Assembly (NCBI GenBank): GCA_963822445.1
Contig: CAWGHO010000003.1
Span: forward strand, 1,408,001 to 1,472,000
DNA length: 64,000 nucleotides
Origin: an uncultured Acidobacteriota bacterium
GTDB taxonomy: Bacteria; Acidobacteriota; Thermoanaerobaculia; Gp7-AA8
Direction: 5' to 3'
Each line of letters begins with the position of its first letter. Position 1 is the stretch's first letter. The notes under the pieces were generated by a model. It saw nothing but the letters and a program-made list of their open reading frames with translations. It was not told the origin of the DNA and did not search any database. A program made the translations under genes and the position numbers. Of this stretch, positions 1-64,000 are shown piece by piece.

Positions 1-378
1 CCCGCTGAATCGCTGCGGTTCATGCTGCGCAAGGCCGGCTACTACTGGCGGCCCTGGCTCAATCCGATCGAGCATGGCCGCGGAGCGGTCATCGCCAGCG
101 CGATCATTCTCATCACGCTGTACGTGCTCGGATTCATCGGCATCTTCCGGCATCGCCTGCGCTGGGCGGTGCTCACTTACTTCGTGGTGATCTGGCTCGC
201 CCACGTGCCGCATCAGGTGGTGATGCGCTACCGCATCCCCTTCACCGATCCGCTGCTGCTCGCCTTCGCCGCGTACACGATATGCGGATGGGGATATCCG
301 AAATCGATCCGCGAGGACGAGACCTCCGCGAATCCGATGCGCGCGAGCCTCGCCGCGAACACTTCACGCGACTCGTAG
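1..378 (+). CDS. C-terminal part of a polytopic membrane protein, GT-C/ArnT-like glycosyltransferase (runs off the left edge)
   Basis: Hydrophobic helices and an 'RYRIPFTDPLLLAFAA' motif typical of GT-C C-termini; glycosylation-cluster context. Confidence 0.55.
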   Translation, partial: PAESLRFMLRKAGYYWRPWLNPIEHGRGAVIASAIILITLYVLGFIGIFRHRLRWAVLTYFVVIWLAHVPHQVVMRYRIPFTDPLLLAFAAYTICGWGYPKSIREDETSANPMRASLAANTSRDS

Positions 379-872
379 TTGAAGGTCTCGGCCATGGTGA
401 TGCCGAGGAGGCGCGTGGAGAGGGCTTCCTGAAATGCGTTCCAGCGGTTCTTCAGTTTCACGGCCGGATCCATCTCCTTGACCAGCAGCACGCCGCCGGG
501 ATTCAGCCGCTCCAGCGCACGCCGCAGGATGTCGTCCCACGCCGCGACGGGAATGGCGTACAGGACGTCGACGATGGCCACGACATCGAACCGGCCGCGC
601 ACGGCCTGATCGAACGCGGCGACGTAGCGCACGCCCTCGACCGCGCCGATCTTCCTCACGTCGGGCTCCACCGCCACCGCGCGAATACCCCGCGCCGCGA
701 CCAGTCGCGAAAAGAGCCCATGCCCCGCGCCGATCTCGAGCATCGACCGCGCCTCTCGCGGCACGAACCGCAACAACCGCCCGAACGGACAGGTGAGATA
801 GCGGATGAGGATGTGCAGCCGCGTCCCGGGCGGGCGGCGGCGGTAGGTGCGGTGGAGGAGGCGAAGGCTCAA
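228..872 (-). CDS. Class I SAM-dependent methyltransferase
   Basis: MLEIGAGHG motif I; colinear paralog of 3317..3964; TTG start lies inside a repeat arm, so the start is uncertain. Confidence 0.85.
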   Translation of the reverse strand: MSLRLLHRTYRRRPPGTRLHILIRYLTCPFGRLLRFVPREARSMLEIGAGHGLFSRLVAARGIRAVAVEPDVRKIGAVEGVRYVAAFDQAVRGRFDVVAIVDVLYAIPVAAWDDILRRALERLNPGGVLLVKEMDPAVKLKNRWNAFQEALSTRLLGITMAETFNYESREVFAARLARIGFAEVSSSRIDFGYPHPHIVYAAKASSSGSVKGMR

Positions 873-958
873 AGGCGCAGAGGCTCAAAGGCTCAAAGGA
901 GCTTGTGAGACTATGCCATAACGCTTTGAGCCCTTGAGCCTTTGCGCCTTTGAGCCTT
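864..958. repeat. Inverted array of 8-nt tandem units, (AAGGCTCA)n ... (TGAGCCTT)n
   Basis: About 4.5 units per arm (864-899 and 924-958), 24-nt spacer. Confidence 0.9.
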
Positions 959-1688
959 GAAAGTCCGCCCCTTCCTCCCCCTTCTCGCTATCGCCCTCCC
1001 CATCGCCATCGTCGCGGTGCTGCTGGCGAACATGCAGCGGCTGACGTTTGCGCGGGAGGGGATGGAGTTGATGCGGGGGATGGGCGGGGAGTGGTGGGCG
1101 ATTCCGCTCTTCCTTGCGCTGTACGTGCTCTTCGCGCTGGTGCTCATGCCCGTGGGCATTCTCTCCGCGGCCGCGGCACTGGCCTGGGGCTGGGAGGTTG
1201 GCGGGTTGCTCGATCTTCTCGGATGCACGCTCGCTTCGCTGCCGCCGTACTTCATCGCGAAACGTGGACTGCCGAAGCGGGTGAGCGCGTATTTCGAGCG
1301 GCATGGCATCGCCTTCAACGCCACGCCCGAGTTTTTTCCGCTGCTCATCCTGCGCATCGTGCCGATCTTTCCGTACGTCGCGCTCAACTACGTCGCCGGC
1401 GTGGCCCGCTACCGTCTCCGCGACTACATCGCCGCGACGTTCCTCGGCTCGATTCCCAGCGTTTTCCTCTTCGCCTACTTCATCGACACCCTCGGCGACT
1501 CGGCAATGGGCGGCGCCACGCAGCTGCGGATCCTCGGCGCCTGCGTGGCCATCGCCGTGCTGGCGATCATCGGCCGGTGGGGAGTCCGGTTCGCAATTCG
1601 TACAGCTCGACCGCAAGCCGCCGGCGATCCCCGCTCCGCAGCGACGGAACTTCCGCCGGAACGAAACTCCGCTCCGCCACGAGCCTGA
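957..1688 (+). CDS. DedA/VTT (TVP38/TMEM64, SNARE-associated) membrane protein
   Basis: 'LILRIVPIFPYVALNYVAG' DedA-type motif; multiple TM helices. Confidence 0.85.
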   Translation: MKVRPFLPLLAIALPIAIVAVLLANMQRLTFAREGMELMRGMGGEWWAIPLFLALYVLFALVLMPVGILSAAAALAWGWEVGGLLDLLGCTLASLPPYFIAKRGLPKRVSAYFERHGIAFNATPEFFPLLILRIVPIFPYVALNYVAGVARYRLRDYIAATFLGSIPSVFLFAYFIDTLGDSAMGGATQLRILGACVAIAVLAIIGRWGVRFAIRTARPQAAGDPRSAATELPPERNSAPPRA

Positions 1689-3291
1689 TCAGCGGCGCAC
1701 CTGTGGGAACGTCGACCGTGATGTTCGTGCCCCGTGAGCGCTCCACGCGCGCTTTTGCGGTCTCGACGTCGTTGACGGCGATGGTGATCGTATTGGCCTC
1801 GATCGCCGCCGCATGCGGGAGTCCGATTCTCAGCCACAGAGAACGCGCCGGCCCGGGCGGCAACTGAATCGTTGCGGCCGGCGTCAACCACCGCCACTCC
1901 CGTCCGTCCTGATCGCGCTCGGGCGGAAAGACCCCTTCGACGATCCGGAAACGCCGCTCCGGCGGCAGAGGGATGACCGAGGTTGCGCGATAGTGATTGC
2001 GGGTCAGCTTGATGTAGGCGTCGCTCGGCTTCCATCGAAAGACCCGCGCGTCCGGCCGCGCCGTCGCACCATCGGCGTAGATGAACAGCGGCACATCGGG
2101 CCGGTTCCAGAATTTCGCGAGGCCGTCGTCGACTCGATGCGGATTGCGGTTAGCGAGAAAGTACGTCGCGTGAGGCCAGAGCGGGAGCTCGTACAGCACC
2201 ACCGCGTTCGGCGGGTAGGCGGCCCGCGCGAACTGTGCCGCGCGCACGGGCGGCGAAGCGCTGCTGCGCCGCTGGGCGAGGAGGGTGCCCGTGTACAGGA
2301 GGAACGCCACTCCGCCGATCGCCGCGGCCTGATACGGCCACTTCCGTACTCCCGCTCCGGCGAAGAAAGCCGTGACCAGAACGAACGGAATCGCGTAACG
2401 AACTCCGTCCGCCGGGTCCATGACCCAGAGAGCGAAGCTGATGTAGATCGCTCCGGCCGCGATCAGGGGCCAGGCGGCGCGGTTGCGGGCGGTGAGGAAG
2501 AAGCCGTACGCCGCAAGCGCGAGGGCAATCAACGCCATCGGTTCGGTGCCCCAGGGCCGGCCGATGAATCGGAAGGCGATCCGGGCCGGCGTCCATCCCG
2601 TACGCGACTGAGCGGCGTCGTGGGCTACCAAGTATTTGCCCTGGCCGGTCTCGAACTCGATCAGCCCTTCCAGGCTGCCAATCGCGGTCGTCAGTGGCGA
2701 GAGCCAGAGGAGACAGACGACGGTGAAGATGCCGAGCGCCATCAATCGATCGCGCCAGGTTCGCATCGTCGCCACATACGCGAGGAAGAGCGGCACGACG
2801 AAAATCGCGTACTGCATGCGCCAGCCCACCGTGAGAGCCGCGAAGACGGCGAACCATTCCCACCGCGACCGCGTGGCGCAGTAGAGCGCTGCCGCCAGCA
2901 ACGCCAGCGCCCCCGGCTCCGAGATCGGTAACGTCGAATGAATGAGCAACGCCGGCGACCAGTAGAAAAACATCGCGCCGGCCAGACCGGTGGCGAGATC
3001 GCCGGTCAGATTCCGAAAGGCCAGGGCGAGCAGCGCGAACCCTGTCGCCGAGGCGATGACGCTGAGGGCGACCAGCGTCGCGAAGTCGCTGGGAACGAAC
3101 AGGCGCACGACCTGTGCGAAATAAATGAAGACCGGATAGCCCGGCGGCGGCGGATGGTGGGCGAGGGGGTCGTACTTGTGCAGGGCCTGGAAGAAGAGCG
3201 GCTCGTCGAACTCCCACGGGCTGGCCGGCATCACACAAAGCAGCAGGACGACGTGCGCGGCGAGAGCGACAAGAAACGAACGCGACTTCAC
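1567..3291 (-). CDS. Polytopic membrane protein, GT-C-fold glycosyltransferase-like, with C-terminal extracytoplasmic domain
   Basis: N-terminal 'WEFDE...HPPPPGYP' loop, many TM helices, 'RYAIP' motif, C-terminal 'DRRRLAV'. Confidence 0.65.
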   Translation of the reverse strand: MKSRSFLVALAAHVVLLLCVMPASPWEFDEPLFFQALHKYDPLAHHPPPPGYPVFIYFAQVVRLFVPSDFATLVALSVIASATGFALLALAFRNLTGDLATGLAGAMFFYWSPALLIHSTLPISEPGALALLAAALYCATRSRWEWFAVFAALTVGWRMQYAIFVVPLFLAYVATMRTWRDRLMALGIFTVVCLLWLSPLTTAIGSLEGLIEFETGQGKYLVAHDAAQSRTGWTPARIAFRFIGRPWGTEPMALIALALAAYGFFLTARNRAAWPLIAAGAIYISFALWVMDPADGVRYAIPFVLVTAFFAGAGVRKWPYQAAAIGGVAFLLYTGTLLAQRRSSASPPVRAAQFARAAYPPNAVVLYELPLWPHATYFLANRNPHRVDDGLAKFWNRPDVPLFIYADGATARPDARVFRWKPSDAYIKLTRNHYRATSVIPLPPERRFRIVEGVFPPERDQDGREWRWLTPAATIQLPPGPARSLWLRIGLPHAAAIEANTITIAVNDVETAKARVERSRGTNITVDVPTGAPLIRLVAERSFVPAEVPSLRSGDRRRLAVELYELRTGLPTGR

Positions 3292-3316
3292 CTACTCACT
3301 ATAATCCGCGCGCCCG

Positions 3317-3964
3317 ATGTCCATGTCCTGCCTCGCCGCGGCGCGTTTCCTCCGCCGCGTTTATCGCGACTATCCGCGCGCCCACCGCCTGCACGTGCTG
3401 GTGCGCTACGTCACCTGTCCGTTCGTGCGCACGCTCGACGACCTTCCAACCGGCGGGCGGATGCTGGAGATCGGCGCGGGGCACGGCATCTACTCCTATC
3501 TCGCGACGAACGATTCCTCGCGCCGCGTATACGCCGTCGAGCCGGATCTGCGCAAAGCCCTGCATCCGGAACATGCGCCGGGCGTGCAATGGATCGCGGG
3601 CTTCGACGAGGCCGTGCGGGGCACGTTCGACACGATCGTGATCTACGACGCGACCTACCGCATGGCCATCGCCTACCGCACCGAGCTCTATCGGCGCGTC
3701 TTCGATCGCCTTCGCCCCGGCGGCACGTTCATCCTCAAAGACATGGATCCCGGCCACCGCTGGAAGATGAAGTGGGCCCGCTTCCAGGAGTGGCTTTCCG
3801 ACACGTTCCTGAAGGTGAGCATCGGCGAGGGCTTCATCTACCAGACCCGCGCCGAAGTCGAAACGACGCTGCGCGGCATCGGCTTCGACAACTTTCGCGC
3901 GCGGGCCATCGATGCGGGGTATCCGCATCCGCATGTCCTTTATTCAGCGCGCAAACCGCGCTGA
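3317..3964 (+). CDS. Class I SAM-dependent methyltransferase (paralog of 228..872)
   Basis: MLEIGAGHG; shared 'RYxTCPF', 'AVEPD' and 'IDxGYPHPH' motifs. Confidence 0.85.
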   Translation: MSMSCLAAARFLRRVYRDYPRAHRLHVLVRYVTCPFVRTLDDLPTGGRMLEIGAGHGIYSYLATNDSSRRVYAVEPDLRKALHPEHAPGVQWIAGFDEAVRGTFDTIVIYDATYRMAIAYRTELYRRVFDRLRPGGTFILKDMDPGHRWKMKWARFQEWLSDTFLKVSIGEGFIYQTRAEVETTLRGIGFDNFRARAIDAGYPHPHVLYSARKPR

Positions 3965-3973
3965 ATAAAGGAC

Positions 3974-4066
3974 AAATGCAGAATGCAGAATGCAAAATGC
4001 AGAAAGGGTTGAACGCGCGGTTTCGCGGGGCCTTTTCTGCATTCTGCATTTTGCATTCTGCATTTT
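3974..4066. repeat. Inverted heptamer array, (AATGCAG)n ... (CTGCATT)n
   Basis: About 4 units per arm (3974-4007 and 4031-4066). Confidence 0.9.
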
Positions 4067-4097
4067 CTAGCGGCGCCAGCCGCTAGAATCGCCGCCC

Positions 4098-4811
4098 ATG
4101 CGCCGTCCATCCGTCTCCCTGGTCATCCCGATGTACAACGAGGAGCTCAACATCGAGCACGCTGTCGCGGCTGCCGTGGAGTCTCTTCAAAAGTACTCGG
4201 ACGACTACGAGATCATCATCGTCGACGACGCCTCGACCGATGACTCGCCGCAGTTGGCCGCGAAGCTGGCTCGCGAGAATCCGCGCATCAGGGTGATCAC
4301 GCACACGCGCAATCAGAAGCTCGGCGCGACGCTGCGCAGTGGCTTCGCGGCCACGACCAAAGAGCTGATCTTCTACATGGACGCCGACATCCCCTTCGAC
4401 CCCGAGGTCCTCGGCAACGCCATCCGGGCCATGCACGTCACCGGCGCGGACATGATCGCCGCGTACCGCCACGACCGGACGATGGAAGGGGCGCGGCGCG
4501 CGGTTTACACGCTGCTCTACAACTGGCTGATCGGGGTCCTCTTCGGCTGGCCGCACCGCGACATCAACTTCTCCTTCAAGTTGATGAAGCGGAAAGTGCT
4601 GGAAGCGATCGAGCTGAAGTCGGAGGGCTCGCTGATCGATGCGGAGCTCGTGGTGAAAGCGAAGAACCGCGGCTTCGCTATCCAGCAGATGGGCATCGAC
4701 TACTTTCCACGCATCCGCGGCACGTCGAATCTCGCTTCGGTCGGCGTGATCCTGAAGATCATCCGCGAGCTGGTGAAGCTCTATCCGGAAATGCGCGCGA
4801 AGCACCGATGA
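4098..4811 (+). CDS. GT2 glycosyltransferase, polyprenol-phosphate sugar synthase (DPM1/ArnC-like)
   Basis: 'VIPMYNEE', 'IIVDDASTD', 'YMDAD' DxD motif, 'DINFSFKL'. Confidence 0.9.
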   Translation: MRRPSVSLVIPMYNEELNIEHAVAAAVESLQKYSDDYEIIIVDDASTDDSPQLAAKLARENPRIRVITHTRNQKLGATLRSGFAATTKELIFYMDADIPFDPEVLGNAIRAMHVTGADMIAAYRHDRTMEGARRAVYTLLYNWLIGVLFGWPHRDINFSFKLMKRKVLEAIELKSEGSLIDAELVVKAKNRGFAIQQMGIDYFPRIRGTSNLASVGVILKIIRELVKLYPEMRAKHR

Positions 4812-5578
4812 CGCGCCGCACGCTCATCGTCACCGCGGACGACATCGGATTGCATCCGGGCATGACCGAAGGAGCGATCCGCGCGCATCGCGAGGGCATC
4901 GTCACGGCCTGCAGCATCGTCGCGAACGGTGCCGCGTTCGACGACGCCGTGTCGCGACTGCGCGAGGTGCCGTCGCTGGAAGTGGGCGTGCATCTGACGC
5001 TGGTCGAAGAGCGGCCGCTGACGGCGATCCGTTTCCCGAAAAAGTACACGTCGTTCGTGCCGTTGTACCTGGCGCGGGTGATCGGCATCGGCGACATCGA
5101 GCGCGAGTTGCGCGCGCAGATCGAGCGGGTGATGGCGACGGGCCTGCGGGTCACGCATCTGAACGGGCACCAGCATCTGCATCTGCTGCCGCGCATTTTT
5201 CGGGTGGTGGTGAGGCTGGCGCGCGAGTATTCGATTCCGTACGTGCGGATCGTGGATGACCGCGGCGGCACAGCAAGAGGTCTCCCCATCGCCGCCCTCA
5301 GCTTGCTCGGCCGCCGAGGGCGAACCGCGGGGCTGACGAACGATCGCACCATCGGCGTTGCCGGTGCCGGCCATCTCGACGACGTCGTTCCGCTCCTTGA
5401 TCACGTCGAGGGCGTCACCGAGCTGGTCACCCATCCTGGCGTCGGCGTGAGCGGCTACGACTGGGGGTACGCGTGGGACGCCGAGACGCGCGCGCTTTGC
5501 GATCCCCGCCTGCGTGACGAGCTGGCCAAGCGCGGGATCGAGCTCAGTGCACCGTCACGCGCATCACAGCGCGGCTGA
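4808..5578 (+). CDS. ChbG/HpnK (YdjC family) carbohydrate deacetylase
   Basis: 'LIVTADDIG', 'GVHLTL', 'THLNGHQHLH', 'ELVTHPG'. Confidence 0.9.
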   Translation: MTRRTLIVTADDIGLHPGMTEGAIRAHREGIVTACSIVANGAAFDDAVSRLREVPSLEVGVHLTLVEERPLTAIRFPKKYTSFVPLYLARVIGIGDIERELRAQIERVMATGLRVTHLNGHQHLHLLPRIFRVVVRLAREYSIPYVRIVDDRGGTARGLPIAALSLLGRRGRTAGLTNDRTIGVAGAGHLDDVVPLLDHVEGVTELVTHPGVGVSGYDWGYAWDAETRALCDPRLRDELAKRGIELSAPSRASQRG

Positions 5579-5601
5579 CGCGGTAGCCCCACATTCGTTT
5601 C

Positions 5602-7911
5602 ATGCGCGTCCTTCTGGCTTTCCTTCTTTGCGCCAATGCGTCCGCGGCCATCGACGTGCCGTTGCGCGTCCGTGAAACCGCGGGCGTGACGCGCGCCGGC
5701 GAGGTCATTCGCTCGGGCATCCCCATTCCGCGGAACGCCGTCCTTCTCTCGACTACAGCTCTGTCGATCGTCGGACCGAACGGCGCCGCCGTCCCCGCTC
5801 AGTTTCGCGTGCTCGCACGCTGGAACGCGGGGCGAGCCGATGCGAACGCGCCCATTCAGTGGTTGCTGGTTTCCTTTCCCGCGAGCGTGAGCGCGAATGC
5901 GACCGCGACCTATCGCCTCGTCTCGGGCGTCAACCCCGCGTCGCCGTCACCGCTGCGTCTGACGCGCGACGGCAATCGCGTGATCGTCGACACGGGCGCC
6001 GCGAGCTTCACCATCGACGGCGCGGCTTCCTCGCTTTTTGAGGAGATTCGTTTCGGAACCGCGCCCGTCGTGACCGGTGGGTCGCTGACCGCACGGATCG
6101 AGAACGCCGAATCGCGTTACGCGAGCCTGCGGCGTCTCTCGATCGAAGAGGCCGGCCCGGTCAGCGCCGTCGTGGTCGTGGAAGGAACGTACGACACGCC
6201 CCAGGTCAGTTCCCAGCGGCGCTACACGTTCGGCGCCGGCTCGTCGACCGTGACCATCCGGCAGACGCTGGCCTGGGAAGGGAACCGTTGCGAGACCGCC
6301 GGTGCAATCCGCTGCGGAAACGCCATTAACGCCCTTCGCGTCCAGCAGATTCGCGACACGTTGCGGACTACGACTGGCGCCACGGTCGCGGTCGCACTCC
6401 AGGACATGCATCACTACGGCCCGCAGGCCGTGCGAACACTCGACGACGGTTCGATCGCCATCGACATCGCCGCCGATCAAGTCTGGCTCGGCGCGCGGCA
6501 GGCACTCTTTGTGACCATGGCCATCGGTGCGACGCCGGAAACGGTAGGAGCGGAGCTGAATCACCCGCTGCGCGCATGGCCCGACGCGTCGTGGTTCGCC
6601 GCTTCGGATGCTGTCGATCCGTTCCCCGCGGGCGCGGTCGCGCCGGAGCATTCCGATTACGACGCCGCCGTTCGCGGTGTGCTCGATCGCACGATCGCCA
6701 GGCGCGAAGAGCTCGGGATCCACGGCCTGATGACGTTCGGACTCTATCCGCGCATCTGGGGCAATCCGATTTACTCGGACGAAGTCGTGTGCGGTGACGA
6801 TCCGACGCCCGGCGAGTCGTGGGACGACCTCTATTGGTGTGCGACCTGGACCGACTACCACAACACCACGTACGCCGCCGCCGCGCGGGCGATGCGAACA
6901 GGGGAGGTGCAGTGGCTCGACGAGATCACGCGACCCGCGGCGCTGCGCGTGCTGTACACGCAGATCTTTCAGTGCTCCCCCGATGACGGCTATTTCTACT
7001 GCGGCCAGGCCCCGGCGGGCTACGGCGGGTATCGCGGGGATTTCAACTCATCGCATGCCTATTTCGACAACCTCCAGCTCTATTACTGGCTGACCGGCGA
7101 CTCGGCGGTCGTCGAGACGCTGGAGCGCGGATCGCGCTCGATGCGCGACTACCTGTGCGAGCGCCGTCCGGCCGCGCCCTGCCAGCCGCACGATGCGCCG
7201 ACCGACGAATACGCGAATCTCACCGGCCGCGTGGCCTCGCAGTGGATCGGTACCTTTCGATTCGTCGGACTGGCGAGCGACGACGCGAGCTTCCTCGAGG
7301 ACTACCGGAACAACCTCGCCCGCGCGGTGACGCAGCAATACGTGCAGGCCAGCGGCTTCGGCTTCATCCTCGCCGGCTGGCGTCCGGTGACCGCGGCCGG
7401 ACGCGTTACCACCGACCAGCTCTGGATGTCCGCTCTCTACGACATGAAGAATCTCGATCGTCTGCGCCGGGACACCGCCGATGCTCCGATCGGCGATCCG
7501 CCCGTGCGGCCGAGCGAGGTCATCGCCGCATACGCGCGAAGTATCGAGCGCTACGCGCCCGCCCGCTCCTGGCCGAACTCATTTGATGTGACCTGGAGCG
7601 GCCCACGACTCGGCGGGACGCTGATCGCTGTCGACGCCACGCCGGGCGGCAGCGACCCGTTCCTCTACGACACCGGCCGCTCGACGCTGGCTGGCCCGCT
7701 CGCGGCCGCGGCGGCGCTGACCGGCGATCCGGCGCTGCAAGCCTTCGCGCGGGAGGCGACGCGCTTCGCGATCGCCGCGTCGATCGCCGATGGCTCGCCG
7801 CTGGGAAAGCTCCAGGGCGAATACCTGGCCCGGCTTCACGCCGCCGTGGCCATGCTCGCGCCGCCGCAGCGGGAGGAATCAGCGCAGCGCCGCCGCGCGG
7901 TGAGGCATTAG
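5602..7911 (+). CDS. Secreted protein, exo-rhamnogalacturonan lyase (PcRGLX/YetA)-like, with C-terminal RRRAVRH
   Basis: Signal peptide; 'GIPIPR...VPAQFRVLARW...IQWLLV' N-terminal barrel motif; 'YYWLTGD' helical-barrel motif. Confidence 0.55.
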   Translation: MRVLLAFLLCANASAAIDVPLRVRETAGVTRAGEVIRSGIPIPRNAVLLSTTALSIVGPNGAAVPAQFRVLARWNAGRADANAPIQWLLVSFPASVSANATATYRLVSGVNPASPSPLRLTRDGNRVIVDTGAASFTIDGAASSLFEEIRFGTAPVVTGGSLTARIENAESRYASLRRLSIEEAGPVSAVVVVEGTYDTPQVSSQRRYTFGAGSSTVTIRQTLAWEGNRCETAGAIRCGNAINALRVQQIRDTLRTTTGATVAVALQDMHHYGPQAVRTLDDGSIAIDIAADQVWLGARQALFVTMAIGATPETVGAELNHPLRAWPDASWFAASDAVDPFPAGAVAPEHSDYDAAVRGVLDRTIARREELGIHGLMTFGLYPRIWGNPIYSDEVVCGDDPTPGESWDDLYWCATWTDYHNTTYAAAARAMRTGEVQWLDEITRPAALRVLYTQIFQCSPDDGYFYCGQAPAGYGGYRGDFNSSHAYFDNLQLYYWLTGDSAVVETLERGSRSMRDYLCERRPAAPCQPHDAPTDEYANLTGRVASQWIGTFRFVGLASDDASFLEDYRNNLARAVTQQYVQASGFGFILAGWRPVTAAGRVTTDQLWMSALYDMKNLDRLRRDTADAPIGDPPVRPSEVIAAYARSIERYAPARSWPNSFDVTWSGPRLGGTLIAVDATPGGSDPFLYDTGRSTLAGPLAAAAALTGDPALQAFAREATRFAIAASIADGSPLGKLQGEYLARLHAAVAMLAPPQREESAQRRRAVRH

Positions 7912-7979
7912 GTGTGGTGCAGGCCTCCGGCCTGCCTCTGTCCACCGCCCAGAGGCAGGCCGGAGGCCTACACCACACC
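7911..7979. repeat. REP-like inverted doublet
   Basis: 30-bp arms (7911-7940 and 7950-7979) with one mismatch; each arm holds an inner palindrome GCAGGCC-nnn-GGCCTGC. Confidence 0.8.
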
Positions 7980-8006
7980 GGCACGACACCTATAATCCGC
8001 GCCCGC

Positions 8007-9062
8007 ATGGCAAAGAAGATTGCAGTAGTCCCCGGCGACGGAATCGGTCCTGAAGTGATCGACGCCGGATTGAAAGTGCTCAGCCGGGTCAGTGAAGCCC
8101 GCGGTCTCGGTCTCCAGTTCGTCCATTTCGGCTGGAATGCCGACGAGTACCTCCGCACGGGCATCTCCATGCCCGACGGCGCGATGGACGACATCCGCGT
8201 GAACTACGACGCCGTCTACCTCGGCGCATTCGGCGACCCCCGCGTCCCCGACATGAAGCACGCCGCGGACATCCTCCTCGGCATGCGCTTCCAGCTCGAT
8301 CTCTACGTCAACTACCGGCCGGTCAAGCTCCTCGACGAGCGCCTCTCGCCGCTGAAAAATAAAGGGGTGGCCGACATCGACTTCGTGATCTTCCGCGAGA
8401 ACACGGAAGGCGCGTACGTGGGCATGGGCGGCAATTTCAAGAAGGGGACGATGGACGAGATCGCGGTGCAGGAAGACGTCTCCACGCGCCGCGGCGTGGA
8501 GCGGATCATCCGCTACGCGTTCGAGTACGCGAAGAAGACCGGCCGCAAGTCGGTGTGCATGTCGGACAAGAACAACGTCATGCGCTTCGGCGGCGATCTC
8601 TGGCTGCGCACGTTCGAGGAAGTGGCGAAGGAGTACCCGGACATGGAGCACTTCCACATGTTCGTCGACGCGCTGACCATGCAGATGGTGCGCGCGCCGG
8701 AGATGTTCGAGGTGATCGTGACCAACAACATGTTCGGCGACATCGTCACCGACCTCGGCGCCGCACTGCAGGGCGGCCTCGGCGTCGCCGCATCAGGCAA
8801 CATCCACCCCGGCCGCGTCTCACTCTTCGAGCCCATTCACGGCAGCGCGCCGAAATACGCCGGGAAAGACGTCGCCAACCCCGCCGGCGCGATTCTCACC
8901 GCCGGGATGATGCTCGAGTACCTCGGACATGCGGACGAGGCTCGGATCATCGAAGACGCCGTGACCGAGGCCATTCGTGCGGAGGAAACGACGAAGGACC
9001 TGGGTGGGAGCCTGGGGACTCGCGCTGCCGGAGATGCGATTCTGAACCGACTGCAGGTTTAG
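8007..9062 (+). CDS. leuB: 3-isopropylmalate dehydrogenase (isocitrate/isopropylmalate dehydrogenase family)
   Basis: 'PGDGIGPEV', 'FRENTEG', 'NMFGDIVTD', 'FEPIHGSAP'; substrate not certain (homoisocitrate or tartrate possible). Confidence 0.8.
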   Translation: MAKKIAVVPGDGIGPEVIDAGLKVLSRVSEARGLGLQFVHFGWNADEYLRTGISMPDGAMDDIRVNYDAVYLGAFGDPRVPDMKHAADILLGMRFQLDLYVNYRPVKLLDERLSPLKNKGVADIDFVIFRENTEGAYVGMGGNFKKGTMDEIAVQEDVSTRRGVERIIRYAFEYAKKTGRKSVCMSDKNNVMRFGGDLWLRTFEEVAKEYPDMEHFHMFVDALTMQMVRAPEMFEVIVTNNMFGDIVTDLGAALQGGLGVAASGNIHPGRVSLFEPIHGSAPKYAGKDVANPAGAILTAGMMLEYLGHADEARIIEDAVTEAIRAEETTKDLGGSLGTRAAGDAILNRLQV

Positions 9063-9090
9063 GAGAGCGGCGGCAGAGCCGCCGCACTCC
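9062..9090. repeat. REP-like palindrome GGAGwGCGGCGGCAGAGCCGCCGCACTCC
   Basis: Related copies at 18677-18709 and 45846-45914. Confidence 0.75.
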
Positions 9091-9202
9091 ACGTCGTTTC
9101 TCGACGCTTGATGAAGCTGCTCGCTCGGGATGCATCACAACGAACCAGCGCAACCCGTGTCTATGTCCCTCGAGGTGGTGATCGCCACCCTTGGGAGGTG
9201 CC

Positions 9203-10102
9203 ATGAACAATCGGATCGCCGTCGCAGTGCTGTCGTCTCTCTTCGCGCTTTCGCTCCACGCGCAACCCCAGCCGCAGACGCTCATTCAACCGACCCCTCA
9301 GGCGAGACAGCAGCTCACGAAAACGTTGCAGGAGTATCGGGCGGCCAAGGACCGTCATGGTGAAGCGGTCACGCTCCTGAAGCTGGGGTTCACCGAGGCG
9401 GGACTCGGGAATGTCAATGGGGCGCGAAGCAACCTCGCAGAAGCTGTCGAGAAAATGCGCGCGCAGAGCGACCTCGTGGGGGCATGGATGGCGCTCCTCG
9501 TCCTCTCTCAAATCGAAGTCGCAGCGGGACGGCCGGCGGAAGCGCTTCCCCACGCCGAACGAGCATTGAGCACGCTGAACGAGGCGAAGGCTTCGACCGC
9601 ACCGTTCTCGCTCAAGACCTTGATGGCCCTTGGCGCAGTCTCCGGACTTCCACCGGAGATGGGCCAATTGCTCGAAGGCCCGAATGTGGGCGCGATCAAG
9701 TCGCTGATGATTCAGTACTCGTTGGAGCCGATGACGCACGACTTCTACGGCAGTGTGCTGACGGAAGTTGGACAGCTCGAGAAGGCCGAGGCGGAGCTGA
9801 AAGCGGCGGCAGCCGGCGCGATCTACGCGCAGGGCATGTACGACTTCTCGATCGAGTCGCATTTCGGCGATCTCCGATTCCGGCAACAGCGCTACGACGA
9901 AGCGCGGACACACTACGTGAAGGCGTTGAACGCCTCGTCGACGGCAGCGACGATGCTTCCCATGGGCGGCGGTCAGCAGATCCAGGCGGGCCTCTACGAT
10001 CGCCTGGTGCGCCTCGAGACGGTCACGGGTCATCCCGAGGAAGCGAAACGCTGGTCGCAGAAGGCGCGGGAGCTTGGCAGAAAACGGCCGGAAACCCGCT
10101 AA
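9203..10102 (+). CDS. Secreted TPR protein homologous to the N-terminal region of the adjacent CHAT protease
   Basis: SD GGAGG; signal peptide; TPR-like helices; colinear similarity to 10109..13291. Confidence 0.8.
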   Translation: MNNRIAVAVLSSLFALSLHAQPQPQTLIQPTPQARQQLTKTLQEYRAAKDRHGEAVTLLKLGFTEAGLGNVNGARSNLAEAVEKMRAQSDLVGAWMALLVLSQIEVAAGRPAEALPHAERALSTLNEAKASTAPFSLKTLMALGAVSGLPPEMGQLLEGPNVGAIKSLMIQYSLEPMTHDFYGSVLTEVGQLEKAEAELKAAAAGAIYAQGMYDFSIESHFGDLRFRQQRYDEARTHYVKALNASSTAATMLPMGGGQQIQAGLYDRLVRLETVTGHPEEAKRWSQKARELGRKRPETR

Positions 10103-10108
10103 AGACGG

Positions 10109-13100
10109 ATGTGTCTCTCGCGATTTGCGTCTGCGATGGCGGCTTGCCTCGCCCTCCTCGTGTCCCTCCCCGCGATCGCCGATGATTCGCTCGCCGGCAT
10201 CGGTGAGTTGATCATGACGGATCGTGCGGCGGAAGCGCGCGCGCGACTCATCAGCGCGCGTGATTCCTTCGTTACACAGGGTGACCGATCGGGCGAAGCA
10301 TCCACCGAGCTCCTCCTCGGCCTCGCCGAAACGGCGCTGGGTGATTCGACCGCGGCGCGTTCGCATCTCGACCGAGCCGCGTCGATGTTCCTCGCGATCG
10401 AGGAGCATTTCGGCGCGTGGCTCTCGATGACGACACTGGCCCAGTTCGAGACACAGAGCGGCCGCCCGCGCGACGCGATCGCGTTGCACGAGCGATCGCT
10501 CCAACTGCTCGACGCTGCGGCCGATCCGCAATCGCGACTCTCGGTCACAACGATCGAGGTCCTCGGCATCGTATTCGGCGCATCGCCGGAACAGATTCAA
10601 ATGCTCACCGCGGCTCCGGAGCTGACGAGAACGCTGAGGATTTCGCTCGCCGAGTTCACGAGCCGGATTGCTTACGGGCAGACTCTATTGGCGGTGGGAG
10701 AGCTGGAGAACGCGGAAGACCAGCTCACGCAGGCCACGACGATGGGGGCGATGTTCGGCAACCTGCTCGATGGAATGCTGGCGACACCGATGGGCGATCT
10801 CCGGAAGCGGCAGTGGCGATTCGACGAGGCGCGGCAGCATTACGAGACCGCGCTCACGACGGGTGTGATGCCGGGACGGGTGATTTTCGTTCGGCCTGCA
10901 TCAGTCCAGATCGATTTGCTCGGGAAGCTCGCAGAGATCGACGTGCTTACGGGGCACGTCGACGAAGCCCTCGCGCGGAACGACCTGGAACGAACGCTCG
11001 CCCGCGATTCCGAGCCGGCGCGTGAGCCGTGGATTTGGATCGAGCGCGGTTCTCTGCTCCAGAAGGCCGGCCGTGTCCGCGACGCGGAGAAAGCGTATGG
11101 CGAAGCGCTGGTGGCTGCCGAAAAGCGTCGCGAACGTCATCCCGTTGGTGCGGTTCACAGCGAGCTCGGGTTGCTCTACTTCTACGCCGGAAACTACGGA
11201 AAGGCTGCGGCCGACTTCGCGAAGGCGATCGAAATCTTTCAAGAGCTGAAGGAGGGCAAAGCAGAGTCCGTGCTGTGGACGCTGCTGGCGGACGTACACA
11301 TGGCGATCGACTCTCACGTCAGCGCCGCCGAGGCGATCGCGCGGGCGAAGGAGTTCGCGAAGACCAGTAACTTTTCCATGGCCGGCACGATCGCCGATTT
11401 CCTCGACGCGACGCTGAAATGGAGACAGGGTGAGCACGCCGACGTGCGCGGTGCCTTCGCAGCATTGTTGGCGGTCCGGGAAGACTACGGGCTGGTGATC
11501 AGCGACGAGGCGAAGCGGTTCATGACGGAGGTCGTCTCGATGAACATCGCAATGACGCCGCCCGACCCCGCGCGCATCTCCGGAGACGGTGTGGAACTAC
11601 TCCCATCGATGGCGCTGATGATGAGCGGTGTTCCTCTCGCGGCGCGTGGCGACTACGCGGAAGCCCGTGAAATCTGGAGCAAGGCGAAGGAGCTTCTCCA
11701 AAGCCGCGACGCGCAGGCGATCTTCGAGCAATTGATCGCTGGTACGTACTGGCGCGAAGGCAAGATCGAGGATGCGATTCGCCATTTCAAGAGCTCCACG
11801 GAAATCCTCGAGAGCGTCGCGACGGACGTTCCTGTCGAAGAGATGCTGATGAGTTACCTCGGTGCAAGGCACTCGCTGTACGAACACTTTGTGGAGGTGC
11901 TCTTGCGCGAGGGGCGCACGGTCGAGGCTTTCGAGGAGAGCGAGCGTGCGCGGGCCCGCGCGTTTCTCCAGATGATCGGAAACCGGCGTGTCGGCGCTCG
12001 CCGCGCCGATCCGCACCTGGTTCAACAAGCGGACATTCAGCGACGGCGCATCAGCGCGATGGATCAGTCCATCCGAACCGCTGCCTCCTACGAGGAAAAG
12101 GCGCTTCTGAAACGCGAGCGCGTCGCGGCTCGCCGCGAATACGAGGCGTTGATGGTCCGCGTGAAGATCTCGAATCCGGAATACGCGGCGCTCACGAGCG
12201 TCGAGACCGTGCCTGTCGATGTCATCCAGAACGAGCTGCCCGACGGTACGACGATGATCGACTATTTCGTTACAGGCACCGGCGTGCATGCATGGGTCAT
12301 CGACCGCGGATCGGTCGATTACGTACGGCTTCCGATCGATGCGACCGCGTTGCGCCGCATCACCTGTTGGGCAAGACAATTCAGCCCGCCCGACGACGAT
12401 GTCAACTCTCGCGGCGTGATTGTGCGGGCCGGCACTTGCAGCGACCGCGCAACCGCTGATGAAGCGTACGCGATGCTCATAGCGCCACTGCGCGCGATGA
12501 TCCGCCATCAGCGTCTCGTGATCGTGCCCCACCGCGAGCTGCACTACGTTCCTTTCGCCGCGCTGCACGACGCGGAACGCAATTGCTATCTGATCGAGGA
12601 TGCCACGATCGTCTATGCGCCGAGTGCGACCGCGTGGCGATTCCTCCGGCGTGACGAGCCGCCGGTCTCAGGTCGGGCGCTGGTCCTTGGCGATCCCGCC
12701 GGGTCGATGGGCGCCCTGGAGTTTGCCAGGCGCGAGGCGGAGATGGTGGCCAGCCGGCTCGGCACGAAGGCGCTGCTCGGTACCGACGCGTGCGAACGTC
12801 TCATTCGCGACCTCGATCCGACGGTCGATCTGCTGCACATCGCCGCGCATGCCCTGTACAACGGCGCCAATCCGCTCTTCAGTTTCATCGCGCTCGCCGC
12901 GGATGGGGAGGAGTACGACGGCAATCTCGAAGCGCAGGAGATTCTTGCGGATGTCGATCTGACAGGCGTGAATCTCGTCGTGGTCTCGGCGTGCAGCACA
13001 GCCGCCGGAAAACCGAGCGCCGGGGATGAAATCGTCGGCCTGACGCGAGCACTTCTTTACGCGGGCACGCCTGCTGTGCTCTCGACGCTCTGGGAGATCG

Positions 13101-13291
13101 ACGACATGGCGTCGGCGGCGCTGATGGATGCGTTCTACGAACGGTTGGTGTCGGGTGTTCCCGTCGCGGACGCACTGCGCGAGGCGCAACTGTCCATGCT
13201 GCATACGGAAGTATTCGCGTCGCCGAGGCTCTGGGCCGCGTTCTCGCTACATGGAGATCCCCAGGGAACGTGGCGGCAGGGGGCGCCGTGA
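10109..13291 (+). CDS. TPR-CHAT (caspase-like) protease with predicted signal peptide
   Basis: 'ERARARAF', 'LVIVPHRELHYVPFAAL', His in 'HIAAHA', Cys in 'VVVSACST', 'STLWEIDD', 'WAAF'. Confidence 0.92.
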   Translation: MCLSRFASAMAACLALLVSLPAIADDSLAGIGELIMTDRAAEARARLISARDSFVTQGDRSGEASTELLLGLAETALGDSTAARSHLDRAASMFLAIEEHFGAWLSMTTLAQFETQSGRPRDAIALHERSLQLLDAAADPQSRLSVTTIEVLGIVFGASPEQIQMLTAAPELTRTLRISLAEFTSRIAYGQTLLAVGELENAEDQLTQATTMGAMFGNLLDGMLATPMGDLRKRQWRFDEARQHYETALTTGVMPGRVIFVRPASVQIDLLGKLAEIDVLTGHVDEALARNDLERTLARDSEPAREPWIWIERGSLLQKAGRVRDAEKAYGEALVAAEKRRERHPVGAVHSELGLLYFYAGNYGKAAADFAKAIEIFQELKEGKAESVLWTLLADVHMAIDSHVSAAEAIARAKEFAKTSNFSMAGTIADFLDATLKWRQGEHADVRGAFAALLAVREDYGLVISDEAKRFMTEVVSMNIAMTPPDPARISGDGVELLPSMALMMSGVPLAARGDYAEAREIWSKAKELLQSRDAQAIFEQLIAGTYWREGKIEDAIRHFKSSTEILESVATDVPVEEMLMSYLGARHSLYEHFVEVLLREGRTVEAFEESERARARAFLQMIGNRRVGARRADPHLVQQADIQRRRISAMDQSIRTAASYEEKALLKRERVAARREYEALMVRVKISNPEYAALTSVETVPVDVIQNELPDGTTMIDYFVTGTGVHAWVIDRGSVDYVRLPIDATALRRITCWARQFSPPDDDVNSRGVIVRAGTCSDRATADEAYAMLIAPLRAMIRHQRLVIVPHRELHYVPFAALHDAERNCYLIEDATIVYAPSATAWRFLRRDEPPVSGRALVLGDPAGSMGALEFARREAEMVASRLGTKALLGTDACERLIRDLDPTVDLLHIAAHALYNGANPLFSFIALAADGEEYDGNLEAQEILADVDLTGVNLVVVSACSTAAGKPSAGDEIVGLTRALLYAGTPAVLSTLWEIDDMASAALMDAFYERLVSGVPVADALREAQLSMLHTEVFASPRLWAAFSLHGDPQGTWRQGAP

Positions 13292-13680
13292 GACGGCGCC
13301 TCATTGAGGACAACAGCAGAGACAAGAAAGCCGTCGAAATGGCGGCTACTACTCGCTCGTGGACGAGCCGATCGCGGCCGAGGTCTCTTGGGCGGTGCGC
13401 TCGCATCCCAGCCCGACGTGTGGGTGCTCGAGTTCACCCGCGGCGCGATGCCGAGGAACCTCGCCGGTGACTTCGACTCGGACGTCGGACCGGGCATCGG
13501 CGGCCCATACCCGCCGTGGCCGCGCCGTCGACGCGATTTTGCCGTCCCAGATGATGGGCGGAGTAGTGATGTGGCTTCATGGACGGCATCGTGGCAGAGA
13601 CGGGACGGATGCTTCGATGGGAACGAATGGTTGCAACTAAATCGGCGCGGCGGTGTCTTTCCCGTATGGGAGGCGACTTC

Positions 13681-13818
13681 ATGCTGGTCTGTGTTCGTTG
13701 CGGGAAGAAGATCACCGAGGCGGCGTACTGGTGTCCTTCATGCCGGTGGCATCTCTCCTGGTATTGCTCGAATGGGGGACGGTGTCACAAGTGCGGGAGT
13801 TCCTTGCAGAAGGTCTGA
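13681..13818 (+). CDS. Cys-rich zinc-finger microprotein (45 aa)
   Basis: SD GGGAGG; MLVCVRCG...WCPSC...YC...RCHKCG; 14 nt upstream of terB. Confidence 0.7.
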   Translation: MLVCVRCGKKITEAAYWCPSCRWHLSWYCSNGGRCHKCGSSLQKV

Positions 13819-13832
13819 GAAAGGGAAATGCG

Positions 13833-14273
13833 ATGGGTCTGTTCGACAAGCTTCGTGGTTCCAGCACAGTCACGTTCAATCCGCAGCAAGCTCTCATGAC
13901 GATCGTCGTCGCGGCGGTCAAAGCCGATGGTCATGTTTCCGACGATGAGATTCGTCGGATCCGCTCCCTTTGTGCTTTGAATCCTCTCTTCTCGACCAAC
14001 TCGACGGAGCAGGACAACGTGGTCCTGCGCTTCGCCGACAACACCACACATCAACTCGGGGAGCAGGCGGTCGCGCTGGCCGCGGCGGCACTTCCGCCGG
14101 CATTGCGGGAGACGGCGTTCGCGTATGCCTGCGACATGGTGCTCGCCGACGGCATCGTCACCACCGACGAGGAACACACGATCATCGATCTCGCGAAGAC
14201 GCTCGGGGTCTCCGAGGAACTGGCGCATGCGATTGTCACAACGACGCTCGTGCGCAATCGCGGAAACGAATAG
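13833..14273 (+). CDS. terB: TerB family protein
   Basis: Twin 'ADGHVSDDE' and 'ADGIVTTDE' metal-binding motifs. Confidence 0.85.
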   Translation: MGLFDKLRGSSTVTFNPQQALMTIVVAAVKADGHVSDDEIRRIRSLCALNPLFSTNSTEQDNVVLRFADNTTHQLGEQAVALAAAALPPALRETAFAYACDMVLADGIVTTDEEHTIIDLAKTLGVSEELAHAIVTTTLVRNRGNE

Positions 14274-14828
14274 ATAGGAGAGAAATCCGATGGCCAGCCG
14301 AACTTGCGACAATTGTGGCAAATCGAAAGACACCGCCGGCGGGAAGTCCTGTGAGAAGGGGCATTTCGTGTGTCACTCGTGCACGAGCCGGCACATTCAC
14401 TGTCCGCTCTGCCGACACACGTTGCGCTAGCGAATGGCCGCTTCCTGTCTGTGTCGAACGATCGCCGTAACCTCGTCGACAGCAACAAGCGTGACAGGAG
14501 GGCGTTCTAACGGGCCAGAGCGATGTTGGAAGGCCTTGATACACAGGCATCCCGGGCGTGAAGGGCGGAGCGGCAGCTTTTGGCCCTACGAGCCGTGTCG
14601 GAACGTTCCGTGGCGAAGGCACGCTGACGGTTGACGCTAGCTGGCAACAAGGTGGTACAGGCGGGACCGGTGGACCCGGCGGTGGCGGGAGTGACGGCTG
14701 CGACGGGCACATCAGCTCTGCACCGCGGTGTATTCTTTCCGTCCAGCTTCAGCAGTTTCAGCACGGTCCAGAAGTCGAACGTATTGCGGAATCACCGATC
14801 CATGTCCCTCTGATCATGGGGAGCACGG

Positions 14829-17800
14829 ATGTCAGGAGAGGCATTGCTGCCACGAGCGCATCGACGATTGCTTTTGGGGTCAGTGCCGCTGATTGCGATC
14901 GCGATCGCCGGTATTTTCGCCGTACGGTTACGGACCGACTCCACCGAAGCGTTCTCGATTACGCGTTTCCTGCCCCCGTCGTTGTTGCGCACCCGTCCAG
15001 TCGAGGCCCGCGTCAGCGGACTACCCTGGGCGCCCTTTGTTCGTAAGGTGCCCGCAGCAGTTCAAAACACCGCCGTCGCCACTCGCGGGGAGTCGTTCGA
15101 TACGGAAGGACAGCGCCAAGGTCTGATCGAGCTGCTCACCGGCGACCCGCGTGACGCGGTCGCAATGCTCGAGACCGCGTCGGCCGCGAACCAGCCGGCC
15201 GTCTGGAGCGATCTCGCCGCCGCGTACTACGAGGCCGCGGTTCGGCATGACGCGCCGGAGCTTCTCGCGAGCGCGCTTGCCGCCGTCGATCGCGCCCTCG
15301 CGTTGGAACCCGATCGCGCCGAAGCGCTCTTCAATCGAGCGCTGATTCTCGATCGCCTCGGCCTTCGCATCGATGGACGCGCCGCGTGGTCCCGCTATCT
15401 GGCGACCGATCCCGAAAGCGGGTGGAGCGACGAGGCGCGGAAGCATCTCGCGGCGCTTCCGCCCGAGCGGCCGTTTCTCGAGGTCCTCGATGCCGAGTAT
15501 GACCGCGTCCTCCGCGATCCCTCTGCCGCGGAAGCGCTGTACGCACGTGATCCATTTGGCGCTCGCGGACAAGGCGTCGTCGAAGTCCTGGGACGCTGGG
15601 GCCATGCGATGGTGCGCGGTGACGAGCGCGAGGCCGCGCGGCATCTCAGCGTGGCCAGAAGACTTGGAGATGTAGTCGCTCGCGGCGGCGATCGGACGCT
15701 GCAAAAGGCCGTCGCCGCCATCGATCGCGCGCCCGACCGTCGCGCCCTTGCCGCTGCACATGCCGACTTTCACAAGGGCATGAAGACGATTCACGACTCG
15801 CTCGAACAGGCTGAGGTTTTGCTCCTGCGGGCGTCGGCCGCGTTCCGCGAGGCGGGGAGTCCGATGACCTTTCCCGCAGCGCACTTCGCCGCGGCGTGTG
15901 CGTACATGGCCGGACGCCGCGACGAAGCGGCCCAGCGGCTTGAAGCGCTGCTGGCCGCAACACCGTCCGACTTTCCGGCCTATCGCGGCTTCATGTTGTG
16001 GCAGCTCGCCAATTACCGGGACACGCGCGGCGAATGGGGTGCGGCGATCGAGCTCTTCGAACAGAGCGCTGCGCTTTTCGAGCGCATCGGCGAGCGTGGC
16101 AATGTCGCGACCATCCGCCAGATCCTCGCCGCGATCTACGACAAGACCGGTGATCCGGAGACTGCCTGGAAGAACCGCATTGCCGCCCTCGGCGGCCCGG
16201 GCATGCGCGCTGGGAAGATCGATGAGCTGAAGGTCTGGTTCATCGTTGAAGCAGCGATCCTTCGCCGCGAATGGCACGTGGCCGTGTCGTTCCTCTCGGT
16301 GTATGTCGAGCTCGCACGTCGGGCCGATAGCGACGTCGTGCTCGCCAACGCATTGCTGATGCGCGCCGTCGTCCACGATCGTCTCGACGACCGGCGACGG
16401 GCCAGCGAAGACGTCGAAGAAGGAAGGCTCATCGCGTCGCGCCTCGCGGACGCGACGTATCGCGACAAGTTGCACGCAGCAGAATGGCGCTCCCTGGGGA
16501 TGCTGCGCTCCACGCCTCCCGCAACGGCGGATGCGATGCTCACCCGAGCGATTGAGTACGAGTCGACGGTCGGCCAGGCGAGTGCAGTTCCGGGACTGCT
16601 GTTGCTGCGCGCGCGGGCGCGCCGTCTCCAGGAGAACATTTCCGCCGCGCTGGAAGATGTCGAGCGCGGCATCCAGCAGTTGGAGCGCTACCGCGAGTCT
16701 CTGCCGGAAGGCGCCGCCAGATGGGGGGCATTCCACGCCGCCGAGGAATTGTTCGAAGAGGCAGTCGATCTGGCGATGGTTGCCGGCGACGGAGAAGCAG
16801 CCTTCCGTTTTTCGGAGAAAGCCCGCGCGCGGTCGCTACTCGACTCGTACGGCGCCACGTCGCATGCGGACATCCGTGCGATTCCGGCGGGAACGGTCAT
16901 CGTCGAGTACGTGACGCTTCCCGCCAGCGTCGTCATCTTCGTGGCCGACAGGAACGGCGTTCACGCCGTGCGAGCGCCTTCGTCGCGTGATGCGCTGGCT
17001 TCTGAGATTCGCGCATTCACTGCTGCCCTTCGGAAGGATCAATCTTCCGAAGCGTCGCGCCGGGCAGCCTTGCTGTATGGCTATCTCCTGGCACCGGTCA
17101 CATCGCGAATCACTGGTGCCGCGACCGTGGTCTTCGTGCCGGACGCCACGCTCTCCACGGTTCCATTCGGCGCTCTCGTGAATGGCGAGGGCGAATATCT
17201 CTTGGAGCGCCACGCCGTCGTCGTTGCACCGAGTGCTGCCACCTTCAACGTCGCGAACGAACGCCGCCGTCAACGGTCCGCTCCGCGTTCGGTACTCGTG
17301 GTCGCTGCGTCCGCACCGACGGCTGATGGGGCAAGCCTCAGGTTCGTCGCCAGGGAAGCGAAAAGGATTGCGGAGAAGTATCGAAGCGCGTTCAGCCTCG
17401 GCGAAGCCTCCTCTCAGTACGACGAGCTGGCGAAATGGGCATCTGCCGCCGACGTCATTCACTTCGGCGGCCATGCCGTCGGTGATCCCCGTGGGTACGA
17501 GCCTGCGTCGATTGTGTTGCGCAACCAGGGCGTCGAGCGGCGCGTCGGCGTCGCGGAGATCGCGAAGTTGCGTCTCGATCGCGCGGCGGTCGTCGTGCTC
17601 GCGGGCTGCAGCACGGCGCGCGGCGAGCATCGCGCTGCCGAAGGCGTGATGAGCGTCGCGCACGGATTCCTTGCGGCGGGGGCGCCATCCGCTGTGGCGA
17701 CGTTGTGGCCGATTTCTGACGAAGCAGCGGCGCGATTTTTCCCGCGCCTGCACGAAAAGCTGGCCGCCGGACTGTCGCCGGCCGAAGCGCTGCGTGAGAC

Positions 17801-17873
17801 GCAACGCGATGCGATCCGCGACGGCAACATACCGCTGTCGCTCTGGGCGGCGGTTCAACTGATTGGGAGTTGA
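14829..17873 (+). CDS. Membrane-anchored TPR-CHAT (caspase-like) protease
   Basis: N-terminal TM; TPR 'EALFNRAL'; 'EKARARSL'; His in 'HFGGHA'; Cys in 'VLAGCST'; 'TLWPISD'. Confidence 0.9.
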   Translation: MSGEALLPRAHRRLLLGSVPLIAIAIAGIFAVRLRTDSTEAFSITRFLPPSLLRTRPVEARVSGLPWAPFVRKVPAAVQNTAVATRGESFDTEGQRQGLIELLTGDPRDAVAMLETASAANQPAVWSDLAAAYYEAAVRHDAPELLASALAAVDRALALEPDRAEALFNRALILDRLGLRIDGRAAWSRYLATDPESGWSDEARKHLAALPPERPFLEVLDAEYDRVLRDPSAAEALYARDPFGARGQGVVEVLGRWGHAMVRGDEREAARHLSVARRLGDVVARGGDRTLQKAVAAIDRAPDRRALAAAHADFHKGMKTIHDSLEQAEVLLLRASAAFREAGSPMTFPAAHFAAACAYMAGRRDEAAQRLEALLAATPSDFPAYRGFMLWQLANYRDTRGEWGAAIELFEQSAALFERIGERGNVATIRQILAAIYDKTGDPETAWKNRIAALGGPGMRAGKIDELKVWFIVEAAILRREWHVAVSFLSVYVELARRADSDVVLANALLMRAVVHDRLDDRRRASEDVEEGRLIASRLADATYRDKLHAAEWRSLGMLRSTPPATADAMLTRAIEYESTVGQASAVPGLLLLRARARRLQENISAALEDVERGIQQLERYRESLPEGAARWGAFHAAEELFEEAVDLAMVAGDGEAAFRFSEKARARSLLDSYGATSHADIRAIPAGTVIVEYVTLPASVVIFVADRNGVHAVRAPSSRDALASEIRAFTAALRKDQSSEASRRAALLYGYLLAPVTSRITGAATVVFVPDATLSTVPFGALVNGEGEYLLERHAVVVAPSAATFNVANERRRQRSAPRSVLVVAASAPTADGASLRFVAREAKRIAEKYRSAFSLGEASSQYDELAKWASAADVIHFGGHAVGDPRGYEPASIVLRNQGVERRVGVAEIAKLRLDRAAVVVLAGCSTARGEHRAAEGVMSVAHGFLAAGAPSAVATLWPISDEAAARFFPRLHEKLAAGLSPAEALRETQRDAIRDGNIPLSLWAAVQLIGS

Positions 17874-17887
17874 AAGGAGGTAGGCAA

Positions 17888-18658
17888 GTGAAGGTCTACA
17901 TGACGGGACTCATCTACCTGAACGGCTGTAACGGAGATGTGCGCGCGTACGCGACGCAGGCGGAGGGGCATCACGCGAGCCTGTGGGTCGAGCCGGATGA
18001 TTTGAACGAAAGCCAGACGTCGTGGTGGGAGGGTCTGAGGCGCGACCCGCGTAGCGTTGGCAAAGACCAGATGGTCATCGAGTTCGAGATCCCCGGTCCG
18101 GCCGACATCAAGTTCCCTGGCTCAGGCGAGGTCACGTGCTCCGGTCTCGAGGATGGACTTCCAAAGCTGAAGAAGCAGAAAGCGAAGCAAAAGGCCGACG
18201 ATCCGGACGAACCGGTGCAGGCATTTCAGGTCACTCCCGGAGCGGCACTGACGAATGCGGAGGTGGCCGTCGAGGGAGGGTCGATCACGCCGCGTCGTTT
18301 CAAGGAGGTCACGCTCGTCGAATGGACGATCACTGACCCGGGTCTCGCGATCGTCGTCACATCACGCGACGACCCCGCCGATTCACGGACGATCACGCTG
18401 AATAATGCTGACGCCGAGGTGCTCTTCCTGAACATGCATGAGCTGCCCGAGAAGCATGGCGAGCAAGACACGCGTGCTGGCGATCATGTGCATCACCACC
18501 AGAATCTCAATCCTGACCCGAGCGTGACCGTCTTCGCCGTCGACGCGAAAGCGCCCGGTCGCGTGGGCCAACTCGCAAGCGTCCGTTCAGCAGCTCTCAA
18601 CTTCATCAGAGACGGCGGGTGCTCGTGCGGATCGTCGACTTGCTGTTGCGATAATTAG
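17888..18658 (+). CDS. Hypothetical protein with His-rich patch and Cys-rich C-terminus, directly downstream of the CHAT gene
   Basis: Strong SD AAGGAGG before GTG; 'HVHHH'; ends GGCSCGSSTCCCDN. Confidence 0.75.
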   Translation: MKVYMTGLIYLNGCNGDVRAYATQAEGHHASLWVEPDDLNESQTSWWEGLRRDPRSVGKDQMVIEFEIPGPADIKFPGSGEVTCSGLEDGLPKLKKQKAKQKADDPDEPVQAFQVTPGAALTNAEVAVEGGSITPRRFKEVTLVEWTITDPGLAIVVTSRDDPADSRTITLNNADAEVLFLNMHELPEKHGEQDTRAGDHVHHHQNLNPDPSVTVFAVDAKAPGRVGQLASVRSAALNFIRDGGCSCGSSTCCCDN

Positions 18659-18676
18659 CCGCCACGACTGAAAGTC

Positions 18677-18709
18677 CAGGAGTGCGGCGGCAGAGACGCC
18701 GCACTCCTG
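18677..18709. repeat. REP-like palindrome between convergent genes
   Basis: CAGGAGTGCGGCG-GCAGAGA-CGCCGCACTCCTG. Confidence 0.75.
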
Positions 18710-19909
18710 TCACCCCGCCCGCAACGCATCCACCGGATCCATCCGCGCCGCGTGTCGCGCGGGAATCACTCCCGCCACCAGCCCCACCGTAACGGCGATG
18801 CTCTCCGCAAGCAGCGCGAACCACCACGGCGTGCTCACCGGGAGCGCGGGAAACACGAGCGTGAGCAGTTGCGCGATCAGCACGCCGAGCGCGAATCCGG
18901 CGGCACCTCCGACGGCCGCCAGTAGCGCGGCTTCGCCGAGAAACATCAGCACGATCTGCTGTTGCGTGGTTCCGATTGCTCGAAGCAGGCCGATCTCCGC
19001 GGTGCGTTCGCTGACGGCGATGGTCATGATCGTGAGGATGCCGACGCCGCCGACGAGCAGGGAGATGCTCCCAAGCGCGCCGACGGCGAAGGTGAGGACG
19101 CCGAGGACCGAGCCGAGGACGTCGATCATCTGCTCCTGGGTGATGATCGTGATGTCGTCGCGGCCGTGACGCGCGGCAATCACGCGGCGGATTCCGGAGG
19201 TCACCTCGTCGACATCCGCCTCGGGGTCATATGACGCGTGAAAGCCCGTGCATCCCTCGCGGTTGAACAACTCCATCGCGCGCGCGGTCGGGATCATCAC
19301 CATGTCGTCGAGATCCATCCCCACGAACTGCCCCTGCGTCTCCATCACCCCGACGATGTGAAAGCGCATGCCGCCGACGTCGAGTTGCTTGCCGAGCGGA
19401 TTGGCCGTGCCGAACAGCTCTTCCTTCGACTTCGAGCCGAGCACCGCCAGGGGTCGCGGAGCGTGCGGATCGTCATTCGGAAGAAACGATCCCGTCTTGA
19501 TCCGCATGCCGGTGATGGTCATCCACGCCGGGGTCATGCCGTAGACGTTGACGCGACGGCGGCGGCCATTTGCGGAGATCTCGGCGTTGCCGTCGGTCGT
19601 CGGATTCGTGGTGATGACGTGGCGCACGCGGCGCACGGCGATGGCGTCGTCGATGGTCAGCGGACGAACCGTGCCGAAGACGCCGATGGACACTCCGGCC
19701 GTGGCCACTTTCCCCGGCGTGACGATGATCAGGTTCGTGCCGAAGTGGCTGAACTCGGACAGCACGAAGTCGTGCAGCCCCTGGCCGATCGACGTCAGCA
19801 GGATGACCGAGGCGATGCCGACGGCGATGCCGAGCGCGGCGAGGATCGTGCGCATTCGATGTGCGCGCAGCGCGCCGAAGGTCAGCCGGATGAAGTCACT
19901 CGGCGCCAC
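18710..19909 (-). CDS. MacB-type ABC transporter permease
   Basis: 'SLLVGGVGILTIM..VSERTAEIGLLRAIG' and 'PARHAARMDPVDALR'. Confidence 0.92.
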   Translation of the reverse strand: MAPSDFIRLTFGALRAHRMRTILAALGIAVGIASVILLTSIGQGLHDFVLSEFSHFGTNLIIVTPGKVATAGVSIGVFGTVRPLTIDDAIAVRRVRHVITTNPTTDGNAEISANGRRRRVNVYGMTPAWMTITGMRIKTGSFLPNDDPHAPRPLAVLGSKSKEELFGTANPLGKQLDVGGMRFHIVGVMETQGQFVGMDLDDMVMIPTARAMELFNREGCTGFHASYDPEADVDEVTSGIRRVIAARHGRDDITIITQEQMIDVLGSVLGVLTFAVGALGSISLLVGGVGILTIMTIAVSERTAEIGLLRAIGTTQQQIVLMFLGEAALLAAVGGAAGFALGVLIAQLLTLVFPALPVSTPWWFALLAESIAVTVGLVAGVIPARHAARMDPVDALRAG

Positions 19910-19910
19910 G

Positions 19911-21119
19911 TCATCTCCTGTTCAGCGCGAGCGCGGGGTCGAGTGCGGCCGCCCGCCGTGCCGGAAGGACGCTGAAGGCGACGCCGCTGAGGATGGCGAT
20001 GGTGAACGCCGCGATCACCGCCCAGCCCGGCGCGAATGCGGGGATGGCTGGATAGATCCGGCGGATGAGCAGACTGCCGAGCTGGCCGAGGATCGATCCG
20101 GCGATGCCGCCCACGCCGGCGAGCACGATCGCCTCGGAAACGAAGATTCGCCGGATTTGCGAAGGCGATGCACCGATGGCTTTGAGCAGGCCGATCTCAC
20201 CGGTGCGTTGCGAGACGGCGATCAGCATCACGTTCATGATCAGGATTCCGGCGACGGCCAGGCTGATCGAGGCGATGCCGCCGAGGGCCAGGGTCAGCGC
20301 GAGCAGGATCCGGTCGAACGTCTTCACCACCGCATCCTCGGTGATGATGGTGACGTCCTCCTCGCCGCCGTGCCGCGCGGCAATCGTGCGGCGGACTTCC
20401 TCCTTCACCCGGTTCACCTGCTCGCGCGTGTTGGTTTCGACGCCGAGGCGCAGCAGCGAGGTGAGATTGAAGGTGACCTGTGCCGCCGCGATGGGGATGA
20501 TCGTTACTTCGTCGACGTTGACCCCGAGCATCTCGCCGCGCGGCGCGAGGACGCCGATGACGCGGAAGCGGCGGTCGCCGACGCGCACCCATTGACCGAG
20601 GGCTGCGCGCGAGCCGAACAGCTCGCGGCGGACATTCGTGCCGATCACGCAGACCCAGGTGACTTTTCGAGGGTCCTGCAGCGGAAGAAAGCGGCCCTGG
20701 GCCATGGAGAGGTTCCAGAGCGAGAACAGCGCGTCGGTCGTGCCGATCACCGGCACATCGCGGCGGCGGCCGTTCGCGGTGACCTCGCCGGAAACGAGAT
20801 TGACCGGCGCGACGCGCTGGACGCCGCGGATGCGATAGAGGGCGAGGGCGTCGTCGAGGGTGAGATCGCGCGGCGTGCGGCCGGAGATCATCCCGCCGAC
20901 GCCACCGACCGTCTCGGCGCGGCCGGGGAGAATCATCATGATGTTCGAGCCGAGGGCCTCGAACTGATTGCGGACGTAGCGGCGCGCGCCTTCGCCGAGG
21001 GAGGTGAGGACGACAACCGCGGCGACGCCGATCGAGGTGGCGAGGATCATCAGCAGCGTGCGGAGGCGGTAACCCCAGAGCGCGCGCCAGGCGAAGGTGG
21101 TGAGGTCGCGGGAAGTCAT
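19911..21119 (-). CDS. MacB-type ABC transporter permease
   Basis: 'ISLAVAGILIMNVM..RTGEIGLLKAIGA' and 'PARRAAALDP'. Confidence 0.92.
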   Translation of the reverse strand: MTSRDLTTFAWRALWGYRLRTLLMILATSIGVAAVVVLTSLGEGARRYVRNQFEALGSNIMMILPGRAETVGGVGGMISGRTPRDLTLDDALALYRIRGVQRVAPVNLVSGEVTANGRRRDVPVIGTTDALFSLWNLSMAQGRFLPLQDPRKVTWVCVIGTNVRRELFGSRAALGQWVRVGDRRFRVIGVLAPRGEMLGVNVDEVTIIPIAAAQVTFNLTSLLRLGVETNTREQVNRVKEEVRRTIAARHGGEEDVTIITEDAVVKTFDRILLALTLALGGIASISLAVAGILIMNVMLIAVSQRTGEIGLLKAIGASPSQIRRIFVSEAIVLAGVGGIAGSILGQLGSLLIRRIYPAIPAFAPGWAVIAAFTIAILSGVAFSVLPARRAAALDPALALNRR

Positions 21120-21784
21120 GCGTCGCTCTCCACCCTCCCATCGATCATCTGAATCTGCCTCTTCGCCCGCCCGCCCAGCAGCGGATCGTGCGTGACCATG
21201 ATCAGAGTCATGCCGCGCGTGTGCAGTTCTTCGAGCAGCGCCAGCACTTCCTTGCCGGTGTGCTGATCGAGATTGCCGGTCGGTTCGTCGGCGAGGATTG
21301 CCGCCGGTTTCATGACCATGGCCCGGGCGATGGCCACGCGCTGGCGCTCGCCGCCGGAGAGCTGGTCGGGACGATGGCGCGAGCGGTGGGCGATGCCGAA
21401 TTCCTCGAGCAAGCGCGCGACGCGCGGCGCACGCTCCGCTGGCGGAACGCCGGCGAGGACCAGCGGCAGCTCGACGTTTTCCGCGGCAGAGAGACGCGGG
21501 ACGAGGTGGAAGAACTGAAAGACGAAGCCGATCTTCTCGCGCCTCACGCGCGACTGCTCCTCGTCGCTGAGCGCGGTCACGTCTTCGTCGTCGAGCCGGT
21601 ACACGCCCTCCGTCGGACGATCGAGCAGACCGATGATGTTGAGCATCGTCGACTTGCCCGAGCCGGACGGGCCCATGATCGAGACGTATTCGCCGGCGCC
21701 GATCTCCAGGCTCACGTCGCGCAGGGCGTGCACGTCTTCATCGCCGACGTGAAACATCCGGCGGACGCGATCGAGATGGATCAT
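21116..21784 (-). CDS. ABC transporter ATP-binding protein (LolD/MacB-like)
   Basis: Walker [10 protein letters not shown]; LSGGE signature; '[11 protein letters not shown]'; ATGA overlap with the upstream gene. Confidence 0.95.
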
Positions 21785-22938
21785 TTCTTCGGTGCTGCTT
21801 CGGCAATCGCTCGCGCGCCGGCGACCACGCCTTCGCGCTCGACCGACAGCACGACCTTGTCGCCCGGCTCCAGGCCCGAGCGCACTTCGGTGTACTCCCA
21901 GTTCGAAAGGCCGGTCTCGATCTGCCGCTCGACGAGCTTCGCGTCGTCGGCTGTGTAGACGAGCACGCGATTGCCTTCCATCACCGCCTGCGTCGGCACG
22001 CGCACCACGTTCGCGCGTGTCTCGAGAATGATCTCGACATCCGCGCTGTAGCCGACGAGCAGTGCTTTCGCGTCTTCGGGATTGGTGAGCTCGATCTCGA
22101 CGTCGACGGTGCGGGCCTGCTTTTCGAGATCGAGCACGAACGGCGCGACGCGGCGAACGCGGCCCGGAAACTTGCGATCGGGAATGGCCTCGATGGTGAT
22201 GTTGCCGGGCTGCCCGACGCGCACGCGAGCGACGTCGACCTCGTCGATCGGCGCGGTGACGTAGAGACAGGTGTCGTCGATCAGATCGACGGCGGGCGGG
22301 GTAGGGATGCCGGGCGGGGAAGGGGTGGTGAACTCGCCCATCTCGCCGGTGATCTTGGCGACGACGCCCGCGAACGGCGCGCGCAGGACGGTGCGGGTAA
22401 GACTTGCCCGAACGACATCCACCCGCGCGCGGCTCTGCAGCAATTCGGCGCGTGTGGCATCGCACGCCGCGCGAAGCGTTTTCGCAGATGAGACCGCGCG
22501 ATCGAACTGCTCTTCGGGAACGAGACCGTCCGCGTGCAATTTTCGCGAGCGCGCAGCCTCCCGCTCGGCAACGTCGGCGCGCGAGCACGACTCTTCGGTC
22601 CGCAAAGCCGCGCTGCGAACCTGTTCATCGGCGACGCGAGCCTGGGCGACCGTATCGTCGTTCCACAACTCGAGCAGCACCTGCCCCGCGCGCACGCGAT
22701 CGCCTTCCTTGACCGGCAATCCGACGATCTGCCCGCCCGATGGCGGCGCGAGCTTCGCGCGCCGGCAGGCGTTGACCGTTCCCGCGCGGGTATTGGCGAC
22801 GGAACGCTCGACAGATCCGCGGTCGACGGTGGCAATGGCGACGCTCACCGCGTCCGATTGCATGGAGCGCCAGATCAAAAACGACCCGACCGCAGCGATG
22901 ACCGCGACGATCACAATCCGGCGGACCAGACGACTCAC
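21781..22938 (-). CDS. Efflux periplasmic adaptor subunit (MacA-like membrane fusion protein)
   Basis: 'LPVKEGDRVRAGQVL', 'LRAPFAGVV', 'SGLEPGDKVV'. Confidence 0.92.
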   Translation of the reverse strand: MSRLVRRIVIVAVIAAVGSFLIWRSMQSDAVSVAIATVDRGSVERSVANTRAGTVNACRRAKLAPPSGGQIVGLPVKEGDRVRAGQVLLELWNDDTVAQARVADEQVRSAALRTEESCSRADVAEREAARSRKLHADGLVPEEQFDRAVSSAKTLRAACDATRAELLQSRARVDVVRASLTRTVLRAPFAGVVAKITGEMGEFTTPSPPGIPTPPAVDLIDDTCLYVTAPIDEVDVARVRVGQPGNITIEAIPDRKFPGRVRRVAPFVLDLEKQARTVDVEIELTNPEDAKALLVGYSADVEIILETRANVVRVPTQAVMEGNRVLVYTADDAKLVERQIETGLSNWEYTEVRSGLEPGDKVVLSVEREGVVAGARAIAEAAPKK

Positions 22939-22988
22939 CCGGCTAGATTACGCGAACTGCAGCTATTCTTGTGCAGCAGGGGGAAGAG

Positions 22989-24167
22989 ATGATCCGTCCA
23001 ATCATCACGGTCCTGGTTCTCATCGTGTCTTCAGCGGTCCATGCGGCAACGACGCTCGCTCCATGCGGCGCGGAGCAGGCCGTGGCCGGCGTGACCACGC
23101 CGGCGGCAAATCCGCCGCGGGTGTTCTATCTATCCGATTACCTCACCGTTCACGTCTGCCATCTGAACGACTTCTTGGCCGAAGCAGAGCGCCAGCAGCA
23201 GACGGTGACGCTCTATCTCGACGGCGTCGACACGAAGAACTTCCCCGTGGCCGTGAATCGCGAAGAGGGCTCGATCACGTTCGTCGCCGATCGCAACGAC
23301 GCGAACAAGCAGCTCTGGCGGAACTGGCTGTACGACCCGCTGCAGGAGTCACGGCAGGAATTGCGGGTCAGCATCGGCCGCGGCGGCGACAGGCCGCTGC
23401 CGCGAGTGCCGAGCGCGAACACGAAAGTGCACCTCCACAAGATCTACGTGGACTGGTTCACGTGGCTTCTGGCGATCATCGTCGGCGGCATGGTCCTCGG
23501 CGTGCTCCTGGCTGGCAAACACACGGACATGCTTCGCGACGGCCCTTCCCTCGGCCCGATCCGGCAGACGTTCAGCCTGGCCCGCGCGCAGATGGCCTGG
23601 TGGTTCGTGCTCATTCTTCTCGGGTATGTCTTCGTCTGGCTGATCACCGGCGATCGCGACACCATCCCGGCGTCGCTCCTCGGATTGATGGGCATCAGCG
23701 CGGCCACGGCCGTCGCGGCGGTGTCGATCACTTCGGGAACGGCGAATCGCGCGGAGTCGCTGCGTGCGTCGCTGGACGCCGACATCGCGGCGATCGACGC
23801 GTCGCTCGAGCGGATCAATGTCTCGATGTCGACGAATCCCACGCTCGTGCCGGTGCTGGAGAAGAAGCGGGACGAACAGCAGCGCGCGCGCAACGCGCTC
23901 GTCGCGCGGTCGGCGAGCGTCACCGCGATCGTTCCTTCGCGAGGCTGGTGGCGGGACCTGATCAGCGACGACCGCGGCGGCGTGGCCCTCGACCGCGTTC
24001 AGATCCTGGTCTGGACGACGGTCCTCGGCATCATCTTTCTGAGCTCGGTGATTCTCGAGCTGACCATGCCCGAGTTCAGCGGAACGCTTCTGTCGCTGAT
24101 GGGAATCAGCTCCGGCACGTACATCGGATTCAAGATGCCGGCGGCGAAGAACAACGACGGAGCGTAA
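22989..24167 (+). CDS. Membrane protein with duplicated 'LxRxQxxxW...LLxLMGIS' module
   Basis: Signal peptide, soluble N-domain, two homologous TM hairpins separated by a coiled-coil-like segment. Confidence 0.75.
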   Translation: MIRPIITVLVLIVSSAVHAATTLAPCGAEQAVAGVTTPAANPPRVFYLSDYLTVHVCHLNDFLAEAERQQQTVTLYLDGVDTKNFPVAVNREEGSITFVADRNDANKQLWRNWLYDPLQESRQELRVSIGRGGDRPLPRVPSANTKVHLHKIYVDWFTWLLAIIVGGMVLGVLLAGKHTDMLRDGPSLGPIRQTFSLARAQMAWWFVLILLGYVFVWLITGDRDTIPASLLGLMGISAATAVAAVSITSGTANRAESLRASLDADIAAIDASLERINVSMSTNPTLVPVLEKKRDEQQRARNALVARSASVTAIVPSRGWWRDLISDDRGGVALDRVQILVWTTVLGIIFLSSVILELTMPEFSGTLLSLMGISSGTYIGFKMPAAKNNDGA

Positions 24168-24170
24168 GGA

Positions 24171-24422
24171 TTACCGCAACCTGCCGCCGCCGAAGAAGCG
24201 AATCGATCGGTAATGAAGATCGAAGTATTCGGCGGCGGCGCGGAGCGCGCTGCTGACCACCGATTCCTCCCGCTTCACGATTCCCTCGAGCGGCAGCCGC
24301 ATGTGGGCCGGCAGCTTGAAACGGCACCGGCGGCAGAGTGCGGTGCCATCGGTCTTTTCCAGATTGCATCGCGGACAGCTGCGGCGTTTGGCCAGTCTTT
24401 CGATCTGTTGTCTCGACAACAT
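24171..24422 (-). CDS. Small putative zinc-binding protein
   Basis: SD GGAGG; CPRC...CRRC. Confidence 0.65.
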   Translation of the reverse strand: MLSRQQIERLAKRRSCPRCNLEKTDGTALCRRCRFKLPAHMRLPLEGIVKREESVVSSALRAAAEYFDLHYRSIRFFGGGRLR

Positions 24423-24460
24423 CCCATCCTCCCTCTCTCCCGTTGATCGAGCACGTAGCG

Positions 24461-24496
24461 AAAAAAAAGAAAGGCCGGGCGAGCACCCGGCCTTTC
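24461..24496 (-). terminator. Intrinsic terminator upstream of 24171..24422
   Basis: GAAAGGCCGGG-loop-CCCGGCCTTTC followed by T8 on the minus strand. Confidence 0.8.
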
Positions 24497-24522
24497 GATC
24501 TGCACATGTTGTTGTGCACGGC

Positions 24523-24552
24523 AGGATAGAGGACGGTCCTGGAATCCGTCAA
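24523..24552 (-). promoter_or_regulatory. Putative sigma70 promoter
   Basis: TTGACG-18 nt-TATCCT on the minus strand. Confidence 0.5.
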
Positions 24553-24580
24553 CGGCATATCTCTGGCAGCGGCCGAACGC

Positions 24581-25684
24581 ATGAAACGCATTCGCTATGC
24601 AGTCATGGGCCTCGGCCACATCGCCCAGCAGGCGGTCCTCCCTTCGTTCGCCCACGCCAAAGGCAGCTCCACGCTCGCGGCGCTCATCTCAAGCGATCCG
24701 AAAAAACTGCGCGCGCTGGGCCGCAGGTATGGCGTCGAGCGGCTGTACAGCTACGACAAGTTCGATGAATGCATGAGCAGCGGCGAGGTCGATGCGCTCT
24801 ACATCGCCCTGCCCAATCACCTGCACGCGGAGTACACCGTTCGCGCGGCGCGGCATGGAATTCACGTGCTCTGTGAAAAGCCGATGGCCATGACGTCGAA
24901 GGATTGTCTGGCCATGATCCGGGCCTGCGAGAAGAACGACGTGCGGCTGATGATTGCCTACCGTCTGCACTTCGAGAAGGCGAACCTCTCCACGATCGAC
25001 ATGGTGCGGCGCGGCCGCATCGGCGAGCCGCGCCTCTTCAACTCGACGTTCACCATGGACGTAACCGCGGGGGACATCCGCCTGCGCGACGAGACCGGTG
25101 GCGGCACGCTCTGGGACATCGGCATCTACTGCATCAACGCCGCTCGTTATCTGTTTCGCGACGAGCCGGTCGAAGTCACCGGATTTTCAGCGAGCGGCGA
25201 GCAGGCGCGGTTCGGCGAGGTGGAAGAGATGTTCAGCGCCACGCTGCGCTTTCCGAAGGAGCGGCTCGCTTCGTTCGTCTGCAGCTTCGGCGCTTCGGAT
25301 TGCGCCGAGTACAGGATCGTCGGGACGAAAGGGGACATCCGTCTCGATCCAGCGTACGAATACGCGGTCGCGCTCGAGCAATTCGTGACCACCGGTGGCA
25401 AGCCGCGCGAGAAGACGTTCGCCAAGCGCGACCAGTTCGCGCCGGAGCTCGCCTATTTTTCGGACTGCATCAACCGCGGCGTCGAGCCGGAGCCGTCCGG
25501 CTGGGAAGGTCTCGCCGACGTGCGCATCATCGAGGCCGCCTATCGCGCGGCGAAGAAAGGGAAGGCCGTGTCTCTGCCTCCGTTCGAGAAGAGGGTTCGT
25601 CCGGCGGGCCGGCAGGAGATCCACCGTCCGCCCGTGCAACGGCCTCCGAAGACCATCAACGCGAAGCGGCCGACGCGGGACTAG
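24581..25684 (+). CDS. Gfo/Idh/MocA family oxidoreductase
   Basis: 'YAVMGLGHIA', 'HVLCEKPMA', 'GGGTLWDIGIY'. Confidence 0.92.
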   Translation: MKRIRYAVMGLGHIAQQAVLPSFAHAKGSSTLAALISSDPKKLRALGRRYGVERLYSYDKFDECMSSGEVDALYIALPNHLHAEYTVRAARHGIHVLCEKPMAMTSKDCLAMIRACEKNDVRLMIAYRLHFEKANLSTIDMVRRGRIGEPRLFNSTFTMDVTAGDIRLRDETGGGTLWDIGIYCINAARYLFRDEPVEVTGFSASGEQARFGEVEEMFSATLRFPKERLASFVCSFGASDCAEYRIVGTKGDIRLDPAYEYAVALEQFVTTGGKPREKTFAKRDQFAPELAYFSDCINRGVEPEPSGWEGLADVRIIEAAYRAAKKGKAVSLPPFEKRVRPAGRQEIHRPPVQRPPKTINAKRPTRD

Positions 25685-25827
25685 TCCCGAGCTCGCGACT
25701 GTACGCGGCAATCATCCGGTAACGGAGCCTTCCCCGGTGACTGGGCTCACCCTCCGGTAGCGATTCGCCGTGCAAGATGCCCGGACTTATCGATCCCCGT
25801 CGACTTCATCTCAGGAGTGCTCTCTCA

Positions 25828-28617
25828 GTGAAAAAGTGGTTTGTTCCCGGCCTGATCGGCGTGTGTCTGGTCTCCGCGGCGTTGGCGAAGGAGCCGCGGA
25901 CGGACAACGTCGCGCTGCCGAACCCGATCCTGTTCGTGGGGCAGGTTCCCCTTCCCGACGATTTCACCACCGTCGCCTCGACCTTCGGCAATCACCGCGG
26001 ACATCAGACCTCCGCCCCGCGCGGCGGCGATCTCTTCATCCTCTACCCGAGCGGCACGCTCAAGAACGTGACCCGGACCGCGGGCTTCGGAAACAGCGGC
26101 TTCCAGGGAGCGAGCTCCATCGCCGTGCGCGAGCCGAGCGTGCACTGGTCGGGCACCAAAGCCCTCTTCAGCATGGTCATCGGCGCGCCGACGCAGCAGT
26201 ACCAGGTGGCGACCTTCTTCTGGCAGATCTACGAGGTCACGAACCTCGGCGAGACCCAGACGCCGGTCATCACCAAGGTCGCCAACCAGCCGGCGAACTT
26301 CAACAACATCTCGCCGATCTACGGGACCGACGACCGGATCATCTTCACGACCGACCGCCCCCGCAACGGGCAGGCGCACCTTTATCCACAACTCGACGAA
26401 TACGAAGAGGCGCCGACGGTCACCGGCATCTGGAGCCTCAATCCGCTCAACGGCGACCTGCGGCTCCTCAATCACGCACCGTCCGGCGCCTTTACGCCGT
26501 CCATCGACAGCTTCGGCCGGCTGATCTTCACCCGCTGGGATCACCTCCAGCGCGATCAGCAGGCCGACGCCGACGCCGAGACTCCGGGCGAGTACGGCAC
26601 GTTCGATTTCTCCGACGAGAGCGCGGCCGCGCTGAAGCTCAATCAGCGCGTCGAGATCTTCCCGGAGCCGCGCGCGAGCAGTCTCCCTCCGGGCAGTAAT
26701 CTCGCCGGAAACAGCATCAATCACTTCTTCCCCTGGATGATGAACGAGGACGGCACGTCCGAAGAGACGCTCAACCACATCGGCCGTCACGAGCTGCACA
26801 ACTACTTCAGCAGGTCGTTCACCGACGATCCGGCGGTCATCGACTTCGGCTACTTCGACGGCATCCGTTTCAACACCAATCAGGCCGACGGCACGTTTCA
26901 GATCCGCGAGGATCCCGTGACGGCGGGTCGCTACTACGCGGTCGATTCCGTGGAGTTCGATTCCCACGCGGCGGGGCAGATCGTCAGCTTCTTCGCGCCG
27001 CCGAGCCAGAACCCCGATCAGATTCAGATCGACTACATCACCCCGCGCTCGACGAAGTTCTTCAGCGATCCGCCGGCGCCGGCCGATCACTCCGGCCACT
27101 ATCGCGATCCGCTGCCGCTGTCGAACGGCACGCTCGTCGCCGCGCACACGGCGGAAACGCGAGACGACACGAACATCGGCACCGGTGCGAATCCGCAGTC
27201 GCGCTACGACTTCCGCCTCAAGCCGATGACCCTGCAGGCGAGCGGCTTCTATCTTCCCGGCGCGCCCCTGACGGGCGGCATTCCCGCGACCATCTCGTAC
27301 TGGAGTCCCGACGTCCTCGTCTCCTGGACCGGGACGTTGTGGGAGATGAGCGCGGTGGAGATTCGCGCGCGAACGATCCCGGGGACCGCCACCACGCCGC
27401 TCGAACAGCCCGAGGTCAATGCCTTCGCCCAGGCGAACGTCGACGTGCAGCAGTTCCGGCAGTACCTCGCCGAAAACGACCTGGCCCTGATCGTGACGCG
27501 CAACGTCACGACCCGCGACAAGGCCGACAAGCAGCAGCCCGTGAATCTGCGCGTGCCCGGCGGTGTCAGCAGCATCGTCAATCCCTCGCAGAAGATCTAC
27601 GACGTGAGCCGGTTGCAGCTCTATCAGGCCGATCAGCTCCGCGGCATCGGCAGCTCGCCGCATCCCGCCGATCCGGCGCTCGTCACGGGCGGCCGGCAGG
27701 GGCGGCGTGTGCTCGCGCGGACGATGCACGATCCGGCGGCGATGGCCGCCAATCCCCCGGCCACGGTCAGCGCGCAGGGAAGCGTGCAGGTCGCACTGGA
27801 CGGCTCGGCCGCCGCGTTCGTGCCGGCGCGCCGGGCCATGACCTGGCAGCTCGCCGATCCGAATCACACCGGCGTCGTGCGCGAGCGCTACTGGCTCACG
27901 TTCCAGCCCGGAGAGGTGAGGGTGTGCGGCTCGTGCCACGGCGCAAACACCAAGACCCAGCTCGATCAGGATCCGCCGGTGAACACGCCGTCCGCGCTCA
28001 CCGTGCTGCTGCAGTTCTGGAAGGCGAAGCAGGCCACGATTCCTGCCGCGCCGGCGAATTTCAGCGCAACGACCACCTCGACGACGACCATCGGTCTGTC
28101 CTGGACCGCGTCCGCCGGCGCCACGCCGAGCACACAGTACGAGATCGCCCGCGCCTCGGCCTCGAGCCCGTTCGTGACGATCCACACCACATCCGCGACG
28201 AGCTTCACCGACAGCGTCACCGCCGGAACGGCGCACGTGTACAAAGTGCGAGCAATCGATCCGGCCGGGAACTCGCCGTATTCGTCACCCGACGTCGCGA
28301 CCACGTTCTTCTTCACCGACGACCCGCTCATTGCGCAGGCAACACGGATCAAAGCGCTTCACATCACCGAGCTTCGCCAGGCCGTGAACGTCTTCCGGGC
28401 CGCGGCCGGCCTGCCACCGGCGACGTTCACCGATCCAACGGTGTCCACCGCGATCGCGATCAAAGCCTCGCACTTCCGCGAGCTGCGCCTCGCCCTCAAT
28501 CAGGCGCGAGTCCCTCTGGGCCTGAGCAGCGTGACGTTCACCGACGCCACGCTGACGGAAGGAGCGACGCAGGTGCGCGCCGTTCACCTCGGCGAGCTGC
28601 GGGATGGGGTGAAGTAG
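25828..28617 (+). CDS. Secreted HzsA (hydrazine synthase alpha)-like beta-propeller protein with heme-c motif, FN3 and duplicated 'KAxHxxELR' tail
   Basis: SD AGGAG before GTG; TolB-like repeats; 'DGSAAAFVPA...QPGEVRVCGSCH' CxxCH; FN3 'LSW...Y.VRA'. Confidence 0.75.
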   Translation: MKKWFVPGLIGVCLVSAALAKEPRTDNVALPNPILFVGQVPLPDDFTTVASTFGNHRGHQTSAPRGGDLFILYPSGTLKNVTRTAGFGNSGFQGASSIAVREPSVHWSGTKALFSMVIGAPTQQYQVATFFWQIYEVTNLGETQTPVITKVANQPANFNNISPIYGTDDRIIFTTDRPRNGQAHLYPQLDEYEEAPTVTGIWSLNPLNGDLRLLNHAPSGAFTPSIDSFGRLIFTRWDHLQRDQQADADAETPGEYGTFDFSDESAAALKLNQRVEIFPEPRASSLPPGSNLAGNSINHFFPWMMNEDGTSEETLNHIGRHELHNYFSRSFTDDPAVIDFGYFDGIRFNTNQADGTFQIREDPVTAGRYYAVDSVEFDSHAAGQIVSFFAPPSQNPDQIQIDYITPRSTKFFSDPPAPADHSGHYRDPLPLSNGTLVAAHTAETRDDTNIGTGANPQSRYDFRLKPMTLQASGFYLPGAPLTGGIPATISYWSPDVLVSWTGTLWEMSAVEIRARTIPGTATTPLEQPEVNAFAQANVDVQQFRQYLAENDLALIVTRNVTTRDKADKQQPVNLRVPGGVSSIVNPSQKIYDVSRLQLYQADQLRGIGSSPHPADPALVTGGRQGRRVLARTMHDPAAMAANPPATVSAQGSVQVALDGSAAAFVPARRAMTWQLADPNHTGVVRERYWLTFQPGEVRVCGSCHGANTKTQLDQDPPVNTPSALTVLLQFWKAKQATIPAAPANFSATTTSTTTIGLSWTASAGATPSTQYEIARASASSPFVTIHTTSATSFTDSVTAGTAHVYKVRAIDPAGNSPYSSPDVATTFFFTDDPLIAQATRIKALHITELRQAVNVFRAAAGLPPATFTDPTVSTAIAIKASHFRELRLALNQARVPLGLSSVTFTDATLTEGATQVRAVHLGELRDGVK

Positions 28618-28621
28618 CGAG

Positions 28622-30871
28622 CTACTTGACGGCGGTCCGCAGCTCGTTGAAGTGCGCCGCTTTGATGGTCGTTGAAAAGGCGGTGATGCTCGGATCGGTG
28701 TAGCTGAGCTCGACCAGTCCCAGTGCGGCGCGGGAAGCGTTCAGATTCGCGCGCAGCTCGTCGACGTGAGTCTTCTTGACCGGCACGAGCGGGCCGATGG
28801 AGTCGGTGAAGGTGGCCGCGCCGAGTTGCGCGAGCACGCGGGTCGCGTTCACTGCCGTCCGGAGCTCCGTCATGTGCACTCCCTGGACGACGCCCGTCCC
28901 GGCAACGGCCGGATCCCCGGTGAAGATGATCGTCGTGGCGAGATCGGTCGGGCCGAACGCGCCCGTAGTTGCCGCGCCGTCGCGGGCAGCGACTCGATAG
29001 AGATAAGAGGTGTTTGCCAGCGGCGTCGTGTCGGTGAACAGAGCTCCCGCCGGAGTTCCGACGATTGCGTAGGCCACGGTGTCGGCGCTTCGTTCCACCG
29101 CATAACTCGCCGCGCCGGCGACGGCGGTCCACGAAAGCTGGACGGAAGTCGAAGTCGCGGCTGTGGCGACGAGATTCGCCGGCGGGCCGAGGGTTGTGGC
29201 GCACTGCGACGTCGTGGCGAAGGATCGCGTGATCTTGCAGCCCTTCTCGTTCGCGATGGAAAAGGTCAGTGTCAAAGCGGCAGCGTTTGGTGTGAATGAG
29301 ATCGAGGTGCCCGTCGTCGATCCCTGAATGGAGCCGCCCGAGATCGCCCAGGAGTACGTGCACTCCAGCCCCGCGCAACCACCGTCCTCGGACGCAGTCT
29401 GTCCGGCCGAGCAGGGGAGGTTGGTGCCGACGATGATGGAGTTGGTCGACAATGCGTATTCGAGCTTGTCGGTCAGGATCTCGAGGATCTTCTGGCTCGG
29501 TTTCCCCAACTCCCCCAGGACGTATCTGCTCTCGGGATAACCCGAGGCCCGGGTCTGCAGGTAGCAGTAGCTCATGATCGTGCCCTTCTCGAAGGGCACG
29601 CTGGTGCTGCCGGAAAAGCAGCCGGGATTGCTCTCGACGAAGCAGAGGTCGACGTAGTCCCGGGTGACGTTGTAGGCGGTCTTCTCCGCCGGCGTCAGAT
29701 CGGTGCAGTGGGTGTGGTTGGAGCCGATCACGTGTCCGAGCTCGTGGGCGAATCCCTGCAACATCAAGTGGTTGATGCCGAGGCCGTACACGACGCCGTC
29801 CACGGTCGCGTTCGGGTTGGGAACCGTCGTTTCGCCGACGGAGCCGTTCACGGCGTAGGCGCCGCTCCAGCAATTCAGACCGCACCCGCGATCGATGTCG
29901 CAGATTCTGTCGGTGTGTGCGGCGCCGCCGTTCACCCTGCCGCTGAGCATGATGGTTGCAGACCGTGGGACGCCCGGTGGCGTTTCCGGATCGTCATCGG
30001 GGAGCTTGTAGTTGGCATTCCAGTACGTGCCCAGCTCCTGGAGGACCTGCGGGTGGCCGGTGGCCACGAAGGGATCCTCTACGTTGCTCGGCCTGATGTT
30101 GACCAGCCCGATGTTCAGGGTGGTATTCAGATCGCGCATGTAGATCACGGACGTCTGCGCGACGAGGTCGCCGATATACGTACTGACCGCGGCGTCGGTC
30201 GTGCTGTTCGCCGCGCCGAAGGTGGCGTAGAACTCGTTGTCCGATTCGATCGCGATCCGCAGCTCGTACGCGGCGTCCGTCACAGAGAGCGTCACCGGTC
30301 TGGCAGGCAGCGACAGTTTCCCGTGCGGCAGGGTCACGTTCTCGGTGGCACATTCGAACGAGGTTCCGGCGAAGCCTTCCCGGGACGCATCGACGACGTC
30401 GATGAAGATCGGCGCCTCCTTCCGGGCCTTCGGGCCGCTCCGGCCGGGCAGTTGCCGGCCCTGCCGGATCGTGAACGTCTTCTCGCCGATGAGGATCAGG
30501 CCGGACACGTCGGAACTGTCCGTCGCGGTCGAGAAGAAGACCGTGGCCGCCGGCTGGCCGGCCACGCGGCCTTTGAAATAGCGCCGGGCGGGAAGGGCCA
30601 TTCTTCGGGGCGGGTCGGAGTCGTAAACGACGATCGTGGCATCCGGCGCCCAGACCGCGAACTCCTCGAGCTCGATGGAGACCGTGTCGGTATCGGAGAG
30701 GACGACGTTCGGCAGGACGATGGTCGCGCTCTTCCGCGCGCTGCGAATGCTCGAGAGCGTGCTGCGGTCGAGCTCCCGCACGGGACTGGCCGCCAACGCG
30801 ACCGGGCCGAGGAAGAACATCACCGCGAATGCGAAATGAGAAAAGCGCCGCCGCCCCGCGTGTTGGAACAT
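28622..30871 (-). CDS. Secreted M12 (reprolysin-like) zinc metallopeptidase with FN3 and duplicated 'HxxELR' tail
   Basis: HELGHVIGSNH zinc motif; Met-turn 'GTIMSY'; 'RIAIESDNEF'. Confidence 0.88.
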   Translation of the reverse strand: MFQHAGRRRFSHFAFAVMFFLGPVALAASPVRELDRSTLSSIRSARKSATIVLPNVVLSDTDTVSIELEEFAVWAPDATIVVYDSDPPRRMALPARRYFKGRVAGQPAATVFFSTATDSSDVSGLILIGEKTFTIRQGRQLPGRSGPKARKEAPIFIDVVDASREGFAGTSFECATENVTLPHGKLSLPARPVTLSVTDAAYELRIAIESDNEFYATFGAANSTTDAAVSTYIGDLVAQTSVIYMRDLNTTLNIGLVNIRPSNVEDPFVATGHPQVLQELGTYWNANYKLPDDDPETPPGVPRSATIMLSGRVNGGAAHTDRICDIDRGCGLNCWSGAYAVNGSVGETTVPNPNATVDGVVYGLGINHLMLQGFAHELGHVIGSNHTHCTDLTPAEKTAYNVTRDYVDLCFVESNPGCFSGSTSVPFEKGTIMSYCYLQTRASGYPESRYVLGELGKPSQKILEILTDKLEYALSTNSIIVGTNLPCSAGQTASEDGGCAGLECTYSWAISGGSIQGSTTGTSISFTPNAAALTLTFSIANEKGCKITRSFATTSQCATTLGPPANLVATAATSTSVQLSWTAVAGAASYAVERSADTVAYAIVGTPAGALFTDTTPLANTSYLYRVAARDGAATTGAFGPTDLATTIIFTGDPAVAGTGVVQGVHMTELRTAVNATRVLAQLGAATFTDSIGPLVPVKKTHVDELRANLNASRAALGLVELSYTDPSITAFSTTIKAAHFNELRTAVK

Positions 30872-31108
30872 GAGCTTTCCCTGGCTGTTTGAGCCGTCGG
30901 AATTGGCGGCAGATGTGGAAGAACGTCCACTATACGCCTTGGCTCGAGCTGCGGTGGGGTGAAGCAGGGGAAGAGGTGCAGCGCCTCGCGGTGGAAGGCG
31001 ACCGGAGTACGTCCCGCGCAGGACGCGAGCAGGAACGTGAGAGCGGCGGCGGGTACGGCGATGGTGCGCCATGGCGCTGCTGTATCATCCCGAGATCCGG
31101 TCAATCGA

Positions 31109-32386
31109 ATGGCCCAAGTGTTCCTGAGTTACGCGCGGGAAGATCGCGAGTGCGCGGAGATCCTTGCGCGTGCGCTGACGAACCACGGCTGGTCGGTGTG
31201 GTGGGACCGCCTCATCGATGTCGGGGGCCGGTTTTCCGCGGTCATCGAGCGCGAGCTCTCGCAGGCCAAGTGCGTCATCGTTCTCTGGTCACGCCATTCA
31301 GTGCAGTCGGACTGGGTTCAGAGCGAGGCCTCCGATGCCAGCCAGCGGGAGATCCTCGTGCCGGTGCGGATCGACGATGTCCGCCTGCCGCTCGAGTTTC
31401 GCCGTCTTCAGACCGCGGACCTCTGCGACTGGCGCAAGGGGTTCGACAGTCCCGAGTTCAAGTCGTGCCTGGCCTCGGTGGAGAAGCTCGTTCGCAGGAA
31501 AACTCTCCCCGGTGTTCCGTTTCCCGAACCGGAGCTCGAGCCGAAGCCGGAACCGAAACCTGCGCCGGTCGACGAACGGTTGGATGACGTCTGGATCATG
31601 CAGGATGGTCAGCGGTTCTGCGCGCCGGATCCGAACACCTTGCGCAAGTGGGCCAAGGAAGGGCGTGTCCGGGCCGATAGCCAGATCTATGACCCGGCGG
31701 TTGCCGATTGGGTCCCTGCCCGCGAAGTTCCTGTATTGCGGGGTGTCTATCCCGCGCCGACGCCGACGCCGACTCCGACTTCGCTTCCGCATCCCGCGCC
31801 TCAGCCTCCAGCCACCGGCATCCGCTGGCCGCTCATCGCCGCGGTCGTCGGCGGACTCGGATTGCTGGCCCTCCTGCTCGTAGCCGTCGTCATGAACCTG
31901 CCGAGCCCATCTCCCCAGGTGTACGACCCGGTACTCACCCGCACGACAGAAACCGCCCCGGTGACGAAAACGACGGAGACGGTGGTCACGCCTCCGCCAG
32001 TCCCGCGACCGATCGCCGTGACGATCCAGAATCGCTGTATGGACAGACAGATCGTCGTGGCCATCTGCTATCTCAACACTTCCAATCAATGGGTCAGCCA
32101 AGGTTGGTGGACGTTACCCCCCGGGCAGGCGGTGCCCAATGTCGTCGCTGCGAATGGGTCGATGGTGTACTTCTATGCCATCTCCTGGAGCGACGGCGGC
32201 ATCTGGCAAGGGCGGGACACCGATTCCGTCAAGCCGAGGATGGCGCCGATCAGTCTCGATCCCCTGAATCCGTTCGAGCTCCCCGCCGATGAACCCGAGG
32301 ACGAGGGAGGGAGGCTCGTCTCGTTCGCCGGGGCTGAGATGGACACCAGCAAGCTGTCGTACCTGCAGACGTTCCTCTGCCCTTGA
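31109..32386 (+). CDS. TIR-domain membrane protein (TIR, GYF_2-like, Pro-rich linker, TM, DUF1036-like)
   Basis: 'VFLSYARED', 'WSVWWD', catalytic Glu in 'SDWVQSEA'; C-terminal 'NRC...VAICY...WVSQGWW'. Confidence 0.85.
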   Translation: MAQVFLSYAREDRECAEILARALTNHGWSVWWDRLIDVGGRFSAVIERELSQAKCVIVLWSRHSVQSDWVQSEASDASQREILVPVRIDDVRLPLEFRRLQTADLCDWRKGFDSPEFKSCLASVEKLVRRKTLPGVPFPEPELEPKPEPKPAPVDERLDDVWIMQDGQRFCAPDPNTLRKWAKEGRVRADSQIYDPAVADWVPAREVPVLRGVYPAPTPTPTPTSLPHPAPQPPATGIRWPLIAAVVGGLGLLALLLVAVVMNLPSPSPQVYDPVLTRTTETAPVTKTTETVVTPPPVPRPIAVTIQNRCMDRQIVVAICYLNTSNQWVSQGWWTLPPGQAVPNVVAANGSMVYFYAISWSDGGIWQGRDTDSVKPRMAPISLDPLNPFELPADEPEDEGGRLVSFAGAEMDTSKLSYLQTFLCP

Positions 32387-32422
32387 CGGCAGTCGTCACC
32401 GGTAAATCGGTGACAGCCGTCA
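32384..32422. terminator. Stem-loop after the TIR gene
   Basis: TGACGGC..GTCACCG-GTAAAT-CGGTGAC..GCCGTCA; no U tract. Confidence 0.35.
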
Positions 32423-32664
32423 TGGTTCGCGAACAGGCGGCGGAGGCAGCAGGAGGGCTTGACAGTCGCCCGTTCTAACGCGGCACGGTGTGCATTCGGC
32501 GCGGGGCCATTCGTGATGCGTGGGGGCTTCTCTCAATTACGTTCCGCAGAACGACTTTCTTGTGCCCCGTTTTAGGCGTAGCAGAGCGCCGGAGGCGAGG
32601 GCGAAGACGATCAACGCGAAGCGGCCGGCGCGGGACTGAGGCTCGCGCTCGCGGCGCGGATCTC

Positions 32665-34782
32665 TCACGTGCTGGTGGCGATGCCGCTCGATCGCGGCCA
32701 CCAGATCGCCAGGGCATAGAAGACCGCGGCCACCAGAATGAGGCTCGGAATTCCGAACGCGAACGAAACACTCTCCGCCATCCCGCCGACCACTGCACCG
32801 AGAATGTTCCAACCCAAAGCGAAGCCTGGGGAGGAACTGCTCGCGAACGCGCCGGCGAAGAGCACGCCTGCAAAAAAAATCGGCACGGTGAGGAGAAGCG
32901 TTGCCGCGAAGCCCCCGAACGGCGACGGGAGCTCGAGGAATCGCTCCACAGGCAACAGATAGGCCGCCGCGAGGCTCGCGAAAAGTCCCCCGATCACCCA
33001 CCGTGGCGCGGATGCGGAAACTCGGGCCATGCGCGTGCTCACCCAATTGGCGAGCAGAATCACGCCGAGGATCACGCCGATCACCCAGGCGTTGACCTGC
33101 CAGGTCGTGCCGAAGCAGAGCGCCAGACGCGAGACGTTGTGGACCTCGAGCAACAGAAACGCCGCACCGAGCCAGAAGAAGCGGCCTCGGAATGTTTCAC
33201 CAGCCGGACGCGCGCGCCAGATGAACAGGGAGCAGAGCACGATGATGACCGACGAAAGAAGCAGAACGAGAATCGGCACGTGCGGCGTGGACAGGGTCAG
33301 GAACGGCCAGGCGTCGGTGGACGGAACGACCCGGCCGGTGCCTGAGTACGGGGCCAGAGATCCGATCTGGCCGGTAGCCTGACGGACGCGGGGCATCCAT
33401 CGCTCTTCCGCCGTGAAGAAGTGAGCCTGGATCACCGGCCCGCCCGGTCGCTGCTCCGAGGAGAGCAATCCGACCGGCTTGTGACCGAACGCTTCCTCCA
33501 GATTCCGGCCGAGGCGTTCGGCCACATACGGCTGCTCTGCGAAAAACGACAGGAACAGCCATCCCTCAGGCTTCAGGCGCTTCCGCGCGTCGCCGAGACT
33601 CTCCACCGTGTAGATGTAGTCGTCGAGGCGGACGTTCGTGTACGAGGAGAGGGTCGTATGCGAATCGAGATGACTGAAGACGATCAGATCGAACGATCGG
33701 CTCGTGGTTCTGATGAAGTGGCGGGCGTCGTCGATGACCACCCGCACTCGCGGATCGTCGTAAGGTCTCTGCGGATGTAAACGCCTTCCGATGTCGACGA
33801 CGACGGGATCGATGTCGACGGCGGTCACCGACCTCGCGCCGGCTCCGAGCGCGGCGGCGACGTCGTTTCCCGTTCCCGACCCGACGATCAGGACGTCGCC
33901 GGGCGGCCGTTTCCCGATGTAAGGCAGGACGATCCGGGTGATCGGAAACTCCTTCGCGCCCTCGATCCGCGGCTGCGCGCGCATGGCCTGGTAACCGATG
34001 TTGTTGACGATCACCGCCCGCCCGTCGACCACGGCCAGCTTCTGGTAGGGACTCCAGAGCGTGCGCTCTCGCGGCGTATCGTTCGGGAGCAGCGTGAGCG
34101 TCAGGGCAACCACTACGAAGATGCTTTCTCTGCGAGACGCGCGGTCCTCATCGAGAAAGAGGAACATCAGCGCCGCAGCGCCGAACCAGCAGACGGGGGG
34201 CAGCTCCACCGCTGCCATGAGCGTGTAGGCGAGAATGCCCACGAGGCTCCCGGCGACGTTGATCGAGTAGGCCCGGATGGGACGGTCGGGCATCGCCGCC
34301 ATGGCCGACGCCGTGATCTGGCCGATCGGCACCATGATCGCGGCCAGGATCACGAAGAGAACCAGAGTCCAGCCGACGGCGAATACGAGCCCAGCCGCAC
34401 CCGACCAGGTGAGGACCGGATCGATGGCGTGAAAGACCATCAGACCCGGCATGCCCGCGAGAATCCGGCTGATCCTTCGCGGGCCGAAATCGAGAAGGGG
34501 CTGCCACGGAAGCTGAATCAGCAGAAACAGCAAAAGCATGAGGAGCTGCGCGCGCAGCAGGTGCACCCGCCGCCGGAAGAGCAGACAGCCACTTCCGAAT
34601 CCGAGGAAGCAGGCCACGAGGACCAGGTTCTTGAAGTAGGCAAAGATCCTGACTTCGGAGGATACCCAGCGGATCAGGGCCAGCTCGACAAACAAGCCGA
34701 GCACACTCGCCAGAAAGATGATTCTCCCGCGCGACGCGGTGGGCTCAGCGCGCGACGCGATGGGCTCGAGGGAAGACATCAC
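32665..34782 (-). CDS. Membrane-embedded spermidine-synthase-like (aminopropyl/methyltransferase) protein
   Basis: TM blocks flank a catalytic domain with 'WSPYQK', 'VLIVGSGTGND', 'IDDARHF', 'STDAWPF'. Confidence 0.8.
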   Translation of the reverse strand: MMSSLEPIASRAEPTASRGRIIFLASVLGLFVELALIRWVSSEVRIFAYFKNLVLVACFLGFGSGCLLFRRRVHLLRAQLLMLLLFLLIQLPWQPLLDFGPRRISRILAGMPGLMVFHAIDPVLTWSGAAGLVFAVGWTLVLFVILAAIMVPIGQITASAMAAMPDRPIRAYSINVAGSLVGILAYTLMAAVELPPVCWFGAAALMFLFLDEDRASRRESIFVVVALTLTLLPNDTPRERTLWSPYQKLAVVDGRAVIVNNIGYQAMRAQPRIEGAKEFPITRIVLPYIGKRPPGDVLIVGSGTGNDVAAALGAGARSVTAVDIDPVVVDIGRRLHPQRPYDDPRVRVVIDDARHFIRTTSRSFDLIVFSHLDSHTTLSSYTNVRLDDYIYTVESLGDARKRLKPEGWLFLSFFAEQPYVAERLGRNLEEAFGHKPVGLLSSEQRPGGPVIQAHFFTAEERWMPRVRQATGQIGSLAPYSGTGRVVPSTDAWPFLTLSTPHVPILVLLLSSVIIVLCSLFIWRARPAGETFRGRFFWLGAAFLLLEVHNVSRLALCFGTTWQVNAWVIGVILGVILLANWVSTRMARVSASAPRWVIGGLFASLAAAYLLPVERFLELPSPFGGFAATLLLTVPIFFAGVLFAGAFASSSSPGFALGWNILGAVVGGMAESVSFAFGIPSLILVAAVFYALAIWWPRSSGIATST

Positions 34783-34824
34783 CGATGTGCGGTCGATCGC
34801 GAAAAGGTGCAGCGCCTCGCGGCG

Positions 34825-35109
34825 CTACACCTCTTCGAGTACCTGAATGTCCGGCGGAGCGGCGAGCATGGGCGTGATCGTGCGCAGAAGGGTCTGCACG
34901 TGCGGCGTGGCCATGTGCTGATCGACATGGCCACGCGTCGCCCAGCGCTCGACGGTCATGAAAACGCCTTCGTCACCGCGCAGGACCAGATACGAGGAGC
35001 ATCCGTCCTCCGACCGCGAGGTCTCGGCGTTGGCGCGGAGCGCCTGCGCCATTTCCTCTTCGCGGCCCGGTTGCGCTTTCGCGCGGGCGATGACGACGAC
35101 TTCGCTCAT
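34825..35109 (-). CDS. Antibiotic biosynthesis monooxygenase (ABM) family protein
   Basis: 'AKAQPGREE..SRSEDGCSSY..ERW..HMATPH'. Confidence 0.85.
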   Translation of the reverse strand: MSEVVVIARAKAQPGREEEMAQALRANAETSRSEDGCSSYLVLRGDEGVFMTVERWATRGHVDQHMATPHVQTLLRTITPMLAAPPDIQVLEEV

Positions 35110-35122
35110 TTCGTTTCTCTGA

Positions 35123-37569
35123 TTACCAGCCGATGCCGAGGTAGGCGAGGGCGCGGCGGCTGAGCAGGTCTCCGCCGAAGGCCTCGTAGTGCTCGTTATC
35201 CAGTGCGTTGCTGACGTCCACACCGACCTTGAACATGTCGCTGATGTTGAAGTTTCCGGCCACGTTCACGACGCCGTACGTGGGAACCGTTCCAACGAAC
35301 ACACCTGCCGCCCAGTCGAACCCTTCGACCCAGCGGTAGGAAACCTTGCCGTCGAACCGCGAGCTGCGGAACGAGAGACCGGCGTTGAACTTCTGCTCCG
35401 GCGCGTTCGGGAGGAGACGGTCGCCGATGCGCTGCGTCCCTTCCTTCACCTCGAAGTCGAAGTGCGAGTAGTTCGCCTCGAGCACCCAGTTGTTGGTGAG
35501 GTAGTAGTTCACCGCGATCTCGGCGCCCTGCGTGTCGACCTCACCGGCGTTCGTGTACGAGAACACCAGGGCCGGCGAGCCGCCGACGGTGGTCAGGCCG
35601 GCCCGGTTCGCACCGAGCGCGGTGGTGAGGAACTGGTTGATGCCGCCGACGACCGCGCCGGGGATCGGTGTGCCGTTGGGCAATGTGGTCGGAACGACGT
35701 AGGCCGCGAACGCCTCGTTCGCGCCGGGGAGAAGGTCGGTCACGAAGTCGCTGAGGAAGCTCTTGTAGACGTCGACGGTGAGGAACACCTTGCCGCCGAA
35801 GATGCCGGCGTAGCCGATCTCGTGGCTCTTGACCTTTTCCACGACGAGATTGGCGTTGCCGCGCGCCAGAAGCGGCAGCGAGCCAAAGCCGAGCTGGTTC
35901 AGGAACGGCGCGAGGGCCGCGGCCGCGGGATTGGCGGCAGCCGCCGCGGCGAGTGGAACCGGCGCGCCGGCCGGAGCGGTGAGGAAGAGCTCCGAGTAGT
36001 TCGGGCGCTGGAAGGCTTCGTTGTAGCCGTAGCGGACGTTGTGGTTGGTGTTGATCGAGAAGACGATCGCGCCTTTCGGCGAGAACTGCGCCTCGTGCAG
36101 CGTCGAGTCGTCCCAGCGCGCGGCGCCGACGAGCTTGATCCGGTTGGACAGATCGAACTCGGCCTGGCCGAACACGGACTGCTGGGTCTCATCGTGCGGA
36201 ATCGGCCATCAGCGTGCCCAGGCCGGTGTTGGGGTTGGTGGTGTCGACTTCCTGTTCGTTCCAGGCGACGCCGCCGACGAGGCGGGTGCGGCCGCCCATG
36301 AAATCCCAGTTGGTCTGCAGCTCCGCGTGCATGTTGCTCGAGTCTTCGTAGAGAGGGGCGCCGGAGGCGAGGGCGACCTGGTTCTCGGCGACGCGCGCGT
36401 CGTAATACGCGCCGATGTTCCAGTGCGGCATGTTGTAGTTGACGCGGGCCCAGGGGCGCTCGACGTCGGTCACCTGCACGCGGCCGATACCGGTCTGGAA
36501 CACGGGACCTTCCAGCGTCGCGTATCCACCTTCGACGGTGAAGACGTTCGAGTTGGCGAAGTGCTTGTCGAAGCGGAGGCCGCCGAACTTCACGTTCACT
36601 TCCTCGAGCGCGAGCGGACGCGCTTCGCGGCGGAGGCAGTTGATCGCGCTGGTCGTGGCGCAGGGGACGGTGTACTCGACGGTCAGCATTGCGCGAGCGG
36701 GCGAAGTCGCCGCTCTGCGCGTAGCCGCCGACGAGGCGGTAATACCACTCGCCGCCGAGGCCGCCGGCGTGACGGAGATCGGCGCGCTTGGTGTCGAGAT
36801 CGCCGGCGCTGAGCAGCAGGCGTCCGCCCACGCTGTCGCGCGGCATCTTGGTGGTCATGTTCAGAACGCCGCTGAAGGCGTTCGCGCCGTAGAGCGCCGA
36901 TCCCGGACCGCGGATCAGCTCCACGCTCTGCATCTCATCGAGGGGGAAGGAGACCGCGCCCCATTCCTGTGCGCCGAGGAAGGCGATGGCGGGGTCGCGG
37001 CCGTCGATGAGGGTGAGGATGCGGCGGTTCAGCGAGCTGTTGAAGCCGCGGGCGTTGAAGTTCGTGTCGTAAAGACCGCTCTGGGTGAAGTCGACGCCGA
37101 CCGCGTTCTCGATGATGCGCGGGGCCTGGCCGGACGAGGCCACGGCCTCGATGTCTTCCTGGGCCATGACCGTGACGGCCGCCGGCGCTTCGACGACGCG
37201 CTCGGTGCGGCGCGAGGCGGAGTAGACGGTGATCGTCTCGGCGATGGACAGGCGCCAGTCGACCTGCTTGTCGACCCGCGTGGTCCCGCCGTCGGTGACG
37301 ACGACGTTGCTCTCGGTCGTGGCCTGGTCACCGGCCACGAGATTGAGCGTGTACGTTCCGGGCGGGACGTCGAAGCTGAACGAGCCGTCGGACTCGGTGG
37401 TGATCGCCCGCGAGAGCTCGACGATCTGCACGATGACGCCACCGATGCCGGTGCCGTCGGTGCGCGTGATGCGGCCGGCGATGCGGCCATTGGCGGCGAG
37501 CACAGGGACAGCCGCAAGGATCAGGATAATTAACAGGCACAGGACTCGGACGGAGCGCCGAAAGGCCAT
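35123..37569 (-). CDS. TonB-dependent receptor, split by two frameshifts (~36690 and ~36200)
   Basis: Signal peptide; carboxypeptidase-regulatory-like domain; 'ETITV'; plug 'VELIRGPGSALYGANAFSGVLN'; C-terminal 'NALD...GIGW'. Confidence 0.85.
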
Positions 37570-37633
37570 GACAAACCCTCCCTAGAACGTATTCAGGACC
37601 AGTTGGTTACGATCGGAGGAAGGTAGCACAAAA

Positions 37634-37726
37634 GATTGATGATTGATGAGTGATGATTGATGATTGTCCGTCCGTTGGCCGCGTCCGATGAACCCTTCAT
37701 CAATCATCAATCATCAGTCATCAATC
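37634..37726. repeat. Inverted heptamer array, (GATTGAT)n ... (TCATCAA)n
   Basis: Arms 37634-37666 and 37697-37726. Confidence 0.9.
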
Positions 37727-38062
37727 GGCGTCGAGTGGTTGGTCGAAGCGTCCGGTTGTCGGGAGGAAGCGCTGCGTGATGTGGCGCTGCTCGGGCGGCT
37801 GTTCGCGCGCGTCATCGACGAGGTCGGTCTCAATCCGCTGCACGATCCTTCGTGGCATGTGTTTCCGGGGCCGGGCGGCGTGACGGGATTCGTGATGCTG
37901 ACCGAGTCGCACCTGGCCTGCCACACCTATCCGGAGCATGGCCTGGCCACGATCAATCTCTATTGCTGCCGGCCGCGTGACGAATGGCCCTGGCGCGAAC
38001 GCCTGGCCGAGCTCCTCGGCGCAACGGACGTTCGCGTGCGGGCGGTGGAGAGAGGCTCGTGA
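37688..38062 (+). CDS. speD: S-adenosylmethionine decarboxylase proenzyme
   Basis: 'GGVTGFVMLTESHLACHTYPEHG' self-cleavage motif (E|S); start uncertain. Confidence 0.88.
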   Translation: MNPSSIINHQSSIGVEWLVEASGCREEALRDVALLGRLFARVIDEVGLNPLHDPSWHVFPGPGGVTGFVMLTESHLACHTYPEHGLATINLYCCRPRDEWPWRERLAELLGATDVRVRAVERGS

Positions 38063-39975
38063 GCGTCGCGAACTGCCCATCCTGCGGCGCGCCGGTCGAA
38101 TTCGCGATCGGCTCCTCCGTCGTCGTCATCTGCTCGTACTGCCGTTCCGTCGTGGCGCGCACCGATCGCGGTGTCGAGTCACACGGCACGGTCGCGGCGG
38201 TGATCGATACCGGCACACCGCTGCGGACCGGCTTGAGCGGCAAGTACCGCGGCAACGGCTTTCGCATCACCGGGCGATCGCAGCTCCGCCATCAGGCCGG
38301 CGGCGTGTGGAACGAGTGGTATGCCGCGTTCGACGACGGACGCTGGGGATGGGTGGCGGAGGCGCAGGGGCGGTACTACGTCACCTTCAAGGTCGGCGAC
38401 GAAGCCCCATCCCACGAATCGATCGACCTCGGCCGCGTCGTCGACGGCCTGACCGTCGCCGAGATCGGCCGCGCCGAACTGATCTCGGCGGAAGGCGAGC
38501 TGCCGTGGCGGCCCGAGCCTGGCTATGCGTACGCATACGCTGACCTCACCGGCACCGATCAGCGATTCGCCACCATTGATTACAGCGAAGACCCGCCGGT
38601 CGTTTTCAAAGGCCACGAAGTCGCTCTGCGCGATCTCGGGCTGGAAGCGCTCGAGTTCAGCACCGGTCGCGTCACGGCCACGGCGCTGCGATGCACGCAG
38701 TGCGGCGGACCGCTGGATCTCACCGCGCCGGATCAGGCCGAGCGGATCTGGTGTCCGAACTGCCGGGCGGGCCACGACGTGACCGCCGGGAAGCTGCAAT
38801 ACCTCTCGACGCTGAAGAAGAAAAAAGTCGCGCCGGTCATCCCGCTCGGATCAAAGGGGACCATCGACGGCGATGAATACGTCGTCGCCGGATTCATGGA
38901 GCGCGCGGTCCGTTTCGATCGCGACTATTTCTGGACCGAATACCTTCTGTACAACCGCGAGCGCGGCTATCGATGGCTGGTCAGCAGCGACAATCACTGG
39001 AGCTTCGTCACGCCCTTGCGCGCGGGGGAAGTCGGCGACTCGTACGGAGGTGGCGGCGTCGGGAAAGCAGTGCACTACGACGGCCGCCGCTATCGCCTCT
39101 TCCAGGACGCTACCGCGCGCGTCACGTACGTCCTCGGCGAGTTTTTCTGGAAGGTCGAGGTGGGGGAGACGGTCGACACGGCCGATTACATCGCCCCGCC
39201 GTTCGGCATCTCCAAGGAAGTGACGAAGACCGGCGCGCGAGAGGTGAACTACTCGCACGCGCGCTACATGACCACGAAGGAAGTGGAGGCGGTGTTTCCC
39301 GTCAACCTTCCCCGGCCGATCGGCATCGGACCGATGCAGCCCTTCCCCGGCCCGAGCCTGGGCAAGCCGTTCGCCCTTCTGTTGCTGTTGCTCTTCGTCA
39401 CGGCGATCGTCATGGGCGTGGCGCGCCCACGGAAGACGCTGCTCCAGCGCACCTTCGACATCGCCGCATTGCCCGCTACGTCGGAACCGGGGCGGCTGTT
39501 CTTCACCGATCCGATCGAAGTCTCGGGTAAGTCGAACGTCGTCATCGAGGGACGTGCGAACGTCGACAACGACTGGCTGTTCGTCGAAGGGGATTTCGTG
39601 AACACGGCGACGAACAAGCTCTCCGAGTTCTCGATGCCGATCGAGTACTACCACGGCGTCGACGGCGGGGAGCGCTGGAGCGAGGGGAAGAGGACGAGAC
39701 GCGTTTTTCTCTCGCGTCCGGAGAAGGGCTCGTACGTGGTGCGGCTCGCCGCGAACTGGCAGGATGGAAGAACGCCGCCGAAGTTCACCCTGCGCGTGCA
39801 CGAGGGCGGCTTCCGCTGGCCGCATTTCCTTCTCGCGTTCCTGCTGCTGACCGGACCGGCTTTCATGGCGCTCCTGCGGAAGGCGAGCTTCGAGTCGACG
39901 CGCTGGAAAGAGAGCGCGCACAGCCCGTTCGGCGAGATCTCGGGACTGGTGGAAGAGGATGACGATGAGGAGTGA
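38059..39975 (+). CDS. DUF4178 domain protein with zinc ribbons and TM helices
   Basis: CPSC/CSYC and CTQC/CPNC pairs; two 'WxE(W/Y)' DUF4178-like domains; GTGA coupling to speD. Confidence 0.8.
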   Translation: MSVANCPSCGAPVEFAIGSSVVVICSYCRSVVARTDRGVESHGTVAAVIDTGTPLRTGLSGKYRGNGFRITGRSQLRHQAGGVWNEWYAAFDDGRWGWVAEAQGRYYVTFKVGDEAPSHESIDLGRVVDGLTVAEIGRAELISAEGELPWRPEPGYAYAYADLTGTDQRFATIDYSEDPPVVFKGHEVALRDLGLEALEFSTGRVTATALRCTQCGGPLDLTAPDQAERIWCPNCRAGHDVTAGKLQYLSTLKKKKVAPVIPLGSKGTIDGDEYVVAGFMERAVRFDRDYFWTEYLLYNRERGYRWLVSSDNHWSFVTPLRAGEVGDSYGGGGVGKAVHYDGRRYRLFQDATARVTYVLGEFFWKVEVGETVDTADYIAPPFGISKEVTKTGAREVNYSHARYMTTKEVEAVFPVNLPRPIGIGPMQPFPGPSLGKPFALLLLLLFVTAIVMGVARPRKTLLQRTFDIAALPATSEPGRLFFTDPIEVSGKSNVVIEGRANVDNDWLFVEGDFVNTATNKLSEFSMPIEYYHGVDGGERWSEGKRTRRVFLSRPEKGSYVVRLAANWQDGRTPPKFTLRVHEGGFRWPHFLLAFLLLTGPAFMALLRKASFESTRWKESAHSPFGEISGLVEEDDDEE

Positions 39976-39978
39976 CCG

Positions 39979-40155
39979 ATGCTGAAAGCGCTTTACGTGT
40001 TGTTCGGGCTGGTGGTGATCGCCGGCTACGGCTACGCCTCGTGGAACGGCCTGGAGCTTCGCAGAACGAAACAGCAACTGTCGCCTCAGGGCGTCCGCGC
40101 GACGCACGGCGGCGGCGGGGTCTACTACCGCGGCGGCTATCGAGGAGGGAAGTGA
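39979..40155 (+). CDS. 58-aa membrane-anchored microprotein with Gly/Tyr/Arg-rich tail ending GGYRGGK
   Basis: SD GAGGAG; N-terminal TM; TGATG coupling to the DUF350 gene. Confidence 0.75.
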   Translation: MLKALYVLFGLVVIAGYGYASWNGLELRRTKQQLSPQGVRATHGGGGVYYRGGYRGGK

Positions 40156-40364
40156 TGCAGATGCAGAACGTCTTTATCAACACGGTGGTCTACACGCTCT
40201 TCGGCGTGATCGTCTTCGCCCTCGCTTTCTGGGCCATGGTGAAGATCTCCCCGTTCCCGATCCGGAAGGAGCTCGAGGCCGACCACAACGTCGCCGTAGC
40301 GATCCTGATGGCGGCGGTGATCCTCGGGCTGGCGATCATCATTGCCGCGGCATTACACGGATGA
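40155..40364 (+). CDS. DUF350 domain membrane protein
   Basis: 'PIRKELEADHNVAVAILMAAVILGLAIIIAAA'. Confidence 0.85.
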   Translation: MQMQNVFINTVVYTLFGVIVFALAFWAMVKISPFPIRKELEADHNVAVAILMAAVILGLAIIIAAALHG

Positions 40365-40369
40365 TGAAT

Positions 40370-40454
40370 CAGCGGGCAGTGGGCAGCGGGCAGTGGGCAG
40401 TGAGTTGCTTCACGCCGGGTTCCACTGCCCACTGTCCACTGCCCGCTGCCCGCT
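40370..40454. repeat. Inverted heptamer array, (CAGYGGG)n ... (CRCTGCC)n
   Basis: Arms 40370-40402 and 40423-40454, ending 2 nt before the speE ATG. Confidence 0.9.
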
Positions 40455-40456
40455 AA

Positions 40457-41953
40457 ATGCGTACCCCCATCCTCTTCCTGAACGTCCTGATCATCGCGGC
40501 GTGCGGGCTCATTTACGAGCTGCTCGCGGGGACGGTGGCCAGTTACGTTCTGGGGGATTCGGTCACGCAGTTTTCGCTGATCATCGGGCTGTATCTCTCC
40601 GCGCTTGGCGTCGGGGCGTGGCTTTCGCGGTTCCTCGATCACGATCTGGCGGCGCGGTTCGTCGATGTGGAACTGGCGGTCGCGCTGATCGGCGGGCTTT
40701 CCGCGCCGATGCTCTTTCTCGGATTCTCGCGGCTCGAGTGGTTTCGGCTCTTTCTCTTTGCGGTCGTCTTTGCGATCGGGGTGCTGGTCGGGCTGGAACT
40801 GCCGATCCTCATGCGCATCCTCAAAGAGCATCTCGATTTCAAAGAGCTCGTGTCGCGCGTGTTGAGCTTCGATTACATCGGCTCGCTCTTCGCGGCAGTG
40901 CTCTTTCCGATGTTTCTCATGCCCCGGCTAGGACTGGTGCGCACGTCGATCGTGTTCGGCCTGCTCAACGCGGCGGTCGGTTTGTACGGCACGTGGCTCC
41001 TGCGCCCGTTGCTTCGCGGCGTGACCGTGCTTCGCATTCGCGCGGCGGTGGTCATCGTGGTGCTCGTCGTCGCGCTGGTGCGAGCCGATACGCTGACGAC
41101 GCTTGCCGAGGATGAGCTGTATGCGGATGACATCGTCTATTCGACCAGCTCACCGTATCAGCGCATCCTGGTTACGCGCGCGGCGACCGGCTTTCAGCTC
41201 TTTCTCAACGGCAATCTGCAATTCAGCTCGTCGGATGAGTACCGGTACCACGAAGCGCTCGTGCATCCGGCAATGTCTACCGCTGGTGTACCGCGGCACG
41301 TGCTGATCCTCGGCGGCGGAGACGGTCTCGCCCTGCGCGAAGTGCTGAAGTACGCGTCCGTCGAACGGGTCACGCTCGTCGATCTCGATCCGAAGATGAC
41401 CGCGTTGTCGGAAGCGTTTCCGCCGCTGGGCAGGCTCAATGCCCAGGCCCTACGCGACCGGCGGGTGAAGGTGGTGAACGAAGACGCGATGATCTGGCTG
41501 GAGCGCGTCCGCGATTCCTTCGACACGGTCATCGTCGACTTTCCTGACCCCAGCTCGTTCTCCCTCGGCAAGCTGTACACGACGCGCTTCTACCGCCTGC
41601 TGCGCTCGCGCATGACTCCCGATGCCGCGATGGCCGTGCAGTCGACTTCGCCGTTGTTCGCGCGCCGCTCGTACTGGTGCATCGTCCGGACGATGGAAGC
41701 GGCGGGGCTGCACGTGAGGCCCTACCAGACCACCGTGCCATCGTTCGGCGTCTGGGGATTCGCGCTGGCCATGCAGCGGCCGTTCGATGCGCCGAAGCAT
41801 GTAGGCGCGCCGGTGCGCTTTCTCGATGACGCGACGCTCTCGGCGATGTTCGTTTTTCCGCGCGACATGACCGCGGTCCCGGTCGAGATCAATCGCCTCG
41901 ACAACCAGATGCTGGTCCGCTACTACGAGGACGAGTGGCGGCCCTGGAGTTAA
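40457..41953 (+). CDS. speE: Polyamine aminopropyltransferase with N-terminal membrane domain
   Basis: 'CGLIYEL', 'SPYQRI', '[12 protein letters not shown]', 'LILGGGDG', 'VDFPDP'. Confidence 0.9.
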
Positions 41954-43416
41954 CCCGCCGCGATCTGCTCGCGGCCTACCTCGGCGCTCCGTTCGCCGCG
42001 ATCGCCTGTCGCGAGCGCGCCGCGGCGCTTCCGCCGGGTGAGCTGGTCGGCGCATCGCACGAGCTCGGACATCGCCTGCGCGCCGGATCGCCTCCTCGGC
42101 CGGAGCGGTGGGAATCGCATGACGTCGTGATCATCGGCGCGGGCGTGGCCGGACTGGCCGCGGCGTGGCGACTCGGAGGCAAGACGCTCGTTCTCGAGCT
42201 CGAACCGGCCATCGGCGGTACGTCGCGCAGTGCGGCGTCGTATCCATGGGGCGCGCACTACGTGGTCGCGCCGTCGCCGGAGAATCGCGTGCTCACGAAG
42301 CTGCTCGAGGAAATGGGCGTGATGCGCGCCGGAGTGATCGGCGAGGAGTTCCTCTGTCGCGATCCGCAGGAGCGCCTTTTCTATCGCGGGCGCTGGTACG
42401 AGGGCTTGTATCTGCGCGCCGGCGCGTCGGCGGAAGACATGCGCCAGCTGCACGCGTTCGAGGCGGAGGTCGCGGCGTGGTCGAAGCGGCGCACGTTCGC
42501 GATTCCTGTCGCGTTCAGCACTGCCGACGCCGATGCGCTCGATGCGATCTCCATGCAGCAATGGCTCGATCAGCGCGGCTTCACCTCGCCGCGGCTGCGC
42601 TGGCTGATCGAATACGCCTGCCGCGACGACTACGGCACGCTCCTCGGCGACACCAGCGCCTGGGCGGCGCTCTTCTACTTCGCGTCTCGCGACGACCGGC
42701 CATTCATCACCTGGCCGGAAGGGAACGGGCGGATCGTGGCGCATCTCGCGAGGTACGCGCAGACGCGAACCGGCGTGCTCGTTCATCGCGTGAATGCGGT
42801 CGATGGCCCTGGCGAAGGCGGTGTCGAGATCCTCACCGACACGATCGGCATCCGCGCGCGGCACGCGATCATTGCCGCGCCGCAATTCATCGCCTCACGT
42901 CTGACCGGCCGTGCGAATGAGCTCACCTACGGCTCGTGGATGGTCGCGAACCTGACGTTGCGCGACCGGCCGAAATCGTCCGGCTTTCCGCTGGCGTGGG
43001 ACAACGTGATGTACGAGAGTCCCGCTCTCGGCTACGTCGTTTCGACGCATCAGCGCGGCGTCGATCATGGGCCGACGGTCATCACTTACTACTACCCGCT
43101 GTGCGATTCCGATCCGCGCGTCGCGCGCCAGCGATTGCTCGATGCCGGTCGCGATGAATGGGCGGAGATCGCGCTCGCCGATCTGTCGCGCGCGCATCCC
43201 GAGATGCGTACGCTGACGACGAGGATCGATGTGATGCGCTGGGGGCACGCGATGATTCGCCCGACCCCCGGTACCGTTCGCAGCGAGGCGCTGAAACGAG
43301 CCGCGGAACCGATGGGCAACATTCACTTCGCGAACACGGACCTCAGCGGCGTTGCGTTGTTCGAAGAAGCGCTGTATCACGGCGTGCGGGCCGCGGAAGA
43401 AGTTTTACTCGCCTGA
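41935..43416 (+). CDS. FAD-dependent amine oxidase family protein with Tat-like signal
   Basis: 'TRRDLL'; '[12 protein letters not shown]'; 'RWGHAMIRP'; 'LFEEA'. Confidence 0.85.
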
Positions 43417-43644
43417 CTCGTCGCTCTCGGCGCGTTCTTCCATCTCCTGCATCGTCTCGACGACCTTCTTCTTCTCCGGCTCGAGCAGCGACTGAACGTT
43501 CAGGGCGGCGCTGCTGAGCGAGCCTGACGTTCCATGCTTGTCGCGCAGCATCGCGCCGATGACCAGCGCCAGGAGGCCGGCGATCACGGCGACGATGGCG
43601 AGCAGTGCCAGGATGCCGAGGAGGAGGTTCAGGCCTTCAGCCAC
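43405..43644 (-). CDS. Small single-pass membrane protein
   Basis: N-terminal hydrophobic helix, acidic tail; overlaps the alkD-like stop. Confidence 0.55.
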   Translation of the reverse strand: MAEGLNLLLGILALLAIVAVIAGLLALVIGAMLRDKHGTSGSLSSAALNVQSLLEPEKKKVVETMQEMEERAESDESGE

Positions 43645-44291
43645 GTCTTGCGCTCCGCTTCAGGGAACTTCTCGATTGCATACCGGAGCATCGTTCGCGG
43701 CATCTGCGACGCGTGTTTGGTCAGAAATGCGCGGAGCGCTTTGCCATCGCGATCGCCGACTTCGCGAAGCATCCAGCCGACGGCCTTGTGAATCAGATCC
43801 TCGGGATCGCGCAGAAGGACCTTCGCCAGCCGCAGGGTGTCGTCGAATTCATTGCGGCGGATGAAGTGCTGCGTGGCCACGATGGCGATGCGCCGCTCCC
43901 AGATCGAATCGGATTTCGCGAGTTTGTCGAGAATCGCGCGATCGCCATGCGTGCCGACGATGTCGCGGGCGGAGACATCGACGAGGTCCCAGTTGTTGAT
44001 GCGATCGATCTTGTCGAAGTACAGCTTGTAAACCGCGTCCGGTTCTTTCTTGTAGCGGCGGACGAGGATCATCAACGCGAGCGCACGCTCTTCGTGCCAC
44101 GGCGAATCGAGCATCTTCGCGATCTCCGCAAACGGCATGGCCTGGTACTCGCGCGAGAGCGCACGCAAGACCGGCGCTCGGATGCCGAGAAACTTGTCGT
44201 TGCCGACGTCCTTGAAATAGCGCTGCACGCCGGCGGCGTCGTCGGCGTTCGCGAGCTCGCGGAGGCGTCTGGCTACTGTCCTTCGATCCAC
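43629..44291 (-). CDS. DNA alkylation repair protein (AlkD family)
   Basis: 'NNWDLVD', 'WERRIAIV', 'DLIHKAVGWMLRE', 'MPRTMLRYAIE'. Confidence 0.9.
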   Translation of the reverse strand: MDRRTVARRLRELANADDAAGVQRYFKDVGNDKFLGIRAPVLRALSREYQAMPFAEIAKMLDSPWHEERALALMILVRRYKKEPDAVYKLYFDKIDRINNWDLVDVSARDIVGTHGDRAILDKLAKSDSIWERRIAIVATQHFIRRNEFDDTLRLAKVLLRDPEDLIHKAVGWMLREVGDRDGKALRAFLTKHASQMPRTMLRYAIEKFPEAERKTWLKA

Positions 44292-44329
44292 AGGAGTTCG
44301 GCGCGGCAACGGCCCCGTCGAGAAAGTCG

Positions 44330-44605
44330 TCAGCCCGCGTGTGTAACTGCTGCGTTGGGCGCGGGTGCGCCTGCAAGCAGTCCTTGTGAGGAGAGATGCT
44401 CGTCCAGGTCGGGCCAATGGATTACGTACCCAGCGCCCATGATGCGCAAATTGTTTCTCTGCGATTCTGACGCATGCAGCAGCCGGGGATACCACGCGAG
44501 TGGAACAGTGATCGTGCGACCATCGAGCAGGTCGGCGGTCAGCGAGTCGTCAGTAACTCGCACAGCGGTGATGCGCTCGCCGGCTTTAGGTTCCGAAGTA
44601 CTCAT
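44330..44605 (-). CDS. DUF2442 domain protein
   Basis: 'DGRTITVPLAWYPRLLHAS..IHWPDLDEHLS'. Confidence 0.88.
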   Translation of the reverse strand: MSTSEPKAGERITAVRVTDDSLTADLLDGRTITVPLAWYPRLLHASESQRNNLRIMGAGYVIHWPDLDEHLSSQGLLAGAPAPNAAVTHAG

Positions 44606-44747
44606 GCCACGTTCTCAAGCAGCGTTCTTCATGTTCTGTGATCAAGCGTTCGATCTTGCGGAGTTCATGCCGCGAGAAACCAAGATTGTAGGCGACGCGA
44701 CCGCTCCTTCTTTCGTCGAACATCTTCGCGATCTCGGCGAACGGCAT
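44586..44747 (-). pseudogene. Truncated DUF4160 (C-terminus only) fused to an alkD-derived fragment
   Basis: MPFAEIAKM (alkD-like) + 'NLGFSRHELRKIERLITEHEERCLRTWHEYFG'. Confidence 0.65.
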
Positions 44748-44754
44748 CGCTCTG

Positions 44755-45840
44755 CTACTGTCCTTCGATCCACAGGATGATCAGCAGCACGGTCAGCGCC
44801 GCGAGAATGGCGAAGGTCACCTTGATCCAGGACCAGGGCGCGGTGCCGGTGCATTTGCCGGTCACGCCGTTGACGAGATAGCGATAGGGCTTGCCGTGAT
44901 AGTCGTACGCGGCGATCCAGACCGGCAGCAGCGCGTTCTTGTACGCGACCGCGGAGAAGACGCTCTCCACCTCGAGGTTGCGGTGCGTGTCGCCGGGCAC
45001 TTCGTTCGCGCAGGCGTCGTGGATCTCGCGCTTCATGCGAACCTTCGCGAGCTCCAGCGCTTCCGGAAGATCGACAGCATTCTCCTCGGCCAGAAAGCCG
45101 GAGAGATACGACGGCTCGTACGGCGTGAGGTCGGCGGTGGGGAAGGGCTCGATCCCTCGGGCCAGGGTGTCGTCGATGCCGCGCGAGGCGGGAACGGGAA
45201 CGTCGTCGAAGAACTTGTCGAGCGCGCCGGATGCGGGCTCCCAGCGCACGCGGCGCTCGCGGCGCGTGGTCATGCGGCCGTTCACACGCACGCGAACATC
45301 GACGTAGTAGTAGTAACCGGCTTCCGCGGTCCACCAGTTCTGCGTCGCGGCGTCGAAGGTCCAGAAGGGGATGTAGACGCCCTGCATCTTGTCGACGCGG
45401 GACGCGCGCTTGAGATCGTTCGGCCGCAGCCAGAGCTTGCCGAGCCATGTTCGAAACGAGTTGAGCGCGGTCTCGCGGGTGATGCGAAACGGCAGCAGCC
45501 CCTCGGGACGAACGACAGGCGCGTGGGGCGGCGCTTCGACGACCGCGCTCGTGCCGCAGAACGCGCAGGCGCTGGCGGCGATGTGCGGATCGAGCGTCGT
45601 GTGCGCGCCGCAGCGCTTGCAGGCGACGACTTTGCGTTCCGCGCCCCAGCCGAGGTCGCGCGGTTCGCGCAGGGCGACGTCGACGGGACGCTCCTGCAGT
45701 TTCCCGGTGGCCGGCGCGATGGATTTCTCGAAGCCGCAATACGGGCACTTCAGCGCCGTGACGCCGGGATCCCAGCGGAGGTCGGCGCCGCAACCTTCGC
45801 ATGGGAACTTGCGCGCTTTGGCGGTTACTTGACTGGACAT
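44755..45840 (-). CDS. Zinc-ribbon membrane protein (B. subtilis YdjG-like)
   Basis: Four CxxC pairs; 'PEGLLPF', 'GVYIPFW', 'LLPVW...VNGVTG', C-terminal TM. Confidence 0.8.
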   Translation of the reverse strand: MSSQVTAKARKFPCEGCGADLRWDPGVTALKCPYCGFEKSIAPATGKLQERPVDVALREPRDLGWGAERKVVACKRCGAHTTLDPHIAASACAFCGTSAVVEAPPHAPVVRPEGLLPFRITRETALNSFRTWLGKLWLRPNDLKRASRVDKMQGVYIPFWTFDAATQNWWTAEAGYYYYVDVRVRVNGRMTTRRERRVRWEPASGALDKFFDDVPVPASRGIDDTLARGIEPFPTADLTPYEPSYLSGFLAEENAVDLPEALELAKVRMKREIHDACANEVPGDTHRNLEVESVFSAVAYKNALLPVWIAAYDYHGKPYRYLVNGVTGKCTGTAPWSWIKVTFAILAALTVLLIILWIEGQ

Positions 45841-45845
45841 GTTTC

Positions 45846-45914
45846 GGAGTGCGGCGGCAGAGCCGCCGCTTTGCTAAGCGACGTACCAAAGCGGCGGCTT
45901 TGCCGCCGCACTCC
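45846..45914. repeat. REP-like inverted doublet
   Basis: GGAGTGCGGCGGCAGAGCCGCCGCTTTG ... CAAAGCGGCGGCTTTGCCGCCGCACTCC. Confidence 0.85.
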
Positions 45915-47029
45915 TAGACCTTCGGTGGCGGGGGCGGCGGCATCGAGGACCCGCCACCACCCAACCCGAGCTCCGAGTACGTGTCCAGCGGCGCCCAACC
46001 GGCGGCGCCCGGACGCCAGGCCTGCGTCGACGACGCGACCTGTCCGCCCTGGATCATGTTCTTCAGCGCGTCGTCGGTGTACGGACCGTACGTCTTGCCG
46101 TCAATGGCCAGTGACCAGCGAGGGACGTTTGCGGCCGGGCCGGGGGGTGGAGGAGGAGCCGATGCGGAACCAGCGCCCATCGACTGCGACATCATCTGCC
46201 CCATGGCCATGCCCGCGCCGATTCCGGCGCCGGCTCCGGCCATGCCGCCGGGATTCGCGGCGGCGACTTTGATCGACTCCGCGGTCTGCATCTGCGCGTA
46301 CTGGTTCATCTTGTCGCCGAGCACGCCGAGCTTGGTCCGCTGATCGATCGCCGCCTCGACTTCCTCGGGCAGCGAGATGTTGTCGATGTTGAAGCGCGCC
46401 AGCTCGAGGCCGTAGCTCGCGAACGACGGAGCGAGCTCCTTCTGCGCGAGCGTCGCCAGCTCGCGGTAACCCGAGGCGAGATCGAGCGCGGCGATCTTCG
46501 ACTCGGCCACGATGTCCGAGAAGTGGCTGATGATCGTCGAGCGCAGCTGGCCGAGGATGTCCTCGGTGGTGGTGAGGCCCTGCGTGCCGACGACCGTCTT
46601 GAAGAACTCCTTCGGATCGGCGATGCGCATCGCGTACGTGCCGAAGGCGCGCATGCGGATCATGCCGAACTCCGCGTCGCGCATCATCACGGGGTTCGAC
46701 GTGCCCCACTTCAGGTCCGTGAACAACCGCGTGTTGAAGAAGTAAACCTCGGCCTTGAACGGCGAGTCGAAGCCGTACTTCCAGCTTCGCAGCGTCGTCA
46801 TGATGGGCATGTTCTGCGTCGACAGCTCGTAGCGGCCGGGCTTGAAGAGGTCCGCCACTTCGCCTTCGTTGACGAAGAGCGCGACCTGGTTCTCGCGGAC
46901 GGTGAGCTGCGCGCCCATCTTGATTTCCTGCTCGTGGACGGGGAAGCGGTAGACCAGAGTGTTTCCGCTCTCGTCGAGCCACTCGATGATCTGGATGAAT
47001 TCGTTTCTCAGCGCGTCGAACAAACCCAT
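45914..47029 (-). CDS. SPFH/band-7 protein (YdjI-like) with C-terminal GYF_2 domain
   Basis: 'GAQLTVRENQVALFV', 'SPFKAEVYF', 'KWGT'; 'GKTYGPY...AWRPGAAGW'. Confidence 0.88.
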   Translation of the reverse strand: MGLFDALRNEFIQIIEWLDESGNTLVYRFPVHEQEIKMGAQLTVRENQVALFVNEGEVADLFKPGRYELSTQNMPIMTTLRSWKYGFDSPFKAEVYFFNTRLFTDLKWGTSNPVMMRDAEFGMIRMRAFGTYAMRIADPKEFFKTVVGTQGLTTTEDILGQLRSTIISHFSDIVAESKIAALDLASGYRELATLAQKELAPSFASYGLELARFNIDNISLPEEVEAAIDQRTKLGVLGDKMNQYAQMQTAESIKVAAANPGGMAGAGAGIGAGMAMGQMMSQSMGAGSASAPPPPPGPAANVPRWSLAIDGKTYGPYTDDALKNMIQGGQVASSTQAWRPGAAGWAPLDTYSELGLGGGGSSMPPPPPPKV

Positions 47030-47103
47030 GGCCTGTGTCCCTCCGGTGAACGGTGAATATAACGTGGAATTCAGCGGTATGTTTCGGGTTGGGGAGCGTT
47101 CGC

Positions 47104-49130
47104 ATGATTCGCCAAGCCGCTCTGCTCCTCCTCGCCGCCCTGCCAGTGTTCGCTGACGAAGGCATGTGGATGCCGCAGCAGGTCCCCCAGCTGGCGGCCG
47201 GCCTGAAAAAGCTCGGGCTGCAGATCGATCCAAACCGTCTCTCCGAGCTGACCGGCGACCCTATGGGCGCCGTGATCCAGATCCCCGGCTGCACAGCCGC
47301 TTTCGTCTCGACGGACGGCCTGATCGCCACGAATCACCACTGCGCGTTCGGCTCGATCCAGCACAACTCGACCGAGGAGCGGGATCTGATCGCGAACGGC
47401 TTCCTTGCTCGCACGCGCGACGCGGAGTTGCCGGCCGCGCCCGGAACAAAGGTGTGGGTCACGACCGGAATCGAGGACGTGACCAGGCGGATGCTGAAGG
47501 ACGTCGATGCCGCGGCGGACGACGTCCAGCGGGCGAAGCTGCTCGATCGCCGCGAGAAAGAGCTCGTTGCCGAATGCGAGAAAGCGGGCGGCGTCCGCTG
47601 TCGCGTGTCGTCGATCTTCGAAGGCTCGCAGTACCTGCGGATGATCCAGTCCGAGATCACCGAGGTGAAGCTCGTTTACGCGCCGGCGAACAGCATCGGC
47701 GACTTCGGCGGCGAGATCGACAACTTCGAGTGGCCGCGGCACACCGGCGACTTCGCGTTCCTCCGCGCGTACGTGAACGGCAAGCCCTATCAGCCGAAAC
47801 AGTGGCTGAAGTTCGCGACGACGGACATGGACGAAGGCGATCTGGTGATCGTCGCCGGCTATCCGGGCGGACCTTCCGCTACCGCACGGCCGATGAAGTG
47901 CAGAACTTCGCGGAGTTCGTGTATCCGACGACGATCCGCTATCTCTCCGAGACCATCCGCCTGCTCGAAGAAGCAGGGAAGGAAAGCCGCGACGTGCAGA
48001 TCCGCAACGCGTCGCGCATCAACAGCCTCTCCAACTCGCTCAAGAACTACACGAGCGTCAGCGAGGGCTTCGCGAAGGACAGGATCGTCGACGTGCGCCG
48101 CTCCCGCGAGGGCGCGATCGCCGACGCGGTGAAAGCCGTGAATCGGATCAACGCGGACCGCGTCAGGAACCGCGAGGCGGATCTCGTGCTCGACTTCATG
48201 ACCGGCCGCGGCTCACCGATGCTCAGTCAGGCCATCACCATCGTGCGCATGGCCCGGGAGCGGACGAAGAAGGACATCGACCGCCTGCCGCGCTATCAGG
48301 AGCGGGACTGGCCGAACCTGAAGCAGTCGTCCGAGCGCGCGCAGCGGACCATGCACGCCGGCAGCGACAAAGCAGTGCTGAAGTACTTCATGGCCGAGGC
48401 GGCGAAGGTTGGGATTCCGGTTGCGGATGTGGAGAAGCTTTACGCGACCACGAAGATCGGCGACGCGGCGGAGCGCTTGAAGATGCTCGGCGAGTCGACC
48501 GAGCAGCTGCGGGCGCGTAACGACTCGATGCTCGCGTACGCGATGACCCTGGTGTCCCTCATCGAGGCGCGCGAAGAACGCGAGCTCGCGTCGACCGGTG
48601 CGATGGCGCGCGTGCGCCCGGCGTATTTCGAAGCGCTGCGCAAGGCCAGCGGCGGCACGCTGTATCCCGACGCGAACTCCACGCTTCGCCTCACCTTCGG
48701 CCGCGTCGAAGGCTACAAGCCGAAGGACGCGACCTGGTACACGCCGCAGACCACGCTGCGCGGGATCGTCGAGAAGGAGACCGGTAAGGCGCCGTTCGAC
48801 AGCCCGAAAACGCTGCTGGCCGCGGCGGCCGACGAAGCGAAGACGAAGCCGTATCTCGATCCCGAGGTGAAGGACGTGCCGGTGAACTTCCTCTCGTCGT
48901 GCGACACGACGGGCGGCAACTCCGGCTCGCCGACGCTGAACGCAAAAGGGGAGTTCGTCGGTCTGCTGTTCGACGGCAACTACGAGTCCATCGATGCCGA
49001 CTTTCTGTACAACCCAGCGGACACACGCTCGATCCACGTCGACGCGCAGTACATGCTCTGGGTGATGGACGCGGTCGATGGCGCGCATGAGCTGATGCGG
49101 GAGCTGGGTGCGACGCCGAAAGTGAAGTAG
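47104..49130 (+). CDS. S46 family dipeptidyl peptidase (frameshift at ~47866)
   Basis: 'ADEGMWMP', 'TNHHC', 'WPRHTGDF', 'YPDANSTLR', 'DTTGGNSGSP'. Confidence 0.9.
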
Positions 49131-49175
49131 CGGTTCGCGAGAGGTAATATTGCCCGAAGGAGGGCAATTATTATC

Positions 49176-50960
49176 ATGTCTCACAGTCGCCGGGTCCTCA
49201 TCGTTCTTGCCGCCACGCTCCTTTTCGTCGCACTGATCTCTTTCCCACGGCCCGCATCCGCTTTCACCCAGAGCGGCTTCGGATTCGGACTGGGCTTCGG
49301 TGACGTCGTGCCGATGGGCCACGAGTGGCTCACCCGTCTGGCCGCCATCGAGTTGATCGGCTACGCACCGGGCGGTGTGCCCGATTGCACGCCGAATGTG
49401 AGGTGGTGCGATCCGAACGACCCTCGGAAGACCTGGACGCAGGGGCTCGCGAGGAACCTCGATATCTCCTCGCCGGGCGCGCAGCGAGTCGTCGGCACCA
49501 TCAAGAGTGTGAGCTGGAACGATTCCCAGTACCGCTCGCGCTACAAGGCGGTGTACGACGTGATCGTCGGCCAGCGCTGGGTGGACATCGCCGGCTACAA
49601 CGCGCTGACGTCGCAGGGCTGCTTCAACTCCGTGGCCCAGGAAGCGGTGGACACGCAGTACGACCATGCCATGCGCCGCTGGGACGAGTCGGGAAGCGCA
49701 TCGGGAGTGACCGCATTCAAGGCATCGCGGGAACGGTTCATCGATTACTTCGTGAAGGCAGCCATCGCACCGCCGGCAGTCATCTCGGTTTACGACGGCG
49801 GCGCAATCGGATCAACGGCCGTCGAGGTCGACCGCAATTTCTTTCTCTTCGGGCGCGCGACGCATCTCTTCCAGGACTCGTTCAGCTCCGAGCACACGGT
49901 GCGTATCGCGTCGGACAACCACGTCAAAGTGCGGCAGGTCCTGAGCTACGCCTGTGCGCTGGGAACGGAGCAGCACACCCACTCCAAAACCGCCGTGATC
50001 AACTACACGAGCGGGGACGTGATCTGGAAGGCCGACTCGGCACTCGCCGGCGCGCTGGCTGCGAGCACCGTCGGCAGGACTGACAAGGATTGGAGCTCGT
50101 ACAAAGCGAGCAACATGAAGCCCATTGCGCTCGTCGCGACCGAGGCGTCGAAGGATTTGTGGGCTGCGATCATCCGGACGATGGGCGCGCCGGTCGCGGA
50201 CCGCGAGCGCATGGCGCGCGCGGAGGCGACCACGCTCGCCAACCACTGGCTCGGCTTCGAGGAGCGGGAGATGAGCACCTGGTACGACAACGCCGCGAAT
50301 CGCGGCCCGACCTACGTGGCTAATGCAGACGGCGTGAAGAAGTGCATGGCGGCGCTCAAGGTCGGAACGGACGATCCCGCGGTTCGGGCGAGACAGCTCG
50401 TCACCGACCGGCGCAAGTGTCTCTACAACGCGATCCCCTGGGCCGGCTACTCGGACCTCGCCGACACGTCCATGAACATCTGGTTCTCCTGGCAATGGCG
50501 CAACAAGGCGTACCTGGAGGAGCCGAAGCCCGCTTCGTGGCAACCGCCGAGATTGCCGGCGGACACCGGCACGCGCGTGCGCTTTAAGAGCGTCGACAAC
50601 GGTCAATACCTCGGCGGGAAGATCGGCCCCGAGGAATGGGTGTACTGCCGGGCGAGCGATCCTCCGGTCGACTTCACCATGGTCGGGCCGAGGCACAACG
50701 CGACGTTCCGTGTGACGAACGCGCCGAGCCTCTTCCTCAGCTACACCGCGGTGACTGGTGCGATGAAGTTGCACAAGCACCCGGCGGCGATCATCGATCC
50801 GACGAACTACAGCATCGTTCCGGCGTCGGGCAACTGGGCGTTGCACCGGGTGGCCCGGCCGATTTACTGGATGTGGCTGAGCGGGGAGTCGCCGTACATC
50901 TCCTACAGCGGCGATCCCAAGAAACGGCACTCGCAGTGGGTGATCGAGGGATTGCGGTAG
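49176..50960 (+). CDS. Secreted protein with a putative Zn-phospholipase C/S1-P1-like domain and beta-rich C-terminus (hemolysin-like)
   Basis: Signal peptide; 'MGHEWLTR', 'QYDHAMR', 'HLFQDSFSSEH' metal-ligand pattern. Confidence 0.55.
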   Translation: MSHSRRVLIVLAATLLFVALISFPRPASAFTQSGFGFGLGFGDVVPMGHEWLTRLAAIELIGYAPGGVPDCTPNVRWCDPNDPRKTWTQGLARNLDISSPGAQRVVGTIKSVSWNDSQYRSRYKAVYDVIVGQRWVDIAGYNALTSQGCFNSVAQEAVDTQYDHAMRRWDESGSASGVTAFKASRERFIDYFVKAAIAPPAVISVYDGGAIGSTAVEVDRNFFLFGRATHLFQDSFSSEHTVRIASDNHVKVRQVLSYACALGTEQHTHSKTAVINYTSGDVIWKADSALAGALAASTVGRTDKDWSSYKASNMKPIALVATEASKDLWAAIIRTMGAPVADRERMARAEATTLANHWLGFEEREMSTWYDNAANRGPTYVANADGVKKCMAALKVGTDDPAVRARQLVTDRRKCLYNAIPWAGYSDLADTSMNIWFSWQWRNKAYLEEPKPASWQPPRLPADTGTRVRFKSVDNGQYLGGKIGPEEWVYCRASDPPVDFTMVGPRHNATFRVTNAPSLFLSYTAVTGAMKLHKHPAAIIDPTNYSIVPASGNWALHRVARPIYWMWLSGESPYISYSGDPKKRHSQWVIEGLR

Positions 50961-50964
50961 CGCG

Positions 50965-51543
50965 TCAAGAACCGAATGGTCCGGTCGCATCGACTTTCGT
51001 CACGTGCGGCCGGACCTTTTCGTCCCAGTACTTCTGGCAGATGGGGACGTAATACACGCGCATGTTCTCGCCGGACGCGCTCCAGAAGTGGACCAGCCGC
51101 GGATTGCGCAGGAGCGTGTCGGTGAAGTAGTCGAGCGTGTCCTGCGAGAACCGGATACGTTCGGTGTCGCCGAGCTCCATCGCGTTCCGATGGAGATAGA
51201 CGGTCTGTTCGAACTGCGCGAAGAGGTACTGGGCCATCGCATCCTCGCGCAGCAGTGCCTCGGCACGCTGGTCGGGTGAGAATCCTGCCGTCGCCCGCTT
51301 GACCCGCTCCACGGCCGTTGGATACCGCTCGGGCGAGCAAACGAGGTGGCTGATCTCGATCGTCTCCATCCGCTTGGCGCTGATCTCGTGGTAGGTCGCG
51401 TAGGTCTCGTTGATCAGTGCCGTGCCTTCGCTGTCGGCATGCTGTTGGTTGGCGATGTGGATCGAATAGAGGGAGAAGATGAGCGCGAGCACGCCGGTGA
51501 CTGCGCCGACGTCCATCCACCAACGGTTTTTCTCGCCTTCCAT
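50965..51543 (-). CDS. Hypothetical protein with N-terminal TM helix
   Basis: Protein-like composition, single TM. Confidence 0.6.
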   Translation of the reverse strand: MEGEKNRWWMDVGAVTGVLALIFSLYSIHIANQQHADSEGTALINETYATYHEISAKRMETIEISHLVCSPERYPTAVERVKRATAGFSPDQRAEALLREDAMAQYLFAQFEQTVYLHRNAMELGDTERIRFSQDTLDYFTDTLLRNPRLVHFWSASGENMRVYYVPICQKYWDEKVRPHVTKVDATGPFGS

Positions 51544-51551
51544 CCGTGTGG

Positions 51552-51755
51552 CTAAAAGTGTAACCGAAGCACCTCGATGAACCCGCCGCGCATGCGGAGG
51601 TCGACGGTCCGGTCGTAAGCGTCGCGGATCCAGACCCGGTTGCCGGGATCGGTGGAATCGATCGAGTCGACCGAGGCCATCAATTCTTCGGGGGAGGCGA
51701 TGACCGCGCATTCGCCGTCATCCGTTATGATCCGCAGCGGAAATTCCGGCGTCAT
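51552..51755 (-). CDS. Hypothetical protein (67 aa)
   Basis: Protein-like composition; divergent from yebC. Confidence 0.55.
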
Positions 51756-51782
51756 ACGCCCAACCTACCAAGGAGTTCTTCC

Positions 51783-52530
51783 ATGTCCGGCCACAGTAAA
51801 TGGAGCACGATCAAGCACAAGAAGGGTGCTGCCGACGCGAAGCGCGGCAAGGTCTTCACCCGCATCATCAAGGAAATGACAGTCGCCGCGCGAATGGGCG
51901 GCGGCGACCCGGAAGGCAATCCCCGCCTCCGCGCGGCCGTGGCCGAGGCCAAGGCCAGCAACATGCCGAAGGACAACATCGACCGCGCCATCAAGCGCGG
52001 CCCGGCGAGCTCGAGGGCGTGACGTACGAGGAACAGACGTACGAAGGGTACGGCCCGGGCGGCGTGGCCATCATCGTCGAGACGCTCACCGACAACGGGA
52101 ACCGCACCACTCCCGAGATCCGCCATATCTTCGAAAAAGCCGGCGGCAACCTCGGCACCCCCGGCTCGGTCAAGTTCCAGTTCGAGAAGAAGGGCTACTT
52201 CGCCATCGAGAAGAGCGCCGTCGGCGAGGACAAGCTGATGGAGATCGCCCTCGAAGCGGGCGCCGACGACCTGCAGACCGACGACAACGACGTGTACGAG
52301 ATCTACACCACGCCGGACACATTCGAGCCAGTGCGCCAGGCGCTCGAAGGGGCGAAGATCCCGACGGTGGAAGCGAAGCTGGGCCTGATCCCGTCGACGC
52401 TACGTCGCCGGTCGACGAGGCGAAGTCGAAGGCGGTCATGCGGCTGCTGGAGACGCTCGACGATCACGACGACGTGCAGAACGTGTATTCGAACTTCGAT
52501 GTGCCGTCGGAGATGATGGAGACGGCTTAG
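51783..52530 (+). CDS. yebC: YebC/PmpR family protein (frameshifts at ~52001 and ~52400)
   Basis: '[15 protein letters not shown]', 'YEGYGPGG', 'TDNGNRT', '[12 protein letters not shown]' spread over different frames. Confidence 0.9.
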
Positions 52531-52642
52531 CGGGCACGGCCCGCTGCGCAGCTTGCTGCGCCTTGCGGCACGGGATCTTGTAGCGTCGCGAATCGCGGCT
52601 TTCGGGCGGCGCAACGCGCCTGGCATCTCCGAGATCGCACAC

Positions 52643-52682
52643 AAAGAAAAATGGAGGGCGGCACGAGTGTGCCGTCCTCCAT
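52643..52682 (-). terminator. Intrinsic terminator for 52761..53528
   Basis: ATGGAGGACGGCAC-loop-GTGCCGCCCTCCAT followed by a T-rich tract on the minus strand. Confidence 0.75.
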
Positions 52683-52760
52683 CCAGCCTGCGCGAAAACC
52701 TTACCGACAGGCGACCCGCACGTGCATTAGCACAGCAACGGGCGCTGCCGGCCGTGCCGG

Positions 52761-53528
52761 CTACCTTCCGTCCTTGTCCGCGTCGCCGGGTATGGCCCGC
52801 TCGACGCCGTGCCATGCATCCCGGGTGGCGTTCTTCGCCTTGTCCCAGGTCAGGCGGGATGAGCCCTTGAAGCGATCCCAGTCGCGGGAGAGATCGTTCT
52901 CGAGCTTGTCGTCCCAACCACGGTCGGCGTAGCGGTTCCGCGAGAACGTTCCGTACCGGTAGGCCGGTGCGTAGTCGCGGTCGTAGTCGAACGACTTGTC
53001 GAAGTAGTTGCTCTTCGGGTAGTGCGTGCGGAACTGCTCGTCGGTCTTCTTGTAGGTGTTGAAGGTGCGGTCGGTGCGGTCCCAGGAGTCGCGCACTGCG
53101 TCCTTCGCCTTGTCCCAGGCCAGGGCCGACTTGCCCTTCACCTTGTCCCAGCCGCGCTCGAGATCGCTCTCCAGACTGGTGTCCCAGGTGCGATCGCGAT
53201 GCTGTGCGCGCGACTCCCAGCCGTAACGGTACGCCGGCTCGTAGTCGTCGAACGTGCGTGACTTGTCGAAGTACGGCCGTGCTTTGTACTCGTTCTTCCA
53301 GTATTCGGTCTCGCCGGTCGGATCGACCCGCTCGCCGACTTCGTGTCCCGCGGCCCCACCGGCAACCGCGCCGATCGCTCCGCCGATGAGTGCGCCAATG
53401 GGTCCGAACGGTGCTCCCAGAGCCGCGCCCAATGCCGCGCCGCCAGCTCCGCCAACGCCGGTGCCGACAGGATGCGAGCCGGGCTCGCCCGTGATGGGAT
53501 CGCGATTCATGTCCCGTTGTTCAGCCAT
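52761..53528 (-). CDS. Glycine-zipper protein with two internal repeats (stress-protein-like)
   Basis: GxxxG zipper; duplicated 'PAYRYG...W...LExDL...W...KGxSxLxWDKAKxAxRDxW'. Confidence 0.75.
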   Translation of the reverse strand: MAEQRDMNRDPITGEPGSHPVGTGVGGAGGAALGAALGAPFGPIGALIGGAIGAVAGGAAGHEVGERVDPTGETEYWKNEYKARPYFDKSRTFDDYEPAYRYGWESRAQHRDRTWDTSLESDLERGWDKVKGKSALAWDKAKDAVRDSWDRTDRTFNTYKKTDEQFRTHYPKSNYFDKSFDYDRDYAPAYRYGTFSRNRYADRGWDDKLENDLSRDWDRFKGSSRLTWDKAKNATRDAWHGVERAIPGDADKDGR

Positions 53529-53609
53529 ATGTTTTTTCTCCTTCGGGCTCAAAGAAGTGCCCACGGTTTACAGGAGCACGACCGATGCCGTTTCGCGTTG
53601 TGAAGCGCG

Positions 53610-54761
53610 TCACTTTTTGCGCGTCAGCAACACCGCAAAAACAGCGGCGAGCGCGAGCGCTGCACCCGTGAAAAACGCGGCGTGCCGCGATACATGTTCG
53701 TAAAGCAGACCGAACAACGCCGTTCCGAGGAGCACACACAGACCGTTGGCGAGGTAATAAATGCCGAAGCTTTTTCCGCGCACATCCGCAGGGACGAGAT
53801 CGGCAATCCAGGCGCGCTCCGCACCTTCGGCGAGCGTGAACGGAATCGCGTAAAGAACGAACAGCACGAAGAACGAGGTCAGCGATTGCGCAAAGGGGAA
53901 CGCGGCGTAAATGACGGCGTAAGACGTCCACCCCGCGACCAGGAGCCACCGCCGGTCGACGCGATCAGACAACGCACCGGCACGCGTGGAGAAGAGTGAC
54001 TTGATCACGTGATGCGACGCCCACAGCAGAGGCAGCATCGCCGTGGTCACTCCTGCTGCATGAGCCTGAAGCAGCAAGAACGCGTCGCTCGAGTTCGAGA
54101 GGGAGAAAAGCGCGACGGCGGTGATCGCGCCGCGAAAAGAAGCGGGGAGCGCCGGTCCACCGATGACTTTCGAGGGTTCTTTCGGTTTCGAAGTGCGCGG
54201 CACTTCGCGGAGGAAGAACGCCAGCATGGCCGCGCCGATCGCGCCGGGAATGACCGCGAAGAGAATGGTCTGCTTGAGCGAGAAGCCGAGGACCTGCAAA
54301 AGCAACAACGCCAGCAGGGGACCGATGATCGCGCCGGTGTGATCGAGCGCGCGATGAAAGCCGAACGCGCGTCCGCGCTGATCGTGCGGGGTGACGTCGG
54401 AGATCAACGCGTCCCGCGGCGCCGATCGAATGCCTTTGCCGGTGCGATCGAGCAGCCGAGCGAAGAGGACGAGCGGCCACACGGTCGCCGCCGCAATGAG
54501 CGCGCGCGACGCCGCCGCGAGACCGTAGCCGCTGACAATGAAAGGTTTCCGCCGCGGCATGCGATCGGACCAGGCCCCCGCGAAGTATTTGAGGATGGAG
54601 GAGAGGCCGTCAGCCGCACCCTCGATCAACCCGAGCACCGCCGGGCTCGCCCCGAGCGTCGCCGTGAGGAAGATCGGCAGGAGGGGATAGATCATCTCGC
54701 TCGCCGAGTCGTTCAGCAGCGCGGCGAGGCCGAGGAGGATGACCTGCGGCTTGAGCTTCAC
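53610..54761 (-). CDS. MFS transporter
   Basis: 'NDSASEMIYPLLP', 'GKGIRSAPRDALI', 'GRAFGFHRALD'. Confidence 0.9.
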   Translation of the reverse strand: MKLKPQVILLGLAALLNDSASEMIYPLLPIFLTATLGASPAVLGLIEGAADGLSSILKYFAGAWSDRMPRRKPFIVSGYGLAAASRALIAAATVWPLVLFARLLDRTGKGIRSAPRDALISDVTPHDQRGRAFGFHRALDHTGAIIGPLLALLLLQVLGFSLKQTILFAVIPGAIGAAMLAFFLREVPRTSKPKEPSKVIGGPALPASFRGAITAVALFSLSNSSDAFLLLQAHAAGVTTAMLPLLWASHHVIKSLFSTRAGALSDRVDRRWLLVAGWTSYAVIYAAFPFAQSLTSFFVLFVLYAIPFTLAEGAERAWIADLVPADVRGKSFGIYYLANGLCVLLGTALFGLLYEHVSRHAAFFTGAALALAAVFAVLLTRKK

Positions 54762-54787
54762 GCGGGGAATGGTAAGGGGGAACGACG

Positions 54788-54911
54788 AGGGGGCCTCCGG
54801 CGGGCCGGCCACGGGCCGGCAGGCGCTGGTTGTGCCTTCTGCCGAACTCGCGGTAGCTAGCGCGAATCGCGTTCACGCCAACATCAGCGCTGCCGGCCGT
54901 GGCCGCCCGCC
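54788..54911. repeat. REP-like inverted repeat whose right arm is interrupted by the IS110 (arm resumes at 56452-56462)
   Basis: Left arm AGGGGGCCTCCGGCGGGCCGGCCACGGGCCGGCAGGCGCTG; right arm CAGCGCTGCCGGCCGTGGCCGCCCGCC|GGAGGCCCCCT. Confidence 0.8.
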
Positions 54912-54989
54912 TATAGCTTGTCCGGCCGTCTCTCCGCTTCTCCCTCAGCCCTCAGAGAAGTACCCGTTGGGTGGCAATCGGGAGAATCG

Positions 54990-55165
54990 GATTCAGGCGG
55001 CGCGATACTGAGAAGAAGGGTTCGTCCCGCTACGAATTCCGCCCGTGTTCGGATCGACGAATCCCTCCGGACTTTCGAGCGGGACGAAGTGCTTTGGCCC
55101 GAAACGCATTCTCAGATGCTGTCGGAGCACGACTCGACTATAGGCCTTGCGCGCGGCCAAAGCCA
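54990..55165 (+). ncRNA. Putative IS110 bridge RNA (5' end uncertain)
   Basis: Two stem-enclosed internal loops (55021-55088, 55091-55163) carrying segments that match target and donor on both sides of the core. Confidence 0.75.
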
Positions 55166-55182
55166 ACCGAAGGGAGGGTGTG

Positions 55183-56427
55183 ATGAGCGAGTTCGAGTTT
55201 GGGGCGTTGGTGGGGCTGGATTGGGGTGACACATCGCACGAGGTGGCTCTTTGGGACGAGCAGCAGCAGACGTGCACGAACGAGCGCATCGAGCACACGC
55301 CTGCGGCTCTGCGCGCATGGATCGAAGCGCTGCAGGCGCGCTTCGGCGGGGCACCGATCGCCGTGGCCATCGAGCAGTCCCGCGGCGCGGTCTTCGACGC
55401 GCTCAGCGGCTATCCGTTCGTCACGTTGTATCCGATCAACCCACGCAGTGCAGCCCGGTATCGTGAGGCGTTTCATCCGAGCCTATCGAAAGACGATCCG
55501 ACCGACGCGGCGTCCTTGCTCGACCTGCTTCGTAAGCACCGCAACGAACTGCGCCCGTTCATCGCCGACGACGCTTCTACGCGTCTGCTGCGGCTTCTGA
55601 CCGAGGATCGGCGCGAGCTCGTCGATCAGAGGACGCAACACGTCCAACGCATGACCGATCGGCTCAAGACGTACTACCCGCAGGCGCTCCGGTGGGCCGG
55701 CGCGTTGATTACGGCGCAGGCCTGTGACTTCCTCGAACGCTGGCCGACGCTCGAGGCCATCCAAAGGGCTCGGCCGTCCGCGATACGGAGGTTCTATGCG
55801 GGTCATCATCACGCGGCCGCGTGGATCGACCAGAAGCTCGCCGAGATCCGTTCAGAGGTCGCGTTCCACGACGATCAGGTCACCACTGACGCTGCCGTGC
55901 TACTGATCGGAAGCGAGGTTGCGCAGATCCGGGCCCTCAACACGAGCATCGCCACGTACGACCAGAAGATCTCCGCGGCGTTCGCCGCCCACCAGGACGC
56001 GTCGATCTTCGCGAGCTTCCCTGGCGCCGGCCAACAGCTCGCGCCGCGGCTCGCCGCCGCCTTCGGGACCGATCGCAAGCGCTTCGGCAGCGCCGTCAAC
56101 GTCGCCACCCGAAGCGGCATCGCCCCGGTTCTCCGCCGGAGCGGCAAAACGGCGGTCGTGCACATGCGCTGGGCCTGTCCGAAGTTCCTGCGTCAGACGT
56201 TCCATGAGTACGCCCGCGTGTCGATCGGTCAGTCCGTATGGGCTCGAGCCTTCTACAAGCAGCAACGCCTGCGCGGACACAGCCACCACGAGGCTATCCG
56301 CACGCTCGCTTACCGCTGGATCCGCGTCCTTTACGCCTGCTGGAACAATCGCACCGTCTACGACGAAGCTCTCTATCTGCGGCAGCTAGCCACGCGAGGC
56401 TCAACCCTCGCCACAGCTGCTCCCTGA
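55183..56427 (+). CDS. IS110 family DEDD recombinase/transposase
   Basis: 'GLDWG', 'AIEQS', 'KDDPTDA' DEDD tetrad; conserved Ser in 'GIAPVLRRSG'. Confidence 0.95.
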   Translation: MSEFEFGALVGLDWGDTSHEVALWDEQQQTCTNERIEHTPAALRAWIEALQARFGGAPIAVAIEQSRGAVFDALSGYPFVTLYPINPRSAARYREAFHPSLSKDDPTDAASLLDLLRKHRNELRPFIADDASTRLLRLLTEDRRELVDQRTQHVQRMTDRLKTYYPQALRWAGALITAQACDFLERWPTLEAIQRARPSAIRRFYAGHHHAAAWIDQKLAEIRSEVAFHDDQVTTDAAVLLIGSEVAQIRALNTSIATYDQKISAAFAAHQDASIFASFPGAGQQLAPRLAAAFGTDRKRFGSAVNVATRSGIAPVLRRSGKTAVVHMRWACPKFLRQTFHEYARVSIGQSVWARAFYKQQRLRGHSHHEAIRTLAYRWIRVLYACWNNRTVYDEALYLRQLATRGSTLATAAP

Positions 56428-56474
56428 CTTGACAGGAAGGCTCAGATGTCCGGAGGCCCCCTGGTCGGTTCCCT

Positions 56475-56714
56475 TCAGCAACCGCCCACGCGAGACCAAA
56501 CCGACACGACACCATCCACATCGAGCCGCAGCGTGTCGCCGTCGACCCGATACGGCACGACGATCTCCGCTTCCGCCGGGAGGATGAACAGGCGGTCGCC
56601 ATCCTCCTCACACTGGAAGCGGCTGCGGCCGAGGATGAGAGTGTCGTCGCCGAACACGATCGTCTCGTCACCGTTGCGCCAGGTACCCGTCAAGTCTCTG
56701 CGCATGAAGTCCAT
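56475..56714 (-). CDS. Hypothetical small beta-rich protein
   Basis: 'LTGTW...YRVDGDTLRL' lipocalin-like pattern; start uncertain. Confidence 0.5.
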   Translation of the reverse strand: MDFMRRDLTGTWRNGDETIVFGDDTLILGRSRFQCEEDGDRLFILPAEAEIVVPYRVDGDTLRLDVDGVVSVWSRVGGC

Positions 56715-56798
56715 CTCGTCTGGATAGTGACGATCGAGCAGTTTTCGTTTCAAACGGTCCAAGTAGAATGCGCCCGCATTTCGAAAGGAGTCTCGCAA

Positions 56799-57683
<885 letters not shown>

Positions 57684-57684
<1 letters not shown>

Positions 57685-58460
57685 TGGAAAACGTTCGAAC
57701 AGAAAATCGCGACGGGGTCCTGATCGTCACCGTCGATCGCCCCAAGGTCCTCAACGCGCTCAACGCGCAAACCGTGAACGAGCTGCGCCAGGCATTCGAG
57801 GCCGCGCGCGAAGATGACGCGGTCCGCTGCGTGATCCTTACCGGCGGCGGAGAGAAAGCGTTCGTGGCCGGCGCGGACATCGGCGAGCTCTCGCAGATGA
57901 CGCCGATCACGGGCAAGGCCACCGCCGAGAAAGGGCAGCGTATCTTTCATTCGATCGAGCGTTTCCCGAAGCCGGTCATCGCGGCGATCAACGGCTTCGC
58001 GCTCGGCGGCGGCTGCGAGCTCGCCCTCGCCTGTCACATCCGCATCGCCTCGGAAAAAGCGCAGCTCGGCCTTCCCGAAGTCACGCTGGGGATCATTCCC
58101 GGTTACGGCGGCACGCAGCGCATGGCCCGGCTGCTCGGCAAAGGAAAAGCGCTCGAGCTGATCCTGACCGGCGACCGCATCGGTGCCGAGGAGGCGGAGC
58201 GGATCGGGCTGGTGAACAGAGTCGTTCCCGCCGATCAGCTCATGCCCGCGGCCGAGGAGCTGGCTCGCAGGATCATGACTCGCGGTCCGCTGGCGGTGCG
58301 TGCGGCGATCGAAGCGGTCATGAGCGGAAGCGAGATGCCGTTCGAAGAAGGGCAGTTCCTCGAGGCCACGCTGTTCGGCCTCCTGGCGTCGACGGACGAC
58401 ATGAAGGAAGGAATGAAGGCCTTCCTCGAAAAACGTCCCGCTGATTTCAAGAATCGGTGA
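57684..58460 (+). CDS. crt: Enoyl-CoA hydratase (crotonase)
   Basis: 'AFVAGADI', 'GFALGGGCELALAC', 'PEVTLGIIPGYGGTQR'. Confidence 0.92.
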
Positions 58461-58505
58461 TGGGTATAATTCCCGGATCGGTCCATCGATCCGGGAAGGA
58501 ATCCA

Positions 58506-61055
58506 ATGCTTCGGCGACTCATCATCTCTATCTGTGTGGGCTTCGTGTGCGCGGGTGCGTCCGCGGCGAACGACGATTCGAAGGCGAAGCACGTCCTCGT
58601 GCAGACCACGAGGAACCTGACCGAGACCGATCGCGCGGAGCTCGAAGCGGCGGGTCTGAAGATCGGGAAACCGGTGCCGGGCGGCAAGTTCCTGGCGCGT
58701 ATCGAGCCGGGCTCGCGCGCGAAGAACGACGCCCGCATCGCCGCGATCGAGCCGATCGCCGCGGATCGGAAGATTCACAAGTCCGCGCATCGCGAGGCCG
58801 GCCGAGCAAAGGCATTCGCCGAGCTGCGGGTTTTCTTCCACGACGACGTCACGCTCGATGACGCTCGGGCTGCCTTGTCCGAGGCTGGGGGATCGTTCGA
58901 GGCGCTGCAGAGTGAGCTCGGGTACGGCCGTCAGATCAAAGTGAAGCTGCCGGGCAACAAGCTCGCGGCGCTCGCGAACGACGATCGCGTGAAAACGATC
59001 ACCGATGCCGTCGTTCGGCGGAAGAAATCGCGCAATGCCACGTCAGCGGCTCTCTCGCGCGTCACCGACGTTCAGGCCTCGCCGTACTTTCTGACCGGTT
59101 ACAACGTCGATCTGTCGTTGTTCGAGGTCCTCGACTACGACGGCATTCAGCGCACGCATCCTGATTTCGGCGGCCGCGTCACTACGTACCCCCTTCCGTA
59201 CTTCAACCTCTACGACGACCACGCCACGCATGTGGCGGGAACGATGGGTGGCTCGGGCCTCGGAAACGCGGCAGCGAAAGGGATGGCGCCGGAATCAACA
59301 CTGAGTCTTCTGTCGGTCGAAGGGGACCACGAAGACATCCTCTGGAAGAAAGAGACGAGCGCCAACCAGCTCGACATCACCGCCGACAACAACTCCTGGG
59401 GCTACATCCTCGGCTGGGATTACTACGGAGGGACCTGGAACTGGGAAGAGCTCGAGGAGTACATGGGCGCGTACGACCTCTTTTACACGGCGCCGCTCGA
59501 CGCAATCGCCATCCAGGAGAACATCCTCTACGTCCACTCGGCCGGTAACGAGGGCCTGACGCCGAACCTCGGCGTGAACGGCGAGCACCGGCACTACTCG
59601 ACGGGCAACACCAAGTGGTGCTTCTCCCAGCCGAACATCGGTTGCCCATACCCGTGCGCGGGCGGCATCTACTGCGAGACCGTTCCCCATCCGGCGAATA
59701 CGCCGTGGACGACGATCGGGGACATGGAGAGCGCGAAGAACATCCTCACCGTCGGCGCGGTCGACGCGAACAAGAACCTCGCGAGTTTCAGCTCACGAGG
59801 TCCGGCTCTGGATGGCCGCGTGAAGCCCGAGCTCGTCGCGCGCGGCGTCTCGGTTCTCTCGACGGTGCCGACCGACGCCTACAGTCATATGTCAGGGACC
59901 TCGATGGCCGCGCCGGTGGTGACGGGCATCGCCGGTCTTCTCACCGAGCAGTGGCGCCTGACGTACGGCGGCGATCCGCTGATGACGACCCTGAAGACGC
60001 TGATGATCGCCGGCGCGGAGGACCTCGGCAATCCCGGTCCTGATTACTCTTACGGCTTCGGACTGGTCGACGCGAAAGCCGCCGTCGATCTGATCCTCGA
60101 GGACGACCGCATCCTCATCGGCGCGCTCGCTGAGGGGACGTCGATCTTCAACAACATCACGCTCGCCTCACCGCAGAACCTGCGGATCGTCCTCGGCTGG
60201 GCGGATCCTGACATCGAGTTCCTTGGCGGCGACGAGATCGCCGCGGTCGCGCTGGTCAACGATCTCGATGTGTTCGTGATCGGTCCTGACGGTACGGTCA
60301 CGTACCCGTACATCCTCGACAAGAACAATCCGTCGGCCGCGGCCACGCGTGGCCCGAATCGCACCGACAACGTGGAGATGATCGAGATCCCCAATGCCGC
60401 CGCCGGGACGTACCGCGTGGTCGTGCGGGGAGCGGACATCAACGATGCATCGCCGCAGGAATACGTCCTCGTCGCCAATGCCGGCGTGTCCGACCCGGTC
60501 GGGCAGCCGATCGCCCTGACAGCGACCGGCTCCGGTGCGCCGTCGGTGTCGGTGAGCTGGACCGCCGTCGGGACCGGCACCACATACGACGTCTACCGCC
60601 GCACCGGTCCTGGCGGAGCGACGCTTCTCGTTTCCGGCCTTACCAGCCCGAGCTATGTCGACGACGACGTCGACGCGAATTCGGCCTACGCCTATCACGT
60701 CAACGCGTATCTGACCGGGGGAGGCATGGTCCTCAGCAACGCCGATCTGGCGACGACGGTCACCTTCGACCCGACGCTCGCGGCTGGGAGCCCGATCCAG
60801 GTCGCCCACATCAATCAGCTGACCACGGTCGCGAATGCCGTCCGTGCCCTTGCCGGTCTCGGTGCGATCTCGTTCACGAACGCTCCGGCAGCTGGCGCGG
60901 CCATTCGCGCATCGCAGATGACGGAGCTGCGCGCCGGCATCACCGCGGCGCGAACGACGCTCGCGCTACCGGCCGCGGCGTTCTCGCGGACTGTCACCAG
61001 CGGGCTCGCGGTCCAGGCGACGGATTTCACCGAGGTCCGGTCCGCGTTGCAGTAG
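58506..61055 (+). CDS. Secreted S8 subtilase with FN3 and duplicated C-terminal tail module
   Basis: 'HATHVAGT', 'SAGNEG', 'FSSRGP..DGRVKP', 'GTSMAAP'. Confidence 0.92.
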   Translation: MLRRLIISICVGFVCAGASAANDDSKAKHVLVQTTRNLTETDRAELEAAGLKIGKPVPGGKFLARIEPGSRAKNDARIAAIEPIAADRKIHKSAHREAGRAKAFAELRVFFHDDVTLDDARAALSEAGGSFEALQSELGYGRQIKVKLPGNKLAALANDDRVKTITDAVVRRKKSRNATSAALSRVTDVQASPYFLTGYNVDLSLFEVLDYDGIQRTHPDFGGRVTTYPLPYFNLYDDHATHVAGTMGGSGLGNAAAKGMAPESTLSLLSVEGDHEDILWKKETSANQLDITADNNSWGYILGWDYYGGTWNWEELEEYMGAYDLFYTAPLDAIAIQENILYVHSAGNEGLTPNLGVNGEHRHYSTGNTKWCFSQPNIGCPYPCAGGIYCETVPHPANTPWTTIGDMESAKNILTVGAVDANKNLASFSSRGPALDGRVKPELVARGVSVLSTVPTDAYSHMSGTSMAAPVVTGIAGLLTEQWRLTYGGDPLMTTLKTLMIAGAEDLGNPGPDYSYGFGLVDAKAAVDLILEDDRILIGALAEGTSIFNNITLASPQNLRIVLGWADPDIEFLGGDEIAAVALVNDLDVFVIGPDGTVTYPYILDKNNPSAAATRGPNRTDNVEMIEIPNAAAGTYRVVVRGADINDASPQEYVLVANAGVSDPVGQPIALTATGSGAPSVSVSWTAVGTGTTYDVYRRTGPGGATLLVSGLTSPSYVDDDVDANSAYAYHVNAYLTGGGMVLSNADLATTVTFDPTLAAGSPIQVAHINQLTTVANAVRALAGLGAISFTNAPAAGAAIRASQMTELRAGITAARTTLALPAAAFSRTVTSGLAVQATDFTEVRSALQ

Positions 61056-61079
61056 CCAGCGGTTAAACTGCCGCTCCGA

Positions 61080-62339
61080 ATGACCGAGAACCTCGAACAC
61101 CTCATTTACGACTGGAACGTGGAAGGCGAACAGCCGCCCCGTCCGTCGCGAAAGATCGAGCTCGACGACGAGACTCTGCGCGATGGGCTGCAGTCGCCGT
61201 CGGTCACCGATCCGAGCATCGAGGACAAGCTCCGCATCCTCCATTACATGCATGCCATCGGCATCGACAACGCCGACATCGGCCTGCCCGGCGCGGGACC
61301 GCACGTGCAGAAGACCGTCGAGCGGCTGGCGCGGGAGATCGTCGAGCAGAAACTGTCGGTCTATCCCAGCGCCGCGGGGCGCACGCACGAGAACGACATC
61401 AAGCCGATCGTGGAGATCTCCCAGCGCGTCGGCATCGCCATCGAAGCGGACCTCTTCATCGGCTCGTCGCCGATCCGCCAGTTCGCCGAGGAGTGGGAGC
61501 TGGACTGGATCATCGAACAGTCGGCGAAGGCGGTGAAGTTCGCGGTCAGCCAGGGCATCCCGGTCATGTACGTGACCGAGGATACGACCAGGGCGAAACC
61601 GGACGACATCGAGAAGCTCTACACCGCGGCCATCGATGCGGGAGCGGTGCGGATCTGCATCGCCGACACGGTCGGGCACGCCACGCCGTGGGGCACGCGG
61701 AACCTGGTGAAGTTCGTCCGGAAGATCGTCGAGCGGACCAATCCCGCCGTGAAGGTGGACTGGCACGGACACCAGGATCGCGGGCTGGGCATCATCAACT
61801 GCATCGCCGCGCTGGAGGCGGGGGCGGATCGGGTTCACGGCTCGGCCGCGGGCATCGGCGAGCGCGTCGGCAACGCGCCGATGGACCTGCTGATGGTGAA
61901 CCTCAAGCTGATGGGCTGGATCGACAACGATCTGACCCAGCTGCCGGCCTACGTCCACCACGTTTCCCGCGTGACGAACGTACCACTGGATGACCGGTAC
62001 CCGGTTTTCGGCCGGGACGCGTTCCGCACGGGCACGGGAGTGCACGCCGCGGCGATCATCAAAGCGAAGAAGAAGGGAAGCGAGTGGCTCGCGGACCGTG
62101 TTTACTCCGGAGTTCCCGCGGGTATGTTCGGCCTGCGGCAGATCATCGAGGTCGGTCCGATGTGCGGCCTGTCCAACGTGATCTACTGGCTGGCCGCGAA
62201 CGGCTACCCGCAGGAAGAAACGCTGGCCAAAGAGATTTTCCAGCAGGCAAAGTCGACGAACCGCGTATTGACCGAGGATGAATTGCACGCGGCGGTTGGC
62301 CGATGGCGGGAAGCTGAGGAGAAAGTGATTAGTGGTTAG
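61080..62339 (+). CDS. leuA: 2-isopropylmalate synthase/homocitrate synthase family enzyme without a C-terminal regulatory domain
   Basis: 'DETLRDGLQ', 'ADTVG', 'HGHQDRG', 'GIGERVGN'. Confidence 0.75.
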   Translation: MTENLEHLIYDWNVEGEQPPRPSRKIELDDETLRDGLQSPSVTDPSIEDKLRILHYMHAIGIDNADIGLPGAGPHVQKTVERLAREIVEQKLSVYPSAAGRTHENDIKPIVEISQRVGIAIEADLFIGSSPIRQFAEEWELDWIIEQSAKAVKFAVSQGIPVMYVTEDTTRAKPDDIEKLYTAAIDAGAVRICIADTVGHATPWGTRNLVKFVRKIVERTNPAVKVDWHGHQDRGLGIINCIAALEAGADRVHGSAAGIGERVGNAPMDLLMVNLKLMGWIDNDLTQLPAYVHHVSRVTNVPLDDRYPVFGRDAFRTGTGVHAAAIIKAKKKGSEWLADRVYSGVPAGMFGLRQIIEVGPMCGLSNVIYWLAANGYPQEETLAKEIFQQAKSTNRVLTEDELHAAVGRWREAEEKVISG

Positions 62340-62436
62340 TCGTTAGTCGTTAGTAGCTATGAAGGCGACGGCGGCTCCGGTTCTACTAATCACTAACGAC
62401 TAACCACTAATCACTAACGACTAACGACTAACGACT
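62324..62436. repeat. Inverted heptamer array, (AGTCGTT)n ... (CGACTAA)n
   Basis: Left arm 62324-62356 contains the leuA stop; right arm 62383-62436 is longer. Confidence 0.9.
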
Positions 62437-62444
62437 CAACAAGG

Positions 62445-62531
62445 GCCCGAGTGGCGAAATGGCAGACGCAGCAGACTCAAAATCTGCCGAGGTCAACCCT
62501 CATGTCGGTTCGAGTCCGACCTCGGGCACCA
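62445..62531 (+). tRNA. tRNA-Leu(CAA)
   Basis: GCCCGAG/CTCGGGC acceptor stem; GCAGA-CTCAAAA-TCTGC anticodon arm; long variable arm; GGTTCGAG T loop; encoded CCA. Confidence 0.97.
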
Positions 62532-62575
62532 CACATTTACAAACACGCCTCGTGAAGGACCTAAACTTTTCCCCC

Positions 62576-64000
62576 ATGCGCCGCCTGCAGACTCTACTCG
62601 CCGTCTTCCTCGTTTCCACCGCCGCATTCGCCGTCGAGCCGACGCTCCGCCAGCCGGGCCGGGACATCGAAGGGCTGCGGCACATGATCGTGCACGCGAG
62701 CAAGCCGCTCACGCCGGAAGACCGGCAGGAGCTCGCCGCGAAAGGCGTCCTCGTCCAGCGGGCGATGACGAACGGGCGGTATCTCGCTCGCGTCGCGGAA
62801 GGGCGCACGGTCGCCGACGCGCGGGTCACGTCCATCGAGCCGCTGACCGTCGAGAAGAAGATCTCCCGCACGGCACTCCGCGAGACGGGCCGGGGCAAGA
62901 CCTGGGCGGAGCTCAACGTTTACTTTCACGACGACGTGAAGTTCGATGATGCCCGCGCGGCACTGCTTGCGGCGGGTGCGGCGATGGATCCGCTGTCGCT
63001 CGACTTCCTCGCGCCGCGACGCATCGTGGTGAAGATCGCCCCGGAGTCGCTCGAGGCCCTGGCGGCCGATGATCGCGTGCAGGCCGTAACCGGTCCCATG
63101 CGCTTCAAGATCAAGTCCGACAACGCCAAGTCCGCGGCGATGTCCCACGTCACCGAGCTGTTCAGCGCGCCGTACGACCTGAGCGGCGCCGGAGTGAACG
63201 TGTCGCTCTTCGAGCTCGGTACGGCCCAGGCTGATCACGTCGAGTTCGGCGGGCGTCTGACCGTCCAGCCACAGGTCGTCGGCGGCAGCAACTCGAACAA
63301 GAACCACGCCACGCACGTCGCCGGAACGATCGGCGCGTCCGGCGTCAACGCGCTGGCAAAGGGGATGGCCCCGAAGGCGAAGGTCTTCCAGTTCTGCGTC
63401 CGCTCGGGAGGCAACTCCTGCACTAACGATTTCCTGTCCGACAAAGACAAGGAGTTGAGCAAAGTCGGCTCGCGCGTCGACAACAATTCCTGGGGCTACG
63501 TCCTCGGCTGGGACCTCGACGAGTACTACGTCTGGAACGACGGCGAGGAGTTCTGGGGTGCGTACGAGCTCGAGCTGGTCTCGCCGATCGACGCCATCTC
63601 GCTCGAGCGGAACATCCTCTTCGTTCATTCAGCCGGCAACGACGGCGACGCACCAGGCTTCGCTGCGTTCTCTGAGCATCGTCACGTCGACGACGACTTC
63701 GACGTGATCAAGGACAAGCTCTTCTGCTACTCGATCAACGGCTCCGGCACGGACTGCCCGACGGCGATCTGCAACGGCACCGATTCGGCCGGCAAGTACG
63801 CCGGCTGCGAGATCAAGAAACATCACCCCTCCATCCCCTTCGACACGATCGGCATGGTCTCCTCGGGGAAGAACACCATCGCCGTCGGCGCGGTGCAGGA
63901 GAACGCCGCAGCGATCAACATCGCCGACTTCAGCTCGCGCGGTCCGGCCAAGGACGGCCGGGTGAAGCCCGATGTCGTCGCGCGTGGCGCCGGCGTCATC
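62576..64000 (+). CDS. Secreted S8 subtilase, paralog of 58506..61055 (runs off the right edge)
   Basis: Signal peptide; 'NHATHVAGT', 'DNNSWGY', 'SAGND', 'FSSRGPAKDGRVKPD'. Confidence 0.9.
   Translation, partial: MRRLQTLLAVFLVSTAAFAVEPTLRQPGRDIEGLRHMIVHASKPLTPEDRQELAAKGVLVQRAMTNGRYLARVAEGRTVADARVTSIEPLTVEKKISRTALRETGRGKTWAELNVYFHDDVKFDDARAALLAAGAAMDPLSLDFLAPRRIVVKIAPESLEALAADDRVQAVTGPMRFKIKSDNAKSAAMSHVTELFSAPYDLSGAGVNVSLFELGTAQADHVEFGGRLTVQPQVVGGSNSNKNHATHVAGTIGASGVNALAKGMAPKAKVFQFCVRSGGNSCTNDFLSDKDKELSKVGSRVDNNSWGYVLGWDLDEYYVWNDGEEFWGAYELELVSPIDAISLERNILFVHSAGNDGDAPGFAAFSEHRHVDDDFDVIKDKLFCYSINGSGTDCPTAICNGTDSAGKYAGCEIKKHHPSIPFDTIGMVSSGKNTIAVGAVQENAAAINIADFSSRGPAKDGRVKPDVVARGAGVI

Follow-up and report, generated by a model that had tools for sequence, protein, structure and literature searches.

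The 64,000-nt stretch of an uncultured Acidobacteriota genome analyzed here (the window) very probably carries an intact and recently active IS110-group insertion sequence, at 54912-56451, whose choice of target is guided by a bridge RNA. The mechanism was already described in 2024; what is new is an additional member of the family with CC in place of the CT crossover dinucleotide. With it, bridge-RNA-guided recombination would reach a distant branch of IS110 in soil bacteria (Acidobacteriota/Gemmatimonadota), where the RNA is fully legible and CC is the natural crossover.

Boundaries, genomic copies and recombinase

Nine full copies of the element were found in its own genome. They are 96-100% identical, start and end identically (CC followed by TATAGC..., and ...CTCAGATGT followed by CC), and all sit in the target G[C/G]CCCG-CC-GGAGGC. 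Differing ends, or targets unrelated to the loops, had been named as refuting outcomes in a preliminary description of the window, and both ends and target are the same in 9/9 copies. The features of the element, its gene and the flanking target halves are as follows (coordinates, strand, feature, and the evidence in brackets):

54903-54911, plus strand: left target CCGCCCG (54903-09) and the first CC core (54910-11) (each of the nine copies follows G[C/G]CCCG-CC)
54912-56451, plus strand: insertion sequence, 1540 bp including the right-hand CC (nine full copies end exactly there)
54912-54917, plus strand: right donor arm TATAGC, also the -10-like hexamer of a predicted circle-junction promoter (sequence)
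55183-56427, plus strand: recombinase gene, 414 aa, with ribosome-binding site GGAGG upstream (Pfam, NCBIfam)
56429-56434, plus strand: TTGACA, -35 hexamer of the predicted circle-junction promoter (spacing to the junction TATAGC, 17 nt)
56441-56451, plus strand: left donor arm CTCAGATGT and second CC core (arm conserved in relatives)
56452-56456, plus strand: right target GGAGG (sequence; all copies)

At the left junction, GGCCGCCCG (54901-09) is followed by CC (54910-11) and TATAGC (54912-), and at the right junction CTCAGATGT (56441-49) is followed by CC (56450-51) and GGAGGCCCC (56452-60); deletion of 54912-56451 restores GGCCGCCCG-CC-GGAGGCCCC. In all nine copies the junctions share these 2 nt only, without other target duplication, and the ends (TATAGC... 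and ...CAGATGT) form no terminal inverted repeats. The non-coding left end spans 271 nt (54912-55182) and the right end 24 nt past the stop codon (56428-56451). A long non-coding end upstream of the gene is the layout of the IS110 group, whereas it lies downstream in the IS1111 group. On direct reading, the ends, hairpins, four guide segments, core and rebuilt target all lie exactly where the preliminary description had placed them.

Its assignment of the gene to IS110 is likewise borne out by matches to PF01548 (DEDD_Tnp_IS110, 1.3e-28, residues 10-166), PF02371 (Transposase_20, 4.7e-11, residues 274-359) and the NCBIfam model NF033542, 'IS110 family RNA-guided transposase' (141.2 bits, cutoff 140). 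Residues D13, E64, D105, D108 and S320, invariant among 16 homologues, are proposed as the catalytic residues, and S320 aligned with a serine in an SG motif of ISCro4 (PDB 9t56). The latter was the only solved structure that phmmer matched with the recombinase (E = 3.5e-4), the alignment covering the Tnp domain only, and the 414-aa protein is very distant from the solved bridge recombinases. The open reading frame is intact in 9/9 copies, and two copies at different loci are 100% identical over 1540 bp. The gene probably encodes a genuine and active recombinase of the bridge-RNA type.

Guide segments and the CC core

The left end had been described as an IS621-type RNA with four guides held in two hairpins, and words of the expected kind are indeed found at the expected places:

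54925-55000, plus strand: putative 5' stem-loop of the bridge RNA (fold prediction, weakly supported)
55021-55088, plus strand: target-binding loop, with outer stem 55021-31/55078-88 and 55033-36/55074-77 and inner hairpin 55047-55062
55039-55045, plus strand: left target guide CCGCCCG (sense of the left target); next come U55046 and G55047
55064-55072, plus strand: right target guide CCUCCGG (CCTCCGG, 55064-70; reverse complement of CC+GGAGG) and handshake AC
55091-55163, plus strand: donor-binding loop, with outer stems 55091-99/55155-63 and inner hairpin 55121-24/55130-33
55111-55118, plus strand: left donor guide CTCAGATG (RNA CUCAGAUG), in the same sense as right-end bases 56441-48
55138-55146, plus strand: right donor guide CUAUAGG (CTATAGG, 55138-44; reverse complement of CC+TATAG) and handshake CC

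Hairpin 1 is closed by TTCGTCCCGCT (55021-31) paired with AGCGGGACGAA (55078-88), and hairpin 2 by GCTTTGGCC (55091-99) paired with GGCCAAAGC (55155-63). Judging by sequence and covariation, the guides of the predicted target loop fit the left half CCGCCCG and CC+GGAGG, i.e., together they read the 14-nt site CCGCCCG-CC-GGAGG, while those of the predicted donor loop (CUCAGAUG and CUAUAGG) fit the circle junction CTCAGATGT-CC-TATAG.

Handshake nucleotides, which the preliminary description had missed, could also be placed. The AC after the right target guide is the reverse complement of GT, the final two bases of the left donor. The first C after the right donor guide can pair with the G that ends the left target; relatives with C at the end of their left target have G as this handshake base.

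Each of the four guide words occurs once in the 271-nt left end. Across 20,000 dinucleotide-preserving shuffles of this end, the single words were present in 7.0%, 6.7%, 0.33%, and 0.47%, at least two in 103/20,000, and all four jointly in 0/20,000 (product of the single frequencies ~7e-8); the 9-mer CCTCCGGAC, i.e., right target guide plus handshake, was present in 0.35%. Comparison of the nine copies revealed 83 variable columns, none of which falls within positions 104-241 of the insertion sequence, the span of both loops, which points to purifying selection on the RNA. Folding of 54912-55182, a check proposed earlier, gave a more mixed outcome: hairpin 1 appears in the minimum free energy structure together with hairpin 2's outer stem, but over its full length the left end folded only modestly better than shuffles (z = -2.12; 7/200 folded equally well), which counts against the RNA. 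So does the putative 5' stem-loop, with a compensatory change in 1/32 predicted pairs (7 sequences) and an unfavourable covariation term (+2.25). An Rfam 15 scan of 54500-56800 at E <= 1 returned only BTH_s19, at chance level (14.9 bits vs a gathering score of 153); since no curated Rfam family matches, the likeness to the IS621 RNA is architectural only.

The CC core is present in 9/9 copies, i.e., the CT core typical of IS621 is not found here. It also occurs throughout a large Acidobacteriota-centred sub-clade, beside CT, GT, and TT relatives, and, being common to so many relatives, it is a clade trait rather than the peculiarity of one copy. The right guides pair with both core bases: their core-reading bases are GG if the core is CC and AG if it is CT, and the right donor guide ends in GG where the independently located right end has CC and in AG where it has CT. 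At the positions of CC and T-CC in the DNA, the left guides CCGCCCG and CUCAGAUG continue with UG and CUG, respectively, so both left guides present UG at the core positions (a wobble, then a mismatch) and pairing of the core by all four guides is not seen. Specifically, U55046 could form a wobble pair at the first core position, and the partner of G55047 is U55062, within the inner stem. Across the clade, core position 2 is paired by the left target guide in 7/20 families and by the left donor guide in 0/23. The preliminary description was correct that left-guide matching ends ahead of the core; its suggestion of different pairing rules is only partly right, because in the close relatives L016 and L020 the left target guide continues with CC, while UG is found in L017 and L021. 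Non-pairing of the left guides at the core is a real, graded, and derived state. In addition, 6/9 insertions lie at sites that mismatch the second base of the left target guide, which counts against the proposed guidance.

The element could in principle have been crippled, by its CC core or by the U-G and G-G appositions that its left guides make there, leaving a well-preserved but now inactive family. Guide mismatches at the core are reported to lower IS621 activity (PMC11208160), and four soil-metagenome contig sets aligned to the stretch, whose contigs come from relatives, yielded no joints for the circle junction or the empty site, a result uninformative as to expression or excision. Among sequencing runs matched to the stretch, no RNA run was listed, and the best-matching DNA run carries 0.21 of the sampled words. 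We nevertheless consider such inactivity very unlikely in view of the nine intact reading frames and the identical pair of copies at different loci, and because the UG variant is found in all nine copies, which indicates that the element multiplied with it, and also in L017 and L021.

Residue 15, two after D13 in the motif GLDW[G/A]D, was considered as a protein signature of the CC core. It was the one column of a 24-row alignment that split CC (G, once D) from CT (A), and it fails over all 80 related loci, with WAD in CC-core L040, L049, L086, and L087 (and L074) and WGS in CT-core L050 and L054.

For the Acidobacteriota-centred clade as a whole, we tentatively put forward a broader reading, which we regard as possible rather than probable. 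Core base 2 may not be fixed by the protein and may instead be set by the right guides alone (GG for CC, AG for CT, AC for GT, and AA for TT), with left guides dispensable at the core and with at least two switches between CC and NT cores, unaccompanied by a consistent recombinase signature. If true, the clade would comprise naturally occurring bridge recombinases whose core can be programmed freely, even with C at position 9, a base disfavoured by the IS621 structure. Published crossover dinucleotides comprise, in the accounts consulted, CT, the engineered cores GT, AT, and TT, and AG for ISPpu9. Our search of the literature for CC-core bridge recombinases found nothing relevant; CC-core orthologues may already stand in the supplementary tables of Durrant et al. 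2024, whose pipeline is described as giving priority to CT boundaries (PMC11208160). The bridge editors in use are, by these accounts, limited to CT or GT cores. The range of sequences that can be addressed would grow with an orthologue that naturally crosses over at CC, reads 7 nt on the right, and tolerates left guides without core pairing; such an orthologue would also test what fixes the core.

Covariation in relatives and the role of the left end

The predicted RNA fold is kept, with compensatory changes, in 80 related loci of other genomes. Among 25 distinct relatives, 92.1% of cells were paired, compared to 31-45% with slid partners, none of 500 shuffles was as good, and 11/25 pairs showed compensatory changes. 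In the same relatives, the outer helix of the target loop was 98.8% paired, with compensatory changes in 3 pairs, and the donor-loop helices were 90-98% paired, again with compensatory changes. A regular expression for the RNA gave 25 matches in its strict form and matched 62/81 sources in a looser one; a covariance model (R1) recovered the RNA in 18/19 loci that the regular expression missed, and within the element's own genome matched only the nine copies and one rearranged copy.

Where the insertion site differs, so does the target loop: over about ten target classes unrelated to one another, relatives with other targets show matching changes, and not the unrelated targets that the preliminary description had named as evidence against guidance. 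The right target is known for 22 families. Their RNAs contain the cognate reverse complement of core plus right target, with a match of 7-8 nt in 18 families and of 4-6 nt in the other four (L017, L020, L029, L044), compared to 0-5 nt for unrelated target classes. For instance, the left target guide of L020 reads CGGCCG-CC for a target CGGCCG-CC, and the right target guides CCUUUAG of L068 and CCUUCAG of L071 face right targets AAAGG and GAAGG, respectively. Since donor arms are nearly invariant in the clade, donor-loop covariation is confined to the core base (GG/AG/AC/AA) and a few further changes (L052, L075). Taken together with the word placement and shuffle counts, this covariation of fold and guides upholds the four-guide layout.

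Across the junction of a predicted circle, the TTGACA near the right end would face the TATAGC of the left end, and TTGAC[N] is found 17-18 nt upstream across the junction in relatives as well. Junction promoters of IS110 circles have been described (PMC11208160). In the integrated copy, a promoter scan detected no sigma-70-like site on the plus strand. It gave one weak site on the minus strand (55166-55137), whose transcript would cross the donor loop in antisense, and a single terminator-like site, which lies beyond the insertion sequence.

The words in the left end could alternatively act as DNA, as subterminal copies of end and target used for transposase binding or synapsis, a role suggested for the subterminal repeats of other IS families, with the hairpins incidental, and identity or complementarity of these words to the ends cannot by itself separate a DNA from an RNA role. 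However, the stems that match no end or target keep pairing through the compensatory changes noted above, which indicates selection on a folded single strand, the layout fits the experimentally proven RNA mechanism of the same protein family (PMC11208160, PMC11208158), and the junction promoter is directed into the hairpins; a role as DNA thus appears highly improbable. Least plausible of all is that the RNA serves chiefly to regulate the recombinase mRNA as its leader (an attenuator or antisense target) while the protein picks the target: the structured region stops about 20 nt ahead of the ribosome-binding site, the minus-strand site would provide an antisense transcript, and small RNAs were once proposed as regulators of the IS110-family element ISPpu9 (cited in PMC11208160), but a leader predicts neither the tracking of insertion sites by loop 1 nor that of the core by GG/AG, and the minus-strand site amounts to one hit at 9 of 12 consensus positions, where shuffles lead one to expect 0.3.

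Proposed mechanism, known systems and target repeat

With the left end read as a bridge RNA, and by analogy with IS621, the element would be excised as a circle whose joined ends (...TTGACA-N17-TATAGC...) form a sigma-70 promoter. This promoter would transcribe the left end into a bridge RNA of ~240 nt, consisting of 5' stem-loop, target-binding loop, and donor-binding loop, and the recombinase mRNA behind it would probably arise from the same promoter. A tetramer of the DEDD/serine recombinase may then exchange strands at the CC dinucleotide, core position 2 being read only by the right guides (GG) and the left guides reaching position 1 by a U-G wobble at best. The handshake bases (AC, C) would find their complement in the partner DNA only once the top strands have been exchanged, and this may drive insertion and disfavour excision.

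This scheme closely follows IS621 of E. coli, as described by Durrant et al. 2024 (PMC11208160) and Hiraizumi et al. 2024 (PMC11208158). Features that the predicted system shares with it are an RNA in the left end upstream of the recombinase gene; the order 5' stem-loop, target loop, donor loop; left guides in top-strand sense and right guides complementary; a site of 7+2+5 = 14 nt; handshake bases after each right guide; a promoter rebuilt across the circle junction; a target within a repetitive palindromic element; and a protein combining DEDD and serine recombinase parts. Unlike the CC element, IS621 has a CT core, the second T being 'almost invariant' in IS621 and relatives (PMC11208158), and a right target guide of 4 bases, whereas that guide pairs over 7 nt here. 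Pairing of all four guides with the core is 'strongly preferred' in IS621 (PMC11208160), in contrast to left guides without Watson-Crick core pairing, and its RNA measures 177 nt, compared to a predicted length of about 240 nt here. IS622/ISCro4 of Citrobacter rodentium (bioRxiv 10.1101/2025.05.14.653916; PDB 9t56) is reported to belong to the same family with the same guide and handshake logic, but with a CT core.

Beyond these, ISPpu9 (PMC12288879) and ISPpu10 (bioRxiv 10.64898/2026.03.19.712850) of Pseudomonas putida are described as multi-copy elements that insert at one dinucleotide within repetitive extragenic palindromes and form circles, although in a host of another phylum and in a different, much shorter repeat. 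ISPpu9 has an AG crossover dinucleotide, so non-CT crossovers exist in the wider family (PMC12288879), while its small RNA gene, ssr9, lies downstream of the transposase gene and not upstream as here. The seekRNA of IS1111/IS110-type elements (Siddiquee et al. 2024, PMC11187229) is a further case in which the non-coding RNA of an element guides target choice.

The target, initially recognized as REP-like, is a ~140-bp palindromic repeat, predicted to form a long hairpin (-148.2 kcal/mol over 186 nt), and occurs at about two dozen loci in the genome, with one site per tip. Two of its features lie to the left of the element:

54783-54911, no strand assigned: left and larger portion of the ~140-bp target palindrome (matched at C3:1462783-1462911 when a free copy of the repeat was searched against the genome with blastn)
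54794-54807, minus strand: second, unoccupied 14-nt target site CGGCCCG-CC-GGAGG at the opposite tip (C3 1462805, minus strand, one of the 41 unoccupied sites)

The remainder of the repeat, at 56452-~56470, was split away by the insertion. Unoccupied GCCCGCCGGAGG sites number 41 in the genome and, with a site at each repeat tip, about 40 landing sites are thus free. A ~140-bp palindromic repeat with two sites per copy would represent a safe landing pad for an insertion sequence with nine copies.

Element structure and guide layout

The 1540-bp element at 54912–56451 (+) is, judged from its sequence, a real bridge-RNA IS110 element, a new example of a known mechanism, and is probably active. 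Its novelty is modest, and consists of a natural CC core (the crossover dinucleotide) along with relaxed pairing of the left guides at this core. The junctions, hairpin coordinates, and four guide words of a preliminary description all agreed with the sequence, and since the two junctions have CC alone in common, the crossover dinucleotide is unambiguous.

Features of the element and its surroundings (LTG/RTG, left/right target guide; LDG/RDG, left/right donor guide; slash, element boundary)
About 54740–54812 (−): end of the MFS transporter gene beside the element
54783–54911 plus 56452–~56470: target repeat copy, one tip holding the element, the site at the other tip (54794–54807, −) free
54901–54917: left junction, GGCCGCCCG-CC/TATAGC, read directly
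55021–55088: target loop, with LTG CCGCCCG (55039–45), an inner hairpin, and RTG CCUCCGG (55064–70)
55091–55163: donor loop, with LDG CUCAGAUG (55111–18) and RDG CUAUAGG (55138–44), then C55145
55183–56427: recombinase ORF, 414 aa, both Pfam domains of IS110 transposases
56441–56460: right junction, CTCAGATGT-CC/GGAGGCCCC, read directly

The 271-nt left end includes two hairpins and the four guide words, each found once. The four words never occurred together in 20,000 dinucleotide-preserving shuffles of this left end; multiplying their single frequencies gives about 7e-8. The RTG is the reverse complement of CC+GGAGG, and the AC directly 3' of it (55071–72) is the reverse complement of the GT ending the left donor arm, so that CCUCCGGAC complements 9 nt of the right junction. 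These AC bases, absent from the preliminary description, correspond to the ‘handshake guide’ as outlined by Hiraizumi et al. (PMC11208158). In the donor loop, C55145 is able to pair with the final G of the left target. The layout of both loops thus gives a recognised site of 7+2+5 = 14 nt, as in IS621.

In the integrated state, pairing of the handshake bases with the right junction would precede exchange, a configuration described for IS621 as disfavouring excision. Joining the element ends places TTGACA (56429–34) 17 nt from TATAGC (54912–17), and this junction would serve as a promoter for the RNA, in keeping with the published model as outlined in PMC11208160, i.e., a promoter rebuilt by excision. 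A promoter scan found no such site on the + strand of the integrated copy, and no Rfam family matched the RNA. No transcript turned up among sequencing runs, and contigs from four soil metagenomes, which derived from relatives, showed no circle junction.

The recombinase scored narrowly above the cutoff of the NCBIfam ‘IS110 family RNA-guided transposase’ model (141.2 bits, cutoff 140). Residues D13, E64, D105, D108, and S320 were invariant across 16 homologues (50–89% identity) and, following the IS621 papers, presumably represent the catalytic DEDD and Ser. S320 was aligned by phmmer with a serine (SG motif) of ISCro4, the sole solved relative detected by this tool (E = 3.5e-4, Tnp domain only).

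The insertion site is intergenic, with the MFS transporter gene on one side and a small ORF without Pfam family on the other. Further along, a 3-hydroxyacyl-CoA dehydrogenase gene (56727–57684) is apparently frameshifted: its 308-aa ORF matches 3HCDH_N at residues 29–205 and has an Arg-rich, out-of-frame-looking tail, and a conserved-looking C-terminal part resumes in another frame from 57379. The gene is thus a pseudogene, or else the assembly contains an indel here.

Genomic copies and the target repeat

The genome (6.0 Mb, three contigs, 64% GC) contains nine full copies at 96–100% identity, two of them identical, and two rearranged ones. All nine full copies had the same ends, an intact recombinase ORF, and the site G[C/G]CCCG-CC-GGAGGC; in line with the guided recombination initially proposed, we found no copies with other ends or with targets unrelated to the loops. 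The copy alignment included 83 variable columns, none of which fell within element positions 104–241 (138 nt, both loops), where ~7 would be expected if evenly spread.

A tenth copy (G000 C3:469301–470841; L010, L012, L014) carries an internal inversion of ~160 bp (positions ~414–578), flanked by the short inverted words ATCGAA/TTCGAT, which breaks the recombinase gene; its bridge RNA sequence is undamaged, and covariance model R1 gives it a score like those of the full copies. At G000 C1:940357–941431 (L011, L013), two right-end pieces (positions 846–1540 and 1160–1540) lie head to head with their right ends outward, GGAGGCCTCCCGGTGTG adjoining each, and flanks that are mutual inverted repeats. 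The arrangement may stem from two inverted copies that rearranged with each other, or from faulty assembly.

We detected 41 unoccupied occurrences of GCCCGCCGGAGG in the genome, versus 8.3 expected from composition, 40 of which were within copies or fragments of one repeat. This repeat, an imperfect palindrome of ~140 bp, has one site at either tip on opposite strands, and folding of a 186-nt stretch gave −148.2 kcal/mol. It yielded 47 blast HSPs ≥120 nt, two per locus, corresponding to roughly two dozen loci. The perfect 14-mer (CCGCCCG...) was free at eight sites and occupied at three, while a one-mismatch form (CGGCCCG...) was free at 32 and occupied at six, indicating that the element tolerates mismatching at the second LTG position. 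The repeat is intergenic and has two arm types (…GGCAGAAGGCACAACCAGCGC… and …GCGTTCACGCCAACATCAGCGC…).

Guide and target covariation among relatives

A profile of 16 homologues, searched against one-genome-per-species contigs, identified 322 relatives, of which 80 loci were kept; Acidobacteriota MAGs supplied nearly all of these, and Gemmatimonadota, Nitrospirota, Chloroflexota, and others a few. Element boundaries were taken from multi-copy families, independently of any RNA model. The donor arms (CTCAGATGT / TATAG) and a −35-like TTGAC at 17–18 nt were kept down to about 50% protein identity. The RNA was found by pattern in 62 of 81 sources, and by R1 in 18 of the other 19. Across 25 distinct RNAs, the five helices were 92.1% paired, versus 31–45% with slid partners, and 11 of 25 pairs displayed compensatory changes; none of 500 shuffles matched these pairing and compensation values, although these shuffles ignore relatedness and the slid-partner control is the fairer comparison.

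Sequence comparisons covering about ten right-target classes unrelated to one another (GGAGG, ATGCC, GGCTA, TTCGC, CCTT, TCGAC, AAAGG, GAAGG, TTGGG, TGGAG, TCGGG) show that the target loop follows the insertion site. Of the 22 scorable families, 18 contained the reverse complement of their cognate core plus right target over 7–8 nt and the other four over 4–6 nt; non-cognate classes matched over 0–5 nt. Left guides also follow the site: CGGCCG-CC in relative L020 is identical to its own site, its neighbours having GGCCCG.

Two CT-core families displayed additional features. The eleven copies in Terriglobia MAG CBDAPB01 (L056–L066, about 94–97% identity) are similar over roughly 2.1–2.3 kb, versus ~1.6 kb in other families, and may include extra sequence upstream of the RNA. 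In MAG CAWANC01 (L038–L047, L053, L085), a relative lies beside the short hairpin GGCACGAnTGAAnTCGTGCC-CT-TTCGC, again a palindromic target, and L085 carries two copies in tandem, separated by about 1.7 kb.

Core dinucleotide and left-guide pairing

The RDG end follows the core of the independently located right end, with GG for CC and AG for CT, and, in further relatives, AC for GT and AA for TT. In a protein tree of 41 rows, 18 of 19 CC rows and one CT row (L056) were on one side of a branch with support 98/94; L074, for which the guide alone suggests a CC core, was placed among rows with cores ending in T. Three core changes are needed on this tree, at least two of them forced by well-supported branches, and CC is therefore a clade trait with some switching rather than an oddity of one copy. 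The CC core and relaxed left-guide pairing are common to a sizeable, so far undescribed clade of soil bacteria, and supplementary tables of the bridge-RNA papers may list CC-core orthologues. Residue 15 appeared to track the core in a small sample and failed across all 80 loci.

Here, the LTG is followed by UG and the LDG by CUG. At core position 1, a wobble between the bottom-strand G and the U after the LTG is possible, and G55047 pairs with U55062 at the inner hairpin base (A-U in relative L018). Of 20 families, 17 show Watson-Crick pairing of the LTG with core position 1 and three, including this one, wobble pairing; position 2 is paired by the LTG in only seven. The LDG pairs with position 2 in none of 23, because that G is already taken up by the opening base pair of the inner stem. 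For IS621, PMC11208160 describes the core as included in all four guides. The ‘different pairing rules’ suggested earlier thus hold insofar as left-guide core pairing departs from IS621, but this departure is graded, as the LTG is followed by CC in close relatives L016 and L020. Since UG is found in nine of nine copies, it did not block multiplication.
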